From NCBI GenBank assembly GCA_034189385.1, contig JAXHVD010000009.1, positions 94,921-158,920 of the forward strand: a stretch of 64,000 nucleotides of DNA, read 5' to 3'. The translations under genes were made by a program, and so were the position numbers. The DNA is from Thermodesulfobacteriota bacterium. Lineage in GTDB: Bacteria; Desulfobacterota; Desulfobacteria; Desulfobacterales; C00003060. Shown in pieces: positions 1 to 64,000 of this stretch (position 1 is the stretch's first letter; each line of letters opens with the position of its first letter). Below the pieces are notes generated by a model. That model saw only the letters and a program-made list of their open reading frames with translations, did not search any database and was not told the origin of the DNA.

Positions 1-62
1 TTGCGGCTTTCGCCTTAAGAGATTGCGGCTCTCGCCTTAAGAGATTGCGGCTTCTGCCTTAA
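1..62. repeat. 22-bp tandem repeat, about 3 units, possibly truncated by the window edge
   Basis: ttgcggctttcgccttaagaga / ttgcggctctcgccttaagaga / ttgcggcttctgccttaa. Units differ only in the 4-nt loop of a GGC-N4-GCC hairpin. Confidence 0.85.
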
Positions 63-284
63 AAAAATACGAGGATTCAAGCGAGAAACCCCGAACCTGT
101 TTCTCCGACTAAGCCGGAGAATCGTCTCATTAAGTGGCTTTCTCCGGTCGGTGTTATCCGTTAACCGCCTACGGAGGACAGGAGGTCACTAAGCCCAAGG
201 GGTGGTTCTTGGCGGTGAATTGTAGTGATGTGACAGAGCATATGTCAAGGCACAGGAGAAGATGTTGAAAAGGAGGCACTTATT

Positions 285-1706
285 TTGAAAGGTCGTTTTC
301 TAGGTTATTTAGGTTATGATGGTGGCCATTGTCTGGCCATTGCACTCCTCGTAGTGGTGGTGGTCTCCATGGGGGGCGACGCCTGGTGCGGTCCCAATTT
401 GAGAAAAAGCCCGGTTGTTCAGGCCGTCAAGAAGGTGGGGCCGGCAGTGGTCAACATCAACAGCCAATATGAAATTGCACAGCGATCCAATCCCTTTTTT
501 GGCTTTGGGGGAGACCCTTTTTTTGATTCCTTCTTCAGGGACTTCTTTGAGCCCCGTTATCAGCGACGCTACACCGGACAGAGCCTTGGATCCGGTGTGA
601 TTGTTGACGGAAAAGAGGGCTATATCCTGACCAATGAACACGTCATTGCAAGGAGCACGAAGGTGAAGGTGGTTTTGCAAGACGAGAGGGAGTTTGAAGC
701 TGAACTTGTGGGCGCATCGCCCGATTTTGACCTGGCCATCTTGAAGATTGACTCCCATAGGACCCTGCCGTCTATCGAGATGGGCAGTTCCGATGATCTC
801 ATGATCGGAGAGACCGTGATTGCCATTGGCAATCCCTTTGGGTTTTCTCATACCGTGACTACAGGGGTGATCAGCGCCCTGGACCGTTCCGTTCAGACGG
901 AAGACCGTACCTATAGGGATTTTATCCAGACAGATGCCTCCATCAATCCGGGGAACAGCGGAGGCCCCATCCTCAATATCGAGGGAGAGCTTATCGGTAT
1001 CAGCACGGCCATCTATTCCAAAGCACAGGGAATTGGCTTTGCCATTCCCATCAACAAGGCAAAGAGGGTCATGGATGATCTGATCAAGTATGGGGAGATA
1101 AAGATTCCCTGGCTTGGTTTATCTGTCCAGGATCTGGACCGGAGGCTTGCTTACTATTTCAAGATTCCAGAAGGCCAGGGCGTGGTCATCTCTGATGTGA
1201 CAGAGGGGAGCCCCGCCCATGAGGCCGGCCTTGAGCCTGGACAGGTGCTCACATCCGTGGGAGGGAGACGCGTTGCTTCAAAGGAGACCTACCTTAGCGT
1301 TATCAGAGACTACGGTGTGGGAGACATGGTTCCACTGGAGGTGTGGAAAGATGGCCGAAGCATGGGTCTGAAGGTCCGATCCAAACCCTTTCCAAAGGCC
1401 TTGGCCGAGGATTTGGGCTATCAGTTTTTTGGGGTCCGCGTGCAGGAGATTACAGAAGCACTGCAGCACAGGTTCAAGGTGGGAACCAGGCAAGGCGTCA
1501 TGGTCTCAGAGCTTCGCCCAGGCTGCTATCTGGAACGCATAGGGGTACGTCCCGGAGATGTGATCCGAAAGATCAACGAGGTGGTGGTGAAGACAGTGGA
1601 TGACTATAAAAGGGCAGTGAGCAGGTACCGGCATAAAGAGGCTGCTGTTTTGGTTGTTCAGCGTGGAAATGACCAGTACTATGTGAGCATGAAGGTGAAG
1701 ACATAG
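285..1706 (+). CDS. Do/DegQ (HtrA) family serine endoprotease with two PDZ domains
   Basis: GSGVI, TNEHVI, IQTDASINPGNSGGP motifs; N-terminal hydrophobic segment; AGGAGG upstream. Confidence 0.95.
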   Translation: MKGRFLGYLGYDGGHCLAIALLVVVVVSMGGDAWCGPNLRKSPVVQAVKKVGPAVVNINSQYEIAQRSNPFFGFGGDPFFDSFFRDFFEPRYQRRYTGQSLGSGVIVDGKEGYILTNEHVIARSTKVKVVLQDEREFEAELVGASPDFDLAILKIDSHRTLPSIEMGSSDDLMIGETVIAIGNPFGFSHTVTTGVISALDRSVQTEDRTYRDFIQTDASINPGNSGGPILNIEGELIGISTAIYSKAQGIGFAIPINKAKRVMDDLIKYGEIKIPWLGLSVQDLDRRLAYYFKIPEGQGVVISDVTEGSPAHEAGLEPGQVLTSVGGRRVASKETYLSVIRDYGVGDMVPLEVWKDGRSMGLKVRSKPFPKALAEDLGYQFFGVRVQEITEALQHRFKVGTRQGVMVSELRPGCYLERIGVRPGDVIRKINEVVVKTVDDYKRAVSRYRHKEAAVLVVQRGNDQYYVSMKVKT

Positions 1707-1852
1707 CACATGGAAAGGGGATTTATCGCTAGCAGTCTAAGGGTTTCTATGGTTCAGTGGCTTGACCGAGTTGGTCAGGACTAGTAATCTGAGTACATAC
1801 TAATGCGGCAAAAAGTATTTAGACATAGTCTCTTACTTGTAGAAACAAATAT

Positions 1853-2134
1853 TCACCGCAAAGGCGCAAAGAGCGCAGAGTCTATATTTCTTTATGTTTT
1901 CCGCTGAGACGCCGAAAAACATAAGAAAGCTATCGCCTATGGCGAAGAGAAATGAATCGAGAGCAGGCATTTTAGCTGTATTTGCATGTGGTTAAGTTGA
2001 AAGATCGCTAACGTTCATTAACCCTACCAGAAGGGCAAGTTGCTTTTTGCTTTTCGGCGTCTCAGCGAAAAGCAAAAAAGGGGATTCCTTTGTGTCCTTC
2101 GCGTCTCGAGCGAGTGAATACGAGCGGGCGGTGA
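1853..2134. repeat. Nested palindromic intergenic element (MITE/REP-like)
   Basis: Ends TCACCGC/GCGGTGA; internal perfect 17-bp inverted repeat cgctgagacgccgaaaa (1902-1918) / ttttcggcgtctcagcg (2051-2067), each arm inside its own hairpin. Confidence 0.75.
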
Positions 2135-2232
2135 CCTTATATCTAAATGTCAATGATCTCATTAGTAAGAATGGAGAGAGAAAATAGAAGTTCGAGGGGA
2201 AAGGATGTTTCCAAGAGAGGCGATTTACCCGT

Positions 2233-2808
2233 ATGAGTAATCGGAAGGGGTGCCAGAGTGTGACTCCGTACGTATCTTCTTTACTAGGTGCTCTGAGATA
2301 TGTGTTCATTTTTACTGCTGTCATGGCGGCTGGAACGGCCTTGGCGGACAATTCCAAGTTCCATGGAACCTTTGACATGACGATGTCAGGGACCGAACCC
2401 CATCCTTGGAAAGAGGTGGGGACACTGAGAATCGGAAGTGACCAAAGCAGAATGCGTGAAGAGAGCTATCTTCACATTCCTGCCGACGGAAGCCCTGTAA
2501 CCAATGCGTGGACCCAGGAAGACGGCACGCCGGTTTCCCAAGTCATCAGCATATCGGGGGATACCATCACCGTAGATCAAAGGGAAGACTGTGTTGATGT
2601 CACAGGTACGAGGTTTCTTTGTTACACAAGACATCTGGAGTTTGCCTTCGCCGACGGTCATGTTGGCGCTGCCATGAGCGGCTCTATTTGGAGCCAAGAC
2701 CCAGAGGAGAACCAAGGCCTGATAACAGGGAGTCTCACCCGAGTTAAGGATGGCGGCGGCGGGGGAGGGGGGTGCTTTATTGACGCTGCCATTGCCAGGG
2801 ATCTTTGA
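2233..2808 (+). CDS. Secreted hypothetical protein with Gly-rich CFI-box-CTERM-like tail
   Basis: Signal-peptide-like N-terminus (..FIFTAVMAAGTALA); C-terminus GGGGGGGCFIDAAIARDL. Confidence 0.7.
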   Translation: MSNRKGCQSVTPYVSSLLGALRYVFIFTAVMAAGTALADNSKFHGTFDMTMSGTEPHPWKEVGTLRIGSDQSRMREESYLHIPADGSPVTNAWTQEDGTPVSQVISISGDTITVDQREDCVDVTGTRFLCYTRHLEFAFADGHVGAAMSGSIWSQDPEENQGLITGSLTRVKDGGGGGGGCFIDAAIARDL

Positions 2809-3297
2809 TATTGGTGAGCTCAAGGGGTATCCTCATCTGGTCCATTTTTGACTTTTTTAGTAGAGAGCTTATGCAAAGAGACTGTTGTGGGATCCACAGG
2901 ATAGACTCCCCCCAGATACATAAGATCTGTGACCTTATCCCCTCCACATCTTGCCGCTGATGGCCTTCCTGTTCCCTTCTCAACGGGCTGGTGCCCAACA
3001 GTGGCCCCGAGACGGTGCGTACACTGCTTCTGGCCGAGCCAAATCTGCAGGGCAGGTCCATGTCCAACGGGAGTAAAGGGACACAAATGGTGGCCTGCAC
3101 GGTGCTTCTGCTGTGGCGTCGTTTGCTCTCAAGTGGTATTTTTTTACATTTGAATGGTATTCTTTTTCCTGCTCTGTAGCGAAAATCCCCCCGCAATATG
3201 GCAAGTCCCTGCATACAATATGGCAGTAACTGTGTGTTATTGAACGAAAAGAGCTCCTAAGGGACTGGGTTGGCATAGATCTTTCTATAGGGGTTAA

Positions 3298-3828
3298 GTG
3301 AATCCCTTGGGGGTGTTGCCCCGCACTGGAGGACCTATGACTACTTCGGGCCGCGGCCACGCATTGATTGAGAACACAGTGACGGAGACGAGGTACACCC
3401 CTGCCCATCGAAGGGGCAGGAGGTCCTACTGCCTGTGGTGTTGGTTGATAGGAAAGCCTTGGAAAAGAAGGCGTGGGGCTTCCACTCCAAAGGTATATGT
3501 TTTAACCAGATACAGCCCCAAGATCTTTGCGGCCATCGTTGGCGTCATTCTCCTCAGCGTAGCGGATGCCATACTGACGCTATTGCTTGTGCGTAGCGGG
3601 GCCAGAGAAATGAACCCCCTCATGGCCTATTTCCTCGATCATGGGCCGCTCGCCTTTTTCTGGGCCAAGTACTTGCTGACCTGCATCCCTCTCTTATTCA
3701 TCATGGCGCACAACGGCGTCAAGCTCTTTGGAACGGGAGTGAAAGCGAAGAGCCTTATCCTCTGGATTGCTGTTCCCTTTGCTTTGGTGGTATACTGGGA
3801 GCTTTATCTTCTCTTGTGTGTGGTTTAA
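3298..3828 (+). CDS. DUF5658-like membrane protein
   Basis: LLSVADAILTLLL..GAREMNPLM..FFWAKY transmembrane pattern; start may be 3338. Confidence 0.7.
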   Translation: MNPLGVLPRTGGPMTTSGRGHALIENTVTETRYTPAHRRGRRSYCLWCWLIGKPWKRRRGASTPKVYVLTRYSPKIFAAIVGVILLSVADAILTLLLVRSGAREMNPLMAYFLDHGPLAFFWAKYLLTCIPLLFIMAHNGVKLFGTGVKAKSLILWIAVPFALVVYWELYLLLCVV

Positions 3829-3884
3829 AGGATCTTCAGACGACAAGAGGCGCTGCCATGACTCTTTTCTGGGGCTGGGGGCGT

Positions 3885-4877
3885 CTACTTAATGAGGCCC
3901 AGCCATTTGTAGGGATTGGTTTCGGCCGTGGTGAGTTTTTCAATGACTGCAGGTGGTGCCTGGACCTCTTTTACTACCTTGACCAATTCTTCGTGCCTTT
4001 CCAGGTAGGCGATCATTTCTAGGGCCATTTTCAGTTTGTTTTCTTGCCGCAGCTTAGGCCAATCAAAAGAAAAGACCACTGCTTTTGTTTTGGTCTTGTC
4101 TTCGGCAGAGATCAGTAGAATGCCGGCAGGATTCTCAAAGGTCAACGCTTCTTTCTGAGACGGTGTCAAGCCCTTGGCATAAAGGCTCTTTTTCCCCGGC
4201 GTCAGATGGAGAAGTACTTGTATGGCGTCGTCCTTGCACCAGGGGGGAGATCCGATCCATGTATAGGATTCTCCCTTTTTCAGGGGATACTTCTTGAGGG
4301 CGTACTGAGCGATGAGATGACCTGCGGCAATGGCCGGGCAGAAGTGTCCGTGAAACTCTGCGGATTTGAGTAGATCGTGAGGGACCCCTGCTGCCCAGGC
4401 ATTGGCCAGGGACACGACGGTGAAGGTGTCTGGCCCAAGTGGGGGGCTTAGGTCGATCCAGAATTCTGGTTTGGCAACGGCCTTAAGGCCAAGATTGTAT
4501 TTCTTGCATTGCTTTTCTTTTCCATCATAGCTGATGATGACACACTCTTCCGCTGCCCGACGGAAGATGGCCACCTTGAGGGGATAGTCCATGGGCCTGT
4601 GAAAGAACAAAAGATTGGCCCGGCCCACGGTGCAGCCTGTCTCTTCTTGAATCAAATCCACATAGGACTCAGTGGTCTTACCCTTTAGTCTGACGTAGGT
4701 CGCATCTGTTAGAATGGAGAGTTCAGGATCTCCTTTCTTGGCATTGAGGGCATTGAGCCCTTTGCGCAACTCTTCCCGCATATCGATGGCGTTTACGGTA
4801 TCAACAAGGGCAAATACGAGGACGACGGACAGTAGAAAACTGCTCCAGATTCTATTCATGGACAATGTCCATTGCAA
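3885..4877 (-). CDS. FmdE-family metal-binding protein with N-terminal signal
   Basis: AEFHGHFCP and PWCKDDAIQVLL..TPGK motifs. Confidence 0.85.
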   Translation of the reverse strand: MQWTLSMNRIWSSFLLSVVLVFALVDTVNAIDMREELRKGLNALNAKKGDPELSILTDATYVRLKGKTTESYVDLIQEETGCTVGRANLLFFHRPMDYPLKVAIFRRAAEECVIISYDGKEKQCKKYNLGLKAVAKPEFWIDLSPPLGPDTFTVVSLANAWAAGVPHDLLKSAEFHGHFCPAIAAGHLIAQYALKKYPLKKGESYTWIGSPPWCKDDAIQVLLHLTPGKKSLYAKGLTPSQKEALTFENPAGILLISAEDKTKTKAVVFSFDWPKLRQENKLKMALEMIAYLERHEELVKVVKEVQAPPAVIEKLTTAETNPYKWLGLIK

Positions 4878-4949
4878 AATGTTTCAGTGAAAGAGCGAGT
4901 AATGTCTGTGTCTTGATGCATGCCCTTGGAGTAAACGGTTGCATCGTGC

Positions 4950-5570
4950 TCATTGAAGCATCCCAGTTAGTCTGAGGCCGTCTTTAAAGAGTAATATGGC
5001 AAAGGCGAACAACAGCACCGCAAGGATTCGCATGGTGAAAAGATACGCCTTGCCGGCCAAGAAGGTTTTTGATCTGCTTGCTACAAGAGCGATCATCACC
5101 TTGGCTCCCACTAGGCAGAAGTAGAAGGCGACGATGAAGACCATGGCGCCATAGGTAGCCTTTTGTTGTGCCTTTACCACAGTGGGTGCGCCGACGCTAC
5201 ACCAGAACAGATACGGGTGGGGATTTAGTGCGTTGATGAGCGCTCCTTTTCTCAAGGACTTGGGGTCTTCGTCTTGGACTGCTATCTCGATAGCCTTGGT
5301 CTTCAAGCTCTCATAGGACAAGTACAGTATGAAGAAGCTGCCACAGAAAGAAATAGTGCCTAGGATCAGCTCGAAACTGGTTAATCGTGTGAACACGAAA
5401 AGGGTAATGAGAATGACGGGTAAGTCCGTTATGAGTGGGGCAAGTGCGATTTTGAGCCCCTCCGTGAGATGATGCTTGAGGGTCTGTGATATGACCAGCG
5501 TAAGCAGGGGGCCAGGTGCCAGGCCTGCTGATAGTCCAAGAACGATTCCAATGGCCAGCGTGTCGATCAT
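4950..5570 (-). CDS. LysE family translocator
   Basis: GLSAGLAPGP, NALNPHPYLFW; multiple TM segments; start trimmed to MIDTLAIG. Confidence 0.9.
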   Translation of the reverse strand: MIDTLAIGIVLGLSAGLAPGPLLTLVISQTLKHHLTEGLKIALAPLITDLPVILITLFVFTRLTSFELILGTISFCGSFFILYLSYESLKTKAIEIAVQDEDPKSLRKGALINALNPHPYLFWCSVGAPTVVKAQQKATYGAMVFIVAFYFCLVGAKVMIALVASRSKTFLAGKAYLFTMRILAVLLFAFAILLFKDGLRLTGMLQ

Positions 5571-6039
5571 GTGCGGTCGAAGAAGAAGGGAGATAGATTC
5601 CGTGCTGCGATCTGTGGGCCTCATGTTACCATGAATCGGATGGGATGACACTATAGTTTTGCTTATTGGGTTCTTGTTCTATCCTATCATTGGCCAGTTG
5701 TTGAGCGTTTCAGCCGAGCCGTTTCATGGTGATGGTTTTGCCGACTGTGTGGGAGATCATTTCCCTACGGTATGTTTTCGTGCTGTGTTGCATAGGCTCC
5801 AAAAGAGATATCGTTTAAGACATTGAGCTTCTGCAAAAGAAGGTAGCCTAGGGGACCTTTGGTGTTTCTCTTGGCGCCATTGTGGTCCCTTTCTGTGCCA
5901 TTGTACTGATGCAGAAGGCAAGGATGGATTTAGAGGCAGTAACGGAGATATGGAAAAACGCGGCGTTTACTGGGGCGCCAATAGACAGCCCATGGCCCAG
6001 CGAGATAGAGGTGCTGCAGAGGAATAGCGCGCAGAGGAG

Positions 6040-6340
6040 AACGGCGGCAAGGCTTCTACTGATGGGGTTGATGATGGGAGCCCCGACGGCGAGTTGGATC
6101 TTTTGCAGAAAGGGAAAAGGGGGTCGTAGTCCCGATCACTAGATGTTTGTATTTGGTAGATGGTGTGCGCAACGGCAATATGGAAGAAAGGATTCCAAGA
6201 GAGGGCGATGAGGAAATCGGGCTTCTAGCCACATGGCCAAAGGAGATGTGTGATAGTCTGAATGACATCTTGAAAGAGATCGACGGTGAGGTTACAAAAC
6301 TGGGCAGGACCACCCAGACGCTGTCTTGGAGCCGTCATAG
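6040..6340 (+). pseudogene. Frameshifted/truncated TM-HAMP (methyl-accepting chemotaxis-like) remnant
   Basis: TM segment LLLMGLMMGAPTASWIF in one frame, then VVVPITRCLYLVDGVRNGNMEERIPREGDEEIGLLA..EM.DSL in another; no signalling domain follows. Confidence 0.55.
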
Positions 6341-6838
6341 ACGACAAAAGGTAGTTGGAATTCAAGAAAACCTTGTGATCTGCCTGCGCCTCTGTGTTGG
6401 TGCGGCTTTATTTTCCTGCAACACCTTGAAATAAAAGAACAAAAGCCAAAATGCCGAAAGATCTTTATGCCCGTGTACCCCGGACAGGAGTCGGGACCGG
6501 ATAGGCGCTAAGTAGCTGAAAGTGAAGAATGTTATGCCCTCCGCCCCCCGAATCAGGTCGGGGAGAAGGTTGGCGGGAATGAGGGAAAAGTGGATTTTCT
6601 CACTTTACCGAAGCGATCTTTATTGAGTGAGAAAATAATGCAATGATTCGTGGGCCTTTTTGTGTTAAGGGTCAGGGCCCTTGCGGATTTGAGGGAAAAA
6701 GGGCCTTGACATTGTCGTTACCGGGAAGGTTTACTCAATGCGTTGTTAGGAGAAGGTTCTAGTGTCAGCATAATTAGGGCCTGGCTAGAACGGACTTTTG
6801 CGTGACAACGAAAGAAAACGATATAGGGGGTAGTTATT

Positions 6839-7465
6839 ATGAGGAGAATTGTCGGATTGACAATCTTGATAATGTTCTTTGGAGTACCTGTGGCTTATGG
6901 GGCTGGTAGTGTCTGGGATTTCGTGGGTTCCACGGTGAGTTCAGATGTGCGCAGGCTTCCAGACCCACCGGAGACGTTGGAGATATGGGATTTTTGGGAA
7001 GGTGAAGGGATCGTCGGAGGGGGCGGTGCGACGGGATCACTTCCGCTTCCTGAAGGGAGAAGAGCGTCTGGGGGGAATTCTGGGCCCCGAGGGATAACGG
7101 ATCCACCGGACACGTTGGAGATATGGGATTTTTGGGAAGGTGAAGGGGTTGTCGGAGGGGGCAGTGGGACGGGATCACTTCCGCTTCCTGAAGGGAGAAC
7201 AGCGTCTGGGGGGAGTTCTGGGCCCCGAGGGATAACGGATCCACCGGATACGTTGGAGATATGGGATTTTTGGGAAGGTGAAGGGATTGTCGGAGGGGGC
7301 GGTGGGACGGGATCACTTCCGCTTCCTGAAGGGAGAACAGCGTCTGGAGGGAGTTCCGGGCCGCGAGGGATAGCGGATGCACCGGACACGCTAGAGATAT
7401 GGGATTTCTGGACTCCTGGGGGGAACCTGGAGGTATGGGACTTTGCAGGAGGTGAGATGGAATAG
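6839..7465 (+). CDS. Secreted Gly-rich repeat protein with WDF(W) motifs, function unknown
   Basis: Signal peptide MRRIVGLTILIMFFGVPVAYGA; three 46-aa repeats plus a partial fourth; six WDF motifs; G-rich RBS; TTGACA at 6706. Confidence 0.8.
   Translation: MRRIVGLTILIMFFGVPVAYGAGSVWDFVGSTVSSDVRRLPDPPETLEIWDFWEGEGIVGGGGATGSLPLPEGRRASGGNSGPRGITDPPDTLEIWDFWEGEGVVGGGSGTGSLPLPEGRTASGGSSGPRGITDPPDTLEIWDFWEGEGIVGGGGGTGSLPLPEGRTASGGSSGPRGIADAPDTLEIWDFWTPGGNLEVWDFAGGEME
6962..7411 (+). repeat. 138-bp in-frame tandem repeat, about 3.3 copies
   Basis: Units start at 6962, 7100, 7238 and 7376 (DPPDTLEIWDFWEGEG...GPRGIT). Confidence 0.95.
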
Positions 7466-7704
7466 GGGCATCCGTTTCGGTGAGGCGGGGGGGATGAAGG
7501 AGGTCATGATTTCTTGGCGCTTTTCGAGACTTGGGGCTGATTCCGAAAATGGTGAATGTCCCCGGAAAAAGGTTTGGGCTGGTGTAGGACTAGTGACGGT
7601 GTTTTTTGGCTCAAGGCTAGGCAAGGGCGGGGGGAGGGTAGTGCCTATTTGTGGTGGAAGGCGTAGGGAAGGGGATGGGGGAGAATGGCAGAATGAAGAG
7701 TTAA

Positions 7705-7720
7705 TGTTTCACGTGAAACA
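7705..7720. promoter_or_regulatory. parS centromere-like site
   Basis: Perfect TGTTTCACGTGAAACA consensus, within a 20-bp palindrome (7703-7722), intergenic. Confidence 0.9.
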
Positions 7721-7838
7721 TTGAAAGGGGATCCCGTAACCAGAAAGAGGGCCCGTGTGTCTCGTTTGAACCGAATAAGCGAGCCCATTCCCCGTAGCTT
7801 GCCAAGGGAAGGGTTCAATCTTCCAATCTGTCGTGGCC

Positions 7839-8813
7839 TTACGTCTTAGAGAGGAGGACCAGATTCCTCTCAATGCCCGACCGGGGCAAACAGTATCCCT
7901 TCACCTGCGCCGTTAGGCCCGCCGCCCTGATCTTTTCCTGGACCCTTTCCAGTTCCTCTTCCACGTCTTTTCCCTTCATGGCAATGATCCTCCCCGGGGT
8001 GCGCAACAGCGGAAGTGCATGATCAATCAGACCGTCGAGTTTGAACGCCGCTTTTGACACGATCAGATCATATGGGTCGCCTGTTGTCTGAACCTCCTTT
8101 GCCAGGGCCTCAGTCCGGATGTGACGGGCCTCAATATCCTCGAGGCCTAACGTCCTTATCACATGTTTCAGGAAGTTGGCCTTTTTCCTGGATGCCTCTA
8201 TGAGGCATAGCACTAAATCTGGCCGCAGGACCTTTAAAGGGAGTCCTGGAAAGCCCCCTCCTGATCCAATGTCCAGCACCCTGGCGGCTGCGGGCACCAA
8301 GGAGACCAGGGGCAGGGCGTCCAGAAAGAGCTTTTCCGCCAGTTCTCTTGCGTCGGTGATGGCCGTGAGGCTGGCCACCCGATTCCAATCCAGAAGCTCT
8401 CTGGCATGGAGCGCGAATTGGTTCGTTTGACCCGAATCCAAATGGATTCCCAACTCCCTTGCACCCTCAATCATGCATTCGCAGAAGTCGGCCCATCTTG
8501 GCGATGAAAACCCCCTTTCCCTTTTTAGTTCTACAATGGTCGCCCCCCAACCTCCCGCAGACCCAGGTGCTTCTGAAAAGGACGCCACCATGGGGAGCTT
8601 CTTGAGCAAATGGTGGACCCGATTCCTTTGAACTCCTTTTCCCTTGCCGTGGATGATGCGAACAGAATAGATCCTTGCCTCCAGACACTCGGTCAAGTAC
8701 TCTTCTATCAGACTTGGAATGTCTTTAGGACGAAACGTGTGCAGGTCCAAGACCCCCCCGATAGGGATCTTCACGGGCATTGAACGTCCGTTGTATAACG
8801 GTCCCTCCTCCAT
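7839..8813 (-). CDS. rsmG: Smr-domain / 16S rRNA m7G527 methyltransferase RsmG fusion
   Basis: N-terminal LDLH..RIIHGKG..GGWGAT (Smr) in frame with VLDIGSGGGFPG..KKANFL (RsmG); start trimmed to MEEGPLY. Confidence 0.85.
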   Translation of the reverse strand: MEEGPLYNGRSMPVKIPIGGVLDLHTFRPKDIPSLIEEYLTECLEARIYSVRIIHGKGKGVQRNRVHHLLKKLPMVASFSEAPGSAGGWGATIVELKRERGFSSPRWADFCECMIEGARELGIHLDSGQTNQFALHARELLDWNRVASLTAITDARELAEKLFLDALPLVSLVPAAARVLDIGSGGGFPGLPLKVLRPDLVLCLIEASRKKANFLKHVIRTLGLEDIEARHIRTEALAKEVQTTGDPYDLIVSKAAFKLDGLIDHALPLLRTPGRIIAMKGKDVEEELERVQEKIRAAGLTAQVKGYCLPRSGIERNLVLLSKT

Positions 8814-8861
8814 GGCGAGAGAGCATACTCGATTTGTCCGAAAAGGCAAGATACAGGGGCT

Positions 8862-9797
8862 TTGAAGATGCATAGAAGCAACAGAAGGGCGGAAAAGGTT
8901 CTCCTCGGTGCCCATTTTTCCATTGCAGGGGGCCTCCACAAGGCAGTGGAAACTGCATCCCGATATGGATGTCCTGTGCTGCAGGTCTTTACAAAAAACG
9001 CCAGCACTTGGAAGGAACGACAGCTTTCTACCCAAGAGATCGAACAGTTCGACCGCGCAAGACGGCAAGGCAACATACAGGTGGTATGCTCCCATGCCGC
9101 ATATCTCATCAACCTAGCCTCACCTGACCGCCGCACACACGAAAGGTCCATAAACGCCCTTGCAAATGAACTCATACGGTCAGCTCAACTCGGCATCCCT
9201 TACGTGATCCTTCATCCGGGCGCCCACATGGGAAGGGGGGAAGATTATGGCCTGCGCCGTGTGGCAGAAAGCATCAATACAGTCTTTGCGCAAACCCGTG
9301 ACGAGACCTGCCAACTCCTTCTCGAGACAACGGCCGGCCAAGGGTCGAACCTGGGCTACAGATTCGAACAGTTGGCCTACATTGCAGATAGGGTGGAGGC
9401 CCAAGACAGGCTTGGCTTTTGTTTTGACACCTGCCATGTCTTTGCAGCAGGCTATGATTTGCGAACTAAAAAGGCCTATAATAGAACCATATCGGCCTTT
9501 GACGGGCTTGTGGATCTTGAACGCCTCCATGTCATTCACGTAAACGATGCCAAAAAGGGGTTGGGAAGTCGGGTGGACCGACACGAGCATATCGGCCAGG
9601 GTATGATTGGAATGGAGGCCTTTGGCTTTATCATGAATGATTCCCGCCTACGGTCCATGGCCAAGATCCTTGAGACTCCAAAAAATCATGGTGTGGACCA
9701 TGACCAACTGAACCTCAACCGCCTGCGCGCCTTGGTTTCCCCTCTCCCAACCATGGTCGCTTTACAATCTGAAAATAAGGACTTATTATACGACTGA
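8862..9797 (+). CDS. nfo: Endonuclease IV
   Basis: LGAHFSIAGG, HAAYLINLASP, LLETTAGQG, DTCHVFAAGYD, DRHEHIG. Confidence 0.95.
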   Translation: MKMHRSNRRAEKVLLGAHFSIAGGLHKAVETASRYGCPVLQVFTKNASTWKERQLSTQEIEQFDRARRQGNIQVVCSHAAYLINLASPDRRTHERSINALANELIRSAQLGIPYVILHPGAHMGRGEDYGLRRVAESINTVFAQTRDETCQLLLETTAGQGSNLGYRFEQLAYIADRVEAQDRLGFCFDTCHVFAAGYDLRTKKAYNRTISAFDGLVDLERLHVIHVNDAKKGLGSRVDRHEHIGQGMIGMEAFGFIMNDSRLRSMAKILETPKNHGVDHDQLNLNRLRALVSPLPTMVALQSENKDLLYD

Positions 9798-9907
9798 GCT
9801 TGCCATTTCATAGACAGGCGAAAGGGCAGGAGAAAGGAACCATGGGTTTTCCGCCCACTACTGACAAAGATCTCGTGATGTTTGCCCTTTGCGGCAGGGA
9901 GTGATTC

Positions 9908-10354
9908 ATGGAGTACATCAAGATTCGATTTGGGAAGAATTTGGAACACATGCACACCAGACTTCAATCCACCATAGACGAGATGTTTCGGCAGGTGAAC
10001 CCCATGCTGATGCTACAAGAGCAAACATGGCGCCCACAGATGGATGTATATGAAACGCCTGAAGAGATCGTTATCGTCGGAGAGATTTCTGGTGTGGACA
10101 AGGAAGACCTGGAAGTTGAAGTTGAAAAGAAGGCCGTGAAGGTAACTGGGATAAGGCGTGAGGCGCCTCGCGTGCCAGGGAAAAGATATCATCTGGCTGA
10201 GATTGCCTATGGTGCTTTCGAGAGGGTTCTCTTTCTGCCAACGCCGATAGATCCAGAGAAGGTACAAGCCTCTTATGCCAATGGTCTTCTGAAGATTAGC
10301 CTATCAAAGGAGCCGCCCAAGCAACCTCGTCGGGTTCCTATCAATGGTCTATAG
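9908..10354 (+). CDS. Hsp20/alpha-crystallin family protein
   Basis: WRPQMDVYET, EIAYGAFER, ASYANGLLKI. Confidence 0.95.
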   Translation: MEYIKIRFGKNLEHMHTRLQSTIDEMFRQVNPMLMLQEQTWRPQMDVYETPEEIVIVGEISGVDKEDLEVEVEKKAVKVTGIRREAPRVPGKRYHLAEIAYGAFERVLFLPTPIDPEKVQASYANGLLKISLSKEPPKQPRRVPINGL

Positions 10355-10498
10355 GGTGCATTCAAGGGACTCGTGGTTTCGGGCGTTGACGTGGCCACAA
10401 TAAGCACCTGGACCTCCTTGAGAAGGGAGAAAGGCCCCTATGAAGAGAGGGTTCCTTGCATATTGTTGGCGAGATGAACAGATCCAGAACCAGGAGAT

Positions 10499-12877
10499 GT
10501 GATAATGACAGCAGATCCAAATAGTACCGCCTCTCCACAGGCAGAACAACCCGCCAAGATCCCGGACGTCTTACCGATCTTGCCGGTCATGGATATGGTT
10601 CTTTTTCCAAAGATGGTGCTCCCTCTCATGGTGCAAGGAGAGGAGTGGCAAAAACTTGTAGATGAGGCCATGGCAAAAGACCGCCTCATAGGCCTTGTCG
10701 TTTCCAAGAAAAAGGATCTTGAAGGGACTCACGAATCAGAGGATCTTTACACGGTAGGCACTGCAGGCCTTATTCTGAAGATGGCGAAGGCCGATGAAGG
10801 AGGCTCTCAACTCCTCGTTCAAGGGATCGGACGGTTTCAGATCAAGGAGTATTTCTCGGACAAACCCTACGCCTATGCCCGCGTGGAGCCAATTGCCGAG
10901 CAGACGGTCAAGAGCATCGAAGTCGATGCCATGATTCACAATCTCGTGGGCCTTTTCCAGAAGGTGGTGAAGCTCTCCCCCTACCTTCCAAAAGAGCTGG
11001 CAGCCCTGGCAAAATCCCTAGATGACGGCGGCATGCTGGCTGACCTCGTTGCCTCAAGTCTGAACATTAACAAAGACGAAAAGCAGAGTATCCTTGAAAT
11101 GCAGGATATTCACGAACGCCTGAGGGAGGTTTCGCGTTTAGTCAACCGAGAGCTTCAGGTCCTGGAATTGGGACAGAAGATCCAGTCTCAGGTGAAACAG
11201 GACATGGACAAGAGTCAGCGGGAGTTTTACCTACGCCAACAGCTCAAGGCCATCAAAGAAGAATTGGGCGAAAAAGACGAAAAGGCGGTAGAGGTAGAGG
11301 ACTATCGAGCCCGTATCGAAGAGAAAGGTCTTCCCGATGAGGCCAAGAAGGAGGCTGAGCGGGAGTTAGAACGCTTGGCCCGCATGCATCCCTCTTCAGC
11401 GGAGTTCACCGTGGCGTCAACCTATTTGGACTGGATGACAGCTCTGCCATGGAACGAGAGCACAGAGGACAAGCTGGATATCAAAGACGCCCAGGCGGTG
11501 TTGGACGAAGACCATTATAATTTGGAGAAAGTCAAGAAACGGATCATTGAGTATCTGGCTGTTCGGAAGCTCAAACCAGATTCCAAGGGGCCCATCCTCT
11601 GTTTCGTGGGGCCGCCGGGTACGGGGAAGACCTCTTTGGGACGTTCCATTGCCCGGGCCTTGGGCAGGAAGTTTGTTCGTCTCTCTCTAGGTGGCGTGCG
11701 AGATGAAGCCGAGATACGGGGCCACAGAAGGACCTATGTGGGGGCCCTGCCGGGCAGAATTATCCAGGGGATCAGGCGGGCTGAGACCAACAATCCTGTT
11801 TTCATGCTCGACGAGATCGACAAGGTGGGAACCGATTTTCGAGGAGACCCGTCTTCGGCCCTCCTCGAAGTCCTCGATCCCGAGCAAAACTTCAGTTTTT
11901 CTGACCACTACCTGGATGTGGCCTTTGATCTTTCCAAGGTTATGTTCATTACCACTGCCAACATCCTGGATACCATCCCCCCGGCCTTAAGAGACCGCAT
12001 GGAGGTATTGAGTCTTTCCGGCTACACAGAAGACGAGAAGGTCAAAATCGCGCAGCGCTATCTCATTCCCCGTCAGTTAGAGGCTCACGGACTGACAGCG
12101 GACCAGCTGGCCATGACTGCCGGTGCCATCAGGGGTATCATATCCGGATATACCCGAGAGGCCGGGTTAAGGAATCTGGAACGCGAGATTGCCGCTGTGT
12201 GTCGAGGCGTGGCTTGTGTGGTGGCAGAAGGATGCAAAGGGTCAAGGCATGTAAAGCCCAGGGATCTACACAAGTTCCTGGGGGCTGTCCGATTTCGGTC
12301 CGAGGCAAAAGAGCGGATATCAACCCCTGGCGTCGCCCCTGGGCTGGCGTGGACCCAGGCAGGCGGAGACCTCATGTTCGTCGAGGCCACAAAGATGAAG
12401 GGAACGCACGCCCTGACCCTCACTGGCCAGCTCGGGGACGTGATGAAAGAATCTGCTCGGGCGGCTCTCAGCTTCATCCGTTCCCATGCTCAAGAACTGG
12501 GCATTTCCGACGATTTCTACGAAAACCACGAGATCCATATTCACGTCCCAGCCGGAGCGATTCCCAAAGATGGCCCGTCCGCGGGCGTTACCATGCTGTG
12601 CGCCTTGGCTTCACTGCTCACGAATAAGCCTGTATTGAACGACCTGGCCATGACCGGTGAAATCACCCTGAGGGGCCAGGTCTTACCCGTAGGCGGGATA
12701 AAGGAGAAGGTCCTTGCTGCACACCGGGCAGGGATCAGAAAAATTATCTTGCCGAAATGGAATGAAAAGGACCTGGACGACGTGCCCAAAAAGGTGCTGA
12801 AGGCCATGAAGTTCCACTTTGTGGAAACGATGGATCAAGTGTTGGAGATAGCCCTATCGTCCAACCAGCAGCTGTAG
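10499..12877 (+). CDS. lon: ATP-dependent protease La
   Basis: GPPGTGKTS Walker A; PKDGPSAG catalytic motif. Confidence 0.97.
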
Positions 12878-12896
12878 AGGAAGGCCGAATCACCCA

Positions 12897-14141
12897 CTAT
12901 TCCGACAGGCCTTCATCATTTTTCTTTATAATTTCAATGGTTTTTACGCTATACCGGTCTGCTTCAAGAACACGAACTCGAAGATCTCCATCAGTAAAGG
13001 TCTCCCCTTTTCGAGGAATTCGTCCCATGTGATGGAGGACATATCCGGCCACTGTCTCGAACCCCGCTTTCTTGATGGCAATGCCGGTCTCATCCTTGAG
13101 ATCGTCGATGTCGGTGCTCCCACTGACGCGGAAGTGGCCGGGCTCTTTCTGCTGTACCTCAGGAACGTGATCTTCGTGTTCGTCCGTGAGTTCTCCGAAG
13201 ATTTCCTCAATCATATCTTCCAGGGTCACAATCCCAAAACAGGCGCCAAACTCGTTCACTACAATAGCCAGGCTTTCACGCTCCCGTTGCATTTCCACAA
13301 ACAGCTCGTCGATCCGTTTTGTGTCAGGCACGAGGCGCGCCTGTCGCACGTAGGGGCGGATGAAAGTCTTTCGGTCTTTGTCATAAAAGATGTCAAAGAC
13401 GTTTACAAAGGCCACGATCTGGTCCACTCGGTCGCGATAGACGGGAATTCGGGTGTGGCCCTGTTCCCGCACCAGGGCAAGCAGCTCGTCGGTCCGGCCT
13501 GTCTCAGGGATCAGGGCCACGTCTGAGATGGGAACCATGACTTCGCGAACAATGGTGGTGGCATAGTCTAGAGCCGATTCCAGCATCTCCTGCTGGTGCT
13601 GCCGCAGGCCCCCACTCTCGACTGACTCCTCAAGCACCATCTTTATTTCCTCACGGGTTGTATAAAGGCTTCTGGGCCTGCTTCGGAAAAGACGAAAAAG
13701 CAGATTGGTGACCAGGCTAATGGGAAGAGTGACAGGGGCCATGATCCAGGACATGAGTTTCCAGATGATGGCGGCTCTGACAAACGTCTGCTCAGCATGG
13801 TATCTGAAATAAACCTTTGGAACGATCTCGCTAACAACCAGGAGAATGGACGTCATGGCTGCCGTTGCCACGATAGGTGCGAGAGAACCTATCCAGCGTT
13901 GCAGTGTGACCGTAGCGATGACGCCTGCTGCTATGTTGAAGACGTTGGTCGCGATGAGGGTCACCACGAGGCTACGTTCCTTTTGGTCTAGGAGGCCGAG
14001 GGCCATATTGGCCCTACTCAACCCTTGGGTGGCCAGGTGCCGAAGGCGTATGCGGCTTGCCGAAACCAGAGCTGTTTCGGAACCGGAGGCAAAGCTGGAA
14101 CCCAAAATGCAAATCAGTAGGAGCAGAAACTCAAGCATCAC
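12897..14141 (-). CDS. CNNM/hemolysin-family CBS-domain membrane protein
   Basis: SGSETAL, EIVPK, CBS pair, CorC-like C-terminus. Confidence 0.9.
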   Translation of the reverse strand: MMLEFLLLLICILGSSFASGSETALVSASRIRLRHLATQGLSRANMALGLLDQKERSLVVTLIATNVFNIAAGVIATVTLQRWIGSLAPIVATAAMTSILLVVSEIVPKVYFRYHAEQTFVRAAIIWKLMSWIMAPVTLPISLVTNLLFRLFRSRPRSLYTTREEIKMVLEESVESGGLRQHQQEMLESALDYATTIVREVMVPISDVALIPETGRTDELLALVREQGHTRIPVYRDRVDQIVAFVNVFDIFYDKDRKTFIRPYVRQARLVPDTKRIDELFVEMQRERESLAIVVNEFGACFGIVTLEDMIEEIFGELTDEHEDHVPEVQQKEPGHFRVSGSTDIDDLKDETGIAIKKAGFETVAGYVLHHMGRIPRKGETFTDGDLRVRVLEADRYSVKTIEIIKKNDEGLSE

Positions 14142-15411
14142 CTTCGGACACCTCTTTTGTCTCGCGTTTGATGCGACAACTCACGATTCTATGTCGCCTG
14201 GCTTCAGCCACGGTGAAACGCGCACCATTTCTCTCAATGGTCCGCCCTGGGGTGGGGATCTCTCCGAATTCATCACACAGATATCCATTGAGCGTCACGG
14301 ACTCGCCAGCTGGAAGGTCTAACCCGCAGATTTCATTTACCTGTTCTATGGGTGCCCGGCACAGCACGAACCACTCGTCAGGCCCAACAGGGCGAATGAG
14401 CTCTTCAGCTTTTTCGTATTCGTCATAGATCTCGCCTACTATTTCTTCAACCAGGTCCTCCATCGTCACAATGCCGGAGGTCACACCATATTCGTTGACG
14501 ATGACAGACATGTTGATAAGATTTTTTTGCATGTGCCTGAAGATGCGGTGGGTGCTGGCCCCTTCCGGGAAGATGGCCACAGGTTTTAGGAGCTCGCGGA
14601 TGTCGCGGTCTGGATTCAGAAAGAACTCCTTGGTACCGACAAAACCCACGATATGGTCCAGGCTGGTTTCCGAAATCGGTATACGGGAATGGTGGGCTGC
14701 AATCATCAACTCCTCGAGCTGGTCCCTGGCAATGTCCAAGGGGGCGGCCACGATGTCCACCCGCGGGGTCATAATTTCCTCTGCCGTGGTCTCAGAAAAC
14801 CGCATGATATTGCGTGCCATGCGCTGCTCATGGGACGTGATGGTCTCTTTGCGCCCAGCTTCGTCAAAGAGGAATTCCAGTTCTGATGGACCAAGAGCGT
14901 CTCGTGCTTCTTCAGGTACGTTCAGGAATCGCAAAATGGCGTGAGCCAAGCGGTCAAAGATTGCCACTACAGGTCGGGATATCTTGGAAAAAACATGCAG
15001 CGGTACGACAGCAGCAAGAGAAAGGCGCCTTGCCTGACTGACTGCAATGGTTTTTGGGATGATTTCTCCGATGAGAAGGACGAGGAGAGAATCTACCACA
15101 ATGGCTGCAGAGAGCTTGTGTGAGGGTAAGAGCCTTGCAAAAAGAAGGGCGGCAGTGGCTGAGGTGGCCACATTGATAAGGGTGTTTCCAAAGAGGATCG
15201 TTGAAAGCAACTGCCGTGGTCGTTTCAACATGCTGTCAATGAGCGTGGATCGCTTTGATTTGCTTTCCCGGATACGCCGGCGTTCAATGCGATCGAGGCA
15301 AAAAAGAGCTGTTTCCGTTGCGGAGAAGCAAGCCGAAAGGAGAAGTAGAAGGGCTAGTAGTCCTAGAAGTAGAACTACACCTGACGAGGGGTCGTCCAAC
15401 AAGATCTCCAT
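14131..15411 (-). CDS. CNNM/hemolysin-family CBS-domain membrane protein (paralog)
   Basis: FSATETAL, GEIIPK, EDLVEEIVGEIYDEY. Confidence 0.9.
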   Translation of the reverse strand: MEILLDDPSSGVVLLLGLLALLLLLSACFSATETALFCLDRIERRRIRESKSKRSTLIDSMLKRPRQLLSTILFGNTLINVATSATAALLFARLLPSHKLSAAIVVDSLLVLLIGEIIPKTIAVSQARRLSLAAVVPLHVFSKISRPVVAIFDRLAHAILRFLNVPEEARDALGPSELEFLFDEAGRKETITSHEQRMARNIMRFSETTAEEIMTPRVDIVAAPLDIARDQLEELMIAAHHSRIPISETSLDHIVGFVGTKEFFLNPDRDIRELLKPVAIFPEGASTHRIFRHMQKNLINMSVIVNEYGVTSGIVTMEDLVEEIVGEIYDEYEKAEELIRPVGPDEWFVLCRAPIEQVNEICGLDLPAGESVTLNGYLCDEFGEIPTPGRTIERNGARFTVAEARRHRIVSCRIKRETKEVSEGDA

Positions 15412-15868
15412 GGTATGATTTCAGCCTATAAGGTCGTCCCTTGGGGGGACAGACGCCAAGGCCGTGACAAAACGTATTTAAAATACGCCAGAAAAAGCTA
15501 TGAGGTCAAGAAAAAACATGGACACCAGAAAGGAAGGGCGTCCCGTCAACGGTGGGGCCTATTTCCACCAGGGTCCTTCAAATGGCCTGCCTCTTAATCT
15601 TGCACGGAACATGAAGAAAAAAAGAGAAGCCCCTTGAGAGGAAACCGATATTTCCGACCACCCCTTTCCACTGGAGCACCAAAGCCATTTGGGCGGTTTC
15701 TTTAGACAACGGTGCAACCTTTTGAAATATCCAAAATATCGGTTGATAAACCGACAAAGGCATGGTACCGGAAAAAGCAAAGCTATCCAAAGGGCCGATT
15801 GGTCATTTAGTCCGCTTTCGTCCTTTCAGCGCCTTTATGAACCCTGCCCAAAGAGGAGGATATGGCCT

Positions 15869-16792
15869 ATGTGTGCAAGAAAAGGATGCGCGTTTATCAT
15901 CGCTTTGGCGTTGATGCTTTTCTCTGGGAATTGCCTAGCGAGTCCGCCTGTTCCGCCACCCACAGAGGGCTTTAATATTGCGACCGCCGTGGACTGTGAG
16001 ATGTCGGCAGGGGACTTCACGGAGACAGAGGGGTTTACCTGGACGTGGGTGCGCGATATGGATCCCACTGTTCTATTCTACACACCCAGCACGCTAGCCT
16101 ATCCCGGCACAGATCCATACCTGGAAATCTGTGGGCGGGCCGCCCAGATCCGTTATTCTGAGGCGATGCAGTCCACTGATACGTCCTTCTTCCAGTTCAA
16201 GAAAGACTTTGCTGCTGCCTCTGAAGGGGCCGATACTGCCGGCAATAATCTCAGTGTTGACAAGAATTACGGGTATGTGGCTTCAGAGGCAAGCCTCATA
16301 GCCAATGCAACGAATAGCGAAAGGGTGGGCTTGAGCATCGTAGCCAAGGGGGATACTGCAGGATTGGGTGACATGCCTTCTCTTTGTCCCTGGGCAGCAG
16401 AGGATTTCATACCGGCAACAAATGAGTTTATTGCCATGGGGAGCGACACCAGCACCATGAGCGTCATGGTATCTGACACGGAAACAACGACGGCAGCAAC
16501 TAGGGCACCAGCTTTAAATCACAGTATTTCGGCCGTGGGCGTTGGCATGTCGCAAGGGCTGATGAAAGTGGCGTTGATGGAAGGCGATACCATGTATGAT
16601 CCCCTGTTTGACAATCATGGACGGCCGGAGGATTTGTTTTGGGTTCCCGGACCACCCAACCTTCAGAGCCAAACCGACTACAGCGAGAAATCAACGGCTT
16701 CCGGTACCATCGACAAGTTCGCCAAAGCCATGCATTATCATTCAACGATCCCTCAATGGCAAATGCCCGAACCCTGGTACCAGCTTCAGTAG
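15869..16792 (+). CDS. Secreted beta-rich protein resembling Methanomicrobiales sheath-protein family
   Basis: GAGGAGG RBS; signal peptide MCARKGCAFIIALALMLFSGNCLA; motifs LCPWA..FIPATN..IAMGS, LMEG, YSEKSTASG.I.KF.K.M.Y.S; own terminator. Family call is from recall. Confidence 0.6.
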   Translation: MCARKGCAFIIALALMLFSGNCLASPPVPPPTEGFNIATAVDCEMSAGDFTETEGFTWTWVRDMDPTVLFYTPSTLAYPGTDPYLEICGRAAQIRYSEAMQSTDTSFFQFKKDFAAASEGADTAGNNLSVDKNYGYVASEASLIANATNSERVGLSIVAKGDTAGLGDMPSLCPWAAEDFIPATNEFIAMGSDTSTMSVMVSDTETTTAATRAPALNHSISAVGVGMSQGLMKVALMEGDTMYDPLFDNHGRPEDLFWVPGPPNLQSQTDYSEKSTASGTIDKFAKAMHYHSTIPQWQMPEPWYQLQ

Positions 16793-16816
16793 CCCTAAAG
16801 TCTGCTCACGTATGAG

Positions 16817-16845
16817 AAAGGGAGCCCCAATCGGGGCTCCCTTTT
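16817..16845 (+). terminator. Intrinsic terminator (probably bidirectional)
   Basis: aaagggagcccc-aatc-ggggctcccttt followed by T. Confidence 0.85.
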
Positions 16846-16969
16846 GTGCGCTTGAATGGCCAGACTCCGTTTTTCACAATCCCACCGGCAGAAAAGAGTC
16901 AAGGCCTTGGGCCGGTGGAAAGAGAGGAGTCCTACAGGGGGGTGGATTCATACTTCTTAAGGGGCAGAG

Positions 16970-17081
16970 AAAAACAAAAAAGACGCGGTAAGCTCCGGAG
17001 CCGGGGTCGGTGTCTCATCCTATGTCTAATTATAGGTGCGGTGAGACTAAATGTCGCCACCGGCCCCAGAATTCTTCCGCT
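16970..17081 (-). ncRNA. Candidate structured small RNA, about 100-110 nt
   Basis: Own sigma70-like promoter; nested stems GCGG/CCGC, TCTGGGGCCGG/CCGGCTCCGGA, GTCTCA/TGAGAC, CCTAT/ATAGG; ends in a U-tract; no credible ORF. Confidence 0.55.
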
Positions 17082-17086
17082 GAGAA

Positions 17087-17115
17087 ACTATAAGCACGAA
17101 ATAGGGCCGGGTCAA
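17087..17115 (-). promoter_or_regulatory. sigma70-type promoter
   Basis: TTGACC-17 bp-TATAGT. Confidence 0.65.
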
Positions 17116-17324
17116 GAACTTGGCAGGTTTCCGATCATGCTTTCCATGGTTTCGGAAAGCATGGTGCCGGCGCTACGAGACCTTTGTACAATCTCTTTTC
17201 ATGGACTAGGGCGCACTCTTTTTCCTATTTTCGGTCTTTTGTGCAATACACCGCAAGAGAAAACCTTCTGTCGTGGGTGTAAAAAGTGCTTGTGGCACAA
17301 GGAGATATGTGTCTCAGTGGTAGA

Positions 17325-17813
17325 CTAAAGGCGCTCTATCATGGTTTCAACGTCTTCACCGACTGTTTTAAACTGGAGTCCCACCCCCCCTGTGGTGGTT
17401 CGAACGACCATGCCGGTGACAGTGATTGGTTCTTCTTGATCATCAGGTGAAAAGATGAGCGTAAGGTGTTGTCCAACGGCCAGGTATGCACAGGTTTCCA
17501 GAAAGGCGCCGTCACAACTAATATCGGTCACGACATCCTTGAAGACCTTGTCTTCGACGACGTAGCGCACGGCCAGGTCACAAGGCTTTCTTGGGCTCTT
17601 TCTCCGTTCCCAATGCTCCAGCAATCCAAAAAGCTGCCATTCCTCCAATAATCCCAAAAGGGTCTTTTGCTGCTCAAAAGATGCCCTCTCTGCGAATCTA
17701 GCAAGATTCCTGGCAACCTCTTTCAACTGGGCCGTCACCCTGGCCTTTTCAGGTTGTGAATCAGGCTTTTTCATAGGAGGAACACATCTCCAAATCTTTA
17801 TAAATAAAACCAC
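17325..17813 (-). CDS. PilZ domain protein
   Basis: ERRKSPR and DISCDG motifs (RxxxR, DxSxxG); true start may be 17774. Confidence 0.9.
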   Translation of the reverse strand: MVLFIKIWRCVPPMKKPDSQPEKARVTAQLKEVARNLARFAERASFEQQKTLLGLLEEWQLFGLLEHWERRKSPRKPCDLAVRYVVEDKVFKDVVTDISCDGAFLETCAYLAVGQHLTLIFSPDDQEEPITVTGMVVRTTTGGVGLQFKTVGEDVETMIERL

Positions 17814-18295
17814 ATGTTACAGAAGAATGCAACATAGAAATAAAACGAGAATAGAAAACCATCAGGCAAAAGAAAATGAACAACAGGGCCCATGGGAGGA
17901 TTTCGGAGATCTGGAAGTGATGCGCATCACGCCTTTTTCCTCGTGCTCAAACTGCTCCTCCTCTTGTATGCAGCAGCTCAACAACTGTTTCCTCGGCAAG
18001 AGTCCGGCGGCTGGCCCCTGCTCTTGGCAGGTGTCCTGCAACATGAACTAATGCTCCCTCCATGGGCATGAGGTGTGACTTTTATCGCCTTGCAGGAAAC
18101 CCTGAGCTTCATCTTCACAATGCTTGAGGTCTGGACTGGCAACGCTTTCGGGTATGGTTTTGCCGAGAGGTGTCGTAACTTTTTCCATGAAGTAGGGAAA
18201 CGTCACATGTAACGGAAAGAAAACGCAACGGAGGCAGAAAAAGCCTGTAATGGATTCCGGGGATGCAGCATGTGTGGCAATGGAAGGGCAATAGG

Positions 18296-18766
18296 CTAAA
18301 GGGACAGTATCACGGCTTCCAGTTCTTTGCTTGCCGTGGTGAACTTTACGCCAATTCCCTCTGGGGCTCTCCAGACGATTCCACCAGAGATCTTGATAGG
18401 TTCCTCCTGCTCGGCAGACGAGAACATGAGGGTAATGCGCTCTCCAGGTGAAAAGGCTACAGCGGTTTCGATAAAGGCCCCGCCAGCACTGATGTTTTTC
18501 ACGAAGTCCTGAATGACGCGATCTTCTGTAGTACAGGTGACAGGGATGGAACAGGGTCTCCTGGGATGCCGTCTTCGGTCTCTTTCCCACATCTCCTCAA
18601 TGGAAATCAAGATCCTTTGTCGTTCCTCTTCAGACGCATCGTCAATGTACGCAGATATTTCTCTAAGCAAATCTGTCAGCCGAGCCTTGACAGGGGACGC
18701 TTCAGCTTGTCGGGTGGGATCTTTCACAGCAAATAGTGGCCTCCAGATCTTCATAAATATAACCAC
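18296..18766 (-). CDS. PilZ domain protein (paralog)
   Basis: DRRRHPR and NISAGG motifs. Confidence 0.9.
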   Translation of the reverse strand: MVIFMKIWRPLFAVKDPTRQAEASPVKARLTDLLREISAYIDDASEEERQRILISIEEMWERDRRRHPRRPCSIPVTCTTEDRVIQDFVKNISAGGAFIETAVAFSPGERITLMFSSAEQEEPIKISGGIVWRAPEGIGVKFTTASKELEAVILSL

Positions 18767-19005
18767 AGGTTACAGAATAATGCAACGGTAAAGTGTTGCG
18801 GGACCAGCAACCAATCAAGAAAAGGACTTGTATTTCAACAAGATGGTAGCCTCTGGTGATGTGATCACCTTCTCATTGCAAAAGCCTGAGTCCTACCTTG
18901 GGACGCTCACCCTGGATGGGGAAAAAGGCTTGTCAGCAGGGGACGATCAGTGCTAACTTTGACATGATCTGAGGAGCACAAGCACCACCGGATATGATCA
19001 TACGA

Positions 19006-19081
19006 GCCCCCGTAGCTCAGGGGATAGAGCAAAGGATTCCTAATCCTTGCGCCGCAGGTTCGATTCCTGCCGGGGGCACCA
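19006..19081 (+). tRNA. tRNA-Arg(CCT)
   Basis: GCCCCCGTAGCTCAG..AAGGA-TTCCTAA-TCCTT..GGTTCGATTCC..GGGGGCACCA cloverleaf with encoded CCA. Confidence 0.95.
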
Positions 19082-19191
19082 TCAACGCTTTTCACTGAAC
19101 CTGCCTGGTTTTCCCTTTTTTGACAGATGGGAACATGTGCCTCCGCTCTTAAGCTGTTGCAATGAGTGAGAAAGCTAACAAGGGGACAAGG

Positions 19192-19746
19192 ATGGAGCAC
19201 AAGGATGTACTGAAAGAGATGATAAAGGTGAGGTCGTTCAAGAAGTCAGACACCCCATCCTTTCCCTTGACGTCGGGAAAGATGAGCAGTTTCTATTTCA
19301 ATCTCAAGAGCGTGACCATGGCCTCGGATGGGATGTATCATATTGGTCACGTTCTGTTAGACAAAATTGAAGAGCTGGGCTTGCGGCCGAAGGCTATCGG
19401 TGGCCTTACCATGGGGGCGGACCCTATAGCCAATGCCACGGCTCTGGTTTCCCACTTGAGAGATAGGGACATACAGGCCTTTTCCATAAGAAAGGAACCG
19501 AAAAAACATGGGTTGAAGCTTCAGATAGAAGGAGATCTCAGCCCTCACGATGACGTCATCATCATTGATGACGTGGTGACTACAGGCGGTTCAACTATCA
19601 AGGCCATAGACGTTGCCAGGAAGCACGATTTGAACGTCATGGCCGTAATCATACTGGTGGACCGGTGTGAAGAGAATGGGAGAGAAAACATCGAGATAAA
19701 AGGGGTGAAGGTACACGCTATCTTCACCGTTCATGATTTTATCTAG
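19192..19746 (+). CDS. pyrE: Orotate phosphoribosyltransferase
   Basis: LTSGKMS.FY, GGLTMGADP, RKEPKKHG, IIDDVVTTGGS. Confidence 0.93.
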   Translation: MEHKDVLKEMIKVRSFKKSDTPSFPLTSGKMSSFYFNLKSVTMASDGMYHIGHVLLDKIEELGLRPKAIGGLTMGADPIANATALVSHLRDRDIQAFSIRKEPKKHGLKLQIEGDLSPHDDVIIIDDVVTTGGSTIKAIDVARKHDLNVMAVIILVDRCEENGRENIEIKGVKVHAIFTVHDFI

Positions 19747-19906
19747 CCAAAGTCTGGCATGGTAACAGCACTATTCACCTCTCCAGGTGCTGCCATGTCG
19801 ACACAGACCTTACATACCTGCCCTGCCGGACCTTGGTCCTCCGCGTGCTACCCCCTACCGAAGGGCTAGAAAGAGATGCCTTGGTATTGGAAGGGCCAAT
19901 ATTATC

Positions 19907-20107
19907 CTACATAAAGGATGTGTCGTAGCGGGTTGAAACAGATTTCCAGTGCTTTTCGCAGTAGAAATAATTGCCCGGCTTGACGGCCGCTCCGCACACT
20001 TTGCCCTCAGAGAGTTTGTACTGACAACGCCTGCCGTTGACCTTAGGTCTATATTTGGGTTGACAACCTTTGTGCCCCGAAGTTTCGTAGCTTAGAGCTT
20101 CGCGCAT
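19907..20107 (-). CDS. Small Cys/His (putative zinc-binding) protein, 66 aa
   Basis: AGGAGG RBS before ATG; RRCQY-x7-CG-x9-YCEKH pattern. Confidence 0.6.
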   Translation of the reverse strand: MREALSYETSGHKGCQPKYRPKVNGRRCQYKLSEGKVCGAAVKPGNYFYCEKHWKSVSTRYDTSFM

Positions 20108-20210
20108 TTTGATGCCTCCTAGCATTCATTCGTCAGGAGTCCACAGTGAATAACGATCAAACACGCCGTCTAATTCTGCCATGACGCTTAGCACAAAGCA
20201 GGAAAGATGT

Positions 20211-20257
20211 CAACTATATGTTGTAGTTTATTATCAACAAAGTACTATATATAGAAT
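20211..20257. promoter_or_regulatory. Tandem NrdR-box-like operators
   Basis: caactatatgttgtag (20211-20226) and gtactatatatagaat (20242-20257), 31-bp offset, matching the core of acaCwAtATaTwGtgt. Confidence 0.6.
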
Positions 20258-20502
20258 ATTGACGGTCTGGGCTGGAGTCTGACATGGTTATTTCACGTCA
20301 TTTTGTGGAGATATGGATCGAGACCAAGGGCAGGCACTAACGTGCGGTAATACCTAAAGTAGAAATCTTCTTGAACGCTGGTTTGCACCGGAGTGAGGAT
20401 TTCTTGCTAACCCATGAATGCGCGAGGAGTACAAAGATCTCTTTTCAAGTCGGAGGATTTCATCTAAGGGTGGTAGCCCTTTGGTTAGACGCCGTTGGCG
20501 CA

Positions 20503-23500
20503 TCAGCGCAATGCCATCTCCCTAAAGGGGAGACCAAGATTTTGAGCCAAGTTTTTTAGGTCCTTTTCCAGTGTAGTGGGAGACTCCCCTTTTCTTTTCA
20601 CGCTAGTCGTCTTGTCACCAACGACAAAGACCTGAAGCACCTTTTTGTCCAGGAGCTTGCGGCCCAGGAGCTTGAGTTCTTCTCTATCTGCTTCCATAAA
20701 GGCGTCCTGGATTATTCCTAGGGTGTCCAGGGGCTCGCCGCGCATATGATAACGACCATAAGCCTCTACCAGGGCTGACGGCGTGTCCACATTGAAGACG
20801 AAACCGTTCAGGGCATCCAGCCGCTTTTGTTCAAGTTCCTCTTCTGGCACATCTGCCTGAAGTGTTGTCATGATGTTGACAGTTTCTTCAATGGCCTTGG
20901 CCGTATTGTCACCTTTACTGCCGATATATCCTATGAGCATCCCGGCTTTCCACTTAAAGGTCTGGTAAAACCAGGCTGCATACACGAGTCCCAAATCGTC
21001 CCGCAAGCGGGTGGACATGAGGGAATCCCTGCCTCCAAGAATATCCATTAAGAGGCTCATCTTCCAGAAGTCTGGGTCTGTGCGGTTCACGCTGGGCAGG
21101 CACAATGCGACCTGGGATTGAACCTGGCCCGGCTTGTGGATAAGGGCCAGCACGGGAGGTGTCTCACCCGGTTCATCCAACATTCGTTCTGGCCCACTGC
21201 CTCTGGAATATTCGTTGAACAGTCTTTTTAAGCCCTTGAGCGCTTCGTCCATTTCAATATCGCCCGAAACGGCCGCCACCATGTTCGAGGGCGAGAAATA
21301 CTCCCTTACAAACGCCTTGACGTCGTCCCTGGTAATGCTTGGGATCGTTTCAAGGCCCTGCAGTGGGTCTCTGCCGTAGGGATGTCCCTTGAAATGCCAA
21401 ATCATGGCCTCCCTGGTGCTGACAGCCTTGGCGTCACCGCCTTGACGCTTGAGGCCCGTTACCCGCTCTGTTTTCGCTACCTGGAGCACTTCAGGGTCAA
21501 ACCAAGGCCTAAAGAGAACCTCTTCCAGGAGAGAAAGGCCCTCGGTCCAGTCGTCTTTCATGACAGAAAGGCGTATCACCGTTTCTTCCTGGCCGATGGA
21601 AAGGGCTAAATGGATAGCATTTTCGTCCAGCGCAAGGGCCAACTCTGCAGGAGAATAGTTTTCCCCGCCTCCACGAATGAGGCATTTGTCAAGTACTTGG
21701 GTCAAACCTGTCTTGTCATGGGAGACATCAACAGCACCGGCCTTGATAAGGAGGGTGAGGTCGATGAGAGGCAGTTCATGGTCTGGGAGATAGAATACCA
21801 TGGCCCCCTGCACGTTGGCCGTTCTTGCCTTTGGGTATTCTATTTTTTTCGGCTTCCGTTCAAAAGAGAGGGGGTGTTTCCAGCATTCAGGCGTGGGATA
21901 GCGGGAATGGTTTACCAGGGTTTCTGGTTTCGCCACTTTTGATGCTGCAGCCCCAGTCACGGAGCGGATTTCGGCATAGTGCGCTGGCGGGTGTTCAGGC
22001 TCTCCCCCAGGGATGACATAGATACTGGTCTTGTTCTCATTTCGGATGTACTTCTTGGCCACCCGTAGCACTTCTTCTGGAGTGACACGGGCGATTTCTT
22101 CCAAATAGGTCTTCCAATAACGCCACCCGATCTGGACTTCCAGGGTTGCAAGGGTGCCGGCCAGTGCTTCGTTGCTGCGCATTCTATCCAGGAAGTCTCT
22201 CTGGTTGAGTTTCTTGATCCTTTGGAGTTCGCGCGAGGAAACTGACTCGGTCTTTAGTCTCTTTACCTCTTCAAGAAGTATGTCCTCCAAGCCCTCGCAG
22301 GCCTCCAGGTAGACCTGGCGTCGCTTTCCTTCGGTGAGGTCTTTGTCCGTTAGCCCGTCCGGTTCATTGGGCGAGCCTCCCAGGATAACCATGCCCCCGT
22401 AACGATTGTCAGGATTATGGGCCCACGCACTCAGCGCCAAGCCCTTATTGATGATAGCTTGCGTCATGCGAGCTCCGCGGCCGTGGCTCAAAACCATGGT
22501 CATGGCGTCAAGGGCGTAGAAATCCTTGGTGCCCATGGGAGCAGTGTGGAAACCTATTCTCACAACAGGGGTGCGGGCGCCCTTCAGAAACCTGACACTC
22601 TTGCGTGGACCCTCCTGCAGGGGTTCGCTCGTGGTTTTCTCAGGTGCCCGTTTGCCCGCAGGATACCTCGCAAAATAGGTTTTTGCTAACCTTTTGGCAT
22701 CATCCACCGTCACGTCGCCCACAAGCACACAGACCGCATTGGTGGGGTTGTAAAACTTGGCGTGGAATGCCATGGCATCTCGGGTGTTGAATTTTTCCAT
22801 GTCCGCTTTCCAGCCGATGACGGGATTGCGATAGGGGTGGCCGGTGTAAGCTGTCGCATCTAGATCGAGTTGCGCAGCACCTCCTGGGTTGTTCACATAT
22901 CGGTAGGCCCACTCCCGTTGTACTACTTCCTTTTCCACGTAGAACTCTCGCCAACTGGGCTCAAATAACTGCTCACTTACGATGGAAAACCACTGCTCCA
23001 ACATGTCAGATGGCACTGACGCCGTGTACTGGGTTTGGTCTTTGCTGGTAAAGGCGTTGACACCGACAGCACCGTTTTTCCCAAGCTGCGATGAAAAGGC
23101 ATTCGGCACGTAGATGTCCTGTACCTCCAGTCGGAGCCTTTCCATCTCGGCAAGCTTGCCGTCGATCAATGCCCGGTCAGGGTTGCGCTTGAGTCCCTCT
23201 TCCAGAACACCCTGGTAGGCGTCCTCAATGCGCTCCTGGAGTTCTTGGTCCTTTTTGGGGTTCAAGGTGCCGAAGTTCTTTGTGCCCTTAAACATCATGT
23301 GCTCGAGCAAGTGAGCGATGCCGGTCTTGCCAACGTCCTCAAGGGCGGACCCTGTACGAATGGCGACTCTGCAAGCCACCTGCGGCGTGGTGGGACGTTC
23401 CACGATCAAAAAGAGCATGCCGTTTTCCAGCTCAAACTCCTTAACATCGAGCTTAATCTGCGGGGCCGAATCCTTTGCCAGGCACATACTCCAGGCCATG

Positions 23501-23544
23501 GAGAGCAATAAAAGAGTGAGCGCAGCGCTTCTAAACAGACGCAT
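20503..23544 (-). CDS. M16 family zinc peptidase (insulinase/PqqL-like), secreted
   Basis: GIAHLLEHMMFKG (HxxEH), NAFTS, second M16-like half, signal peptide. Confidence 0.92.
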   Translation of the reverse strand: MRLFRSAALTLLLLSMAWSMCLAKDSAPQIKLDVKEFELENGMLFLIVERPTTPQVACRVAIRTGSALEDVGKTGIAHLLEHMMFKGTKNFGTLNPKKDQELQERIEDAYQGVLEEGLKRNPDRALIDGKLAEMERLRLEVQDIYVPNAFSSQLGKNGAVGVNAFTSKDQTQYTASVPSDMLEQWFSIVSEQLFEPSWREFYVEKEVVQREWAYRYVNNPGGAAQLDLDATAYTGHPYRNPVIGWKADMEKFNTRDAMAFHAKFYNPTNAVCVLVGDVTVDDAKRLAKTYFARYPAGKRAPEKTTSEPLQEGPRKSVRFLKGARTPVVRIGFHTAPMGTKDFYALDAMTMVLSHGRGARMTQAIINKGLALSAWAHNPDNRYGGMVILGGSPNEPDGLTDKDLTEGKRRQVYLEACEGLEDILLEEVKRLKTESVSSRELQRIKKLNQRDFLDRMRSNEALAGTLATLEVQIGWRYWKTYLEEIARVTPEEVLRVAKKYIRNENKTSIYVIPGGEPEHPPAHYAEIRSVTGAAASKVAKPETLVNHSRYPTPECWKHPLSFERKPKKIEYPKARTANVQGAMVFYLPDHELPLIDLTLLIKAGAVDVSHDKTGLTQVLDKCLIRGGGENYSPAELALALDENAIHLALSIGQEETVIRLSVMKDDWTEGLSLLEEVLFRPWFDPEVLQVAKTERVTGLKRQGGDAKAVSTREAMIWHFKGHPYGRDPLQGLETIPSITRDDVKAFVREYFSPSNMVAAVSGDIEMDEALKGLKRLFNEYSRGSGPERMLDEPGETPPVLALIHKPGQVQSQVALCLPSVNRTDPDFWKMSLLMDILGGRDSLMSTRLRDDLGLVYAAWFYQTFKWKAGMLIGYIGSKGDNTAKAIEETVNIMTTLQADVPEEELEQKRLDALNGFVFNVDTPSALVEAYGRYHMRGEPLDTLGIIQDAFMEADREELKLLGRKLLDKKVLQVFVVGDKTTSVKRKGESPTTLEKDLKNLAQNLGLPFREMALR

Positions 23545-24045
23545 GGGTATTCCTCCTATGATGATTCAGGATTCGAGTGGGGAGTCTACGAAGGATCAGG
23601 TAGTGAGACAACACCTTTTTGAGATTCTTTTGATGTCACATCCATTTCCATGGGAGCTAAGGCCATTGCCTTTCTTTGCACATGAGTGGATTTCTGGATA
23701 TTTCTGATGTAATTTCATTTTGATAAGCTGTCTTAAGAAAGAATCATTGGACGACAAGAAGCTATTACAATGGGCTCAGCCGGCTAAGGTGTATATGTAT
23801 TCCATGAAGGGATACGAACCAGTGAAAGGATAGAATTTTCCGCCAATGATTAGTCACAACATACCCGTAAAGCGACTAGTCTCTAGCCTTATGTTTCCCC
23901 CAAATAGGGAGGGCGGGGTGGTTGAACAGGAAAAAAAGGGGGGCAGATTGAAAGTGTGGCATCAACTTATTTGTCGCCCGGAGTTAGCAAAATCTTCCGG
24001 CGGTGACAGACACAAAATGAAATGATCGATCTGGAGGTGATGAGG

Positions 24046-25038
24046 TCAATCAATGATCTGGATGTACGACCGTGCTCGGAGCTCTTCCAGCCACGCCTTG
24101 TATTCCTTTTCCACCAACTCGTTGTAGAGCTTATCTTGGATCTGTAGCTTAGTTTCCTCTAAAGACTTCCCCTCCTCACGTTTGATTTGTTCAAGCATAA
24201 CAACTTGATATCCTTGTGGTGTTTGCATAATCGGGCTGATCTCTCCCTCCTTCATCCCGCGCACTGTCTCCCGGAATTCAGGAGAGAGTTCTTCAAGATC
24301 AAAGAGTCCTAGATCCCCTCCTCCTTTGGCCGTCCTGTCGTCCGAGTACCGCTCAGCCAGTTCCTCAAATCCCACGCCAGCCTCAAAGGCTTCGACTGCG
24401 GCCTCGATCCTTTTTAGGGCTTCACCCTTCTGCTGGGCCGTGTCAGAAGACGATACCCTGACAAGAATTGTTCGGAGGTGATAGCGCCTTTGTTCCTGAT
24501 AATCTTCTTTGTGCTGGTCATAGTATTCCTCTATTTCCTCTTCGGTAATGGCAATCTTGGATTTGACCTCTAAATTGATGAGCTTCATTCGAAGCATTTG
24601 TTCCCTGATGCGCTGTCGATATTCTTCCTGGCTGTACCCTTGGTCTTGTAAGGCCTTTTCTAGATCCTCCTTTGAGACGGATTGCGCGGCCATCATCTGC
24701 TCTATTCTTTCATCCACTTCACTCTCATCAACGTCCACACCCAACCGTTGGCTTTCTTGATCTGTCAGTTTTTGGTCTATCATCCTGTTTAAGACATCCT
24801 GGCGCAACCTAGAGAAAACCTCATCCTTTTCCTGTGGCCCATAGAGGGAACGGCGTATTTGTCCGGCGTAAGGCTGCACTGTCTCATCCCACTCAGATAG
24901 GGTGATGACATCATCGTTGACGATAGCTGCAATGCGATCCACTAGTTCTCCATGCCCTGCCGAAGGGCCTAATACCAGCCAAAAGGGGATCAGCGCATAG
25001 AGGAAAATCCTCATTAGACGTGCTTGTCTTTCCATCAA
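24046..25038 (-). CDS. SurA-like periplasmic chaperone/PPIase
   Basis: VDRIAAIVNDDVIT; parvulin domain GGDLG. Confidence 0.9.
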   Translation of the reverse strand: MMERQARLMRIFLYALIPFWLVLGPSAGHGELVDRIAAIVNDDVITLSEWDETVQPYAGQIRRSLYGPQEKDEVFSRLRQDVLNRMIDQKLTDQESQRLGVDVDESEVDERIEQMMAAQSVSKEDLEKALQDQGYSQEEYRQRIREQMLRMKLINLEVKSKIAITEEEIEEYYDQHKEDYQEQRRYHLRTILVRVSSSDTAQQKGEALKRIEAAVEAFEAGVGFEELAERYSDDRTAKGGGDLGLFDLEELSPEFRETVRGMKEGEISPIMQTPQGYQVVMLEQIKREEGKSLEETKLQIQDKLYNELVEKEYKAWLEELRARSYIQIID

Positions 25039-26000
25039 ATCATTTCCTTGTTTACTGTGATCTGATAACGTAGGCGCAGCTTAGCCAACCACGGACCATA
25101 GGCCGCCTCGAGCTTTTCCTCTCTAATATGGTTCTTCGCCTTTTCGATCCACTGATCCGTGACAGGTTCGGTTGCGGCCCGTCTTTCAACTACCTTAAAG
25201 ATATGGTGTCCGTAAGGGGTGTGGATCACCTGGCTTAGCGTGTCCTTCTCCAAAGCAAAGAGAGGATCCTCTAGGCATTTTGGCAATTCACCGCGTGCCA
25301 CAAACCCCATGTCCCCGCCCTGTTTGGCCTCTGGTGCTTCAGAAGAGAGACGGGCCAGGGTGGCGAAGTCCTCCCCCTTTTTCAGCCGTTCCAAGACGCC
25401 GTCGGCTTCTTCCTTAGTGGAGAGCAAGATATGATATGGTCGTATCTGTTCTCCAGCACCTGTGCCCCATTTTTCCCGATTTTTGTTATAGAGGTCCCCT
25501 ATTTCCTCGGGCGTAACGGTGATATTCTCCGCCAGTTCTTTACGGACTACCTTTTTAGCAATAAGTTGTGCCTTGAGGCGTTTCTTCCAAGTTTCCAAAG
25601 AAATGGCCTGTTTCATAAACATGTCCTTGAAGTCAGCCTCGCCATAGCCGCCTTCAATGCTAGTGACGGCTTCTTCAAGTTCCTGGGCAGAGACTTGCAC
25701 ATTCAACTCCTCTGCTCGCCTAAGAATGACCATCTCTTCAAGGAGTTGAAGAAGGAACCTGAGACGAGCCTCGCGCAGAGCTTGGCCACCCCCTTGTCCC
25801 TGGCCTTGATTCATTCTAAAGGGCTCGAAGAACTCGTTGAATTCAGACAGGGTCAGGACTAAATTGTCAACCCGGATCACAGGCTGATCCTCTAGCCCAG
25901 CTTCATCGATGTTCGAACAGGCAGAAACAAGGACGAAAACCAGAAAGGAAAAGGCCACATTTTTCCAGTTTCTCATTGTAGTACGTTGACCATTAGCCAA
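25035..26000 (-). CDS. PpiC-type peptidylprolyl isomerase (probable lipoprotein)
   Basis: LVSAC lipobox-like; HILL..F..LAR..S..GGDMG..TPYGHHI. Confidence 0.88.
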   Translation of the reverse strand: MANGQRTTMRNWKNVAFSFLVFVLVSACSNIDEAGLEDQPVIRVDNLVLTLSEFNEFFEPFRMNQGQGQGGGQALREARLRFLLQLLEEMVILRRAEELNVQVSAQELEEAVTSIEGGYGEADFKDMFMKQAISLETWKKRLKAQLIAKKVVRKELAENITVTPEEIGDLYNKNREKWGTGAGEQIRPYHILLSTKEEADGVLERLKKGEDFATLARLSSEAPEAKQGGDMGFVARGELPKCLEDPLFALEKDTLSQVIHTPYGHHIFKVVERRAATEPVTDQWIEKAKNHIREEKLEAAYGPWLAKLRLRYQITVNKEMI

Positions 26001-26182
26001 TCTTGGCGCAGACTATCACCTGTGCGCATACTCCAAATGGGCACAAGGACCGATAATGGATGGGGCAATTGCATCGTGCCAAAGAGTCTGCTTATGATAG
26101 TGTTTATCGAGCCCGCATGCAAGGGTGGCTCCTGCCTGAGGCGGTCAAAAGGACGGTTTCCAGACTGAAATTCGCTACCACG

Positions 26183-29100
26183 TCAGGCGAGTTCTTGCAA
26201 TAGGTTTTTGGTGAGTTCCAGGGGGTCAGTGGACTGGTCAGGTGACACCCGCACCTCAAGAACATGATCCGGCCTGAGCCGAAAACGCTGGGGATCTTGT
26301 TGGACCAAGTCGGCTATCTGCTCTGGTTTCAAAGATGTCTTTTCAGAGAAAGCCAGGACGATCCCCTTGGGACCAACGTCTAGACGCTCAATACCCAGAC
26401 TCTTGCACTGTACCTTCAGCAAGACCTTTTCCAGCAAGGCGCCAGCCTCTTCCGGCAGAGGACCGAAACGATCCCGGAGCTCCTCGCCGAGCCTTTTAAG
26501 TTCCAACGTGTCACTTGCCCTCGCCAAGCGCCTGTAAGTGGTCATCCTCTGGTCAATGTCAGACACATACTCTTCCGGGATGTAGGCTGAGCGTTCCAAT
26601 AGGATCTCCGGTTCCAGTTCTGGCTCCACCGGTTCGCCCTTGACCTCACTCATGGCTCGTTCCATCAGTTGCAGATACATCTCATAGCCCACAGATGCAA
26701 TTTGCCCGGACTGGGTGGGGCCAAGGATGGTGCCGCCGCCTCTGATCTGTAAGTCACTCATGGCGATCTGAAAGCCGGATCCAAGATCGCTATGCTCCAT
26801 GAGGACCTTGAGACGCTTCTGGGCGTCCCTGGTGAGGCTGCTTTCCTGGGGTATGAAGAGGTATGCATAGGCCTGTTCATCGCCCCGTCCCACACGACCT
26901 CTGAGCTGGTAAATTTGGGCCAGCCCAAACTTGTCGGCCCGGTTGATCAGGATCGTGTTTGCCGAAGGAAAATCAAGGCCTGATTCTATGATGGTGGTGC
27001 ACAGCAGAAGGTCGATCTCCTGATGCAAGAATTGCAGCATGACCTGTTCGAGTTCATGATCCTCCAAACGGCCGTGGGCCACCCCGATCTTTAGGGTTGG
27101 AAGCAGTCCCTGAACACGACGAGCCATGGCCCATATCGTGCGGATGTTGTTATGGACAAAAAACACTTGACCTCCTCGCTGCAATTCTCTGTAAATGGCT
27201 TCTGCAACAACCGTGTCATCAAAAGGGCAGATATAGGTCTTAATGGGATATCGGTATTCCGGTGGGGTTGCAATAATGCTCAAGTCCCTAATGCCCATCA
27301 GGGACATATGAAGAGTCCGCGGGATGGGCGTAGCAGTGAGGGCCAAGACATCCACTGTGCGACGCAGCCTCTTAAGTTTTTCTTTGTGGGCCACGCCGAA
27401 CCGCTGTTCTTCGTCAATAATGAGCAGGCCAAGGTCCCTAAAGGCAATGTCTTTTTGCAGGAGACGATGGGTCCCTATGACAATATCTACTTGACCTGCC
27501 TTAAGCTTCTGACCAATGGTTCGTTGTTCACCGGGAGAGCGAAATCGGCTGAGTGTGTCAATCTCGATGGGGTAGGGGGTGAAACGAGTCCTAAAGGTCT
27601 GAGAATGTTGTTCAGCAAGAACTGTCGTGGGGACCAGAAACGCCACCTGCTTGTTGTCCCAGACGGCCTTAAAGGCTGCCCGCAGGGCGATTTCCGTCTT
27701 CCCATAGCCCACGTCGCCGCAAATCAGGCGGTCCATGGGCACAGGGGATTCCATGTCCGCTACCACATCTTCCACGGCCCGTTGCTGGTCCGGCGTCTCC
27801 GTGTATTCAAAGGCGTCTGCAAAATCCCGTAGGTACTGATCATGTGTAGAAAAGGCGTGGCCTTTCTGAACCTTACGCCAGGCATAGAGTTTCAGGAGCT
27901 GACCAGCCATCTTCTGGATGGATTTCTTGACACGCTCCTTGACCCGCGCCCAAGATTTGCCTCCCATCTTGTCCAAGCGGGGAGTGATACTGTCGACCCC
28001 GGCATATTTTTGTATACAGTTCATTCGGTCCACAGGCACATAGAGTTTGTCTCCATCAGAGTATTCTATGAGCAGGAAGTCGTTGGTAAGACCCGTCACC
28101 TCAAGCCTTGTCAGGCCTCCATATCGGCCAATGCCGTGTTCCACATGGACGACAAGGTCGCCTGTCTTTAGGTCCTCAAAGGCCATCAACGGGATTCCGC
28201 GCTCTTTCTTGACGGGCCTTCGGAGCCGAGGCCTGGGACCAAAGATTTCCTGTTCGGTGATGATAGCGAGGGATTCCCGGGGCCAGATGAATCCTGAGGA
28301 AAGCTCGCCAAGGCAGATCGTTGGGGCCTTTTCGGCACCTAAGTCCTCTGGAAAGTGGTCCATGAACGAAAGATTCATGCCATAAGGGATGAGGAGCCCC
28401 TCCAGGCGCTTGGCCTGTTTCACGGCAGGACAGAGGAGATAGGGTACCAGCCCCTTCTCGCGGGCACGGTTTACCCAGGCCACCAAGGGTTGCAGCAATG
28501 CCTCGGGTCTTGCTTTGGCCTTGAGCTGCTGTGTCATGAGGTCGTTTTTTTCAACGACGAAGTGGCAGGCCGCAGCCCCTCTTTCTTCTACCGGAACCGT
28601 TTTGAGGGCAAGGTTTAACCCTTGCCTGATCCTTTCTTCTACTTGTGACCAGCCCAAATACATAGCCTCTGGTTCGACACAAAGCTGAATGTCTGATCGG
28701 GCAGAAAGGTAGTGCTTTGCCATGGTCTCTTCGGTTTCAATCGCCACACTTGCAGTACCTGCGGAATCCACCACCACAGGGATGGCCTGTTGCGGAAGAT
28801 AGTCAAAGAGGGTGTCAAGGCAAGGGTAGATCAGGGATATGAGCCCGCCGATGCCCGGGAACTGTTCCTGGTTTTCAAGCCTCTCAACGATCTTCTCTAT
28901 ACGCATTCCGGGCATTTCGAGTGCCCTTCCTTGCTCACGCACCCTGGTGACGATGTTGTCGATCTCAGAGGGGTCCAGAACGGTTTCTGTAGCCGGAAGG
29001 AGTGTCACGTCGGAGAGGGTCTTTAGGGAGCGCTGGTCTTGGGCTGAGAATGTCCTTATGGACTCTACAACATCTCCAAAGAATTCGATCCGCACAGGAT

Positions 29101-29662
29101 CCGGATAGAGGGGCGGAAAGAGATCGATCAGTGCACCCCGAACGGCATAGTCCCCGGCCTCTTCTACCAGGACGGTCCGTTGATACCCGCCTTGGATCAA
29201 CTTGTCTATGAGGGCGTCCCTGTCTGCTTCCTCTCCAGGGAGCAGATAGTCGGCGAACCCAGACAGGGCTGTCTTGGGTATCACTTTTTGCAATACAGCA
29301 GAAACCGCGGTGATGATCACAGGGGGCTCTGTGGCTGTAACCATCTTGTAGAGGGCTTCGATACGTCGGCACGCAGTTTCAGGATGATAGGAAAGGGGCT
29401 TAAATGGAAGAATGTCGTAGGAGGGAAAGGTGATAATAGGCATATTCCGATGGCCAGAGAAAAAACGAAGGTCTCTAGCTAGATCTTCGGCCTCTTTGGC
29501 CTTTGGACAGAGCACAAAGAGGGGGCGCTTAAGATCCCCATGGAGTCGGGAGAGCAGATAGCCCTGTTCGGCCCCAGAGAGCCCAGTGCAAGTGATTTGC
29601 CCGTGTGTTGTACCATGGAGCAACTTCAATAGGTCGGCAGTAGAATGGCCAAAGCGTTTCAT
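26183..29662 (-). CDS. mfd: Transcription-repair coupling factor
   Basis: CarD-like domain, [29 protein letters not shown]-terminus. Confidence 0.97.
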
Positions 29663-29931
29663 GTGATTACCATCGGCGAATGGGAGTCCGTCCGCCCTGG
29701 GGTTGTATATGATAGAACGCCCTCAGGTTCAAGGTCGGCTTTTACCCCCGCTTCACCACCCTTCCATTTGTTCCGGCCTACCCTGGGACAGAGCTGGAGA
29801 CATGCACCGGAATCCCGTGATTCCAGACAGGCTGACATGGTCATGCTGTGCCATAATGGCAAGATCACGCCACGCTAGACGGGGGGGGCGAAAATTTATC
29901 GCAATGACAACATGTTGTAATGGTTTTATCC

Positions 29932-29960
29932 TTGACACACAAGTTTAATATTTATATAAT
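29932..29960 (+). promoter_or_regulatory. Perfect consensus sigma70 promoter
   Basis: TTGACA-17 bp-TATAAT upstream of 30073. Confidence 0.85.
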
Positions 29961-30072
29961 TAAATGATAAAGATAACAAATTAAGTTTTTGCTGCCATGG
30001 AGCCTGCAGAGTCTGTGCCTGCTCATGGCATTTTCTGTCAGCTGTTTCTATCCGATTGAAAGGAGGCGATAG

Positions 30073-30471
30073 ATGAGGACATTTTTGGGGGTCATAACGC
30101 TGCTGATTGTGTTTGGGTTCACCTTGACTCATGCCATGGCATCAAATGCCCTCTACGGCTCAAGCCCTGCGGATCTTCCCGAGGTGTGGGATGGCCCGTG
30201 TTCTTCAGGTGGGGTTGCTAATGCCCATTCCCTAGGCGTGTCTAATGTGTGGGACTTCACGGTCCCCACAGGGGTGCCGCAGGTGTGGTTGCATCCAGAT
30301 CCTCCAGAGACAGAAGACACCTGGGATTTTTGGCTTCCCACAGGGATGCCACAGGTCTGGCCCCATCCAGATCCTCAGCCCGATCCAGAGTTGTGGGACT
30401 TCTATGATCCTTCAGAACCCATAGAATTGTGGGATTTTGATGTTCCTATGGACATTCCCCATGTCTGGTAG
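30073..30471 (+). CDS. Secreted Pro/Asp/Trp-rich protein with WDF motifs, related to 6839-7465
   Basis: AGGAGG RBS; signal peptide; PDPPETEDTWDFW versus PDPPETLEIWDFW; repeated PTGxPQVWxHPDP. Confidence 0.8.
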   Translation: MRTFLGVITLLIVFGFTLTHAMASNALYGSSPADLPEVWDGPCSSGGVANAHSLGVSNVWDFTVPTGVPQVWLHPDPPETEDTWDFWLPTGMPQVWPHPDPQPDPELWDFYDPSEPIELWDFDVPMDIPHVW

Positions 30472-30523
30472 GGGCAAATGGGGACCATGACCTGCCTGTG
30501 AAATAACTCAAGGATCTTCCACA

Positions 30524-30570
30524 AAAAGGGGCCTGTTTCCCATGTGATTGGTTCAGGCCCCCTCTTTTTT
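30524..30570 (+). terminator. Intrinsic terminator
   Basis: ggggcctg...caggcccc followed by ctctttttt. Confidence 0.65.
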
Positions 30571-31021
30571 CTAAGCTAGCCTCTTAGGGGCTCTTGCATC
30601 TTGGGATTGCTTCCGGCGTTGCATGTTGAGCAGGTCCTTCTCTCTTGCCAGACCCTTGCATGCCATTGAGCTCATAGCAAAGCCAGATCCACGACACAGT
30701 AGATCGATTTAGCAGGTTCAAAGAACTGAATGCTTGTGATCTTCTTACGAGCTCATCTGTCACAGATGCCCCTCATGCCCATTTCCAGGGCTCCCTTCTT
30801 GGTCATGTCAAGTCTAAATCGCCCACATCGGTCCTACGTTGTGGGAAATATTTTATCCCTTAGCTCTCAAATTCATGGGTAACACACTACACATTATGGA
30901 TAGATGTTTATCAATAAATTGTGACTTAGCATATCCTATTGAGAGGTGTGGCTCTCCCGGCGCATGGCGTAACTATTTGAAAATCAAACAATAAATAGAA
31001 CAATCTGCCTGTCAGAAACTT

Positions 31022-31037
31022 CGGCATAAATCTTGCT
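31022..31037 (+). promoter_or_regulatory. sigma54 (-24/-12) promoter
   Basis: CGGCAT-AAATC-TTGCT upstream of the PEP-CTERM gene, a typical pairing. Confidence 0.7.
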
Positions 31038-31129
31038 ATTTTGGGGAATAGACTCCGTTTCAAATAAAAACGCGCGAAAATAAAGAAAGAGAAGACCCTG
31101 TGCCAACAGGGTAACGAAGGAGCAAACAG

Positions 31130-31879
31130 ATGCAAAGACACTTTCTGTTATTTACAGCGTTAACCCTGCTAATGATTCCAGTGCTTGCCCATGCAACACT
31201 TATTACTGGCATAGCAACCAATGATGGGGACACAACAAAGGTGGGGGAGTACCGTGGGGAGGCGATTTGCTATTACAATCCCTTGGAGGGAGTACAAGAC
31301 GGGATCTATGGCGTCACCGGCTACCGTGACGGCATACTGGGTCTGGTCGCTGATACTGACTGGGCCCCCTTCTATGGTGAATTAATGCACATGTATGTCT
31401 ACCTGCCGGTGCCGGTGGGCGAGGTGGGCCGCACCATTACCGTGTGGGCTACCGATCTGGATTTGGAGCCCTATAATGATCCCGACAGGTTTTTTGAGGA
31501 GTGGACTATATACGATGCAGCAGGCGTTGGGTTGGGGCCGTTAGAGGCCACTTATACGGAAGTGGCCCAGCTGACGGCGCTCGGCAACGTTGATGTAGAC
31601 GACAGGGACACCAATGCGATCCGTTACACCTTCAAAAATCTGAACATCCAACCGGGCGGGGGCGATTACTGGCTCCACATGGGGTTTCGGGCGAAGACAG
31701 CGGACGACCTGACTGGCCGGTGGCGCAACACCGAAGAACGGCTGCTTGTAAAACTAGAGACTACAAGCCCCGTCCCTGAGCCGGCCACCATGCTCCTTTT
31801 TGGATCCGGGCTGGTTGGGCTGGCTGTCGCGGGGCGCAAGAGATGGCGGAGGAAAACGAAAGACCTGTTGCCTTGTTAG
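31130..31879 (+). CDS. PEP-CTERM sorting domain protein
   Basis: Signal peptide; C-terminal VPEPATMLLFGSGLVGLAVAGRKR. Confidence 0.93.
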   Translation: MQRHFLLFTALTLLMIPVLAHATLITGIATNDGDTTKVGEYRGEAICYYNPLEGVQDGIYGVTGYRDGILGLVADTDWAPFYGELMHMYVYLPVPVGEVGRTITVWATDLDLEPYNDPDRFFEEWTIYDAAGVGLGPLEATYTEVAQLTALGNVDVDDRDTNAIRYTFKNLNIQPGGGDYWLHMGFRAKTADDLTGRWRNTEERLLVKLETTSPVPEPATMLLFGSGLVGLAVAGRKRWRRKTKDLLPC

Positions 31880-32812
31880 ATGGTGGGGTATTCACAGAGA
31901 ATATGGAAAAAGGCTATCCACATCTAACAGACCGCTTGGGACCCCAGGATTTTGCATTTTTGGCCAAAGGGTCTTAGTCTAGAGCCTCTCTTTTTTACTA
32001 TTCGCTCTCCTTGCTCTAGAGATAGAGACGTCCCTGATATGGAAAGCTCCATGCCAACGGGGGAAAGTCAAAGATCCGTGGCTTTCCGCCCCTATTTCAA
32101 AACCGATTTCTCCTTGGCTGTTTGAGGCTCAGACAAGGAGCTCTAACTTCATCTTACTTTTCTGACGTTTGCCAGTATGTTTATTGCCCGTACCAGAGCA
32201 GAGCCATGGAATGAATTTTCTAGGGCAGTGATTCTTCATCCAAAAACCACCTAATTCCCATGCTAAAAACACGAATTCTGTGTGCGGGACCGCCCACTGG
32301 GAGGACAGAGTGGATAGGAATGATCTCGAGGGAAACCAGACCTCAGGTGGGGACACTCCACCATCGTGTGGGTTGGTTGTAATGGGCCCAAATTTTGATC
32401 ACCTGCCGAGGTGTCTTTTCTCAAAGGCCAATAGCTTGCAGAAGATCTGAAAAAAACACCACAGAAGAATCAGCAATTTAATTAGCTGATTCCATATCGA
32501 TTCCCTTGAATGCAGGGAGACCGAAAATCACAATCCCCCAGTCCCAGTAGAACCCCTTCCGGGAATGGCTTCTGGCGCAATAAGCACTGGCTCGAGCTCT
32601 TGATTCGACAACCCCGCCGCCTGGAAACACAGACGGCACCTGCCGCATCTTTCCAATACGCTGTAAGATTTTGAGCTTATTGTCGTATTGTTCCAATTCT
32701 GGTATGCATGCATGTTACCACGTCATGGGGTTTGGTCAAAGAGCGGATATTGCTCAATGTCGTTTGCCAAAGATCTTTTTCAAACCGTCATCGTTGGGTG
32801 AGGGGGAATTGG

Positions 32813-34072
32813 ATGGAAAAGCAGCGAAACACTATAAGATGTCCCCACTGTGGGGCCAAGATAGATGTCAATGACGTCATCTATCATCAGATCGAGGCCC
32901 ATCTTAAGGACAAATTCGACGCCGATCTTGCAAGGGAAAAAGAGAAGCTGGATGCAGAATGCTCTCGTCTTGAGGAAGAGAAACGAGGTGTTGAAAAAGA
33001 AAAGGGGAAGGTCAAGGAGGCGGTCGATAGGGGTATAAGAGACGGAATAGCAGCCGAGCGAAAAAAGCTCACAAGCCAACTCAGAAAAGAGCTTCAGGAT
33101 GAGACTTCTGCGCAAATGGCGTCCATGCAGGAAGAGTTGAACCGGAAGTCAGAACAGTTGAAGGGGTTTAACGAGGCCAAGTCGGAGATCGAGCGTCTGA
33201 AACGGGAAAAAGAAGAAGTTCAGAGTACTATTCAGGCCAAACTTGAAGCTCAGTTTAGCGGCAAGTTGAAAGAAGAGAAATCCAAGCTTCAAAAAGCCGA
33301 AGAGGAAAAGGTCCGCCTGAAGGTGGTAGAAAAGGACCAGGTCATCGAGCAATTGAAAACGCAGTTGCAGGAGGCCCAGCGAAAGGCAGAACAAGGCTCT
33401 ATGCAGCTTCAAGGAGAAGTGCAGGAACTGGCTATCGAACAATGGCTAAGAGAGAGATTTCCCCTCGACACCATAGAGGAAATCAAAAAGGGTGCCAGGG
33501 GTGGCGATTGCATTCAGATAGTGAATACTAGAAATGAGCGGCATTGCGGATCCATCTATTACGAAAGCAAAAGAACGAAGACCTTCCAGCTCACATGGAT
33601 TGAGAAATTTAAAACGGACATTCGCGAAAAGGGGGCCAATATTGGCGTCCTTATTACTGAAGCGATGCCTGCTGACATGAAAAGAATGGGCATGAAAGAG
33701 GGCATATGGATTTGTACCCTTGAAGAATTCAAGGGATTGTGTGTCGTTCTTCGGGAATCGGTCATTCAGATAAGCAATGCCGTGGCTACTCAGGAGAATA
33801 AGGGTGAGAAGATGGCCATGCTTTATGACTACCTGACAAGCAATGAATTCAGGCTTCAGATAGAGGCCATTGTCGAAGGCTTTGTGCAGATGAAGACGGA
33901 TCTAGATTCAGAAAAAAGGTCCATGCGGGGCATTTGGAAAAAGCGGGAAAAGCAGATTGACAAAGTCATCTTAAATACGAGCCACATGTACAGTTCCATC
34001 AAGGGCATTGCCGGTACAGCTATTCAGCCTGTCAAGCAACTGGAGCTTCCGGAAGGTGACATTGAAGAATAG
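32813..34072 (+). CDS. DUF2130-like coiled-coil protein
   Basis: IRCPHCG N-terminus, long coiled coil, QGSMQLQGEVQELAIE, IYYESKRTK. Confidence 0.85.
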   Translation: MEKQRNTIRCPHCGAKIDVNDVIYHQIEAHLKDKFDADLAREKEKLDAECSRLEEEKRGVEKEKGKVKEAVDRGIRDGIAAERKKLTSQLRKELQDETSAQMASMQEELNRKSEQLKGFNEAKSEIERLKREKEEVQSTIQAKLEAQFSGKLKEEKSKLQKAEEEKVRLKVVEKDQVIEQLKTQLQEAQRKAEQGSMQLQGEVQELAIEQWLRERFPLDTIEEIKKGARGGDCIQIVNTRNERHCGSIYYESKRTKTFQLTWIEKFKTDIREKGANIGVLITEAMPADMKRMGMKEGIWICTLEEFKGLCVVLRESVIQISNAVATQENKGEKMAMLYDYLTSNEFRLQIEAIVEGFVQMKTDLDSEKRSMRGIWKKREKQIDKVILNTSHMYSSIKGIAGTAIQPVKQLELPEGDIEE

Positions 34073-34121
34073 AAGGTCATGGAGCCGATCCGGTTTGCCT
34101 GGCAAGCTTGCCTCGAATCAC

Positions 34122-34240
34122 GTAAAACCAATTGAAATTATTGAAGATCTGTTCATTCTTGGCCGAGATTATCTAAATGGAAATCACTTTGTCTATAGGG
34201 GGAAGCCCCTGTCTTTATTAACGCAGCCTATATTTCCGAA
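34122..34240 (+). pseudogene. Possible N-terminal fragment of an MBL-fold hydrolase
   Basis: PIEIIEDLFILGRDYLNGNHFVYRG resembles the start of metallo-beta-lactamase-fold proteins; no HxHxDH follows. Confidence 0.35.
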
Positions 34241-34453
34241 ACAGAAAAGAAGGGGGCCTCATGATGAAGACAGGAAGGGTCATGCGCGCCTTGAAATAAG
34301 TGCTATGCAAATAACCATGCTTGTTATATGAGAGAGGGCTCGCAGCGTCTGATCAAGGGCTACCATCGTGTTGACGTAGACATCGAGCGACAGTGGCATC
34401 TTTGGGACGATACCGATGGCTGTGGCGAAAAAGGGATGAGGAGGGCATGGAGT

Positions 34454-35584
34454 ATGTCAGACAAGAAGGCAGACCTGGCCGGGCCGGGCATTGGCGACTA
34501 TGCTGAATTGGAAAAGAGACTGCCGCAAGGATATAGCTCCCTGCTGTCTCCAAGGGACACGCAGATTGCCATCTACGCAGCAAAAGACTACATTGAGGAG
34601 AACCTGTGCAAGGAACTGAACTTGATACGGGTTTCCGTTCCTCTTATCGTGGACGCTGAATGCGGTGTCAACGACATGCTGGACCGGGACGGCTCACGCA
34701 GTCCGATCGGTTTCCACATTTCAAATGACCATGGCAAGAACCCCATTGATGCCCAGGTGGTGCAGGCGGCAACTAAATGGAAGCGGATGGCATTAAAACA
34801 GTTCGGCATGGGCCTGGGAGAGGGGCTGCTAACGGACATGAGGGCTGTACGCAAGGACTACTTCTTGGACCACGATCACAGTGCCTACGTGGATCAGTGG
34901 GATTGGGAGTTGGCTATCTCTGAAGAGCAGCGTAGCCTGCAATTCCTAAGGGAAGTAGTAGAGAAGATATGGAAAGTTATCAAGGGCGCTGAAGCCCACG
35001 TACAAGACCTGTTTCCTCAACTGAAGACAGAGAAATACCCCAATCTCCCGGAACAGCTCACGTTCATACATGCAGAAGAGATGCTTGAGAGATACCCAGA
35101 CCTGCCCCGAAAGCGCCGGGAGACGACGACGGTAAAGGAGCTCAATGCTATCTTTATCTACGGGATCGGCTGGCCCCTTGAGGACGGCTACCCCCACGAA
35201 ATGAGGGCGGCAGACTATGATGACTGGGTCACAGAGACCACATCTGAAGACGGTAGACCCATGCACGGCATTAACGGTGACATTCTTGTCTGGAATCCGG
35301 TTACCGAGCGTCGTCATGAACTCACTTCCATGGGCATCCGTGTGAATGCCGAGACCCTTAAGAAGCAGTTAGAGATGAGCGGCCAGCTCGACTTTCTCAA
35401 GTTCCCATACCATCAGGCCATCATGAACAATGAGATCCCGCTGAGCATTGGTGGTGGCATCGGCCAGTCGCGGGTTTTCATGCTTCTGCTCAAGAAGGCC
35501 CACATTGGAGAGGTCAGTGTTACCGTGTGGCCCAAGATCTTCAAGGAGATGTGCAAGAAGAAGAACATCCATGTCATAGAATAA
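34454..35584 (+). CDS. asnA: Aspartate--ammonia ligase
   Basis: KWKR, HSAYVDQWDWE, RAADYDDW, SIGGGIGQSR. Confidence 0.93.
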   Translation: MSDKKADLAGPGIGDYAELEKRLPQGYSSLLSPRDTQIAIYAAKDYIEENLCKELNLIRVSVPLIVDAECGVNDMLDRDGSRSPIGFHISNDHGKNPIDAQVVQAATKWKRMALKQFGMGLGEGLLTDMRAVRKDYFLDHDHSAYVDQWDWELAISEEQRSLQFLREVVEKIWKVIKGAEAHVQDLFPQLKTEKYPNLPEQLTFIHAEEMLERYPDLPRKRRETTTVKELNAIFIYGIGWPLEDGYPHEMRAADYDDWVTETTSEDGRPMHGINGDILVWNPVTERRHELTSMGIRVNAETLKKQLEMSGQLDFLKFPYHQAIMNNEIPLSIGGGIGQSRVFMLLLKKAHIGEVSVTVWPKIFKEMCKKKNIHVIE

Positions 35585-35661
35585 TGATAGGTGCAAAGAA
35601 GGGGCGCTGGCGGCCGCTTTGACGGTTTGAAGCTTTCCCATCACCGGTGTTTGCCGAGACC

Positions 35662-36441
35662 ATGGAAATCCCCATTTACCAAATTGATGCCTTCTCAAGT
35701 GAGGTGTTTTCAGGTAACCCTGCTGCCGTCTGTCCTCTCAAGCAATGGTTGGATGATAGCGTGCTTCAGGCCATTGCCCAGGAGAACAATCTCTCTGAGA
35801 CAGCCTTCTTTGTTCCTGAGAGGGGTGACTATCTGCTCCGCTGGTTCACGCCCACTTCAGAGGTTGATCTGTGCGGGCACGCGACACTGGCTGCCGCCTT
35901 CGTAATTTTCAACTTCATCGATACGACGTCCAGTGAGGTGACCTTTCGTTCAAGAAGCGGGACGCTTCGAGTATTTCAGGATGGAAAGCGCCTGTCCATG
36001 GACTTCCCGTCGCAACCACCTGTGCCATGCGAGGCCCATGAGGATCTCGTCGACGGCCTGGGCAAAAGGCCGGCGGAGGTTCTGCGTTCAGAGGACTACC
36101 TTGCCGTGTTTGAAGCAAGTAGAGACATCTTCGAAGTTGAACCGGATATGAAGATCCTGAAGAGATTGGATTTGCGCGGGGTCATTATCACTGCCAAGGG
36201 GCAGGACGTGGACTTCTTGTCCCGCTTCTTTGCACCCAAGTACGGCGTTGATGAAGACCCTGTGACGGGATCGGCCCATTGCGCTCTAACGCCCTATTGG
36301 TCAAAGAGATTGGGAAAAAGGATGCTTCGGGCCCGTCAGGTTTCACAACGTGGTGGAATGTTGTATTGTACGGATTGCGGTGACAGAGTGGTTATATCTG
36401 GTCATGCGGTGAAGTTCATGGAAGGCACGGTCACGATATGA
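35662..36441 (+). CDS. PhzF family epimerase-like protein
   Basis: DAF..GNPAAV, SETAF, EVDLCGHATLA, EDPVTGSAH. Confidence 0.93.
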   Translation: MEIPIYQIDAFSSEVFSGNPAAVCPLKQWLDDSVLQAIAQENNLSETAFFVPERGDYLLRWFTPTSEVDLCGHATLAAAFVIFNFIDTTSSEVTFRSRSGTLRVFQDGKRLSMDFPSQPPVPCEAHEDLVDGLGKRPAEVLRSEDYLAVFEASRDIFEVEPDMKILKRLDLRGVIITAKGQDVDFLSRFFAPKYGVDEDPVTGSAHCALTPYWSKRLGKRMLRARQVSQRGGMLYCTDCGDRVVISGHAVKFMEGTVTI

Positions 36442-36538
36442 ACACCAAATTGCGGCATTGTATGTCTCATGGGACATTCTGTTTTCCCTTTAGCCGCGGC
36501 AGAAGCACGGTCGTCATAACAGCCATGGAATAAGGCAG

Positions 36539-36901
36539 ATGGATCGAGAGAAGCATAAATGGATCCGTGTGGGCAATGTCGAAAACTTTCCGGAAGGGGA
36601 AAAAGTCAAGAGGGTTGTTAACAGAAGGCCAATCCTTGTCCTTCGCCACAAAGACAGATGGCATGCCTTTGAGGCCCTCTGTCCCCACATGAGTCGATCT
36701 CTTCAAACTTCCCGGGTGGAAGGCAATGTCCTGGAATGCATATGGCACAATATGCGTTTTAACATAGAGACAGGGGCCATCTTGTATGAATCAGGTTTTA
36801 TCGGTATACCCAATCTCGAAATCTATGACATCAAAGTCAAGAAAGGAGAAGTCTATGTAAGGGATGAGGGTGAGCCCGGCTTCATGAGGCGATCCAACTG
36901 A
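36539..36901 (+). CDS. Rieske (2Fe-2S) ferredoxin
   Basis: CPH...CIWH motif. Confidence 0.88.
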   Translation: MDREKHKWIRVGNVENFPEGEKVKRVVNRRPILVLRHKDRWHAFEALCPHMSRSLQTSRVEGNVLECIWHNMRFNIETGAILYESGFIGIPNLEIYDIKVKKGEVYVRDEGEPGFMRRSN

Positions 36902-36902
36902 C

Positions 36903-37442
36903 TCACTCATCCTTAACTTCAGGGGATGGAGCGCCCTTTTTTAAGGTAGCATTGTAGGCTTCTACTTCTTCGTTAAAAGCTATCCTTCTCTTCTCATAGT
37001 CTTCCATCCGTTTGTTGAAATCTCTTATTCTCTCGGCAAGCTCTTCTCGTGCCGTTGGTGTAGATGGCTCACTTGCCGCCTTGTCCAGTTGCTCCCTTTC
37101 TTTCATGAGCAGTTGGTATTCTGCGTCTAACTCTATTCCTCTTTCTCTCAGGCTGGGCTGTTCCGTGCTGTCATCGCCTTGCCTTGCCACAGGCTTCTTT
37201 GAGGCCCCTTGGGGTTGGTTTTCTGTTTCGGCCTGTTTGTGTGGGCCAGATGAGCCCTGCAAGGTATCATATTCGTTGGCTTTTGGCCGCTCCTTTGCTG
37301 GAACATCGGACAGGTCGTCAGTGTAGTGAACATTGCCCTGTTCGTCCACATACCTGTAAAACTCAGCAGAAGCAATGGCGGGAAAGGCTGTCAGCATGAG
37401 TACAACTATGCATGCAATAAGCTTCATCATTTTCTTCTCCAT
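36903..37442 (-). CDS. DUF4124 domain protein
   Basis: Signal peptide followed by AEFYRYVDEQGNVHYTD. Confidence 0.85.
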   Translation of the reverse strand: MEKKMMKLIACIVVLMLTAFPAIASAEFYRYVDEQGNVHYTDDLSDVPAKERPKANEYDTLQGSSGPHKQAETENQPQGASKKPVARQGDDSTEQPSLRERGIELDAEYQLLMKEREQLDKAASEPSTPTAREELAERIRDFNKRMEDYEKRRIAFNEEVEAYNATLKKGAPSPEVKDE

Positions 37443-37563
37443 GAAGTCATTTACTTGATAGATGCGTAAGAATCCGTCATTCTAGTGAACTCCGTACCGG
37501 GATCCATGGCCGAGATCAAAATGGACGACTGGATTTTGGGCCTCAACCTTGCCTGGAAACAGC

Positions 37564-38211
37564 CTATTCCGCTTTCCAACCATGGTTTCCCACAAGTTTT
37601 ACAAATCGACAGCCTCCCAGATCGACCTGGTGGATTCCATCTTCATGCCTTACGATTCTCAGAAGTGTCTGGGAAAACCGATTGCCCACCGGTATGACCA
37701 AACGACCCCCCATTGTCAGCTGCTCAACATAGGCGTCGGGCACCTTTGGTGCGCCAGCCGTCACAATAATGGCCTCAAAAGGACTTTCCTCCGGCCAACC
37801 CAGGGTTCCGTCAGAGCACTTAGCAACGACATTGTGATACTTCAGTTCGTCAAGTCTCTTTCTCACCGAAATAAAGAGGGGGCGAACCCTTTCAATCGTG
37901 TAGACCCGGTAGGCCAACTCAGCCAGAATGGCTGTCTGGTAGCCAGAACCGGTGCCGATTTCAAGAACCCGATCGTCTTTTGTCAGTTCAAGGGCTTGGG
38001 TCATCTCAGCCACGATATATGGCTGGGAGATAGTCTGGCCCTCGCCAATGGGAAGGGGAAAGTCTCCGTACGCCTGATCCTGCAGTGCTTCGCTCACAAA
38101 CAGATGACGTGGGACTTTTCTCATGGCGTCCAGTACCCTTTGATCACGGACCCCTCGGGTCTGAATCTGTGTATCCACCATCTTTTCCCGAAGTCGCCTA
38201 AATTTCATCAT
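37564..38211 (-). CDS. pcm: Protein-L-isoaspartate O-methyltransferase
   Basis: [25 protein letters not shown]. Confidence 0.95.
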
Positions 38212-38316
38212 AGTCTGGCTGAAATAGTCTCTCCGTGGGCCCAGTGATCTTTCCTACAAGGGCCAGAGGGAGGGGGAGTGCGGTACTATATGCCATTGCA
38301 CACTTAAGAGAGGAGG

Positions 38317-38892
38317 TCATTGTGAAAAACCCTCAAACACAACCCGGTCGGGCCTGCGTTTCGGTACCGGCGGAGATTGATCAGGGTATCCCATTGGTAT
38401 AACTGCTACAAGGGTCTTATTGCCAACGCCAAGGAACTCATTGATCTGTTGGGCTACATGCACCGGACCTGTCATCCAGCAAGCGCCTAATCCCTCTGCG
38501 TGGGCCGCCAAGAGGAGATTCTGAATGGCTGCGGCTACGGTCTGGATGCTCGTCTCAGGCCGTTCTCTTGAAGGCTCGTAATAGGCACAGACAACGACCG
38601 GGGCGCCCCCGAGTCGTTTGAAGAAATTCTTCGTAAAGTCCACGACCCCCGGTTTTTCAGCAAAGACCTCTTTAAGAACAGGGCCAACATGGACATAGCT
38701 TTTGCTTGCTATGTCAACAAGGGCATCTTTTCGTTTTCCGCCAATAACCACAAAATACCAGTTCTGCAAATTCATGCCAGAAGGTGCCCACGTGGCCATT
38801 GCCAGGATCCTTTCAAGGATCACGTTGGGGATGGGATCTGGTTTGAACTTCCGAATACTCCTGCGTCCTTTAATCGCTTCATAGAGATCCAC
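38317..38892 (-). CDS. Nitroreductase family protein
   Basis: RRSIRKF, APSGMNLQ, QNLLLAAHAEGLGACW. Confidence 0.92.
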   Translation of the reverse strand: MDLYEAIKGRRSIRKFKPDPIPNVILERILAMATWAPSGMNLQNWYFVVIGGKRKDALVDIASKSYVHVGPVLKEVFAEKPGVVDFTKNFFKRLGGAPVVVCAYYEPSRERPETSIQTVAAAIQNLLLAAHAEGLGACWMTGPVHVAQQINEFLGVGNKTLVAVIPMGYPDQSPPVPKRRPDRVVFEGFSQ

Positions 38893-39174
38893 GGTTAGCT
38901 CCTTTTTCTATGTGCCTGAACGCTCACTCAGATACTCACCTATATAAGAGCCTTGAATTTGAGGGCCATTGGGGCTGGCAGTCGAACGCTGGCAGGAAAA
39001 TACCAAAATGCCCGGAAAAAACCTATCAGAACGAGGACTTGGAGTCAAGGCAAAGGATCTTTCCGGTTTACCTGATAGGACAGTTATGGTATTTATCAAA
39101 GGAGCTTGTGCTAGGATTCTGTGGGTAGCGCTGCTAATCTCATGGTTCCGGTTTGTCCGGGTTAGGAGGGCGAC

Positions 39175-39978
39175 ATGTCGTTTAAGGAGAACCTGAAAAG
39201 GAAAATGCTCATAGACAGTCTGACAAGGACCGCCTCCCAGTCCGTTGGCGCGCCTGGGGTTCATCGCAAAGTGGACAAAGAAACCATACGAAAACTCCTT
39301 TCCCTAAGTCCCTTTATCTTTGAAAAAAGAAGGGATCTGGATCTCTACTTTCGAGAGTTGGAACCCGGTCTAGGAGAGATCCTAGTGCTGGATAACGAGC
39401 TACCCCTGTACGGAAAGACCACGCTTGACGATGTGGCACTGCGCAGGAGCCCTGAACTAAAAGAGATGGTCAACATTAGGAACGTCATCAAAATCTTGAA
39501 GGATTCTGACATCCTTATGTGTAAAGGCCGAGAGGCCCTCCGCTATGTGCAGGATCGCGCCTTGGAACTCCTGGATCTTCGCTATGAGCCGAAAGACATA
39601 GAGGAGATGGCCGATGAAGGGCTTGAGGCTATTGCCAGAGTTGACTCTGAGGCCGTTATGGAAGCCCTGGACCTCTTTGTGGAAATCTTGGGCTACGAAC
39701 CTGTGCCGGCAGAGGTGCTCGTAAATGACTATATCATGTTCGGTGCGTGCCAAAAGGACGAAAGGGGCAAGGAATTATGGGGCCCCATTGTCATGTACAA
39801 CGACAGGACGAACACCATTCGTGGCATAAAACGACCCATGGCGTCAGACGATCCAGTCGAAAGGGATATGATCGCAAGAGTTGCCCTGGGAGAGATCGAG
39901 GCGGACGCAGAAGAGTTCTCAGTTTTTCCCTTCTTGAAAGAGGAGGTTCTGAAGAAAAAGCAGCCAACAGTGCACTAG
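39175..39978 (+). CDS. Hypothetical protein
   Basis: Long ORF with AGGAGG RBS; no recognised motif. Confidence 0.75.
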   Translation: MSFKENLKRKMLIDSLTRTASQSVGAPGVHRKVDKETIRKLLSLSPFIFEKRRDLDLYFRELEPGLGEILVLDNELPLYGKTTLDDVALRRSPELKEMVNIRNVIKILKDSDILMCKGREALRYVQDRALELLDLRYEPKDIEEMADEGLEAIARVDSEAVMEALDLFVEILGYEPVPAEVLVNDYIMFGACQKDERGKELWGPIVMYNDRTNTIRGIKRPMASDDPVERDMIARVALGEIEADAEEFSVFPFLKEEVLKKKQPTVH

Positions 39979-40030
39979 GGGGTCCCGACAAGTCGAAATT
40001 CCCCTCTTGTCCTACCCCCTGTAGAGTGCC

Positions 40031-40103
40031 CAACGAGCAGTATCGAATGTCCAAGTGGAGATTATTTAGAATTCTGCCATTCCTTGTTCGACATTCAAAA
40101 TTC
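40031..40103. repeat. Degenerate palindromic intergenic repeat
   Basis: gaatgtccaa (40045) / ttcgacattc (40087) inverted pair plus flanking complementary arms. Confidence 0.4.
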
Positions 40104-40194
40104 TTCTGACTGCTTGGAACCACCGCCCATCATGGCCGAGATGTATACAAAAAGGGGCGGGGATTTGGTGTGTCCTTAGAAACGTTCCAGGAAG

Positions 40195-40863
40195 ATGAGT
40201 GAATACAATCAGGAACAGCTAGAGGCCATTGTCACAGTGCGGCGCCACCTGGAGATGCTTTCCCCTTCTGAATTGAAGGATCTGAAGGCAAGGATAGAGA
40301 GCTACCTTGGTTTCAGGAGGGACGTTGACCGTTTCATGGAACACTACTTTTCGGCAGTATGCACTCAAATGTGCTATCAGGACCGTTACAGCGCCTGCTG
40401 CAACCGCGAAGGGATTATCACCTTCTTTGTTGATGTGGTGATTAACCTCTTGATGTCTGAAGAGGAAGACGTTGACCGCCTACTGGGTGTCCTTCGTGAG
40501 CCAAAGGCTGGTGCAAAGTGTGTCTATCTCGGCAAGGCGGGCTGCTTGTGGCGTCTAAAACCGATTGTCTGTCAGATGTTTCTTTGTGAACGTGCCAGAA
40601 AGACCGTATTTAGCGATGCCCCTGATGCGTTGAAAGCGTGGGAAGAATTGAAACAAAGAGAAAAGAGATACACCTGGCCCGATCGGGCGGTCCTTTTCGA
40701 TGAACTGGAGGCATATTTCATGGCAAGGGGATGTTTCTCCAGCCTCATGTATTGTCACACCAGCCCGGGGCTCTTGCGGGTGAAGGCTCTAGCCCAAAGG
40801 GGTGGGAAAACTGCGAAGGCCCCACGTCTTAGAGACGAAACTGCTTGGAAATCTGAGCGCTGA
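40195..40863 (+). CDS. Cys-cluster hypothetical protein (YkgJ-like Zn/Fe-chelating)
   Basis: CTQMC..SACC, CVYL...GC....KPIVC..FLC. Confidence 0.7.
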   Translation: MSEYNQEQLEAIVTVRRHLEMLSPSELKDLKARIESYLGFRRDVDRFMEHYFSAVCTQMCYQDRYSACCNREGIITFFVDVVINLLMSEEEDVDRLLGVLREPKAGAKCVYLGKAGCLWRLKPIVCQMFLCERARKTVFSDAPDALKAWEELKQREKRYTWPDRAVLFDELEAYFMARGCFSSLMYCHTSPGLLRVKALAQRGGKTAKAPRLRDETAWKSER

Positions 40864-40868
40864 GTTCT

Positions 40869-41002
40869 GAGACCTTTATCACAACCCCTTCTCACTTGGT
40901 TCTGTAGGCCTTTTGATCCGCTAGGGCGGGCCGCTCACCTCAGCCCGACGGGTGCCCCAAAAAGCCCACAATGAACGTTTCAAAGGGTTATGCAAAGGTC
41001 TC
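40869..41002. mobile_element. Non-autonomous MITE with IS5/IS1106-like ends
   Basis: GAGACCTTT...TGCAAAGGTCTC terminal inverted repeats; shares subterminal blocks with 44677-44874. Confidence 0.7.
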
Positions 41003-41043
41003 TTTCTATATGGCGTCCAAGACAAAAGAACTGGGAAAATTGG

Positions 41044-42780
41044 CTAGACGATGCGTTTGAAGTCTTTTTCGATTTGGCGTAGGCTTTGGCGGATCAGGGT
41101 GGGGCGGCCGTGGGGACAATGGGTGGCATTGTCTAGAGAATCCAATTGGCCGAGAAGGGCCTTCATCTCTTCTTCTGAAAGCCTCTCATTGGCCCTTATG
41201 GCCCCATGGCAGGCCATGATGATCAAAGACTCATCTACTGCCTCATGGAGGCCCGAGGCGAGGCCTATCTCTTCTACCTTTTCAATGAGTTCCATGACCA
41301 AGGGTTTTGCAGGCCTGTGGGCTAGAATCTCCGGCACGGAGCGGATCAGGTAAGTCCTTCCTCCAAAGGGTTCGATCTCTACCCCCATTTGTTCTAGGTC
41401 TTTCAGCAAAGCATCCAAGATATCCGCTTGCCGGTGGCTGAGTTCGAGTCTTTCGGGTATGAGCATTCCCTGCCGGGATATGTCTGACCGGTCATAGGCG
41501 GCCTTGAGGGCTTCGAAGACGACCCGTTCATGGGCAGCGTGCTGATCAATGAGGACCAATCCATCTTCAGACTCACAGAGAATATAGGTGCGGTGGAGTT
41601 GCCCAAGGACCCTAAGAGAAGAAAAGGGCCGTTCCTGCCACAAGGGTTTAGTGGCCCATGCAGGGGGGCTGCCCTGCTTCGGAAGGAGGGCGGACCTAGG
41701 CTCGCTGATTTGCCCGTGGGGTGGTGAAAGGGTGTACGTGCAATGCGTGTCTATGGGCCTGGAGGGAGGCCCCATCCCCCAAGCAGGGCGATCCATGGCA
41801 ACAAGTATTTTGGATATTGCCTTTGAAATAGTGTTATGGACCTGGCTTGGAGCCTGGAAGCGGACCACGTTTTTCGTGGGGTGGACATTGACGTCTACCT
41901 GGTCAAAGGGCAAGGTCACAAACACCACGGCCATTGGAAAATTTCCTTTCATAAGGCGGCCGGCATAGCCTTCTATGATAGCGTGATGAAGGACCTTGTC
42001 CCGCACGAAGCGACCATTCACATAGACGTACAGGCTTCGGGACGTCGTCCGGGTAATGTCTGGAGAGGCCACAAACCCGTGGACACTCACATTGCCCTCC
42101 GAGTAGTCTACTTCGTAAAGGCCATCTTCTGCATCGGTTCCTAGCACATCGGTGACCCGCTTCATGGAATCGGCAGCAGGACCCCAATTGGCCACGGTCC
42201 GTGCGTTGTGAAAGAACTTAAAATGGATGCCGGGCCAGGCCAGCGCCATGCGCGTAACCGTGTTGCCAATGTGGCCCATTTCCGTTTGTTCGGTTTTTAA
42301 GTACTTACGCCGAGCAGGGGTGTTGAAAAAGAGACCACTCACCGAGATCATGGTCCCTGTCGGGGCACCCACCTCTGAGACTTCCTTAATGGTACCGCCC
42401 TTCACAACGATTCGGGTTCCCACGGAGGCCGATTCAATGCTGGTGACGATTTCCATGTCCGACACAGACGCAATGCTGGGGAGGGCTTCCCCTCTGAACC
42501 CCAGTGTGGCAATGGAAAAAAGGTCTTTTTCGTCACGGATCTTGCTTGTCGCATGGCGTTCTATGGCAAGGAGGGCATCATCACGATCCATGCCCACTCC
42601 GTTATCGGAGATCCGAATGAGGGCCCGTCCCCCTTTGTTGACTTCCACTGTCACCTGAGTACTCTTGGCGTCAATGGCGTTTTCCATGAGTTCCTTCACC
42701 ACCGAGGCCGGACGTTCCACGACTTCCCCTGCGGCGATTTTGTTTGATAATGCTTCAGGAAGTATTTCTATTCGGGGCAT
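41044..42780 (-). CDS. mutL: DNA mismatch repair endonuclease MutL
   Basis: IAAGEVVERP, GFRGEAL, DQHAAHER, CPHGRP. Confidence 0.97.
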   Translation of the reverse strand: MPRIEILPEALSNKIAAGEVVERPASVVKELMENAIDAKSTQVTVEVNKGGRALIRISDNGVGMDRDDALLAIERHATSKIRDEKDLFSIATLGFRGEALPSIASVSDMEIVTSIESASVGTRIVVKGGTIKEVSEVGAPTGTMISVSGLFFNTPARRKYLKTEQTEMGHIGNTVTRMALAWPGIHFKFFHNARTVANWGPAADSMKRVTDVLGTDAEDGLYEVDYSEGNVSVHGFVASPDITRTTSRSLYVYVNGRFVRDKVLHHAIIEGYAGRLMKGNFPMAVVFVTLPFDQVDVNVHPTKNVVRFQAPSQVHNTISKAISKILVAMDRPAWGMGPPSRPIDTHCTYTLSPPHGQISEPRSALLPKQGSPPAWATKPLWQERPFSSLRVLGQLHRTYILCESEDGLVLIDQHAAHERVVFEALKAAYDRSDISRQGMLIPERLELSHRQADILDALLKDLEQMGVEIEPFGGRTYLIRSVPEILAHRPAKPLVMELIEKVEEIGLASGLHEAVDESLIIMACHGAIRANERLSEEEMKALLGQLDSLDNATHCPHGRPTLIRQSLRQIEKDFKRIV

Positions 42781-42857
42781 TCTGGCAGATCTTAATGTGG
42801 TTTTTGGGCCAGGAATATCCGAGTTTATGTGACGTGAAACCCTTGGCGCCACGGACG

Positions 42858-43040
42858 TTAGCTTTTGTCTTTTTCGGCAAAAAACCGCGTCAGAAACTCG
42901 GCGTCATTAGGCGGCAGGTCGAATTTGACACACGCCTGCTCGATTAAACTGGCGAGACTTGCCTCTGGCTTGCTCAGGCGCTCGTCTGATATCCATCTTG
43001 TGGCTTTTCTAAGATCTTCACCTTCAGGCTGAACGGTCAT
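42858..43040 (-). CDS. Small hypothetical protein
   Basis: 60-aa ORF with AGGAG RBS, co-oriented between gatA and mutL. Confidence 0.7.
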   Translation of the reverse strand: MTVQPEGEDLRKATRWISDERLSKPEASLASLIEQACVKFDLPPNDAEFLTRFFAEKDKS

Positions 43041-43171
43041 ATGCTCCTGCCTTTCTACGCTAATAGGTTGTTGCCCTCCACCGACGAGAGACTAACATCT
43101 GTGTGAAGAGAGCTCGTTACGTTGCTATTCCCATGTGAACCAAGGATATACATTAAATGTGAAAAGGGCCG

Positions 43172-44629
43172 TTACAGGTCCGGCCTTTTGGTGTGGTGAT
43201 CCGTTTCCTGTTCGAAATTGTAGGCCACCTTTATAAGCTTTTCTTCGTCAAAATGATTTCCCAAAATCTGCAGACCCACGGGCAGGCCCTGGGTGCTGAA
43301 GCCGCAGGGCACGGACAGCCCTGGTATCCCGGCCAAGCTGGCAGGCAGCGTAAAGATGTCTGACAGATACATGGACAGAGGGTCATCCAGCTTTTCTCCG
43401 AGGGTGAAAGCCGGAGAGGGAGCCACAGGGGTGAGGAGGACATCACAGGTCTTAAAGACCTTTCTAAAGTCTTCCATAATCAAGGTGCGGACTTGAGATG
43501 CCTTCCCGTAATAGGCGTCATAATACCCAGCTGAAAGGGCATAAGTGCCGATGATGATCCGTCTTTGCACTTCCTGCCCAAGGCCCTTAGATCGGGTATT
43601 TCGATACATCTCCATCAAATCGTTCGACGTGGTATCCCGCAGTCCGTATCTCACCCCATCGTAACGGGCCAGGTTGGAGCTTGCCTCCGCAGGCGCGACC
43701 AGATAATATGTTGCCACCGCGTAAGGGGTATGGGGAAGGGAGACCTCTTTGCAAGTTGCCCCAAGGCTCTCAATCACCTTTATGGCATCCTCTACCGCCT
43801 TTGACACTTGCGGATCCAGGCCCTCAGCCTGATACTCCTTTGGGATGCCTGCTACCAGTCCGTCGAGGCCAAGCTGCAAGGCCCTCGTGTAGTCCGGAAC
43901 GGCATGCGGTACCGATGTGGAGTCCATGGCATCATGGCCACAAATCTCGTTCATCAGAAGGGCGCAGTCGGTGACGTCTTTGGTTAACGGGCCGATTTGG
44001 TCCAGGGACGAGGCAAAGGCCACCAAGCCGAACCGTGACACGCGGCCGTATGTGGGTTTCAAACCTACCACCCCGCAATGGGACGCAGGCTGACGAATGG
44101 ATCCTCCGGTATCTGTTCCTAGGGCCCCAATGCACTCATCAGCCGCGACGGCTGCTGCTGAGCCGCCGCTGGAGCCTCCAGGGATTCGTGTCAGATCCCA
44201 TGGGTTGTGCGTTACAAAAAAGCCTGAGTGTTCAGTGGAAGATCCCATGGCGAACTCGTCCAAATTGGTCTTGCCTACGACCACTGCCTGGGCCTGCCTA
44301 AGTTTTTTTACTACGGTGCTGCTGTACGGTGGGACGAAGTTTTCCAGGATCTTGGATCCACAGGTGGTCTTCACACCTTCGGTACAAAGAAGATCTTTAA
44401 TTGCCAGGGGAATCCCCGTAAGGGGTCCCCCTTGTCCACGGGTAATCCGCTCGTCAGCCGCTTCTGCCTCAGCCATGGCGCGATTCTTGACCAGGGTGAT
44501 GTAGGCAGAGACACGATTTTCTACTTCCTCGATTCGCTCAAAGACAGCAGATGTCAGTTCAACGGAACTGGTTTCCCTTTGTGTCAGGAGTCGATGGGCT
44601 TCGTGTATGGTCAGTTTGTGAAGGTCCAT
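43172..44629 (-). CDS. gatA: Glu/Asp-tRNA amidotransferase subunit A
   Basis: Amidase signature [16 protein letters not shown]; start trimmed to MDLHKL. Confidence 0.96.
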
Positions 44630-44676
44630 GGGCGTTCCTGTCTTTTCTAATAGCGTTGTTTTTCTGTGCCGACGGA

Positions 44677-44874
44677 GAGACCTTTGCAAAACCCCTTCTC
44701 ACTTGGCTCTATGAGTTTTTCGACCCGTCTTCGGCTTTGTTGGCTAAATCGTAGAAACTAGGCTTAACGGCCTCAAACAGTCCACGATTTGCCTACTTCC
44801 GTGGGTCGCCAAGGCAGCCGAATGGATACCCCAAAAAGCCCACAATGAACGTTCGAAGGATATGCAAACGTCTT
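44677..44874. mobile_element. MITE, longer copy of the 40869 family, between gatC and gatA
   Basis: GAGACCTTTGCAAAACCCCTTCTCACTTGG...CCCCAAAAAGCCCACAATGAACGTT..TATGCAAACGTCTT. Confidence 0.7.
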
Positions 44875-44894
44875 GGAAAAATTTTCCCCTGCCG

Positions 44895-45191
44895 TCAAAT
44901 CACCTTTGGGACAACAAAACTGCCATCTTCTGACTCCGGTGCATTGGTCAATACACGCTTCACAGGCATAGAGGGTTTGACTTCATCTTGCCGAAAGGCA
45001 TTATTGATGAAAATGGCATGAGAAGTGGGGGGCACCCCCTTGGTGTCTAGATGATTCAGTGTGTCCATATATGTCAGGATTTCTCCCAGTTGCTTGGTAT
45101 AAAGCGCTATGGCGGCATCATCTAAATGGAGTCGCGCAAGCCTTGCCACGTGGATGATCTGATCCTTGGTAATCTTTGTGATGGTAAACAC
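44895..45191 (-). CDS. gatC: Glu/Asp-tRNA amidotransferase subunit C
   Basis: HVARLARL..NAP...FVVPKVI; start codon uncertain. Confidence 0.93.
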   Translation of the reverse strand: MFTITKITKDQIIHVARLARLHLDDAAIALYTKQLGEILTYMDTLNHLDTKGVPPTSHAIFINNAFRQDEVKPSMPVKRVLTNAPESEDGSFVVPKVI

Positions 45192-45246
45192 CCCCTTGTA
45201 CTAAATGCCCAAAGGCAACTTGGAAATTCGTCAGATTATCTCCAGT

Positions 45247-45972
45247 CTATTTACGGATGATCAGGGGATCGAACTCGGGATTTCGCTGTCTGAGCTTTGC
45301 AAGGATTTGACTCGCCTCATGGCGACTCTTGAAATGCCCCACACGGACTCGGTAATAGATACCTTTCTCCGGGATCCGCACTTTGACCGAATAAGCGGTG
45401 TACCCTTTGCGTTTAAGGGCAGAGACCAGGTCCTTGGCTTTCGTCAAATCCTGTAACGATGCCACTTGAATGGCAAAAGGCGTTTGGGTTGTTGTCTTAT
45501 TTCCTGCGGAAAGGGTTTGCTGTTGTGCCTGTTTTTTCTTCTCAGGTGTCTTTGCCTGAGGCCGTGACGACTCCGCCTTCGCAGGGGCCTCTCCTTTTGC
45601 CGAAAGCTCCGTTGGTTTTTCCAGGGCCTTTTGGGCAGATTTGAACCGGGCTTCTTCCTTCTTGTCTGTAAGGGCTTCGTAGAAATCGAAACTCATCTTA
45701 TCTGATGTGATCTTCCCATCAGACACGGTATCATTGGCTTCCTTTTGCAATGCCTGTTCTTTCAACGCATTCAACTCACTCTTGATGTTCTCAATGTCAA
45801 AGCGCACTGGTGAGTGTCCGCGTCCCACAATGACGCCCAAGGTGAACATCCACAGCATGGCAAAGGCGGCCACTCCCAACCACAGGAATGCCTCCCTTCG
45901 TGTCAGCTCAAGGGGGAAACGGCTAGGCTTGGCCGATGTTTTATTCCTGGGCCGTGCAGTCCTTCGGTTCAT
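45247..45972 (-). CDS. SPOR domain membrane protein
   Basis: N-terminal TM; C-terminal IQVAS..YYRVRVG; follows argS. Confidence 0.88.
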   Translation of the reverse strand: MNRRTARPRNKTSAKPSRFPLELTRREAFLWLGVAAFAMLWMFTLGVIVGRGHSPVRFDIENIKSELNALKEQALQKEANDTVSDGKITSDKMSFDFYEALTDKKEEARFKSAQKALEKPTELSAKGEAPAKAESSRPQAKTPEKKKQAQQQTLSAGNKTTTQTPFAIQVASLQDLTKAKDLVSALKRKGYTAYSVKVRIPEKGIYYRVRVGHFKSRHEASQILAKLRQRNPEFDPLIIRK

Positions 45973-45989
45973 GTTTCAACAATGCCCAA

Positions 45990-47666
45990 CTACATGGTTT
46001 GTGGGGCCGACACACCCATCAGCGCCAGTCCGTTTCTGATGACCATGCGAATAGCAGACACAAGATAGAGCCTTGCCTCTGACAGTGTTGCATTGTCACT
46101 GACGACTTGGTGTTTGTCGCGATCGTGGTAGTAAGCGTGAAAAGCTGCCGCCACTTCCCGCAGATAGAAGGGAATACGATGGGGTTCCATCAATAGGGCG
46201 CTTTGAGCCACCATCTCGGGATATCGTGCCATAAGTTTGATGAGTTGGACCTCTTCAGGAAGATCAATCAGTCCAGGAAAATCTTGATGCCAGCAAATAG
46301 TCTTGTAACCCTGTTCTTCGGCCTTTTTAAGAATGTTAGAAATCCTGGCATGGACATATTGGACATAGTATACTGGATTCTCACTCGATTGCCTCTTGGC
46401 CAGATCCAGATCAAAGTCGAGGGGACTGTCATAATGTCGCAATAAGAACAAGAACCGTGCCACATCGGGCCCAACTTCGTCAACGACTTCTTTCAGGGTC
46501 ACAAATTGGCCTGCTCGGGTAGACATAGTGACGGGCTTGCCATCTCTGAGCAAGTTGACAAGTTGAACGAGGATGGTTCGATATTTGTCCTTATCGTAAC
46601 CCTGGGCCTCGATCGAAGCAGAAACCCTCGAAACATAACCATGGTGGTCTGCTCCCCATACATCGATGATGCGATCAAACTTTCTTTCAAACTTGTCCTT
46701 GTGGTAGGCGATGTCTGAGGCGAAGTAGGTCGTTACCCCATTGGAACGGACAACGACCCGATCTTTTTCATCTCCGTACTCCTGAGTTCGAAACCACAAT
46801 GCCCCGTCTTGTTCGTAAAGGAGACCCTGCCTCTTGAGACCTTGTATGACCGAACTAACAGCTTCTGACTCATACAGGGATTGTTCGCTAAACCATCGGT
46901 CAAAAGAGACACCGAATGTGTCAAGGTCTTTTCTGATATCTGTAAGAATTTCATGAGCTGCGAACTCGGCGCAAAGCCCTATTGCGTGGTCTTCAGCCAT
47001 TTCCATGAGGCCCCTGTCCTTTTGATGGACCAGGATCTGGGCAAGGTCCCGGATGTAGTCGCCCTGATAAGAGCCTTCTGGCAAATCCACTTTGTCTCCC
47101 AGAAGCTGTCGATAGCGAAAAAATACGGACTGGCCCAATGTGCGAATCTGTCTGCCAGAGTCATTCACGTAGTACTCTTTTTCTACTTCATATCCAACTG
47201 CCTGAAGGATGGCTGCCAGGGTGTCTCCCACCGCAGCACATCGGCCATGGCCCACGTGGAGAGGGCCGGTGGGATTGGCACTCACGAATTCGATTTGTAC
47301 CCGGTTGCCTGCTCCCAGTTGGGATGTCCCGTATTCTTTGTCAAGGCCATGAATGGCTTTAAGGACCTCGTACCATTTATCCTGGGCGATGAAGAAGTTG
47401 ATGAATCCCGGTCCTGCTACCTCCATCCTTGAAATCAGGTGATCCGTGTCTTCAACATGATCGACTATGATTCCGGCAATCTCCCGTGGAGGCCTCTTCT
47501 GTTCTGAGGCCATGGTCATAGCGATATTAGTGCTGTAGTCACCGTGGGTTGCCATTTTGGGCGTTTCCAGGGGAATGGACAGGCCCTTTCCTACAGGCAG
47601 CAGATGCCCTGCAGCACAGGCAGATTCCAGCGCCTGCTGCACGATGGGACGAAGTCTTTCCTTCAT
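45990..47666 (-). CDS. argS: Arginine--tRNA ligase
   Basis: EFVSANPTGPLHVGHGR, MSTRAG, YVQYVHARI. Confidence 0.96.
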   Translation of the reverse strand: MKERLRPIVQQALESACAAGHLLPVGKGLSIPLETPKMATHGDYSTNIAMTMASEQKRPPREIAGIIVDHVEDTDHLISRMEVAGPGFINFFIAQDKWYEVLKAIHGLDKEYGTSQLGAGNRVQIEFVSANPTGPLHVGHGRCAAVGDTLAAILQAVGYEVEKEYYVNDSGRQIRTLGQSVFFRYRQLLGDKVDLPEGSYQGDYIRDLAQILVHQKDRGLMEMAEDHAIGLCAEFAAHEILTDIRKDLDTFGVSFDRWFSEQSLYESEAVSSVIQGLKRQGLLYEQDGALWFRTQEYGDEKDRVVVRSNGVTTYFASDIAYHKDKFERKFDRIIDVWGADHHGYVSRVSASIEAQGYDKDKYRTILVQLVNLLRDGKPVTMSTRAGQFVTLKEVVDEVGPDVARFLFLLRHYDSPLDFDLDLAKRQSSENPVYYVQYVHARISNILKKAEEQGYKTICWHQDFPGLIDLPEEVQLIKLMARYPEMVAQSALLMEPHRIPFYLREVAAAFHAYYHDRDKHQVVSDNATLSEARLYLVSAIRMVIRNGLALMGVSAPQTM

Positions 47667-47871
47667 GGGAAGCGTATTAACGAGTTTTGTAACCCAAGTC
47701 AAGGAACAAAGGTGCAGTGCGATGTCAGCACCAGTGACACCGCCTTTGCGCGAAAGATAGGGCTCAGCCAAACTGGGTGCGTCACCTCTTTGCATAGAAA
47801 CTTTTTCCGATGCTGCAGGCGGAGTGAGATCCATGGAAAGGAGAGGCCACTTTATCAATTGACAGTATTGA

Positions 47872-49221
<1,350 letters not shown>

Positions 49222-49234
49222 TGTGTCGTTTAGA

Positions 49235-49837
49235 TCAGCCAAAATATGTGTGCGCCACCTTTTTCCATAACCCCTGGACAGCAAGGATCAACTCGGCCAC
49301 TTCTCTTACTGCACCTCTTCCGCCTGGGGCCACCGTAACGTAGTGGGCTGTGTCAAAAAGAAACTCTGAGGCATCGGCCACGGCCACGGCAAAGCCCACG
49401 TGGTTCATGACGGTCAGGTCCACTACATCGTCACCCACAAAGGCCGCATGTTCTGGCTTGAGGCCTTTGTGAGAGAGGATTTTTTCAAGTATCGGTACCT
49501 TGTCCCTGACTCCTTGGATCACCTCGGTTATTCCTAGATCAGCGGCCCTTTTTTCGACCAGGGGACAACTCCTGCCTGAGATCAGCGCAGACTCAATGCC
49601 AGCATGTCCCAACATCTTGATTCCATGGCCGTCACGGACATCAAAGGCCTTGGACTCCGTACCGTCGTCGTGATAGAAAAGGCGGCCATCAGTAAGGACG
49701 CCATCCACATCCAGGGCAAGCAACTTGATTCGTTCAATCCGCCTGCGAACCTGGGCATTGACCCGATTCACCACTGAAGGGGCCTTTACCCGTTCCTTTG
49801 TGCCAGGCTCTTTGAGAAATCCAACGTTCTTTGTCAT
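49235..49837 (-). CDS. kdsC: KDO 8-phosphate phosphatase (HAD IIIA)
   Basis: LDVDGVLTDG, GDDVVD, GGRGAVRE. Confidence 0.88.
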   Translation of the reverse strand: MTKNVGFLKEPGTKERVKAPSVVNRVNAQVRRRIERIKLLALDVDGVLTDGRLFYHDDGTESKAFDVRDGHGIKMLGHAGIESALISGRSCPLVEKRAADLGITEVIQGVRDKVPILEKILSHKGLKPEHAAFVGDDVVDLTVMNHVGFAVAVADASEFLFDTAHYVTVAPGGRGAVREVAELILAVQGLWKKVAHTYFG

Positions 49838-50245
49838 CAGCGTTACACCTTTCTCTTCTCATTTCTCTGGCTTGTCTTTGTTCCCCAGACTGGCTCAACC
49901 AGGTGGGAGGACAGTAACGTACTGTGTGGAAATATATAGAAAATATCATGGTCCTTCCCCGTAGGTCAACCTCTGCATCGTCTGAATTCAAGAAAACATG
50001 CCAGCGTGGCTGCTTCTTGTGGCCGGGAACTGCTATATGCGGTGTTTGATGGCAGGTCCTTTTCAGAGGATCCTGCTGTAGGGTTCCCTAATAAAAACGC
50101 CGTGGAGTCAAGGGGATGGATGTGGTACGCTTATAGGGGTGAGACAAGACGACATAGGAGTACCAGACTTGGCTTCCAGGCCCTGAGATCTCGCAGGGCA
50201 AGGTGTATGAAACCCATGGACTTGGTGCATTACTGGGAGGACTAG

Positions 50246-50884
50246 ATGGCCTTGAAGGTAAACGAGATTTTTTACAGCATCCAAGGCGAGTCTTCTTATG
50301 CCGGCCGACCTTGCGTTTTTGTGCGACTCACGGGATGCAATCTTCGATGTTCGTACTGTGACACGAAGTTTGCTTACGAAGAAGGTGAAGACATGGAGAT
50401 CGCAGATATTATGGGCCTGGTGGAAGCTCATCAATGCCCCCTCGTTGAAGTGACAGGCGGAGAGCCGTTAATTCAAAAAGACACACCCCTGCTTGTCCAG
50501 CGCCTTATTGAGAGGGGCCATGAGGTTTTGATGGAGACAAACGGGAGCCAAGATATAAGTCAAGTGGATAACCGCTGTGTGAAAATTATGGATGTAAAAT
50601 GCCCGTCCAGTGGTGAGCATACCCAAAACGACCTAAAGAACCTGCACAGGCTGACGGATCGCGACGAGATCAAATTCGTGATCTCAAACAGGAAAGACTA
50701 CGACTACGCCCGGGAGATAGTCGGTTCCAGGCTCTTCAGAAAGAACTCGGTTCACTTTTCTCCGGCCTTCGGCATGCTGGAATCGGAGCGGTTGGCAGTG
50801 TGGATGCTGGAAGATCATCTGAATGTGAGGCTTCACCTGCAACTCCACAAGGTCATCTGGGGACCTGAACGGAAAGGGGTCTGA
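50246..50884 (+). CDS. queE: 7-carboxy-7-deazaguanine synthase (radical SAM)
   Basis: [23 protein letters not shown]. Confidence 0.92.
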
Positions 50885-51600
50885 TGACAGACAAGGGGAA
50901 GAGCCACAGGGAAAAAGCCGTTGTGCTCTCCAGTGGCGGACTCGATTCCACCACAGCCATGGCTGTGGCTAAGGAGGAGGGGTACGAGATTTATAGCCTT
51001 AGCTTTCACTATGGGCAGCGCCATGCCGCAGAGTTAGAGGCCGCTGAGACTGTGGCTAAGGCATTGGGAGCCAAAGAACATCTTCTTGTTTGCCTTGATT
51101 TTGCAAAGATAGGTGGCTCTGCCCTTACAGATGATATGGATGTGCCCAAGGCCCGAAGTTATGGGGAAATAGGTCATGAAATCCCCATTACCTACGTGCC
51201 TGCGCGCAACACCATCTTTCTTGCCTATGCCTTGGCCTGGGCGGAGGTGTTGGGAGCCTCAGACATATTCATTGGCGTGAACGCCATTGATTACAGTGGA
51301 TATCCGGATTGCCGTCCAGAATACATCGAGGCCTTTGAGCATATGGCCAACCTCGCCACCAGAGCGAGCACCCAAGGAAAGGCTAAGACAAGGATCAGAA
51401 CGCCTCTCATGCACATGACCAAGGCACAAATTATCCAAAAAGGCATGGCACTGGGCGTTGATTACAGCATGACTCGTAGTTGCTATGATCCTTCAGCAGA
51501 AGGCATGGCCTGTGGACAATGTGACAGCTGTCTTTTGAGGAAAAGGGGTTTCGTAGAGGCCGGTCTTTCAGACCCTACGATCTACGTGTCTGGACAATGA
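50884..51600 (+). CDS. queC: 7-cyano-7-deazaguanine synthase
   Basis: SGGLDS, YVPARN, GYPDCRP, CGQCDSC. Confidence 0.96.
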
Positions 51601-51674
51601 AGGGACCTGAGAACTGCAGGTAAGAGGTGTGTGCTCGCGGGTCCTTGGCTTGGAAGGCTTGAGAAAGGTGTGGG

Positions 51675-52340
51675 CTAGGCTTTCTCCTTGCCTGCTTTGG
51701 CTTCCTGCGGTTGTGTGTCGGCAGGGCCTGGTGAAGCATCCTCTGTGCCCTCATCAGCTTCGGGCTCAGAGTCGATCTCTTCTGTCTTCGCTATAGTCTC
51801 AGATTGCTCAGTCGCTTTCCCTGGACCGATTTCCTCTGTCGTCGCAGTCGCCTTTTCAGTGGATTCGGTCTTCGTTGCCTCTTGCTCGGCCTGCTTTGGC
51901 TCTTCAACGACATCCTTCTTGGCCCTGGCGACTTCCTTCTTCTTCGGTACCTTGGGTTTTTTCTTCTTCCGTTTCTGTTTTTCTTCTGCTGAGACAAACT
52001 CTATTAATGATATGGGCGCTGCATCTCCCGCCCGCCTACCTATTTTAACAACTCTGGTGTACCCTCCGGCTCTTTCACCAAAGCGATTCTGAGCCTCCTC
52101 GAAAAGTTTATGCACAACCGCTTTGTCTCTCATGACTGACAACGCCTGTCGCCGGGCGTGAAGATCTCCCCTCTTTGCAAGCGTAATCATATGGTCTGCC
52201 CACCGCCTTAACTCCTTGGCCTTGGCATGCGTCGTCCGGATACGGCCGTGGGTAAAAAGGGAAGTCACCATGTTTCGGAACATGGCATTACGGTGACTTC
52301 CTGTGCGGTTGAGCTTCTTGCCAGCTTTTTGGTGCCTCAT
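51675..52340 (-). CDS. rplQ: 50S ribosomal protein L17 with long C-terminal extension
   Basis: MRHQK..GGYTRV; about 100-aa K/E/T-rich tail. Confidence 0.96.
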
Positions 52341-53368
52341 TTATCGCTTGTCTCTCCTTCAGCAGATTTGTCTTCGGGTGGCGTGAATCCTTCCAGCGTC
52401 ATGCCAAGTTTTAAGCCCATCTCTCCAAGCACTTCCTTAATCTCATTGAGTGATTTGCGACCAAAATTCTTGGTTTTCAGCATTTCCTGTTCAGTCCTCT
52501 GTACCAACTCTCCAATATAGGAAATACTGGCGTTCTTCAAGCAGTTTGCCGAGCGGACCGAAAGCTCTAGTTCCTCCACACTACGGTAGAGATTCTCGTT
52601 CAAGGGCTCCTCTTTTTCTTCCGGTTCTTCCGGTTCAGGCTCTGGTTCCTCATCAAAATTGATGAAGATGCTCGTTTGCTCCTTGAGTATCTTCGCGGCA
52701 TAGGCCACGGCATCTGCCGGAAGAACACTTCCGTCGGTCCACACTTCCAGAGTCAACTTGTCATAATCCGTTCTCTGGCCCACCCTGGCGTTTCCTACAA
52801 CGTAGTTTACTCGTCTAATAGGGGAAAAAACGGCATCTATCGGTACCGTGCCTACAGGATCGTTTTCGTCCTGGTTTGCCTCTGCCGGCACATACCCCTT
52901 GCCGACCTTTACTTCCATTGTCATGTTCAGGGCAACATCCTTGGATAAGGTCGCAATATGCTGCTGCGGATTAAGTATTTCAACGCCGCCGTCGGTTATG
53001 ATATCTTCCGCCTTCACCTCACACTCTCCGGAGGCCTCGATTCGAACCGATCGCGGCTCAAGGTCTGACATACGTAATCGGACTTCCTTCAGATTCAGAA
53101 AGATTTCAGATACATCTTCTAATACCCCAGGGATAGCCGAAAATTCGTGCATGACGTTGTCTATTTTGGCCGAAACGATGGCAGCGCCATGAATGGAAGA
53201 AAGGAGAACCCTTCTAAGAGCATTGCCAATAGTAATGCCGAATCCCCGTTCCAGGGGTTCACACACAAACTTGCCATAGGTCGCGGTACTAGCACTGATC
53301 TCAACCCCTTTGGGTTTGATCAGCTCTCGCCAGTTCATGTACATTATTTTGTTCGATCCTGATGACAT
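52337..53368 (-). CDS. rpoA: RNA polymerase alpha subunit
   Basis: [27 protein letters not shown]. Confidence 0.98.
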
Positions 53369-53436
53369 CCTCTTGTCTCCGATTTTGCTGATGTTTTTTC
53401 AAAGGAATCCGAACTGACCTACCGCTGCCCTTCCAA

Positions 53437-54066
53437 CTATTTGGAATAAAGCTCCACAATCAGTTGCTCCTGAATCGGCATAGTCAGTTCCTCTCTTGAC
53501 GGGTAAGACTTGACCGTGCCTCTTAGAGCTTCCTTTTCTACTTCCAGCCATGCTGGAATACCCCGCCGTACAACAGTTTCCGCGGCATCCAAAATCACTT
53601 GGACCTTCCGACTTTTTTCTCTCACTTGTATAACGTCACCAACGTTGACCGTATATGAAGGAATATTCATCTTTTTTCCGTTTACCGTGAAATGGTTGTG
53701 ACGGACCAATTGCCTGCCCTGGGCGATAGAATTAGCGAAGCCAAGACGGTAGACTACATTGTCCAGGCGTCCCTCAAGGAAAATCAATAGATTTATGCCG
53801 GTGACACCCCGTTTTTGTTCCGCCTTTTTAAATAGACCTCTAAATTGGGTTTCGAGCAGGCCGTACATTCTTTTAACTTTCTGCTTTTCACGGAGCTGTA
53901 TGCCATAATCGGAAACCTTGGTCCTACGGCGCTGACCGTGCTGGCCAGGGGGATAGCCTCTACGGTCAAAGGCACACTTATCAGAATAACACCTGTCGCC
54001 TTTCAGAAACATTTTCAGGTTCTCCCGGCGGCAGAGTCTGCATACTGAACCGATATATCGTGCCAA
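53437..54066 (-). CDS. rpsD: 30S ribosomal protein S4
   Basis: TTG start [15 protein letters not shown]; zinc-ribbon Cys residues. Confidence 0.97.
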
Positions 54067-54079
54067 ATCTTTCCTCCTT

Positions 54080-54463
54080 TCACACCCGCCGACGTTTGGG
54101 CGGCCGACATCCATTATGAGGTATGGGAGTTACATCCTTGATGAGGACAACATTGAACCCTGCAGCCTGAAGGGCCCGCAGCGCAGCTTCACGCCCGGCG
54201 CCAGGCCCCTTCACGTAGACTTCGACATTTCTCATCCCATGTTCCATAGCCTTTTTTGCCGCGTCTTCTGCGGCCAGTTGCGCAGCAAAAGGCGTGCTTT
54301 TTCTTGACCCCTTAAAGCCTTGTATGCCGGCGCTGGACCAGGCAATGACGTTACCACCCGGATCTGTAATAGTGACAATGGTGTTGTTGAAAGTAGACTG
54401 GATATGGGCTATTCCATTCAAGATGTTCTTTTTTTCTCTTCTTTTTTTGGAAGGTCTTGCCAT
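54080..54463 (-). CDS. rpsK: 30S ribosomal protein S11
   Basis: [16 protein letters not shown]. Confidence 0.98.
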
Positions 54464-54483
54464 AATGAGTGCTCTGCCTCCAA

Positions 54484-54855
54484 CTATTTCTTTCTTTTCC
54501 CGGCAACAGTCCGACGCGGTCCCTTCCGAGTCCTGGCGTTGGTGCTAGTACGCTGTCCCCGGACCGGCAAGGATTTTCTGTGGCGAAGTCCACGATAACA
54601 ACCGAGTTCCATGAGTCGCTTTATGTTCATGGAAATTTCTGTCCGGAGTTCCCCCTCAACCTTGTATTCGCCGTCAATGACCTTCCGGATGGCACTGATC
54701 TGATCCTCACCCAGTTGATCCGTTCTTGTATCAAGGTCTACGGCGGCTTCGTGAAGGATTTTTTTAGACGTACTTCTGCCTATGCCGTAAATGTAAGTCA
54801 ACGCTACTTCTACGCGCTTATTCTTCGGTAAATCAACGCCTGCTATACGTGCCAA
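54484..54855 (-). CDS. rpsM: 30S ribosomal protein S13
   Basis: [20 protein letters not shown]. Confidence 0.98.
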
Positions 54856-54964
54856 TACTCTATCTCCTTTGCATTGATCATGGGCTTTGATTCATCTGCC
54901 CGGCGATGAAGTGTCTCACGTGAACTAGAATTTTGAAGTAGGGAAAATTCAGTGGTCGGAACTG

Positions 54965-55078
54965 TCATCCCTGCTTCTGCTTGTGCCTTTTGTTCTCACA
55001 AAGGACCCTTACAGTGCCTTTTCGACGAATAATTTTGCATTTGATGCACATCCGCTTTACCGATGCCCTTACCTTCAT
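54965..55078 (-). CDS. rpmJ: 50S ribosomal protein L36 (not in the ORF track)
   Basis: Manual translation [37 protein letters not shown]. Confidence 0.97.
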
Positions 55079-55087
55079 CTTCACTCC

Positions 55088-56380
55088 TTATCGACGACCC
55101 TTGAATGGCCCCGCTTTTTTCATAAATCCTTCATAATGCCGTGCCAGCATATGACTTTCCATCTGACTAATGGTGTCTATGGCAACGCCAACTACAATTA
55201 GAAGGGCTGTACCGCCAAAGTAAAAGGGAACATTGAATCTTGCAATCATGATGGTGGGCAATACACAAACAGCTGATACATAAATGGCTCCACCAAACGT
55301 TATTCGCGTGAGAACTCGGTCGATGTAATCAGCGGTGCGCTTGCCAGGTCTTATACCCGGAATATAGCCGCCGTATTTCTTCATGTTATCTGCCACATCC
55401 ACTGGATTGAAAGTAACGGCTGTATAAAAAAAGCAGAAGAATATGATAAAGCCGACATAGACAAGGTTATATATGATGCTGCTCGGCGTCATGGCTTGGG
55501 CAACACTTTGAACCCATGGAATATCAATGAAATTGGCGATCGTGGCCGGAAACATGATGATCGAAGAAGCGAAAATGGGCGGGATGACCCCAGAGGTATT
55601 GATCTTGAGAGGCAAGTGCGTACTCTGGCCTCCATACATCTTGCGGCCTACGATCCGTTTGGCGTACTGGACTGGAATACGCCGCTGACCGCGCTCTACG
55701 AATATGATGATGCCAACAACCGCCACCATGAGTACGAGAATGATTAATACCAAGAAAGCCCCCATCTCCCCTGTCTTCAGCAAACGAAAAGTGTTGCTTA
55801 CAGCGCTTGGCATGCGGGCTACAATACCGGCGAATATGATAAGGGAAATGCCATTGCCGATTCCACGCTCGGTGATTTGCTCGCCTAGCCACATGATAAA
55901 AGCCGTACCGGCCGTCAAGGTCAGAACCGTCATTAGTCGAAAACTCCATCCGGGAGCGGCCACTACTTCCATCTTCTCAAGGCCCACACTAATTCCAAAA
56001 CCCTGAATGATACTCAATATGATGGTTCCATAACGAGTATATTGAGTAATCTTTTTGCGTCCCGACTCTCCTTCCTTGGATAGCCTCTCCAAGTGTGGAA
56101 TCACCACCGTGAGGAGCTGCAGGATGATCGACGCGCTGATATAGGGCATAATACCAAGGGCGAAGACCGAAAGCCTTTCCAGTGCACCACCCGAAAACAT
56201 GTCAAAGAGCCCTAACAGCGTCCCTCTGGCGCGGGCAAACTGAGCCGCCAGCGCATCGCCGTCTATCCCCGGCGTTGGCACAGCACATCCTATACGATAT
56301 ACCATCAAAAGGCCGAAGGTATAAAAAATGCGCTTCTTTAACTCTGGGATCTTAAAAACATTCTGAAAACCACCTATCAT
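55088..56380 (-). CDS. secY: Preprotein translocase SecY
   Basis: [27 protein letters not shown]. Confidence 0.98.
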
Positions 56381-56381
56381 T

Positions 56382-56822
56382 TTAAACCAGCTCCACCCGT
56401 CCGCCGGCAGCTTCCACACCCTGTTGTGCCGACTTGCTGCATCGGTTCACCCTCACAATCAGGGGATGGTCTATGTTGCCGTGGCCTAATAGCTTCACCT
56501 CCTGTCGCTGTCCTTTAACGAGCCTCGCTTCCACAAGGGCGACCTTATCCACAATGGCGTCTTTTTCAAAGCGTCTCAAGTCTCGTAGATTAATAACAGC
56601 ATATTGCTTCTTGAAGATATTCGTAAAGCCCCGTTTGGGCAAACGGCGCTGTAACGGCATCTGACCGCCTTCGAACCCTGGTCTGGTATTACCTCCAGAG
56701 CGGGACTTTTGACCCTTTGACCCTCGGCCCGCGGTCTTCCCATTCCCTGAGCCCGGTCCCCGGCCAACCCGTTTGCGAGATCTGCGGGCGCCCTTTGGGG
56801 GTGACAGCTTACTTAGCTCCAT
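56382..56822 (-). CDS. rplO: 50S ribosomal protein L15
   Basis: [26 protein letters not shown]. Confidence 0.97.
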
Positions 56823-57006
56823 CTGCGATTTCCTCGACTTCCAATAGGTGGGACACCTTCTGAACCATTCCCCTGACAACAGGTGTGTCCTTTAGAAGGA
56901 CTTGTCTGTTCAACTTCCTCAAACCCAAGCTTTGAACCGTCCTGCGGTGTTTCTCAGGCCTGCCTATGACGCTTTTCCTTAGCGTGATCTTAAGTGCTCC
57001 AGACAT
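56809..57006 (-). CDS. rpmD: 50S ribosomal protein L30
   Basis: LKITLRKSVIG..LGLRK..RGMVQKV. Confidence 0.95.
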   Translation of the reverse strand: MSGALKITLRKSVIGRPEKHRRTVQSLGLRKLNRQVLLKDTPVVRGMVQKVSHLLEVEEIADGAK

Positions 57007-57096
57007 CAATAGTACCCCTGATTGAAATAGAGCGTCCCTTTTCCCCTGGGAGCTTGTTCAAAGTGAACGGATAATCCAGTCTATGGCAACCACTGG

Positions 57097-57591
57097 TCAG
57101 ATTTCGCCTGGCTGCTTACCGCGTCTGGCCGCAATCCGTTCCCGGCTCCGAAGCTGGGTCAGGCCGTTCAAAGTGGCCTTGACCAGATTGTGAGGGTTGT
57201 GGGACCGCATACATTTCGTTAGGATGTTCTGAACACCAGCAGCTTCCAGTACCGCCCGCACTGCACCACCTGCAATAACTCCAGTACCTTGCGATGCAGG
57301 CTTAAGGAGCACACGGCCAGCACCATATTTCCCCACAACTTCGTAAGGGATGGTATAGTTCACCAAAGGGACTTGGACCATGCTTTTCTTCGCCCGCTCA
57401 ACGCCCTTCCTGATAGCTTCCGGCACCTCATTGGCTTTGCCCAGGCCGTAACCCACACTACCATTGCCGTCTCCAACTACCACCACTACACTGAAACTAA
57501 AGCGGCGTCCCCCTTTGACTACTTTGGCAGTTCGGCTGATATGAACAACCTTGTCTATTAACTGGATCTCTTCTCTTTCTCCGCCAACCAA
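57097..57591 (-). CDS. rpsE: 30S ribosomal protein S5
   Basis: [11 protein letters not shown]. Confidence 0.97.
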
Positions 57592-57606
57592 TCGCTTATC
57601 TCCTTG

Positions 57607-57975
57607 CTAGAAATCAAGGCCCTTTTCACGGGCCGCTGTAGCAACTGCACGCACCCGGCCATGATACAGAAATCCATTTCGGTCAAACACGACCCCAGAT
57701 ACCCCTTTTTGCATGGCCTTTTGTGCAACAAGCTCGCCCACAAATTTTGCGGCCTCCACCTTGCTTTCAAATGGAGGATGCTCGCGCACCTCTTTATCGA
57801 GGGTAGAGGCTGCCGCCAGTGTGTTTCCTGTGGTGTCAACGACGACCTGGGCATACATGTGTCGTGCGCTCCGAAAAACCGTAAGCCTCGGTCGATCTTG
57901 AGTTCCAAAGACCCTTTTACGCACCCGCCTTTTCCTTTTCAAACGGGCTTCTTTTTTCTTGCTGAGTCTCCCCAT
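57607..57975 (-). CDS. rplR: 50S ribosomal protein L18
   Basis: [23 protein letters not shown]. Confidence 0.97.
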
Positions 57976-57988
57976 CCTTGAATCACCT

Positions 57989-58528
57989 TTATTGCTTTGC
58001 GCCAGACTTGCCCACCTTGCGTCTGATGCGCTCTTCAACGTACTTAATTCCCTTGCCTTTATAAGGCTCCGGTTTTCTGAAACTCCTTATGGTTGCAGCC
58101 GCCGCCCCCAATAATTCTTTATCAATTCCGGAAAGAACAACTCTGTCCTTTTCTACTGTAGCGGTAATACCATCTGGCAGCTTGTATACAATAGGGTGAG
58201 AGTATCCCAAGGTGAAAGTTAAGACGTTGGACTTCAAGTCCACGCGGTATCCTACACCATTTACTTCCAAGACCCGTTCGAACCCTTGTGTGACGCCAGC
58301 TATCATATTGGCCACTAGTGTGCGTGTCAGTCCCTGCATGGCGGTGGCCTTTTTACTGTTGCCAGACTTCATGACACTGACAACGCCATCCTTGATGGCG
58401 AGCCCCACCTCAGCGTTCATTTCACGAGACAAGTCTCCCTTCGGTCCCGTCACGGTCACTTTCCTACCATCAGAGACCACCTTTACTTTGTCGGGTATGG
58501 GAACCGGTCGATTTCCCACTCGTGACAT
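57989..58528 (-). CDS. rplF: 50S ribosomal protein L6
   Basis: [16 protein letters not shown]. Confidence 0.98.
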
Positions 58529-58622
58529 CGTTGCTATCCCTTTCCTAGATCAGACGATATGTTACTTCGTCCTCATAACTTTACGCCCCTTTAAAGGCGG
58601 GGCATGGTCCAAGAATTCACGT

Positions 58623-59021
58623 TCACCAAATGCTGCAGAGGTGCTCACCTCCAACGTTTTCTTTTCTCGCTTCCCGGTCGGCGAGAATCCCCTTAGAAGT
58701 TGACAGCACGGCAACACCCATCCCATTGAGAACAAATGGGATGTCTTTCTTTTTCACATATACACGACGGCCAGGCTTGCTGACACGCTTTATCCCTGTG
58801 ATGACTCCTTGGTTGGATTCATCATACTTGACATAAATCCGAAGAGTTCCGTGTCCCTGATCTTTAAGGAGTTTATAATTCCGTATATACCCTTCGCTTT
58901 TGAATATCTTGGCCAGACTGACCTTCATTCTAGATGCAGGAATGTCCACCTTACTATGTTTGGCCGTGTTGGCATTCCTTATGCGGGTCAGCATATCAGC
59001 CAACGGATCGCTCATTGCCAT
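58623..59021 (-). CDS. rpsH: 30S ribosomal protein S8
   Basis: DPLADMLTRIRNA, SKPGRRVY. Confidence 0.98.
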   Translation of the reverse strand: MAMSDPLADMLTRIRNANTAKHSKVDIPASRMKVSLAKIFKSEGYIRNYKLLKDQGHGTLRIYVKYDESNQGVITGIKRVSKPGRRVYVKKKDIPFVLNGMGVAVLSTSKGILADREARKENVGGEHLCSIW

Positions 59022-59084
59022 ACCTTGTCTCCCGTCTTTGACTGTGCAACTTTTGTTCTTTGCATATCTCCTGCGATGCCCTGG

Positions 59085-59270
59085 TTACCAGCTAGATTTG
59101 ACGACTCCCGGCAACTGTCCTTTAAGCGCCAAATTCCTGAAACATATACGGCAGACCCCAAATTTGCGCATAAACGCTCTTGGCCGTCCACAGACAGGAC
59201 ACCTTGAATAGGCCCGGGTTGAAAAACGTGGTTCGCGTCTTGCTTTGACCATCATTGCTTTCCTTGCCAC
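59085..59270 (-). CDS. rpsN: 30S ribosomal protein S14 (zinc-binding type Z)
   Basis: CPVCGR..CRICFR. Confidence 0.97.
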
Positions 59271-59286
59271 GCACCTCTCCTCTCTC

Positions 59287-59829
59287 TCAATTTCTAAAGG
59301 GCATGCCCATCAACTTAAGGAGTTCTTTACCTTCTTCATCGGTCTGCGCAGTCGTCACGACAGTAATGTTCATACCCTTGATCTTATCAATCTTGTCGTA
59401 ATCGATTTCGGGAAATATGATATGCTCCCTGATTCCCAAAGAATAGTTACCTCGACCATCGAAGGCCTTGCCCGAAACTCCGCGAAAGTCTCGTACCCTT
59501 GGCAATGCAATGTTTACAAGCTTTGTGAAAAAATCATACATGCGGTTTCCTCGGAGGGTCACCATGCAGCCTATGGACAGTCCGGCCCTAAGCTTGAAAG
59601 ACGCTATCGACTTGCGTGCACGGGTTACCAACGGCCGTTGACCAGCTATCAAGGCCAACTCTTCCACCGCAGAATCAAGAATCTTGATATTTTGGATGGC
59701 TTCCCCGAGCCCCATGTTCAGCACAATCTTGCTGAGCTTTGGGACTTGCATGACGTTCTTGTACCCAAACTTTGCCATCAGCTTTGGGCTCAAATCTTGC
59801 CGATAAATGGTTTTCAGATGCGACATCAT
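59287..59829 (-). CDS. rplE: 50S ribosomal protein L5
   Basis: [16 protein letters not shown]. Confidence 0.98.
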
Positions 59830-59912
59830 AAGCCTCTACAAATGAATCACGTGCTGTGTGTTATTCTCAATCTTGTACTCATCATCTGTTATCCACAATG
59901 GAAACGCCCAAC

Positions 59913-60242
59913 CTAGGTATCGATGATTTCTCCACACTTCCTGCAAACCCTGACCTTCTTGCCGTCTTCAAGGCGCCGCATCTTAACTCTCATGGGATTT
60001 ATGCACTTGTCACAAATAATCATCGCGTTAGACCAATGTATGGAAGCTTCTTTCTCTATGATCCCGCCACGGGCTGTTTTACCGCCGGGCCTTGTATGTC
60101 GTTTTACAAAATTGACGTTTTCCACCAGAATGCGCTGCTTGTCATGCAACACTCTCAAGACTTTACCAATTTTGCCTTTTTCCTTGCCAGCAATAACTCT
60201 GACTTTGTCGTCCTTCTTCATGGTGCACCGTTGGGCTGACAT
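59913..60242 (-). CDS. rplX: 50S ribosomal protein L24
   Basis: VIAGKEKGK.GKV, EASIHWSN. Confidence 0.97.
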   Translation of the reverse strand: MSAQRCTMKKDDKVRVIAGKEKGKIGKVLRVLHDKQRILVENVNFVKRHTRPGGKTARGGIIEKEASIHWSNAMIICDKCINPMRVKMRRLEDGKKVRVCRKCGEIIDT

Positions 60243-60273
60243 AGACAGATTCCCCTTTGCCTGAACCCCTGAG

Positions 60274-60642
60274 TTACAATACCTCTGGGGCCAGTGAAAT
60301 AATCTTCATGAACCTTTTTGCCCGGAGTTCTCTAGCGACTGGACCAAATATACGGGTCCCAATTGGCTCTCCATGTTGATTGATCAACACGGCTGAGTTA
60401 TCATCAAACTTTATATAAGAACCATCAGGTCTGCGCAGTTCTTTTTTAGTTCGCACGACGACAGCTCGCATGACATCGCCCTTCTTCACCTTAGCGTGGG
60501 GGATGGCTTCCTTTACTGCAACGACAATGATGTCGCCTATTCTGGCATAACGTCGCCTGCTCCCGCCAAGAACCCTTATGCAATACAACGTCTTTGCACC
60601 TGAATTGTCTGCAACCTGCAACTTCGTTTCCGCTTGTATCAT
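60274..60642 (-). CDS. rplN: 50S ribosomal protein L14
   Basis: [19 protein letters not shown]. Confidence 0.98.
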
Positions 60643-60658
60643 CGGCCTTCAATTCCCG

Positions 60659-60916
60659 TTAGACAGCCTTTTCCATGACTTCGTGAACACGCCACCGTTT
60701 AGTCTTGCTCAACGGCCTCGTTTCTACCACCATCACCTTGTCGCCAACATTGCATATATTCTTCTCGTCATGAACCACGCATTTAGAACGCCGCCTGACG
60801 TATTTCTTGTACACAGGATCTTTCACAGTCCTGTCTACGCTCACAATGATCGTCTTGTCCATCTTGTCGCTTACGACGGTGCCAATCCGTTTTTTCTGTA
60901 TGCCTCGCTTTTTCAT
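60659..60916 (-). CDS. rpsQ: 30S ribosomal protein S17
   Basis: VVSDKMDKT, ETRPLSKTKRW. Confidence 0.97.
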   Translation of the reverse strand: MKKRGIQKKRIGTVVSDKMDKTIIVSVDRTVKDPVYKKYVRRRSKCVVHDEKNICNVGDKVMVVETRPLSKTKRWRVHEVMEKAV

Positions 60917-61068
60917 GTTTTCCAACAACCTTTAAGCGCTGTTCTATATGTCGGCTATTCGACTACTACTTGGGGTTCCCGATAAGCCCCTTGCCTTATC
61001 CAATCTGTAACGTCGTGCAAATAGAAAAAGGTCCTCGTGGCCTCTTTCTTCCCTTTACGAGTTGCAGA

Positions 61069-61275
61069 TCATTCCTCTGGCGTTGCCGTTAATTCCTGCT
61101 CTCTCAGAACTGTTTTCATCCGCGCGATGTCGTGTTTCACATCGCGCATTTTCATTGGGTTTTCAAGTTGATCGGTTGCGTGCTGAAACCTGAGATTGAA
61201 CAACTCCTCTGTAGATTCGCCCAATTTCTGACGGATTTCGTCTGAGCTTAATTCTCTGATTTCACTTGTTTTCAT
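61069..61275 (-). CDS. rpmC: 50S ribosomal protein L29
   Basis: [18 protein letters not shown]. Confidence 0.96.
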
Positions 61276-61688
61276 GAGTGCTGACCTCTTGACACAAGGC
61301 GTGTTCTAAACGGCAGCTTGTGTTGGGCGAGGCGAAGGGCCTCTCTTGCAAGCTCTAAGGACACCCCTTCCATTTCGTAGAGGATTCGGCCAGGCTTCAC
61401 AATGGCCACCCAACCCTCGGGAGCCCCCTTTCCCTTGCCCATCCTCGTTTCAGCCGGCTTCTTAGTAAAGGGCTTGTCTGGAAAAACGCGAATCCAAATC
61501 TTTCCGCCTCTCTTTACGTGGCGCGTCATGGCAATACGTGCCGCTTCAATTTGTTGAGCCGTCATCTTGCCACACTCCATCGCCTGCAGTCCAAACTCGC
61601 CAAAGGTGAGTTTGGCTCCCCTATAGGCTGCACCCCTCATTCTCCCTTTCTGTTGTTTCCGATACTTGACCTTCTTGGGACTCAACAT
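61272..61688 (-). CDS. rplP: 50S ribosomal protein L16
   Basis: RMGKGKG. Confidence 0.98.
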
Positions 61689-61699
61689 GACGTCTCTCC

Positions 61700-62347
61700 C
61701 TAAGCGGCTACAGCCTTTTCTTTTTCGAGGATCTCACCGTTGAATATCCACACCTTCACGCCTATGAGACCATACGTGGTCCGGGCCTCGGCAAACCCAT
61801 AGTCAATATCTGCCCTCAAGGTGTGAAGTGGAATTCTGCCTTCCTTATACCATTCGGACCGGGCCATCTCGGCGCCACCCAGGCGCCCTGAGCAACACAC
61901 CTTAATCCCCTGAGCGCCAAATCTCATGGCCGAGGCCACACCCCGCTTCATGGCCCGGCGAAAAGCGACGCGCCGCACAATTTGGAGTGCCACGTTTTCA
62001 GCAACAAGCTGAGCGTCCACCTCTGGCTTTCTGACTTCTTGTATGTCTATGACCACTTCCTGAGAAACCATTTTTTCCAATTCTTGCTTCAGCTGTTCGA
62101 TCTCAGCTCCCTTTTTCCCAATCACGATTCCGGGGCGAGCAGTATATATACGCAATCTAATGCGTTTGGCCCACCTTTCGATTTCGATTTTTGAGATGCC
62201 CGCATGATACAGTTTTTTCTTCAGGAATTCTCGAATTCTAAAATCGTCCTCGACGAACCTGGCATAGTCCTTCCCAGCAAACCATCGAGAATCCCAAGAC
62301 TTGATGACTCCCAATCTAAAGCCAAAGGGATTGACCTTTTGTCCCAA
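61700..62347 (-). CDS. rpsC: 30S ribosomal protein S3
   Basis: [22 protein letters not shown]. Confidence 0.98.
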
Positions 62348-62358
62348 ACCAACCTCCT

Positions 62359-62691
62359 CTACTGTTCCACCAAGACTACCGTTATGTGACTTGTGCGCTT
62401 CAAAATCCTTGTAGCACGCCCCATGGCTCGCGGTCTAAAGCGTTTGAGGCTTGGACCCTGATCGACCACAATACTTGAGATCGACAGGGTATCCACATCA
62501 AGGTCCGGTTTCTGGTCAGCATTGGCCACTGCAGAACGAATGACTTTTGCTAGGATATCGGCCGAACGCTGTGGCATGAAACCCAGGGCATTCAGGGCAT
62601 CCTCCACCCTGCTGCCTTTGATAGCCCTTGCCACTTTTCTAACCTTCGTAGGAGAAATCCTTACGTATTTTGCTATTGCCCTGACTTCCAT
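62359..62691 (-). CDS. rplV: 50S ribosomal protein L22
   Basis: [18 protein letters not shown]. Confidence 0.98.
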
Positions 62692-62703
62692 ATGTCAATC
62701 CGT

Positions 62704-62994
62704 CTATTTTTTGATACCTTTCAAACGCGTTTTCTTGACACCGGCATGGCCGTAAAAAGTCCTTGTCGGCGCAAATTCTCCCAGTTTGTGACCCACCATG
62801 TCTTCTGAAACAAACACCGGAACAAACTTCTTCCCATTATGCACGGCTAGCGTCAATGACACAAATTCAGGGACAATGGTAGAACGTCTAGACCATGTCT
62901 TGATGACCTTGCGACTTCTTGTCTCCTGTGCCGCCAGGGCCCTTCTTAGCAGTTTGGGCTCCACGTAAGGCCCCTTCTTGAGTGAACGTGGCAT
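62704..62994 (-). CDS. rpsS: 30S ribosomal protein S19
   Basis: RSLKKGP, GHKLGEF. Confidence 0.98.
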
Positions 62995-63095
62995 GTTTTC
63001 TCCTGTTTTTCTTTGTCCCTGTGGATTCCAAGATAATGATTATATCGCCAATACTAAAAATGCTCCTTCTCTGTGAGCGAATGACCGCACGATGC

Positions 63096-63923
63096 TTACC
63101 TCTGCTTACCTCTGACGATATAACGATCACTCACTTTGCGCTTCTTACGAGTTCTGAACCCCTTTGTTGGCCACCCCCATGGCGAGCAGGGATGCCGCCC
63201 GCCTGAGGCCTTCCCTTCACCTCCGCCCATAGGATGGTCCACAGGATTCATTGCCACACCTCGGACCTTTGGTCGACGACCTAGCCAGCGCCTTCGGCCC
63301 GCCTTGCCCAAGGAGATATTCCCGTGTTCTGAATGGCCCACCTGACCCACAGTAGCCCTGCAATCGAGCAATACCATGCGTACCTCGCCAGAGGGGAGCT
63401 TCACCTGGGCATATCGTCCTTCTTTGGCCATCAATTGAGCGTAAATGCCTGCACTCCGCACCAGCTGACTTCCTTTGCCTGGACGCAATTCCACGTTATG
63501 GATCTGAGTGCCAAGGGGAATATTTCGAAGGGGAAGCACGTTGCCAGGTTTAATGTCAGCCCCGTCGCTGGCGATAACCGTATCACCCACAGCAAGGTCC
63601 TGAGGGGCGATGATGTATCGTTTCTCCCCGTCTACATAATGCAGAAGTGCTATGCGTGCCGATCTGTTGGGATCGTATTCTATGGAAGCTACTTTGGCCG
63701 GTACGTCTACCTTATCGCGCTTGAAGTCGATCAGGCGATAACGTCGCTTGTGTCCACCGCCACGGTGGCGACATGTGATGCGGCCATGGGCGTTGCGACC
63801 GCCGCTTTTCTTGAGGGCCCGTACCAGACTCTTTTCTGGTCGCGAGCGCGACAGGTTCTCAAACGTATCATATGTTTGAAATCGTCGTCCCGGTGAGCTA
63901 GGTTTTGTTTTCCTAAGTGCCAT
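63096..63923 (-). CDS. rplB: 50S ribosomal protein L2
   Basis: [24 protein letters not shown]. Confidence 0.98.
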
Positions 63924-63978
63924 GTTCGTTACCTGTTAACCTTTAGTCAGGGGCCATCAGCCATTCACCATTTGACCG

Positions 63979-64000
63979 TCACACGCCTTCAAAAAAATCG
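63979..64000 (-). CDS. rplW: 3' end of 50S ribosomal protein L23 (partial)
   Basis: ..DFFEGV* immediately upstream of rplB, the expected position. Confidence 0.8.

What the first reader, a model, noticed from the sequence alone, without database searches (positions are those of the whole stretch)
15869..16792. Bacterial secreted protein resembling the archaeal Methanospirillum/Methanomicrobiales sheath protein family
Seen: a monocistronic gene (GAGGAGG RBS, Sec-type signal, own terminator) encoding a T/S/A/D-rich protein with the ordered motifs P-P-x-E..I.T..D, TE.E...W, QIRYSE, KKDF, NL.V.K..GY, LCPWA..FIPATN..IAMGS, PALNHSI, LMEG and a terminal YSEKSTASG.I.KF.K.M.Y.S. Recalled knowledge: I remember a very similar motif string (LCPF..IP.FCN.V.MGS..P..L.Y.I..IMEGR..Y.E.T.ASG.I..F.K.M.Y.S) in the Methanospirillum hungatei major sheath protein and its paralogs, which build an amyloid-like beta-hoop sheath. 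Inference: this may be a cross-domain transfer from a co-occurring methanogen and could give a deltaproteobacterium a proteinaceous sheath or amyloid matrix. The flanking genes are bacterial.
Basis: partly seen in the sequence, partly recalled or inferred. Interest (0 to 1): 0.85.

Follow-up and report, generated by a model that had tools for sequence, protein, structure and literature searches.

The report
Archaeal sheath protein in sulfate-reducing bacteria
A sulfate-reducing bacterium carries several copies of the amyloid-like protein that some archaea use to build a tube around their cells, one copy beside a curli-type export pore, so these bacteria may build an archaeal-style protein coat.

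Summary
The gene is real, sits on a bacterial contig, and is a homologue of the archaeal sheath (SH) proteins. It is 35% identical to a catalogued ANME-1 SH protein. Profiles match the Methanolinea SH family at 99.6% and M. hungatei Mhun_2271 at 97.8% (86.8% with close relatives only). AlphaFold gives 12 long strands (pLDDT 89), and a three-copy model joins head to tail as SH rings do (0.68, best control 0.11).

The genome holds six full copies. One lies in a conserved cluster with a CsgG-type secretion lipoprotein, an SH-like companion shared with ANME-1, a weakly CsgF-like gene and a secreted Hsp20. Among 401 phylum genomes, the same two carry SH and this CsgG subfamily. A 2024 survey reported no bacterial SH homologues.

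A recent transfer from a Methanomicrobiales methanogen does not: the nearest archaeal kin are ANME-1, and the bacterial copies form one deep group of unknown root. Best reading: a cross-beta surface polymer exported through a curli-type pore (0.7). A true tubular sheath is unshown (about 0.4). No expression or microscopy data.

The parts
15853..15859 (+). Ribosome-binding site GAGGAGG
   Evidence: sequence, 9 nt before the ATG
15869..16792 (+). SH-family gene, 307 aa (P0001), one of six full copies in genome G000
15869..15940 (+). Sec-type signal peptide, residues 1-24 (read by eye)
   Evidence: helix 2-17 in the model; A24-S25-P-P-V invariant in 41 of 41 close relatives
15974..16057 (+). First beta-arch, residues 36-63; one face of the subunit interface
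   Evidence: strands 36-45 and 52-63; pairs antiparallel with 265-291 of the next copy
16058..16132 (+). Short variable loop, residues 64-88, where M. hungatei SH carries its roughly 100-residue helical cap
   Evidence: insert position in the profile alignment; variable in relatives
16385..16387 (+). Cys173 in the linker; aligns with Cys257 of M. hungatei SH, proposed there to link rings by disulfide
   Evidence: 41 of 41 close relatives and 75 of 77 wider relatives keep it; alignment; PMC10593813 section 8
16586..16660 (+). Second variable loop, residues 240-264
   Evidence: differs in length and sequence among copies
16661..16741 (+). Last beta-arch, residues 265-291; other face of the subunit interface
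16816..16846 (+). Intrinsic-terminator-like hairpin, usable on both strands
   Evidence: 13 pairs, -25.5 kcal/mol
14131..15411 (-). Upstream neighbour: CNNM/CBS/CorC protein (context only)
   Evidence: Pfam over cut-off
17325..17813 (-). Downstream neighbour: PilZ-domain protein (context only)
   Evidence: Pfam over cut-off

Best explanation
The gene encodes a structural subunit of an archaeal-type sheath amyloid that a small set of Desulfobacterota has coupled to a curli-type (type VIII) export route. Shown by computation: homology to SH proteins, a 12-strand core, six full copies in the genome, and a conserved cluster csgG-like / secreted protein / SH / SH-like companion / acidic secreted protein / CsgF-like / secreted Hsp20 on contig C18. 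Predicted: subunits join head to tail, last beta-arch to first, into an open-ended two-sheet cross-beta ribbon. Inferred: Sec carries the chain to the periplasm; the secreted Hsp20 keeps it unfolded; the CsgG-type lipoprotein pore passes it over the outer membrane; it polymerises on the surface, with Cys173 cross-linking ribbons and the two variable loops facing out. The stand-alone copy in this window would use the pore encoded on C18. The product is a surface layer of hoops or ribbons; whether it closes into a tube is open.
For: Homology: phmmer over 1.84 billion proteins gave 69 hits, among them ANME-1 PXF51987.1 (E 1.5e-14). That 298-aa protein and its 286-aa neighbour PXF51985.1 match by genome, length and spacing the two SH entries listed for G60ANME1 in Table S2 of PMC11576556. 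P0001 against the 286-aa protein: 35% over 305 columns, E 8e-45. hhalign, 41 close relatives against 47 Methanolinea-family proteins: 99.6%, E 9e-25, 266 columns. Against Mhun_2271/WP_011449234.1 (identity confirmed): 97.8%, E 9e-13 with the 77-row profile, which holds archaeal intermediates. Fold: pLDDT 89.3, pTM 0.84, ten long strand segments, two of them double length, giving 12; SH core is two sheets of six strands. Assembly: three copies score 0.68, best of 3 controls 0.11; the mark was reached by 20 of 30 proteins solved as pairs and 1 of 23 solved as single chains (counts hold only roughly: own alignment, three copies); runs agree in at least 93% of contacts, pLDDT at least 80; the interface is residues 265-291 antiparallel to 36-62, the S11-S12 arch against the N-terminal strand as in M. 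hungatei. Export: CsgG (PF03783) over cut-off beside SH genes in L026, L029, L032 and G000 C18; profile matches E. coli CsgG along about 200 residues, E 2e-20; these CsgGs are 45-58% identical to G000's across lineages. Co-occurrence: in 401 phylum genomes SH is in G000 and G244 and the CsgG subfamily (over 400 bits; all others 79 or less) in the same two; G244 was not in the profile. In 37 family genomes both are in G000 and G013 only (these two are not independent of the profile). No curlin repeat was found in G000, so the pore lacks its usual cargo (90% complete).
Against: No expression, protein or image data. With close relatives only, the match to Mhun_2271 is 86.8%, E 4e-6, and a genome search with that profile gave only E 0.0125. 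PF03783 is broad: 31 of 37 family genomes have some hit, only 26% of its hits were true curli genes in PMC3521004, and the cluster's CsgG scores 42-64 bits against the 505-bit CsgG equivalog cut-off. CsgF is not established: 1 of 7 members hits PF10614 at E 0.023, under cut-off; none over cut-off in G000. Genome G452 has SH plus companion but no CsgG of this subfamily (its contig ends just after the companion). The second cysteine of M. hungatei (C271) is not kept, and the large cap said to set ring curvature is absent. A 283-residue chain is long for a curli pore substrate (own knowledge). The window's copy is not itself in the cluster.
Confidence: 0.7

Rival explanations
1. Same subunit and export, but the polymer is a loose amyloid ribbon or biofilm fibre (curli-like role), not a cell-enclosing sheath. 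This is a branch of the best explanation; the confidence is for 'fibres only'.
For: The export partner is a fibre-secretion pore. The cap said to cause ring curvature in M. hungatei is replaced by a 25-residue loop. Only one cysteine is invariant. No sheath or filament is mentioned for Seep-SRB1c in the passages searched.
Against: Cap-less and small-cap SH proteins occur in sheathed Methanothrix and ANME-1. The copy number (3-7 matches a genome) and the companion gene mirror ANME-1 loci. Seep-SRB1c has never been identified microscopically as an AOM partner, so silence is weak.
Confidence: 0.3
2. The bacterial subunits are docking pieces: they co-polymerise with the sheath of ANME-1 partners and tie the bacterium to the archaeal filament.
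For: Closest archaeal kin are ANME-1 SH proteins, with the interface strands among the best-kept parts. Viral SH-like proteins are predicted to join host sheaths. A Seep-SRB1c genome is proposed as partner of ANME-1b in a biofilm.
Against: The family also lies in a Syntrophales genome and others with no known ANME tie. Only 2 of 37 family genomes carry it. Seep-SRB1c is listed as non-syntrophic in PMC10553843. The homo-oligomer model is already confident. A mixed complex was not modelled.
Confidence: 0.12
3. The proteins are SH homologues but stay in the periplasm or serve as soluble beta-rich proteins; the CsgG-family neighbour does something else.
For: CsgG-family hits are often unrelated to curli; CsgF and CsgE are not established.
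Against: The CsgG subfamily tracks SH across 401 genomes and stays adjacent through several gene orders. Open edge strands that pair head to tail would be hazardous in a periplasm (inference).
Confidence: 0.1
4. Archaeal DNA mis-assembled or mis-binned into a bacterial genome.
For: All bacterial carriers seen are metagenome-assembled, many on short contigs.
Against: Contigs of two studies bridge the gene and its CNNM neighbour; the same order recurs in L145; six copies lie on six contigs among bacterial genes; the neighbour CsgG is an outer-membrane lipoprotein family not found in three archaeal genomes searched; the genome has dsrA.
Confidence: 0.02

Closest known systems
ANME-1 (Alkanophagales) SH proteins, e.g. 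G60ANME1 PXF51985.1 and PXF51987.1 (Medvedeva et al. 2024, PMC11576556)
   Same: 35% identity over the whole chain, same N-terminal ASPPVP start, linker cysteine, small loops instead of a large cap, several copies, and the same downstream 231-aa companion gene (33%, E 3e-30).
   Different: Bacterial host with an outer membrane; linked to a CsgG-type pore and a secreted Hsp20; one linker cysteine where ANME-1 has two; bacterial rows group apart from archaeal rows.
Methanospirillum hungatei major sheath protein Mhun_2271 / WP_011449234.1 (Wang et al. 2023, PMC10593813)
   Same: Collinear core over 250 columns, signal peptide, Cys257 = Cys173, predicted head-to-tail arch pairing.
   Different: 23% identity; no helical cap of about 100 residues; Cys271 not kept; no image of hoops or a tube.
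Curli type VIII secretion system (CsgG, CsgF, CsgE; cargo CsgA/CsgB)
   Same: CsgG-family lipoprotein matching E. coli CsgG, E 2e-20; small secreted neighbour with a faint CsgF hit; amyloid-type cargo.
   Different: No curlin repeats found; cargo is an antiparallel beta-arch protein of archaeal type; CsgG far under the equivalog cut-off; no CsgE/CsgC hit, a secreted Hsp20 instead.
Caulobacter holdfast anchor HfaB (CsgG family)
   Same: A CsgG-family protein serving non-curli cargo (role recalled, not checked here); weak hit, 18-20 bits.
   Different: Cluster CsgG scores higher to curli CsgG (42-64 bits) than to HfaB; unrelated cargo.

Membership tests
Archaeal sheath (SH) protein family | Sequence/profile homology to Mhun_2271 and catalogued SH proteins | tested here: met
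   35%, E 8e-45 to the catalogued ANME-1 protein; hhalign 99.6% to the Methanolinea family, 97.8% and 86.8% to Mhun_2271. The published HMMs were not run.
Archaeal sheath (SH) protein family | Core of two sheets of six antiparallel strands joined by beta-arches | tested here: met
   Model pLDDT 89, 12 long strands by DSSP count, collinear with Mhun_2271. No superposition was possible: no SH model was found in the PDB libraries.
Archaeal sheath (SH) protein family | Signal peptide, 150-350 aa | tested here: met
   307 aa, N-terminal basic/hydrophobic stretch ending C-L-A, read by eye; criteria from PMC11576556.
Archaeal sheath (SH) protein family | Head-to-tail beta-sheet augmentation between subunits | tested here: met
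   Predicted only: 0.68 against best control 0.11; 20 of 30 solved pairs and 1 of 23 single chains reached the mark; last arch pairs with first arch (compare).
Archaeal sheath (SH) protein family | Two cysteines on opposite faces for ring-to-ring disulfides | tested here: inconclusive
   Linker Cys173 in 41 of 41; the C271 position is not kept; a cysteine near residue 43-46 in 13 and 8 of 41 could stand in.
Archaeal sheath (SH) protein family | Several gene copies per genome | tested here: met
   Six full and two partial copies in G000; 6 and 7 copies in two NCBI-named Thermodesulfobacteriota genomes.
Archaeal sheath (SH) protein family | Builds a tubular sheath of stacked hoops; amyloid behaviour; very high expression | not testable with these tools
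   Needs microscopy, biochemistry and RNA data.
Curli type VIII secretion system | CsgG outer-membrane lipoprotein pore | tested here: met
   PF03783 over cut-off, lipobox-type Gly-Cys invariant in 4 of 4, E 2e-20 to E. coli CsgG; family level only, under the equivalog cut-off.
Curli type VIII secretion system | CsgF | tested here: inconclusive
   Conserved small secreted gene, next to csgG in L029, L032, L146, L162; 1 of 7 hits PF10614 at E 0.023; no PDB or Atlas support.
Curli type VIII secretion system | CsgE | tested here: inconclusive
   An acidic secreted gene precedes the CsgF-like gene, with no CsgE hit in two members scanned against Pfam and one against NCBIfam; PF10627 was not searched genome-wide.
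Curli type VIII secretion system | CsgA/CsgB curlin-repeat cargo | tested here: not met
   PF07012 not found in G000, 90% complete; P0001 has no Pfam hit. So it is not curli, though it may work like it.

The most novel reading that the evidence does not exclude
Some uncultured Desulfobacterota, including members of the Seep-SRB1c family, enclose their cells in a true archaeal-type amyloid sheath, built from subunits exchanged with ANME-1 and exported through a re-purposed curli pore: an envelope layer crossing the domain boundary, and a new cargo class for type VIII secretion. Given the depth of the bacterial group and the missing root, the ANME-1 and Methanomicrobiales subunits could even descend from the bacterial ones.
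Probability: 0.4. Interest if true: 0.93.

Novelty: new variant of a known kind. Interest (0 to 1): 0.85.

Why it matters
The 2024 survey of sheath proteins found no structural homologue in Bacteria and called the sheath likely unique to archaea (PMC11576556); it also found no conserved assembly genes near SH genes. This finding contradicts the first point and supplies, on the bacterial side, a conserved cluster with a candidate pore, chaperone and minor subunits. That makes SH export and assembly testable in laboratory E. coli, which already secretes curli. It also gives a predicted morphology and a marker for a sulfate-reducer lineage proposed as an ANME-1 partner but never identified microscopically as one, and points to an SH-like companion gene between catalogued ANME-1 SH genes.

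Tried and rejected
No Pfam or NCBIfam family for P0001; no PDB sequence hit under E 0.66. Foldseek PDB and BFVD gave only long-strand look-alikes (TM 0.17 or less); VIA-align best Z 6.3, rmsd 6.6 over 86 residues; the M. hungatei study deposited maps only. ESM Atlas: CAP-family hits at 0.87, under the lead threshold, rejected; nothing for the CsgF-like protein. PDB searches with CsgF-like profiles: 0 hits, then chance hits. The secreted protein after csgG looks beta-rich but is not shown SH-like: hhalign 20%, AlphaFold pLDDT 32; its link to a divergent ANME-1 gene is unsupported (8%). NCBI accessions were not found in the 2024 supplements, which use other ids; matching was by genome, length and spacing. 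The careful tree did not finish in two runs, so only the quick tree stands; no clade test was run. No RNA holder listed. Order sample: SH only in G000 among 401 (at most 6 candidates scored per genome). Earlier findings: none by sequence or words; the one note by place is unrelated.

Full report
Observation. The ORF 15869-16792 (+) encodes 307 aa with the ribosome-binding site, the ordered motifs and a terminator-like hairpin as described. Neighbours are two CNNM/CorC genes and two PilZ genes on the other strand, then tRNA-Arg and pyrE. The genome G000 (4.13 Mb, 64 contigs, 90% complete) has dsrA over cut-off. Contigs of two studies bridge the gene and its upstream neighbour, and contig L145 repeats the gene order with a 79% identical protein. 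The gene is bacterial and real.

Family. No Pfam, NCBIfam or PDB sequence match exists. The word-indexed search gave 154 relatives among 2045 candidates; of the 120 listed, the 13 with an organism name are all Thermodesulfobacteriota, from two genomes with 6 and 7 copies. G000 holds six full copies (53-68% identical to P0001) and two partial ones. The unindexed search gave 69 hits. Of 20 distant hits looked up first, four clusters bear archaeal names (two Methanophagales/ANME-1, two Halobacteriota) and the rest none. The weakest hit, P0185, leads to the Methanolinea mesophila paralogues, a genome credited with 27 SH proteins.

Is it a sheath protein? Table S2 of PMC11576556 lists two SH proteins for G60ANME1, of 286 and 298 aa, one gene apart. 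Locus L028 of that genome has exactly this. P0001 is 35% identical to the 286-aa protein over 305 columns. Profile comparison of 41 close relatives with 47 Methanolinea-family proteins gives 99.6%. Mhun_2271 was retrieved and its identity confirmed; the match is 97.8% with the wide profile, which includes archaeal intermediates, 86.8% with close relatives only, and 23% identity pairwise. The alignment puts the M. hungatei helical cap where P0001 has a 25-residue loop and aligns Cys257 with Cys173. AlphaFold on the 77-row alignment gives pLDDT 89, pTM 0.84 and 12 long strands. Three copies score 0.68 against a best control of 0.11 (the mark was reached by 20 of 30 solved pairs and 1 of 23 single chains; counts hold only roughly; at least 93% of contacts agree, pLDDT at least 80), pairing residues 265-291 antiparallel with 36-62 of the next copy. 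That is the interface described for SH rings. These are predictions, not measurements.

Who has it. A scan of genome representatives found 11 loci among 435 candidate stretches: 7 in four bacterial genomes and 4 in archaeal ones. Two bacterial records are classified as C00003060 (Seep-SRB1c) and Syntrophales. The C00003060 record's copies group with all six G000 copies at SH-aLRT 98, so G000 is probably Seep-SRB1c; this is an inference. The family is rare: 2 of 37 genomes in G000's family, 1 of 401 in its order, 2 of 401 in its phylum, counts including G000; the last two scored at most six candidates a genome. In a quick, unrooted tree of 78 rows, all 23 bacterial-labelled rows (two labelled only by their CsgG neighbour) lie on one side of a branch with support 94, with 26 unlabelled rows; Methanomicrobiales are on a long branch beyond ANME-1. 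Methanothrix, Thermofilales and viral SH proteins were not included. An old exchange with ANME-1 fits; its direction is not shown.

The cluster. On contig C18 (21180-27655) one copy lies in the series CsgG-type lipoprotein, secreted 244-aa protein, SH, 232-aa companion, acidic secreted protein, small secreted protein, secreted Hsp20. The same seven genes occur in L026, L141 and L142 (close kin; L099 and L026 built the profiles), and rearranged subsets in L029, L032, L146 and L162. Of 23 metagenome loci, 3 show the CsgG; most others are short or solitary copies like the window's. The companion is SH-like (98.5%) and also follows SH genes in ANME-1 (33%), so a gene pair is shared across domains. 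The CsgG matches E. coli CsgG but only at family level. Its subfamily tracks SH: the same 2 of 401 phylum genomes, G244 scoring 438 bits without being in the profile, all others 79 or less; the same 2 of 37 family genomes (not independent). One exception: G452 has SH but no such CsgG. CsgF and CsgE are not established; no curlin repeat was found.

Mechanism. Archaea need only Sec to put SH outside; a diderm bacterium must also cross the outer membrane without letting an amyloid set in the periplasm. A CsgG-type pore and a secreted small heat-shock protein answer exactly that need (inference from curli biology, PMC3521004). I therefore put 0.7 on a surface cross-beta polymer exported by the cluster, split about 0.4 tubular sheath and 0.3 fibres or ribbons. 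Docking on ANME-1 sheaths (0.12), a periplasmic role (0.1) and artefact (0.02) are the rivals.

Novelty. PMC11576556 states that no structural homologue was found in Bacteria. Searches for a bacterial report or a CsgG link returned none by title or abstract; the library lacks most subscription papers, and preprint supplements are closed. Papers seen: PMC11576556, parts 1-3 of 6 of the text, supplement table parts 1-2 and row hits, archive parts 1 and 41; PMC10593813, passages and sections 7-8; PMC13109099, PMC10553843 and PMC3521004, passages; PMC10491686, three supplement rows; the rest, search listings only. The HfaB role and the size of usual curli cargo are recalled.

Verdict. A real, first-seen bacterial branch of the archaeal sheath-protein family, joined to curli-type export genes: a new variant of known kinds, interest 0.85. 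The sheath itself is unshown.

Noticed in passing
G000:C2:104604-105083 (-) and C2:7237-7710 (-): Two half-size secreted SH-like genes (159 and 157 aa) that keep only the C-terminal strands (34% to residues 173-307; 50% to 265-292). They could cap or nucleate polymers.
   Followed up: partly
G000:C20:48044-48220 (+): Isolated remnant matching the last 24 residues of SH (58%, E 4e-10), probably a decayed copy.
   Followed up: partly
L028:6927-7622; also L030, L034, L070, L136: The 221-241-aa gene after ANME-1 SH genes is itself SH-like but is not among the two SH proteins listed for G60ANME1.
   Followed up: yes
G000:C18:27083-27655 (L099:11084-11656): Hsp20-domain protein with a signal peptide, unusual for this mostly cytoplasmic family (own knowledge); kept in L026, L141, L142.
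   Followed up: partly
L045:640-2304 (P0143): 554-aa form with SH core at the C-terminus, a 250-aa N-terminal extension and an Asp-rich repeat linker; recalls archaeal sheath adhesins.
   Followed up: no
L025:208-5556 and L031:778-5512: Solitary SH copies next to TamA/TamB genes and among PEP-CTERM genes.
   Followed up: no
window 15442-15938: A related strain in run X1 has the CNNM and SH genes joined by a different 523-base intergenic stretch: the promoter region turns over fast.
   Followed up: no
L013 (G244:C186:2426-3206): The SH gene of G244 reads in two frames around a run of N: assembly gap or broken gene.
   Followed up: no
G000:C45:51322-51855: A second, distant CsgG-family gene, outside the SH-linked subfamily.
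   Followed up: no
L141:6006-8078: A 690-aa gene is inserted between companion and acidic gene in this copy of the cluster; a TPR membrane protein of the same length lies near the cluster in L029.
   Followed up: no
window 19006-19081: tRNA-Arg(CCT) 2.2 kb downstream of the gene; no sign of an integrated element was sought.
   Followed up: no
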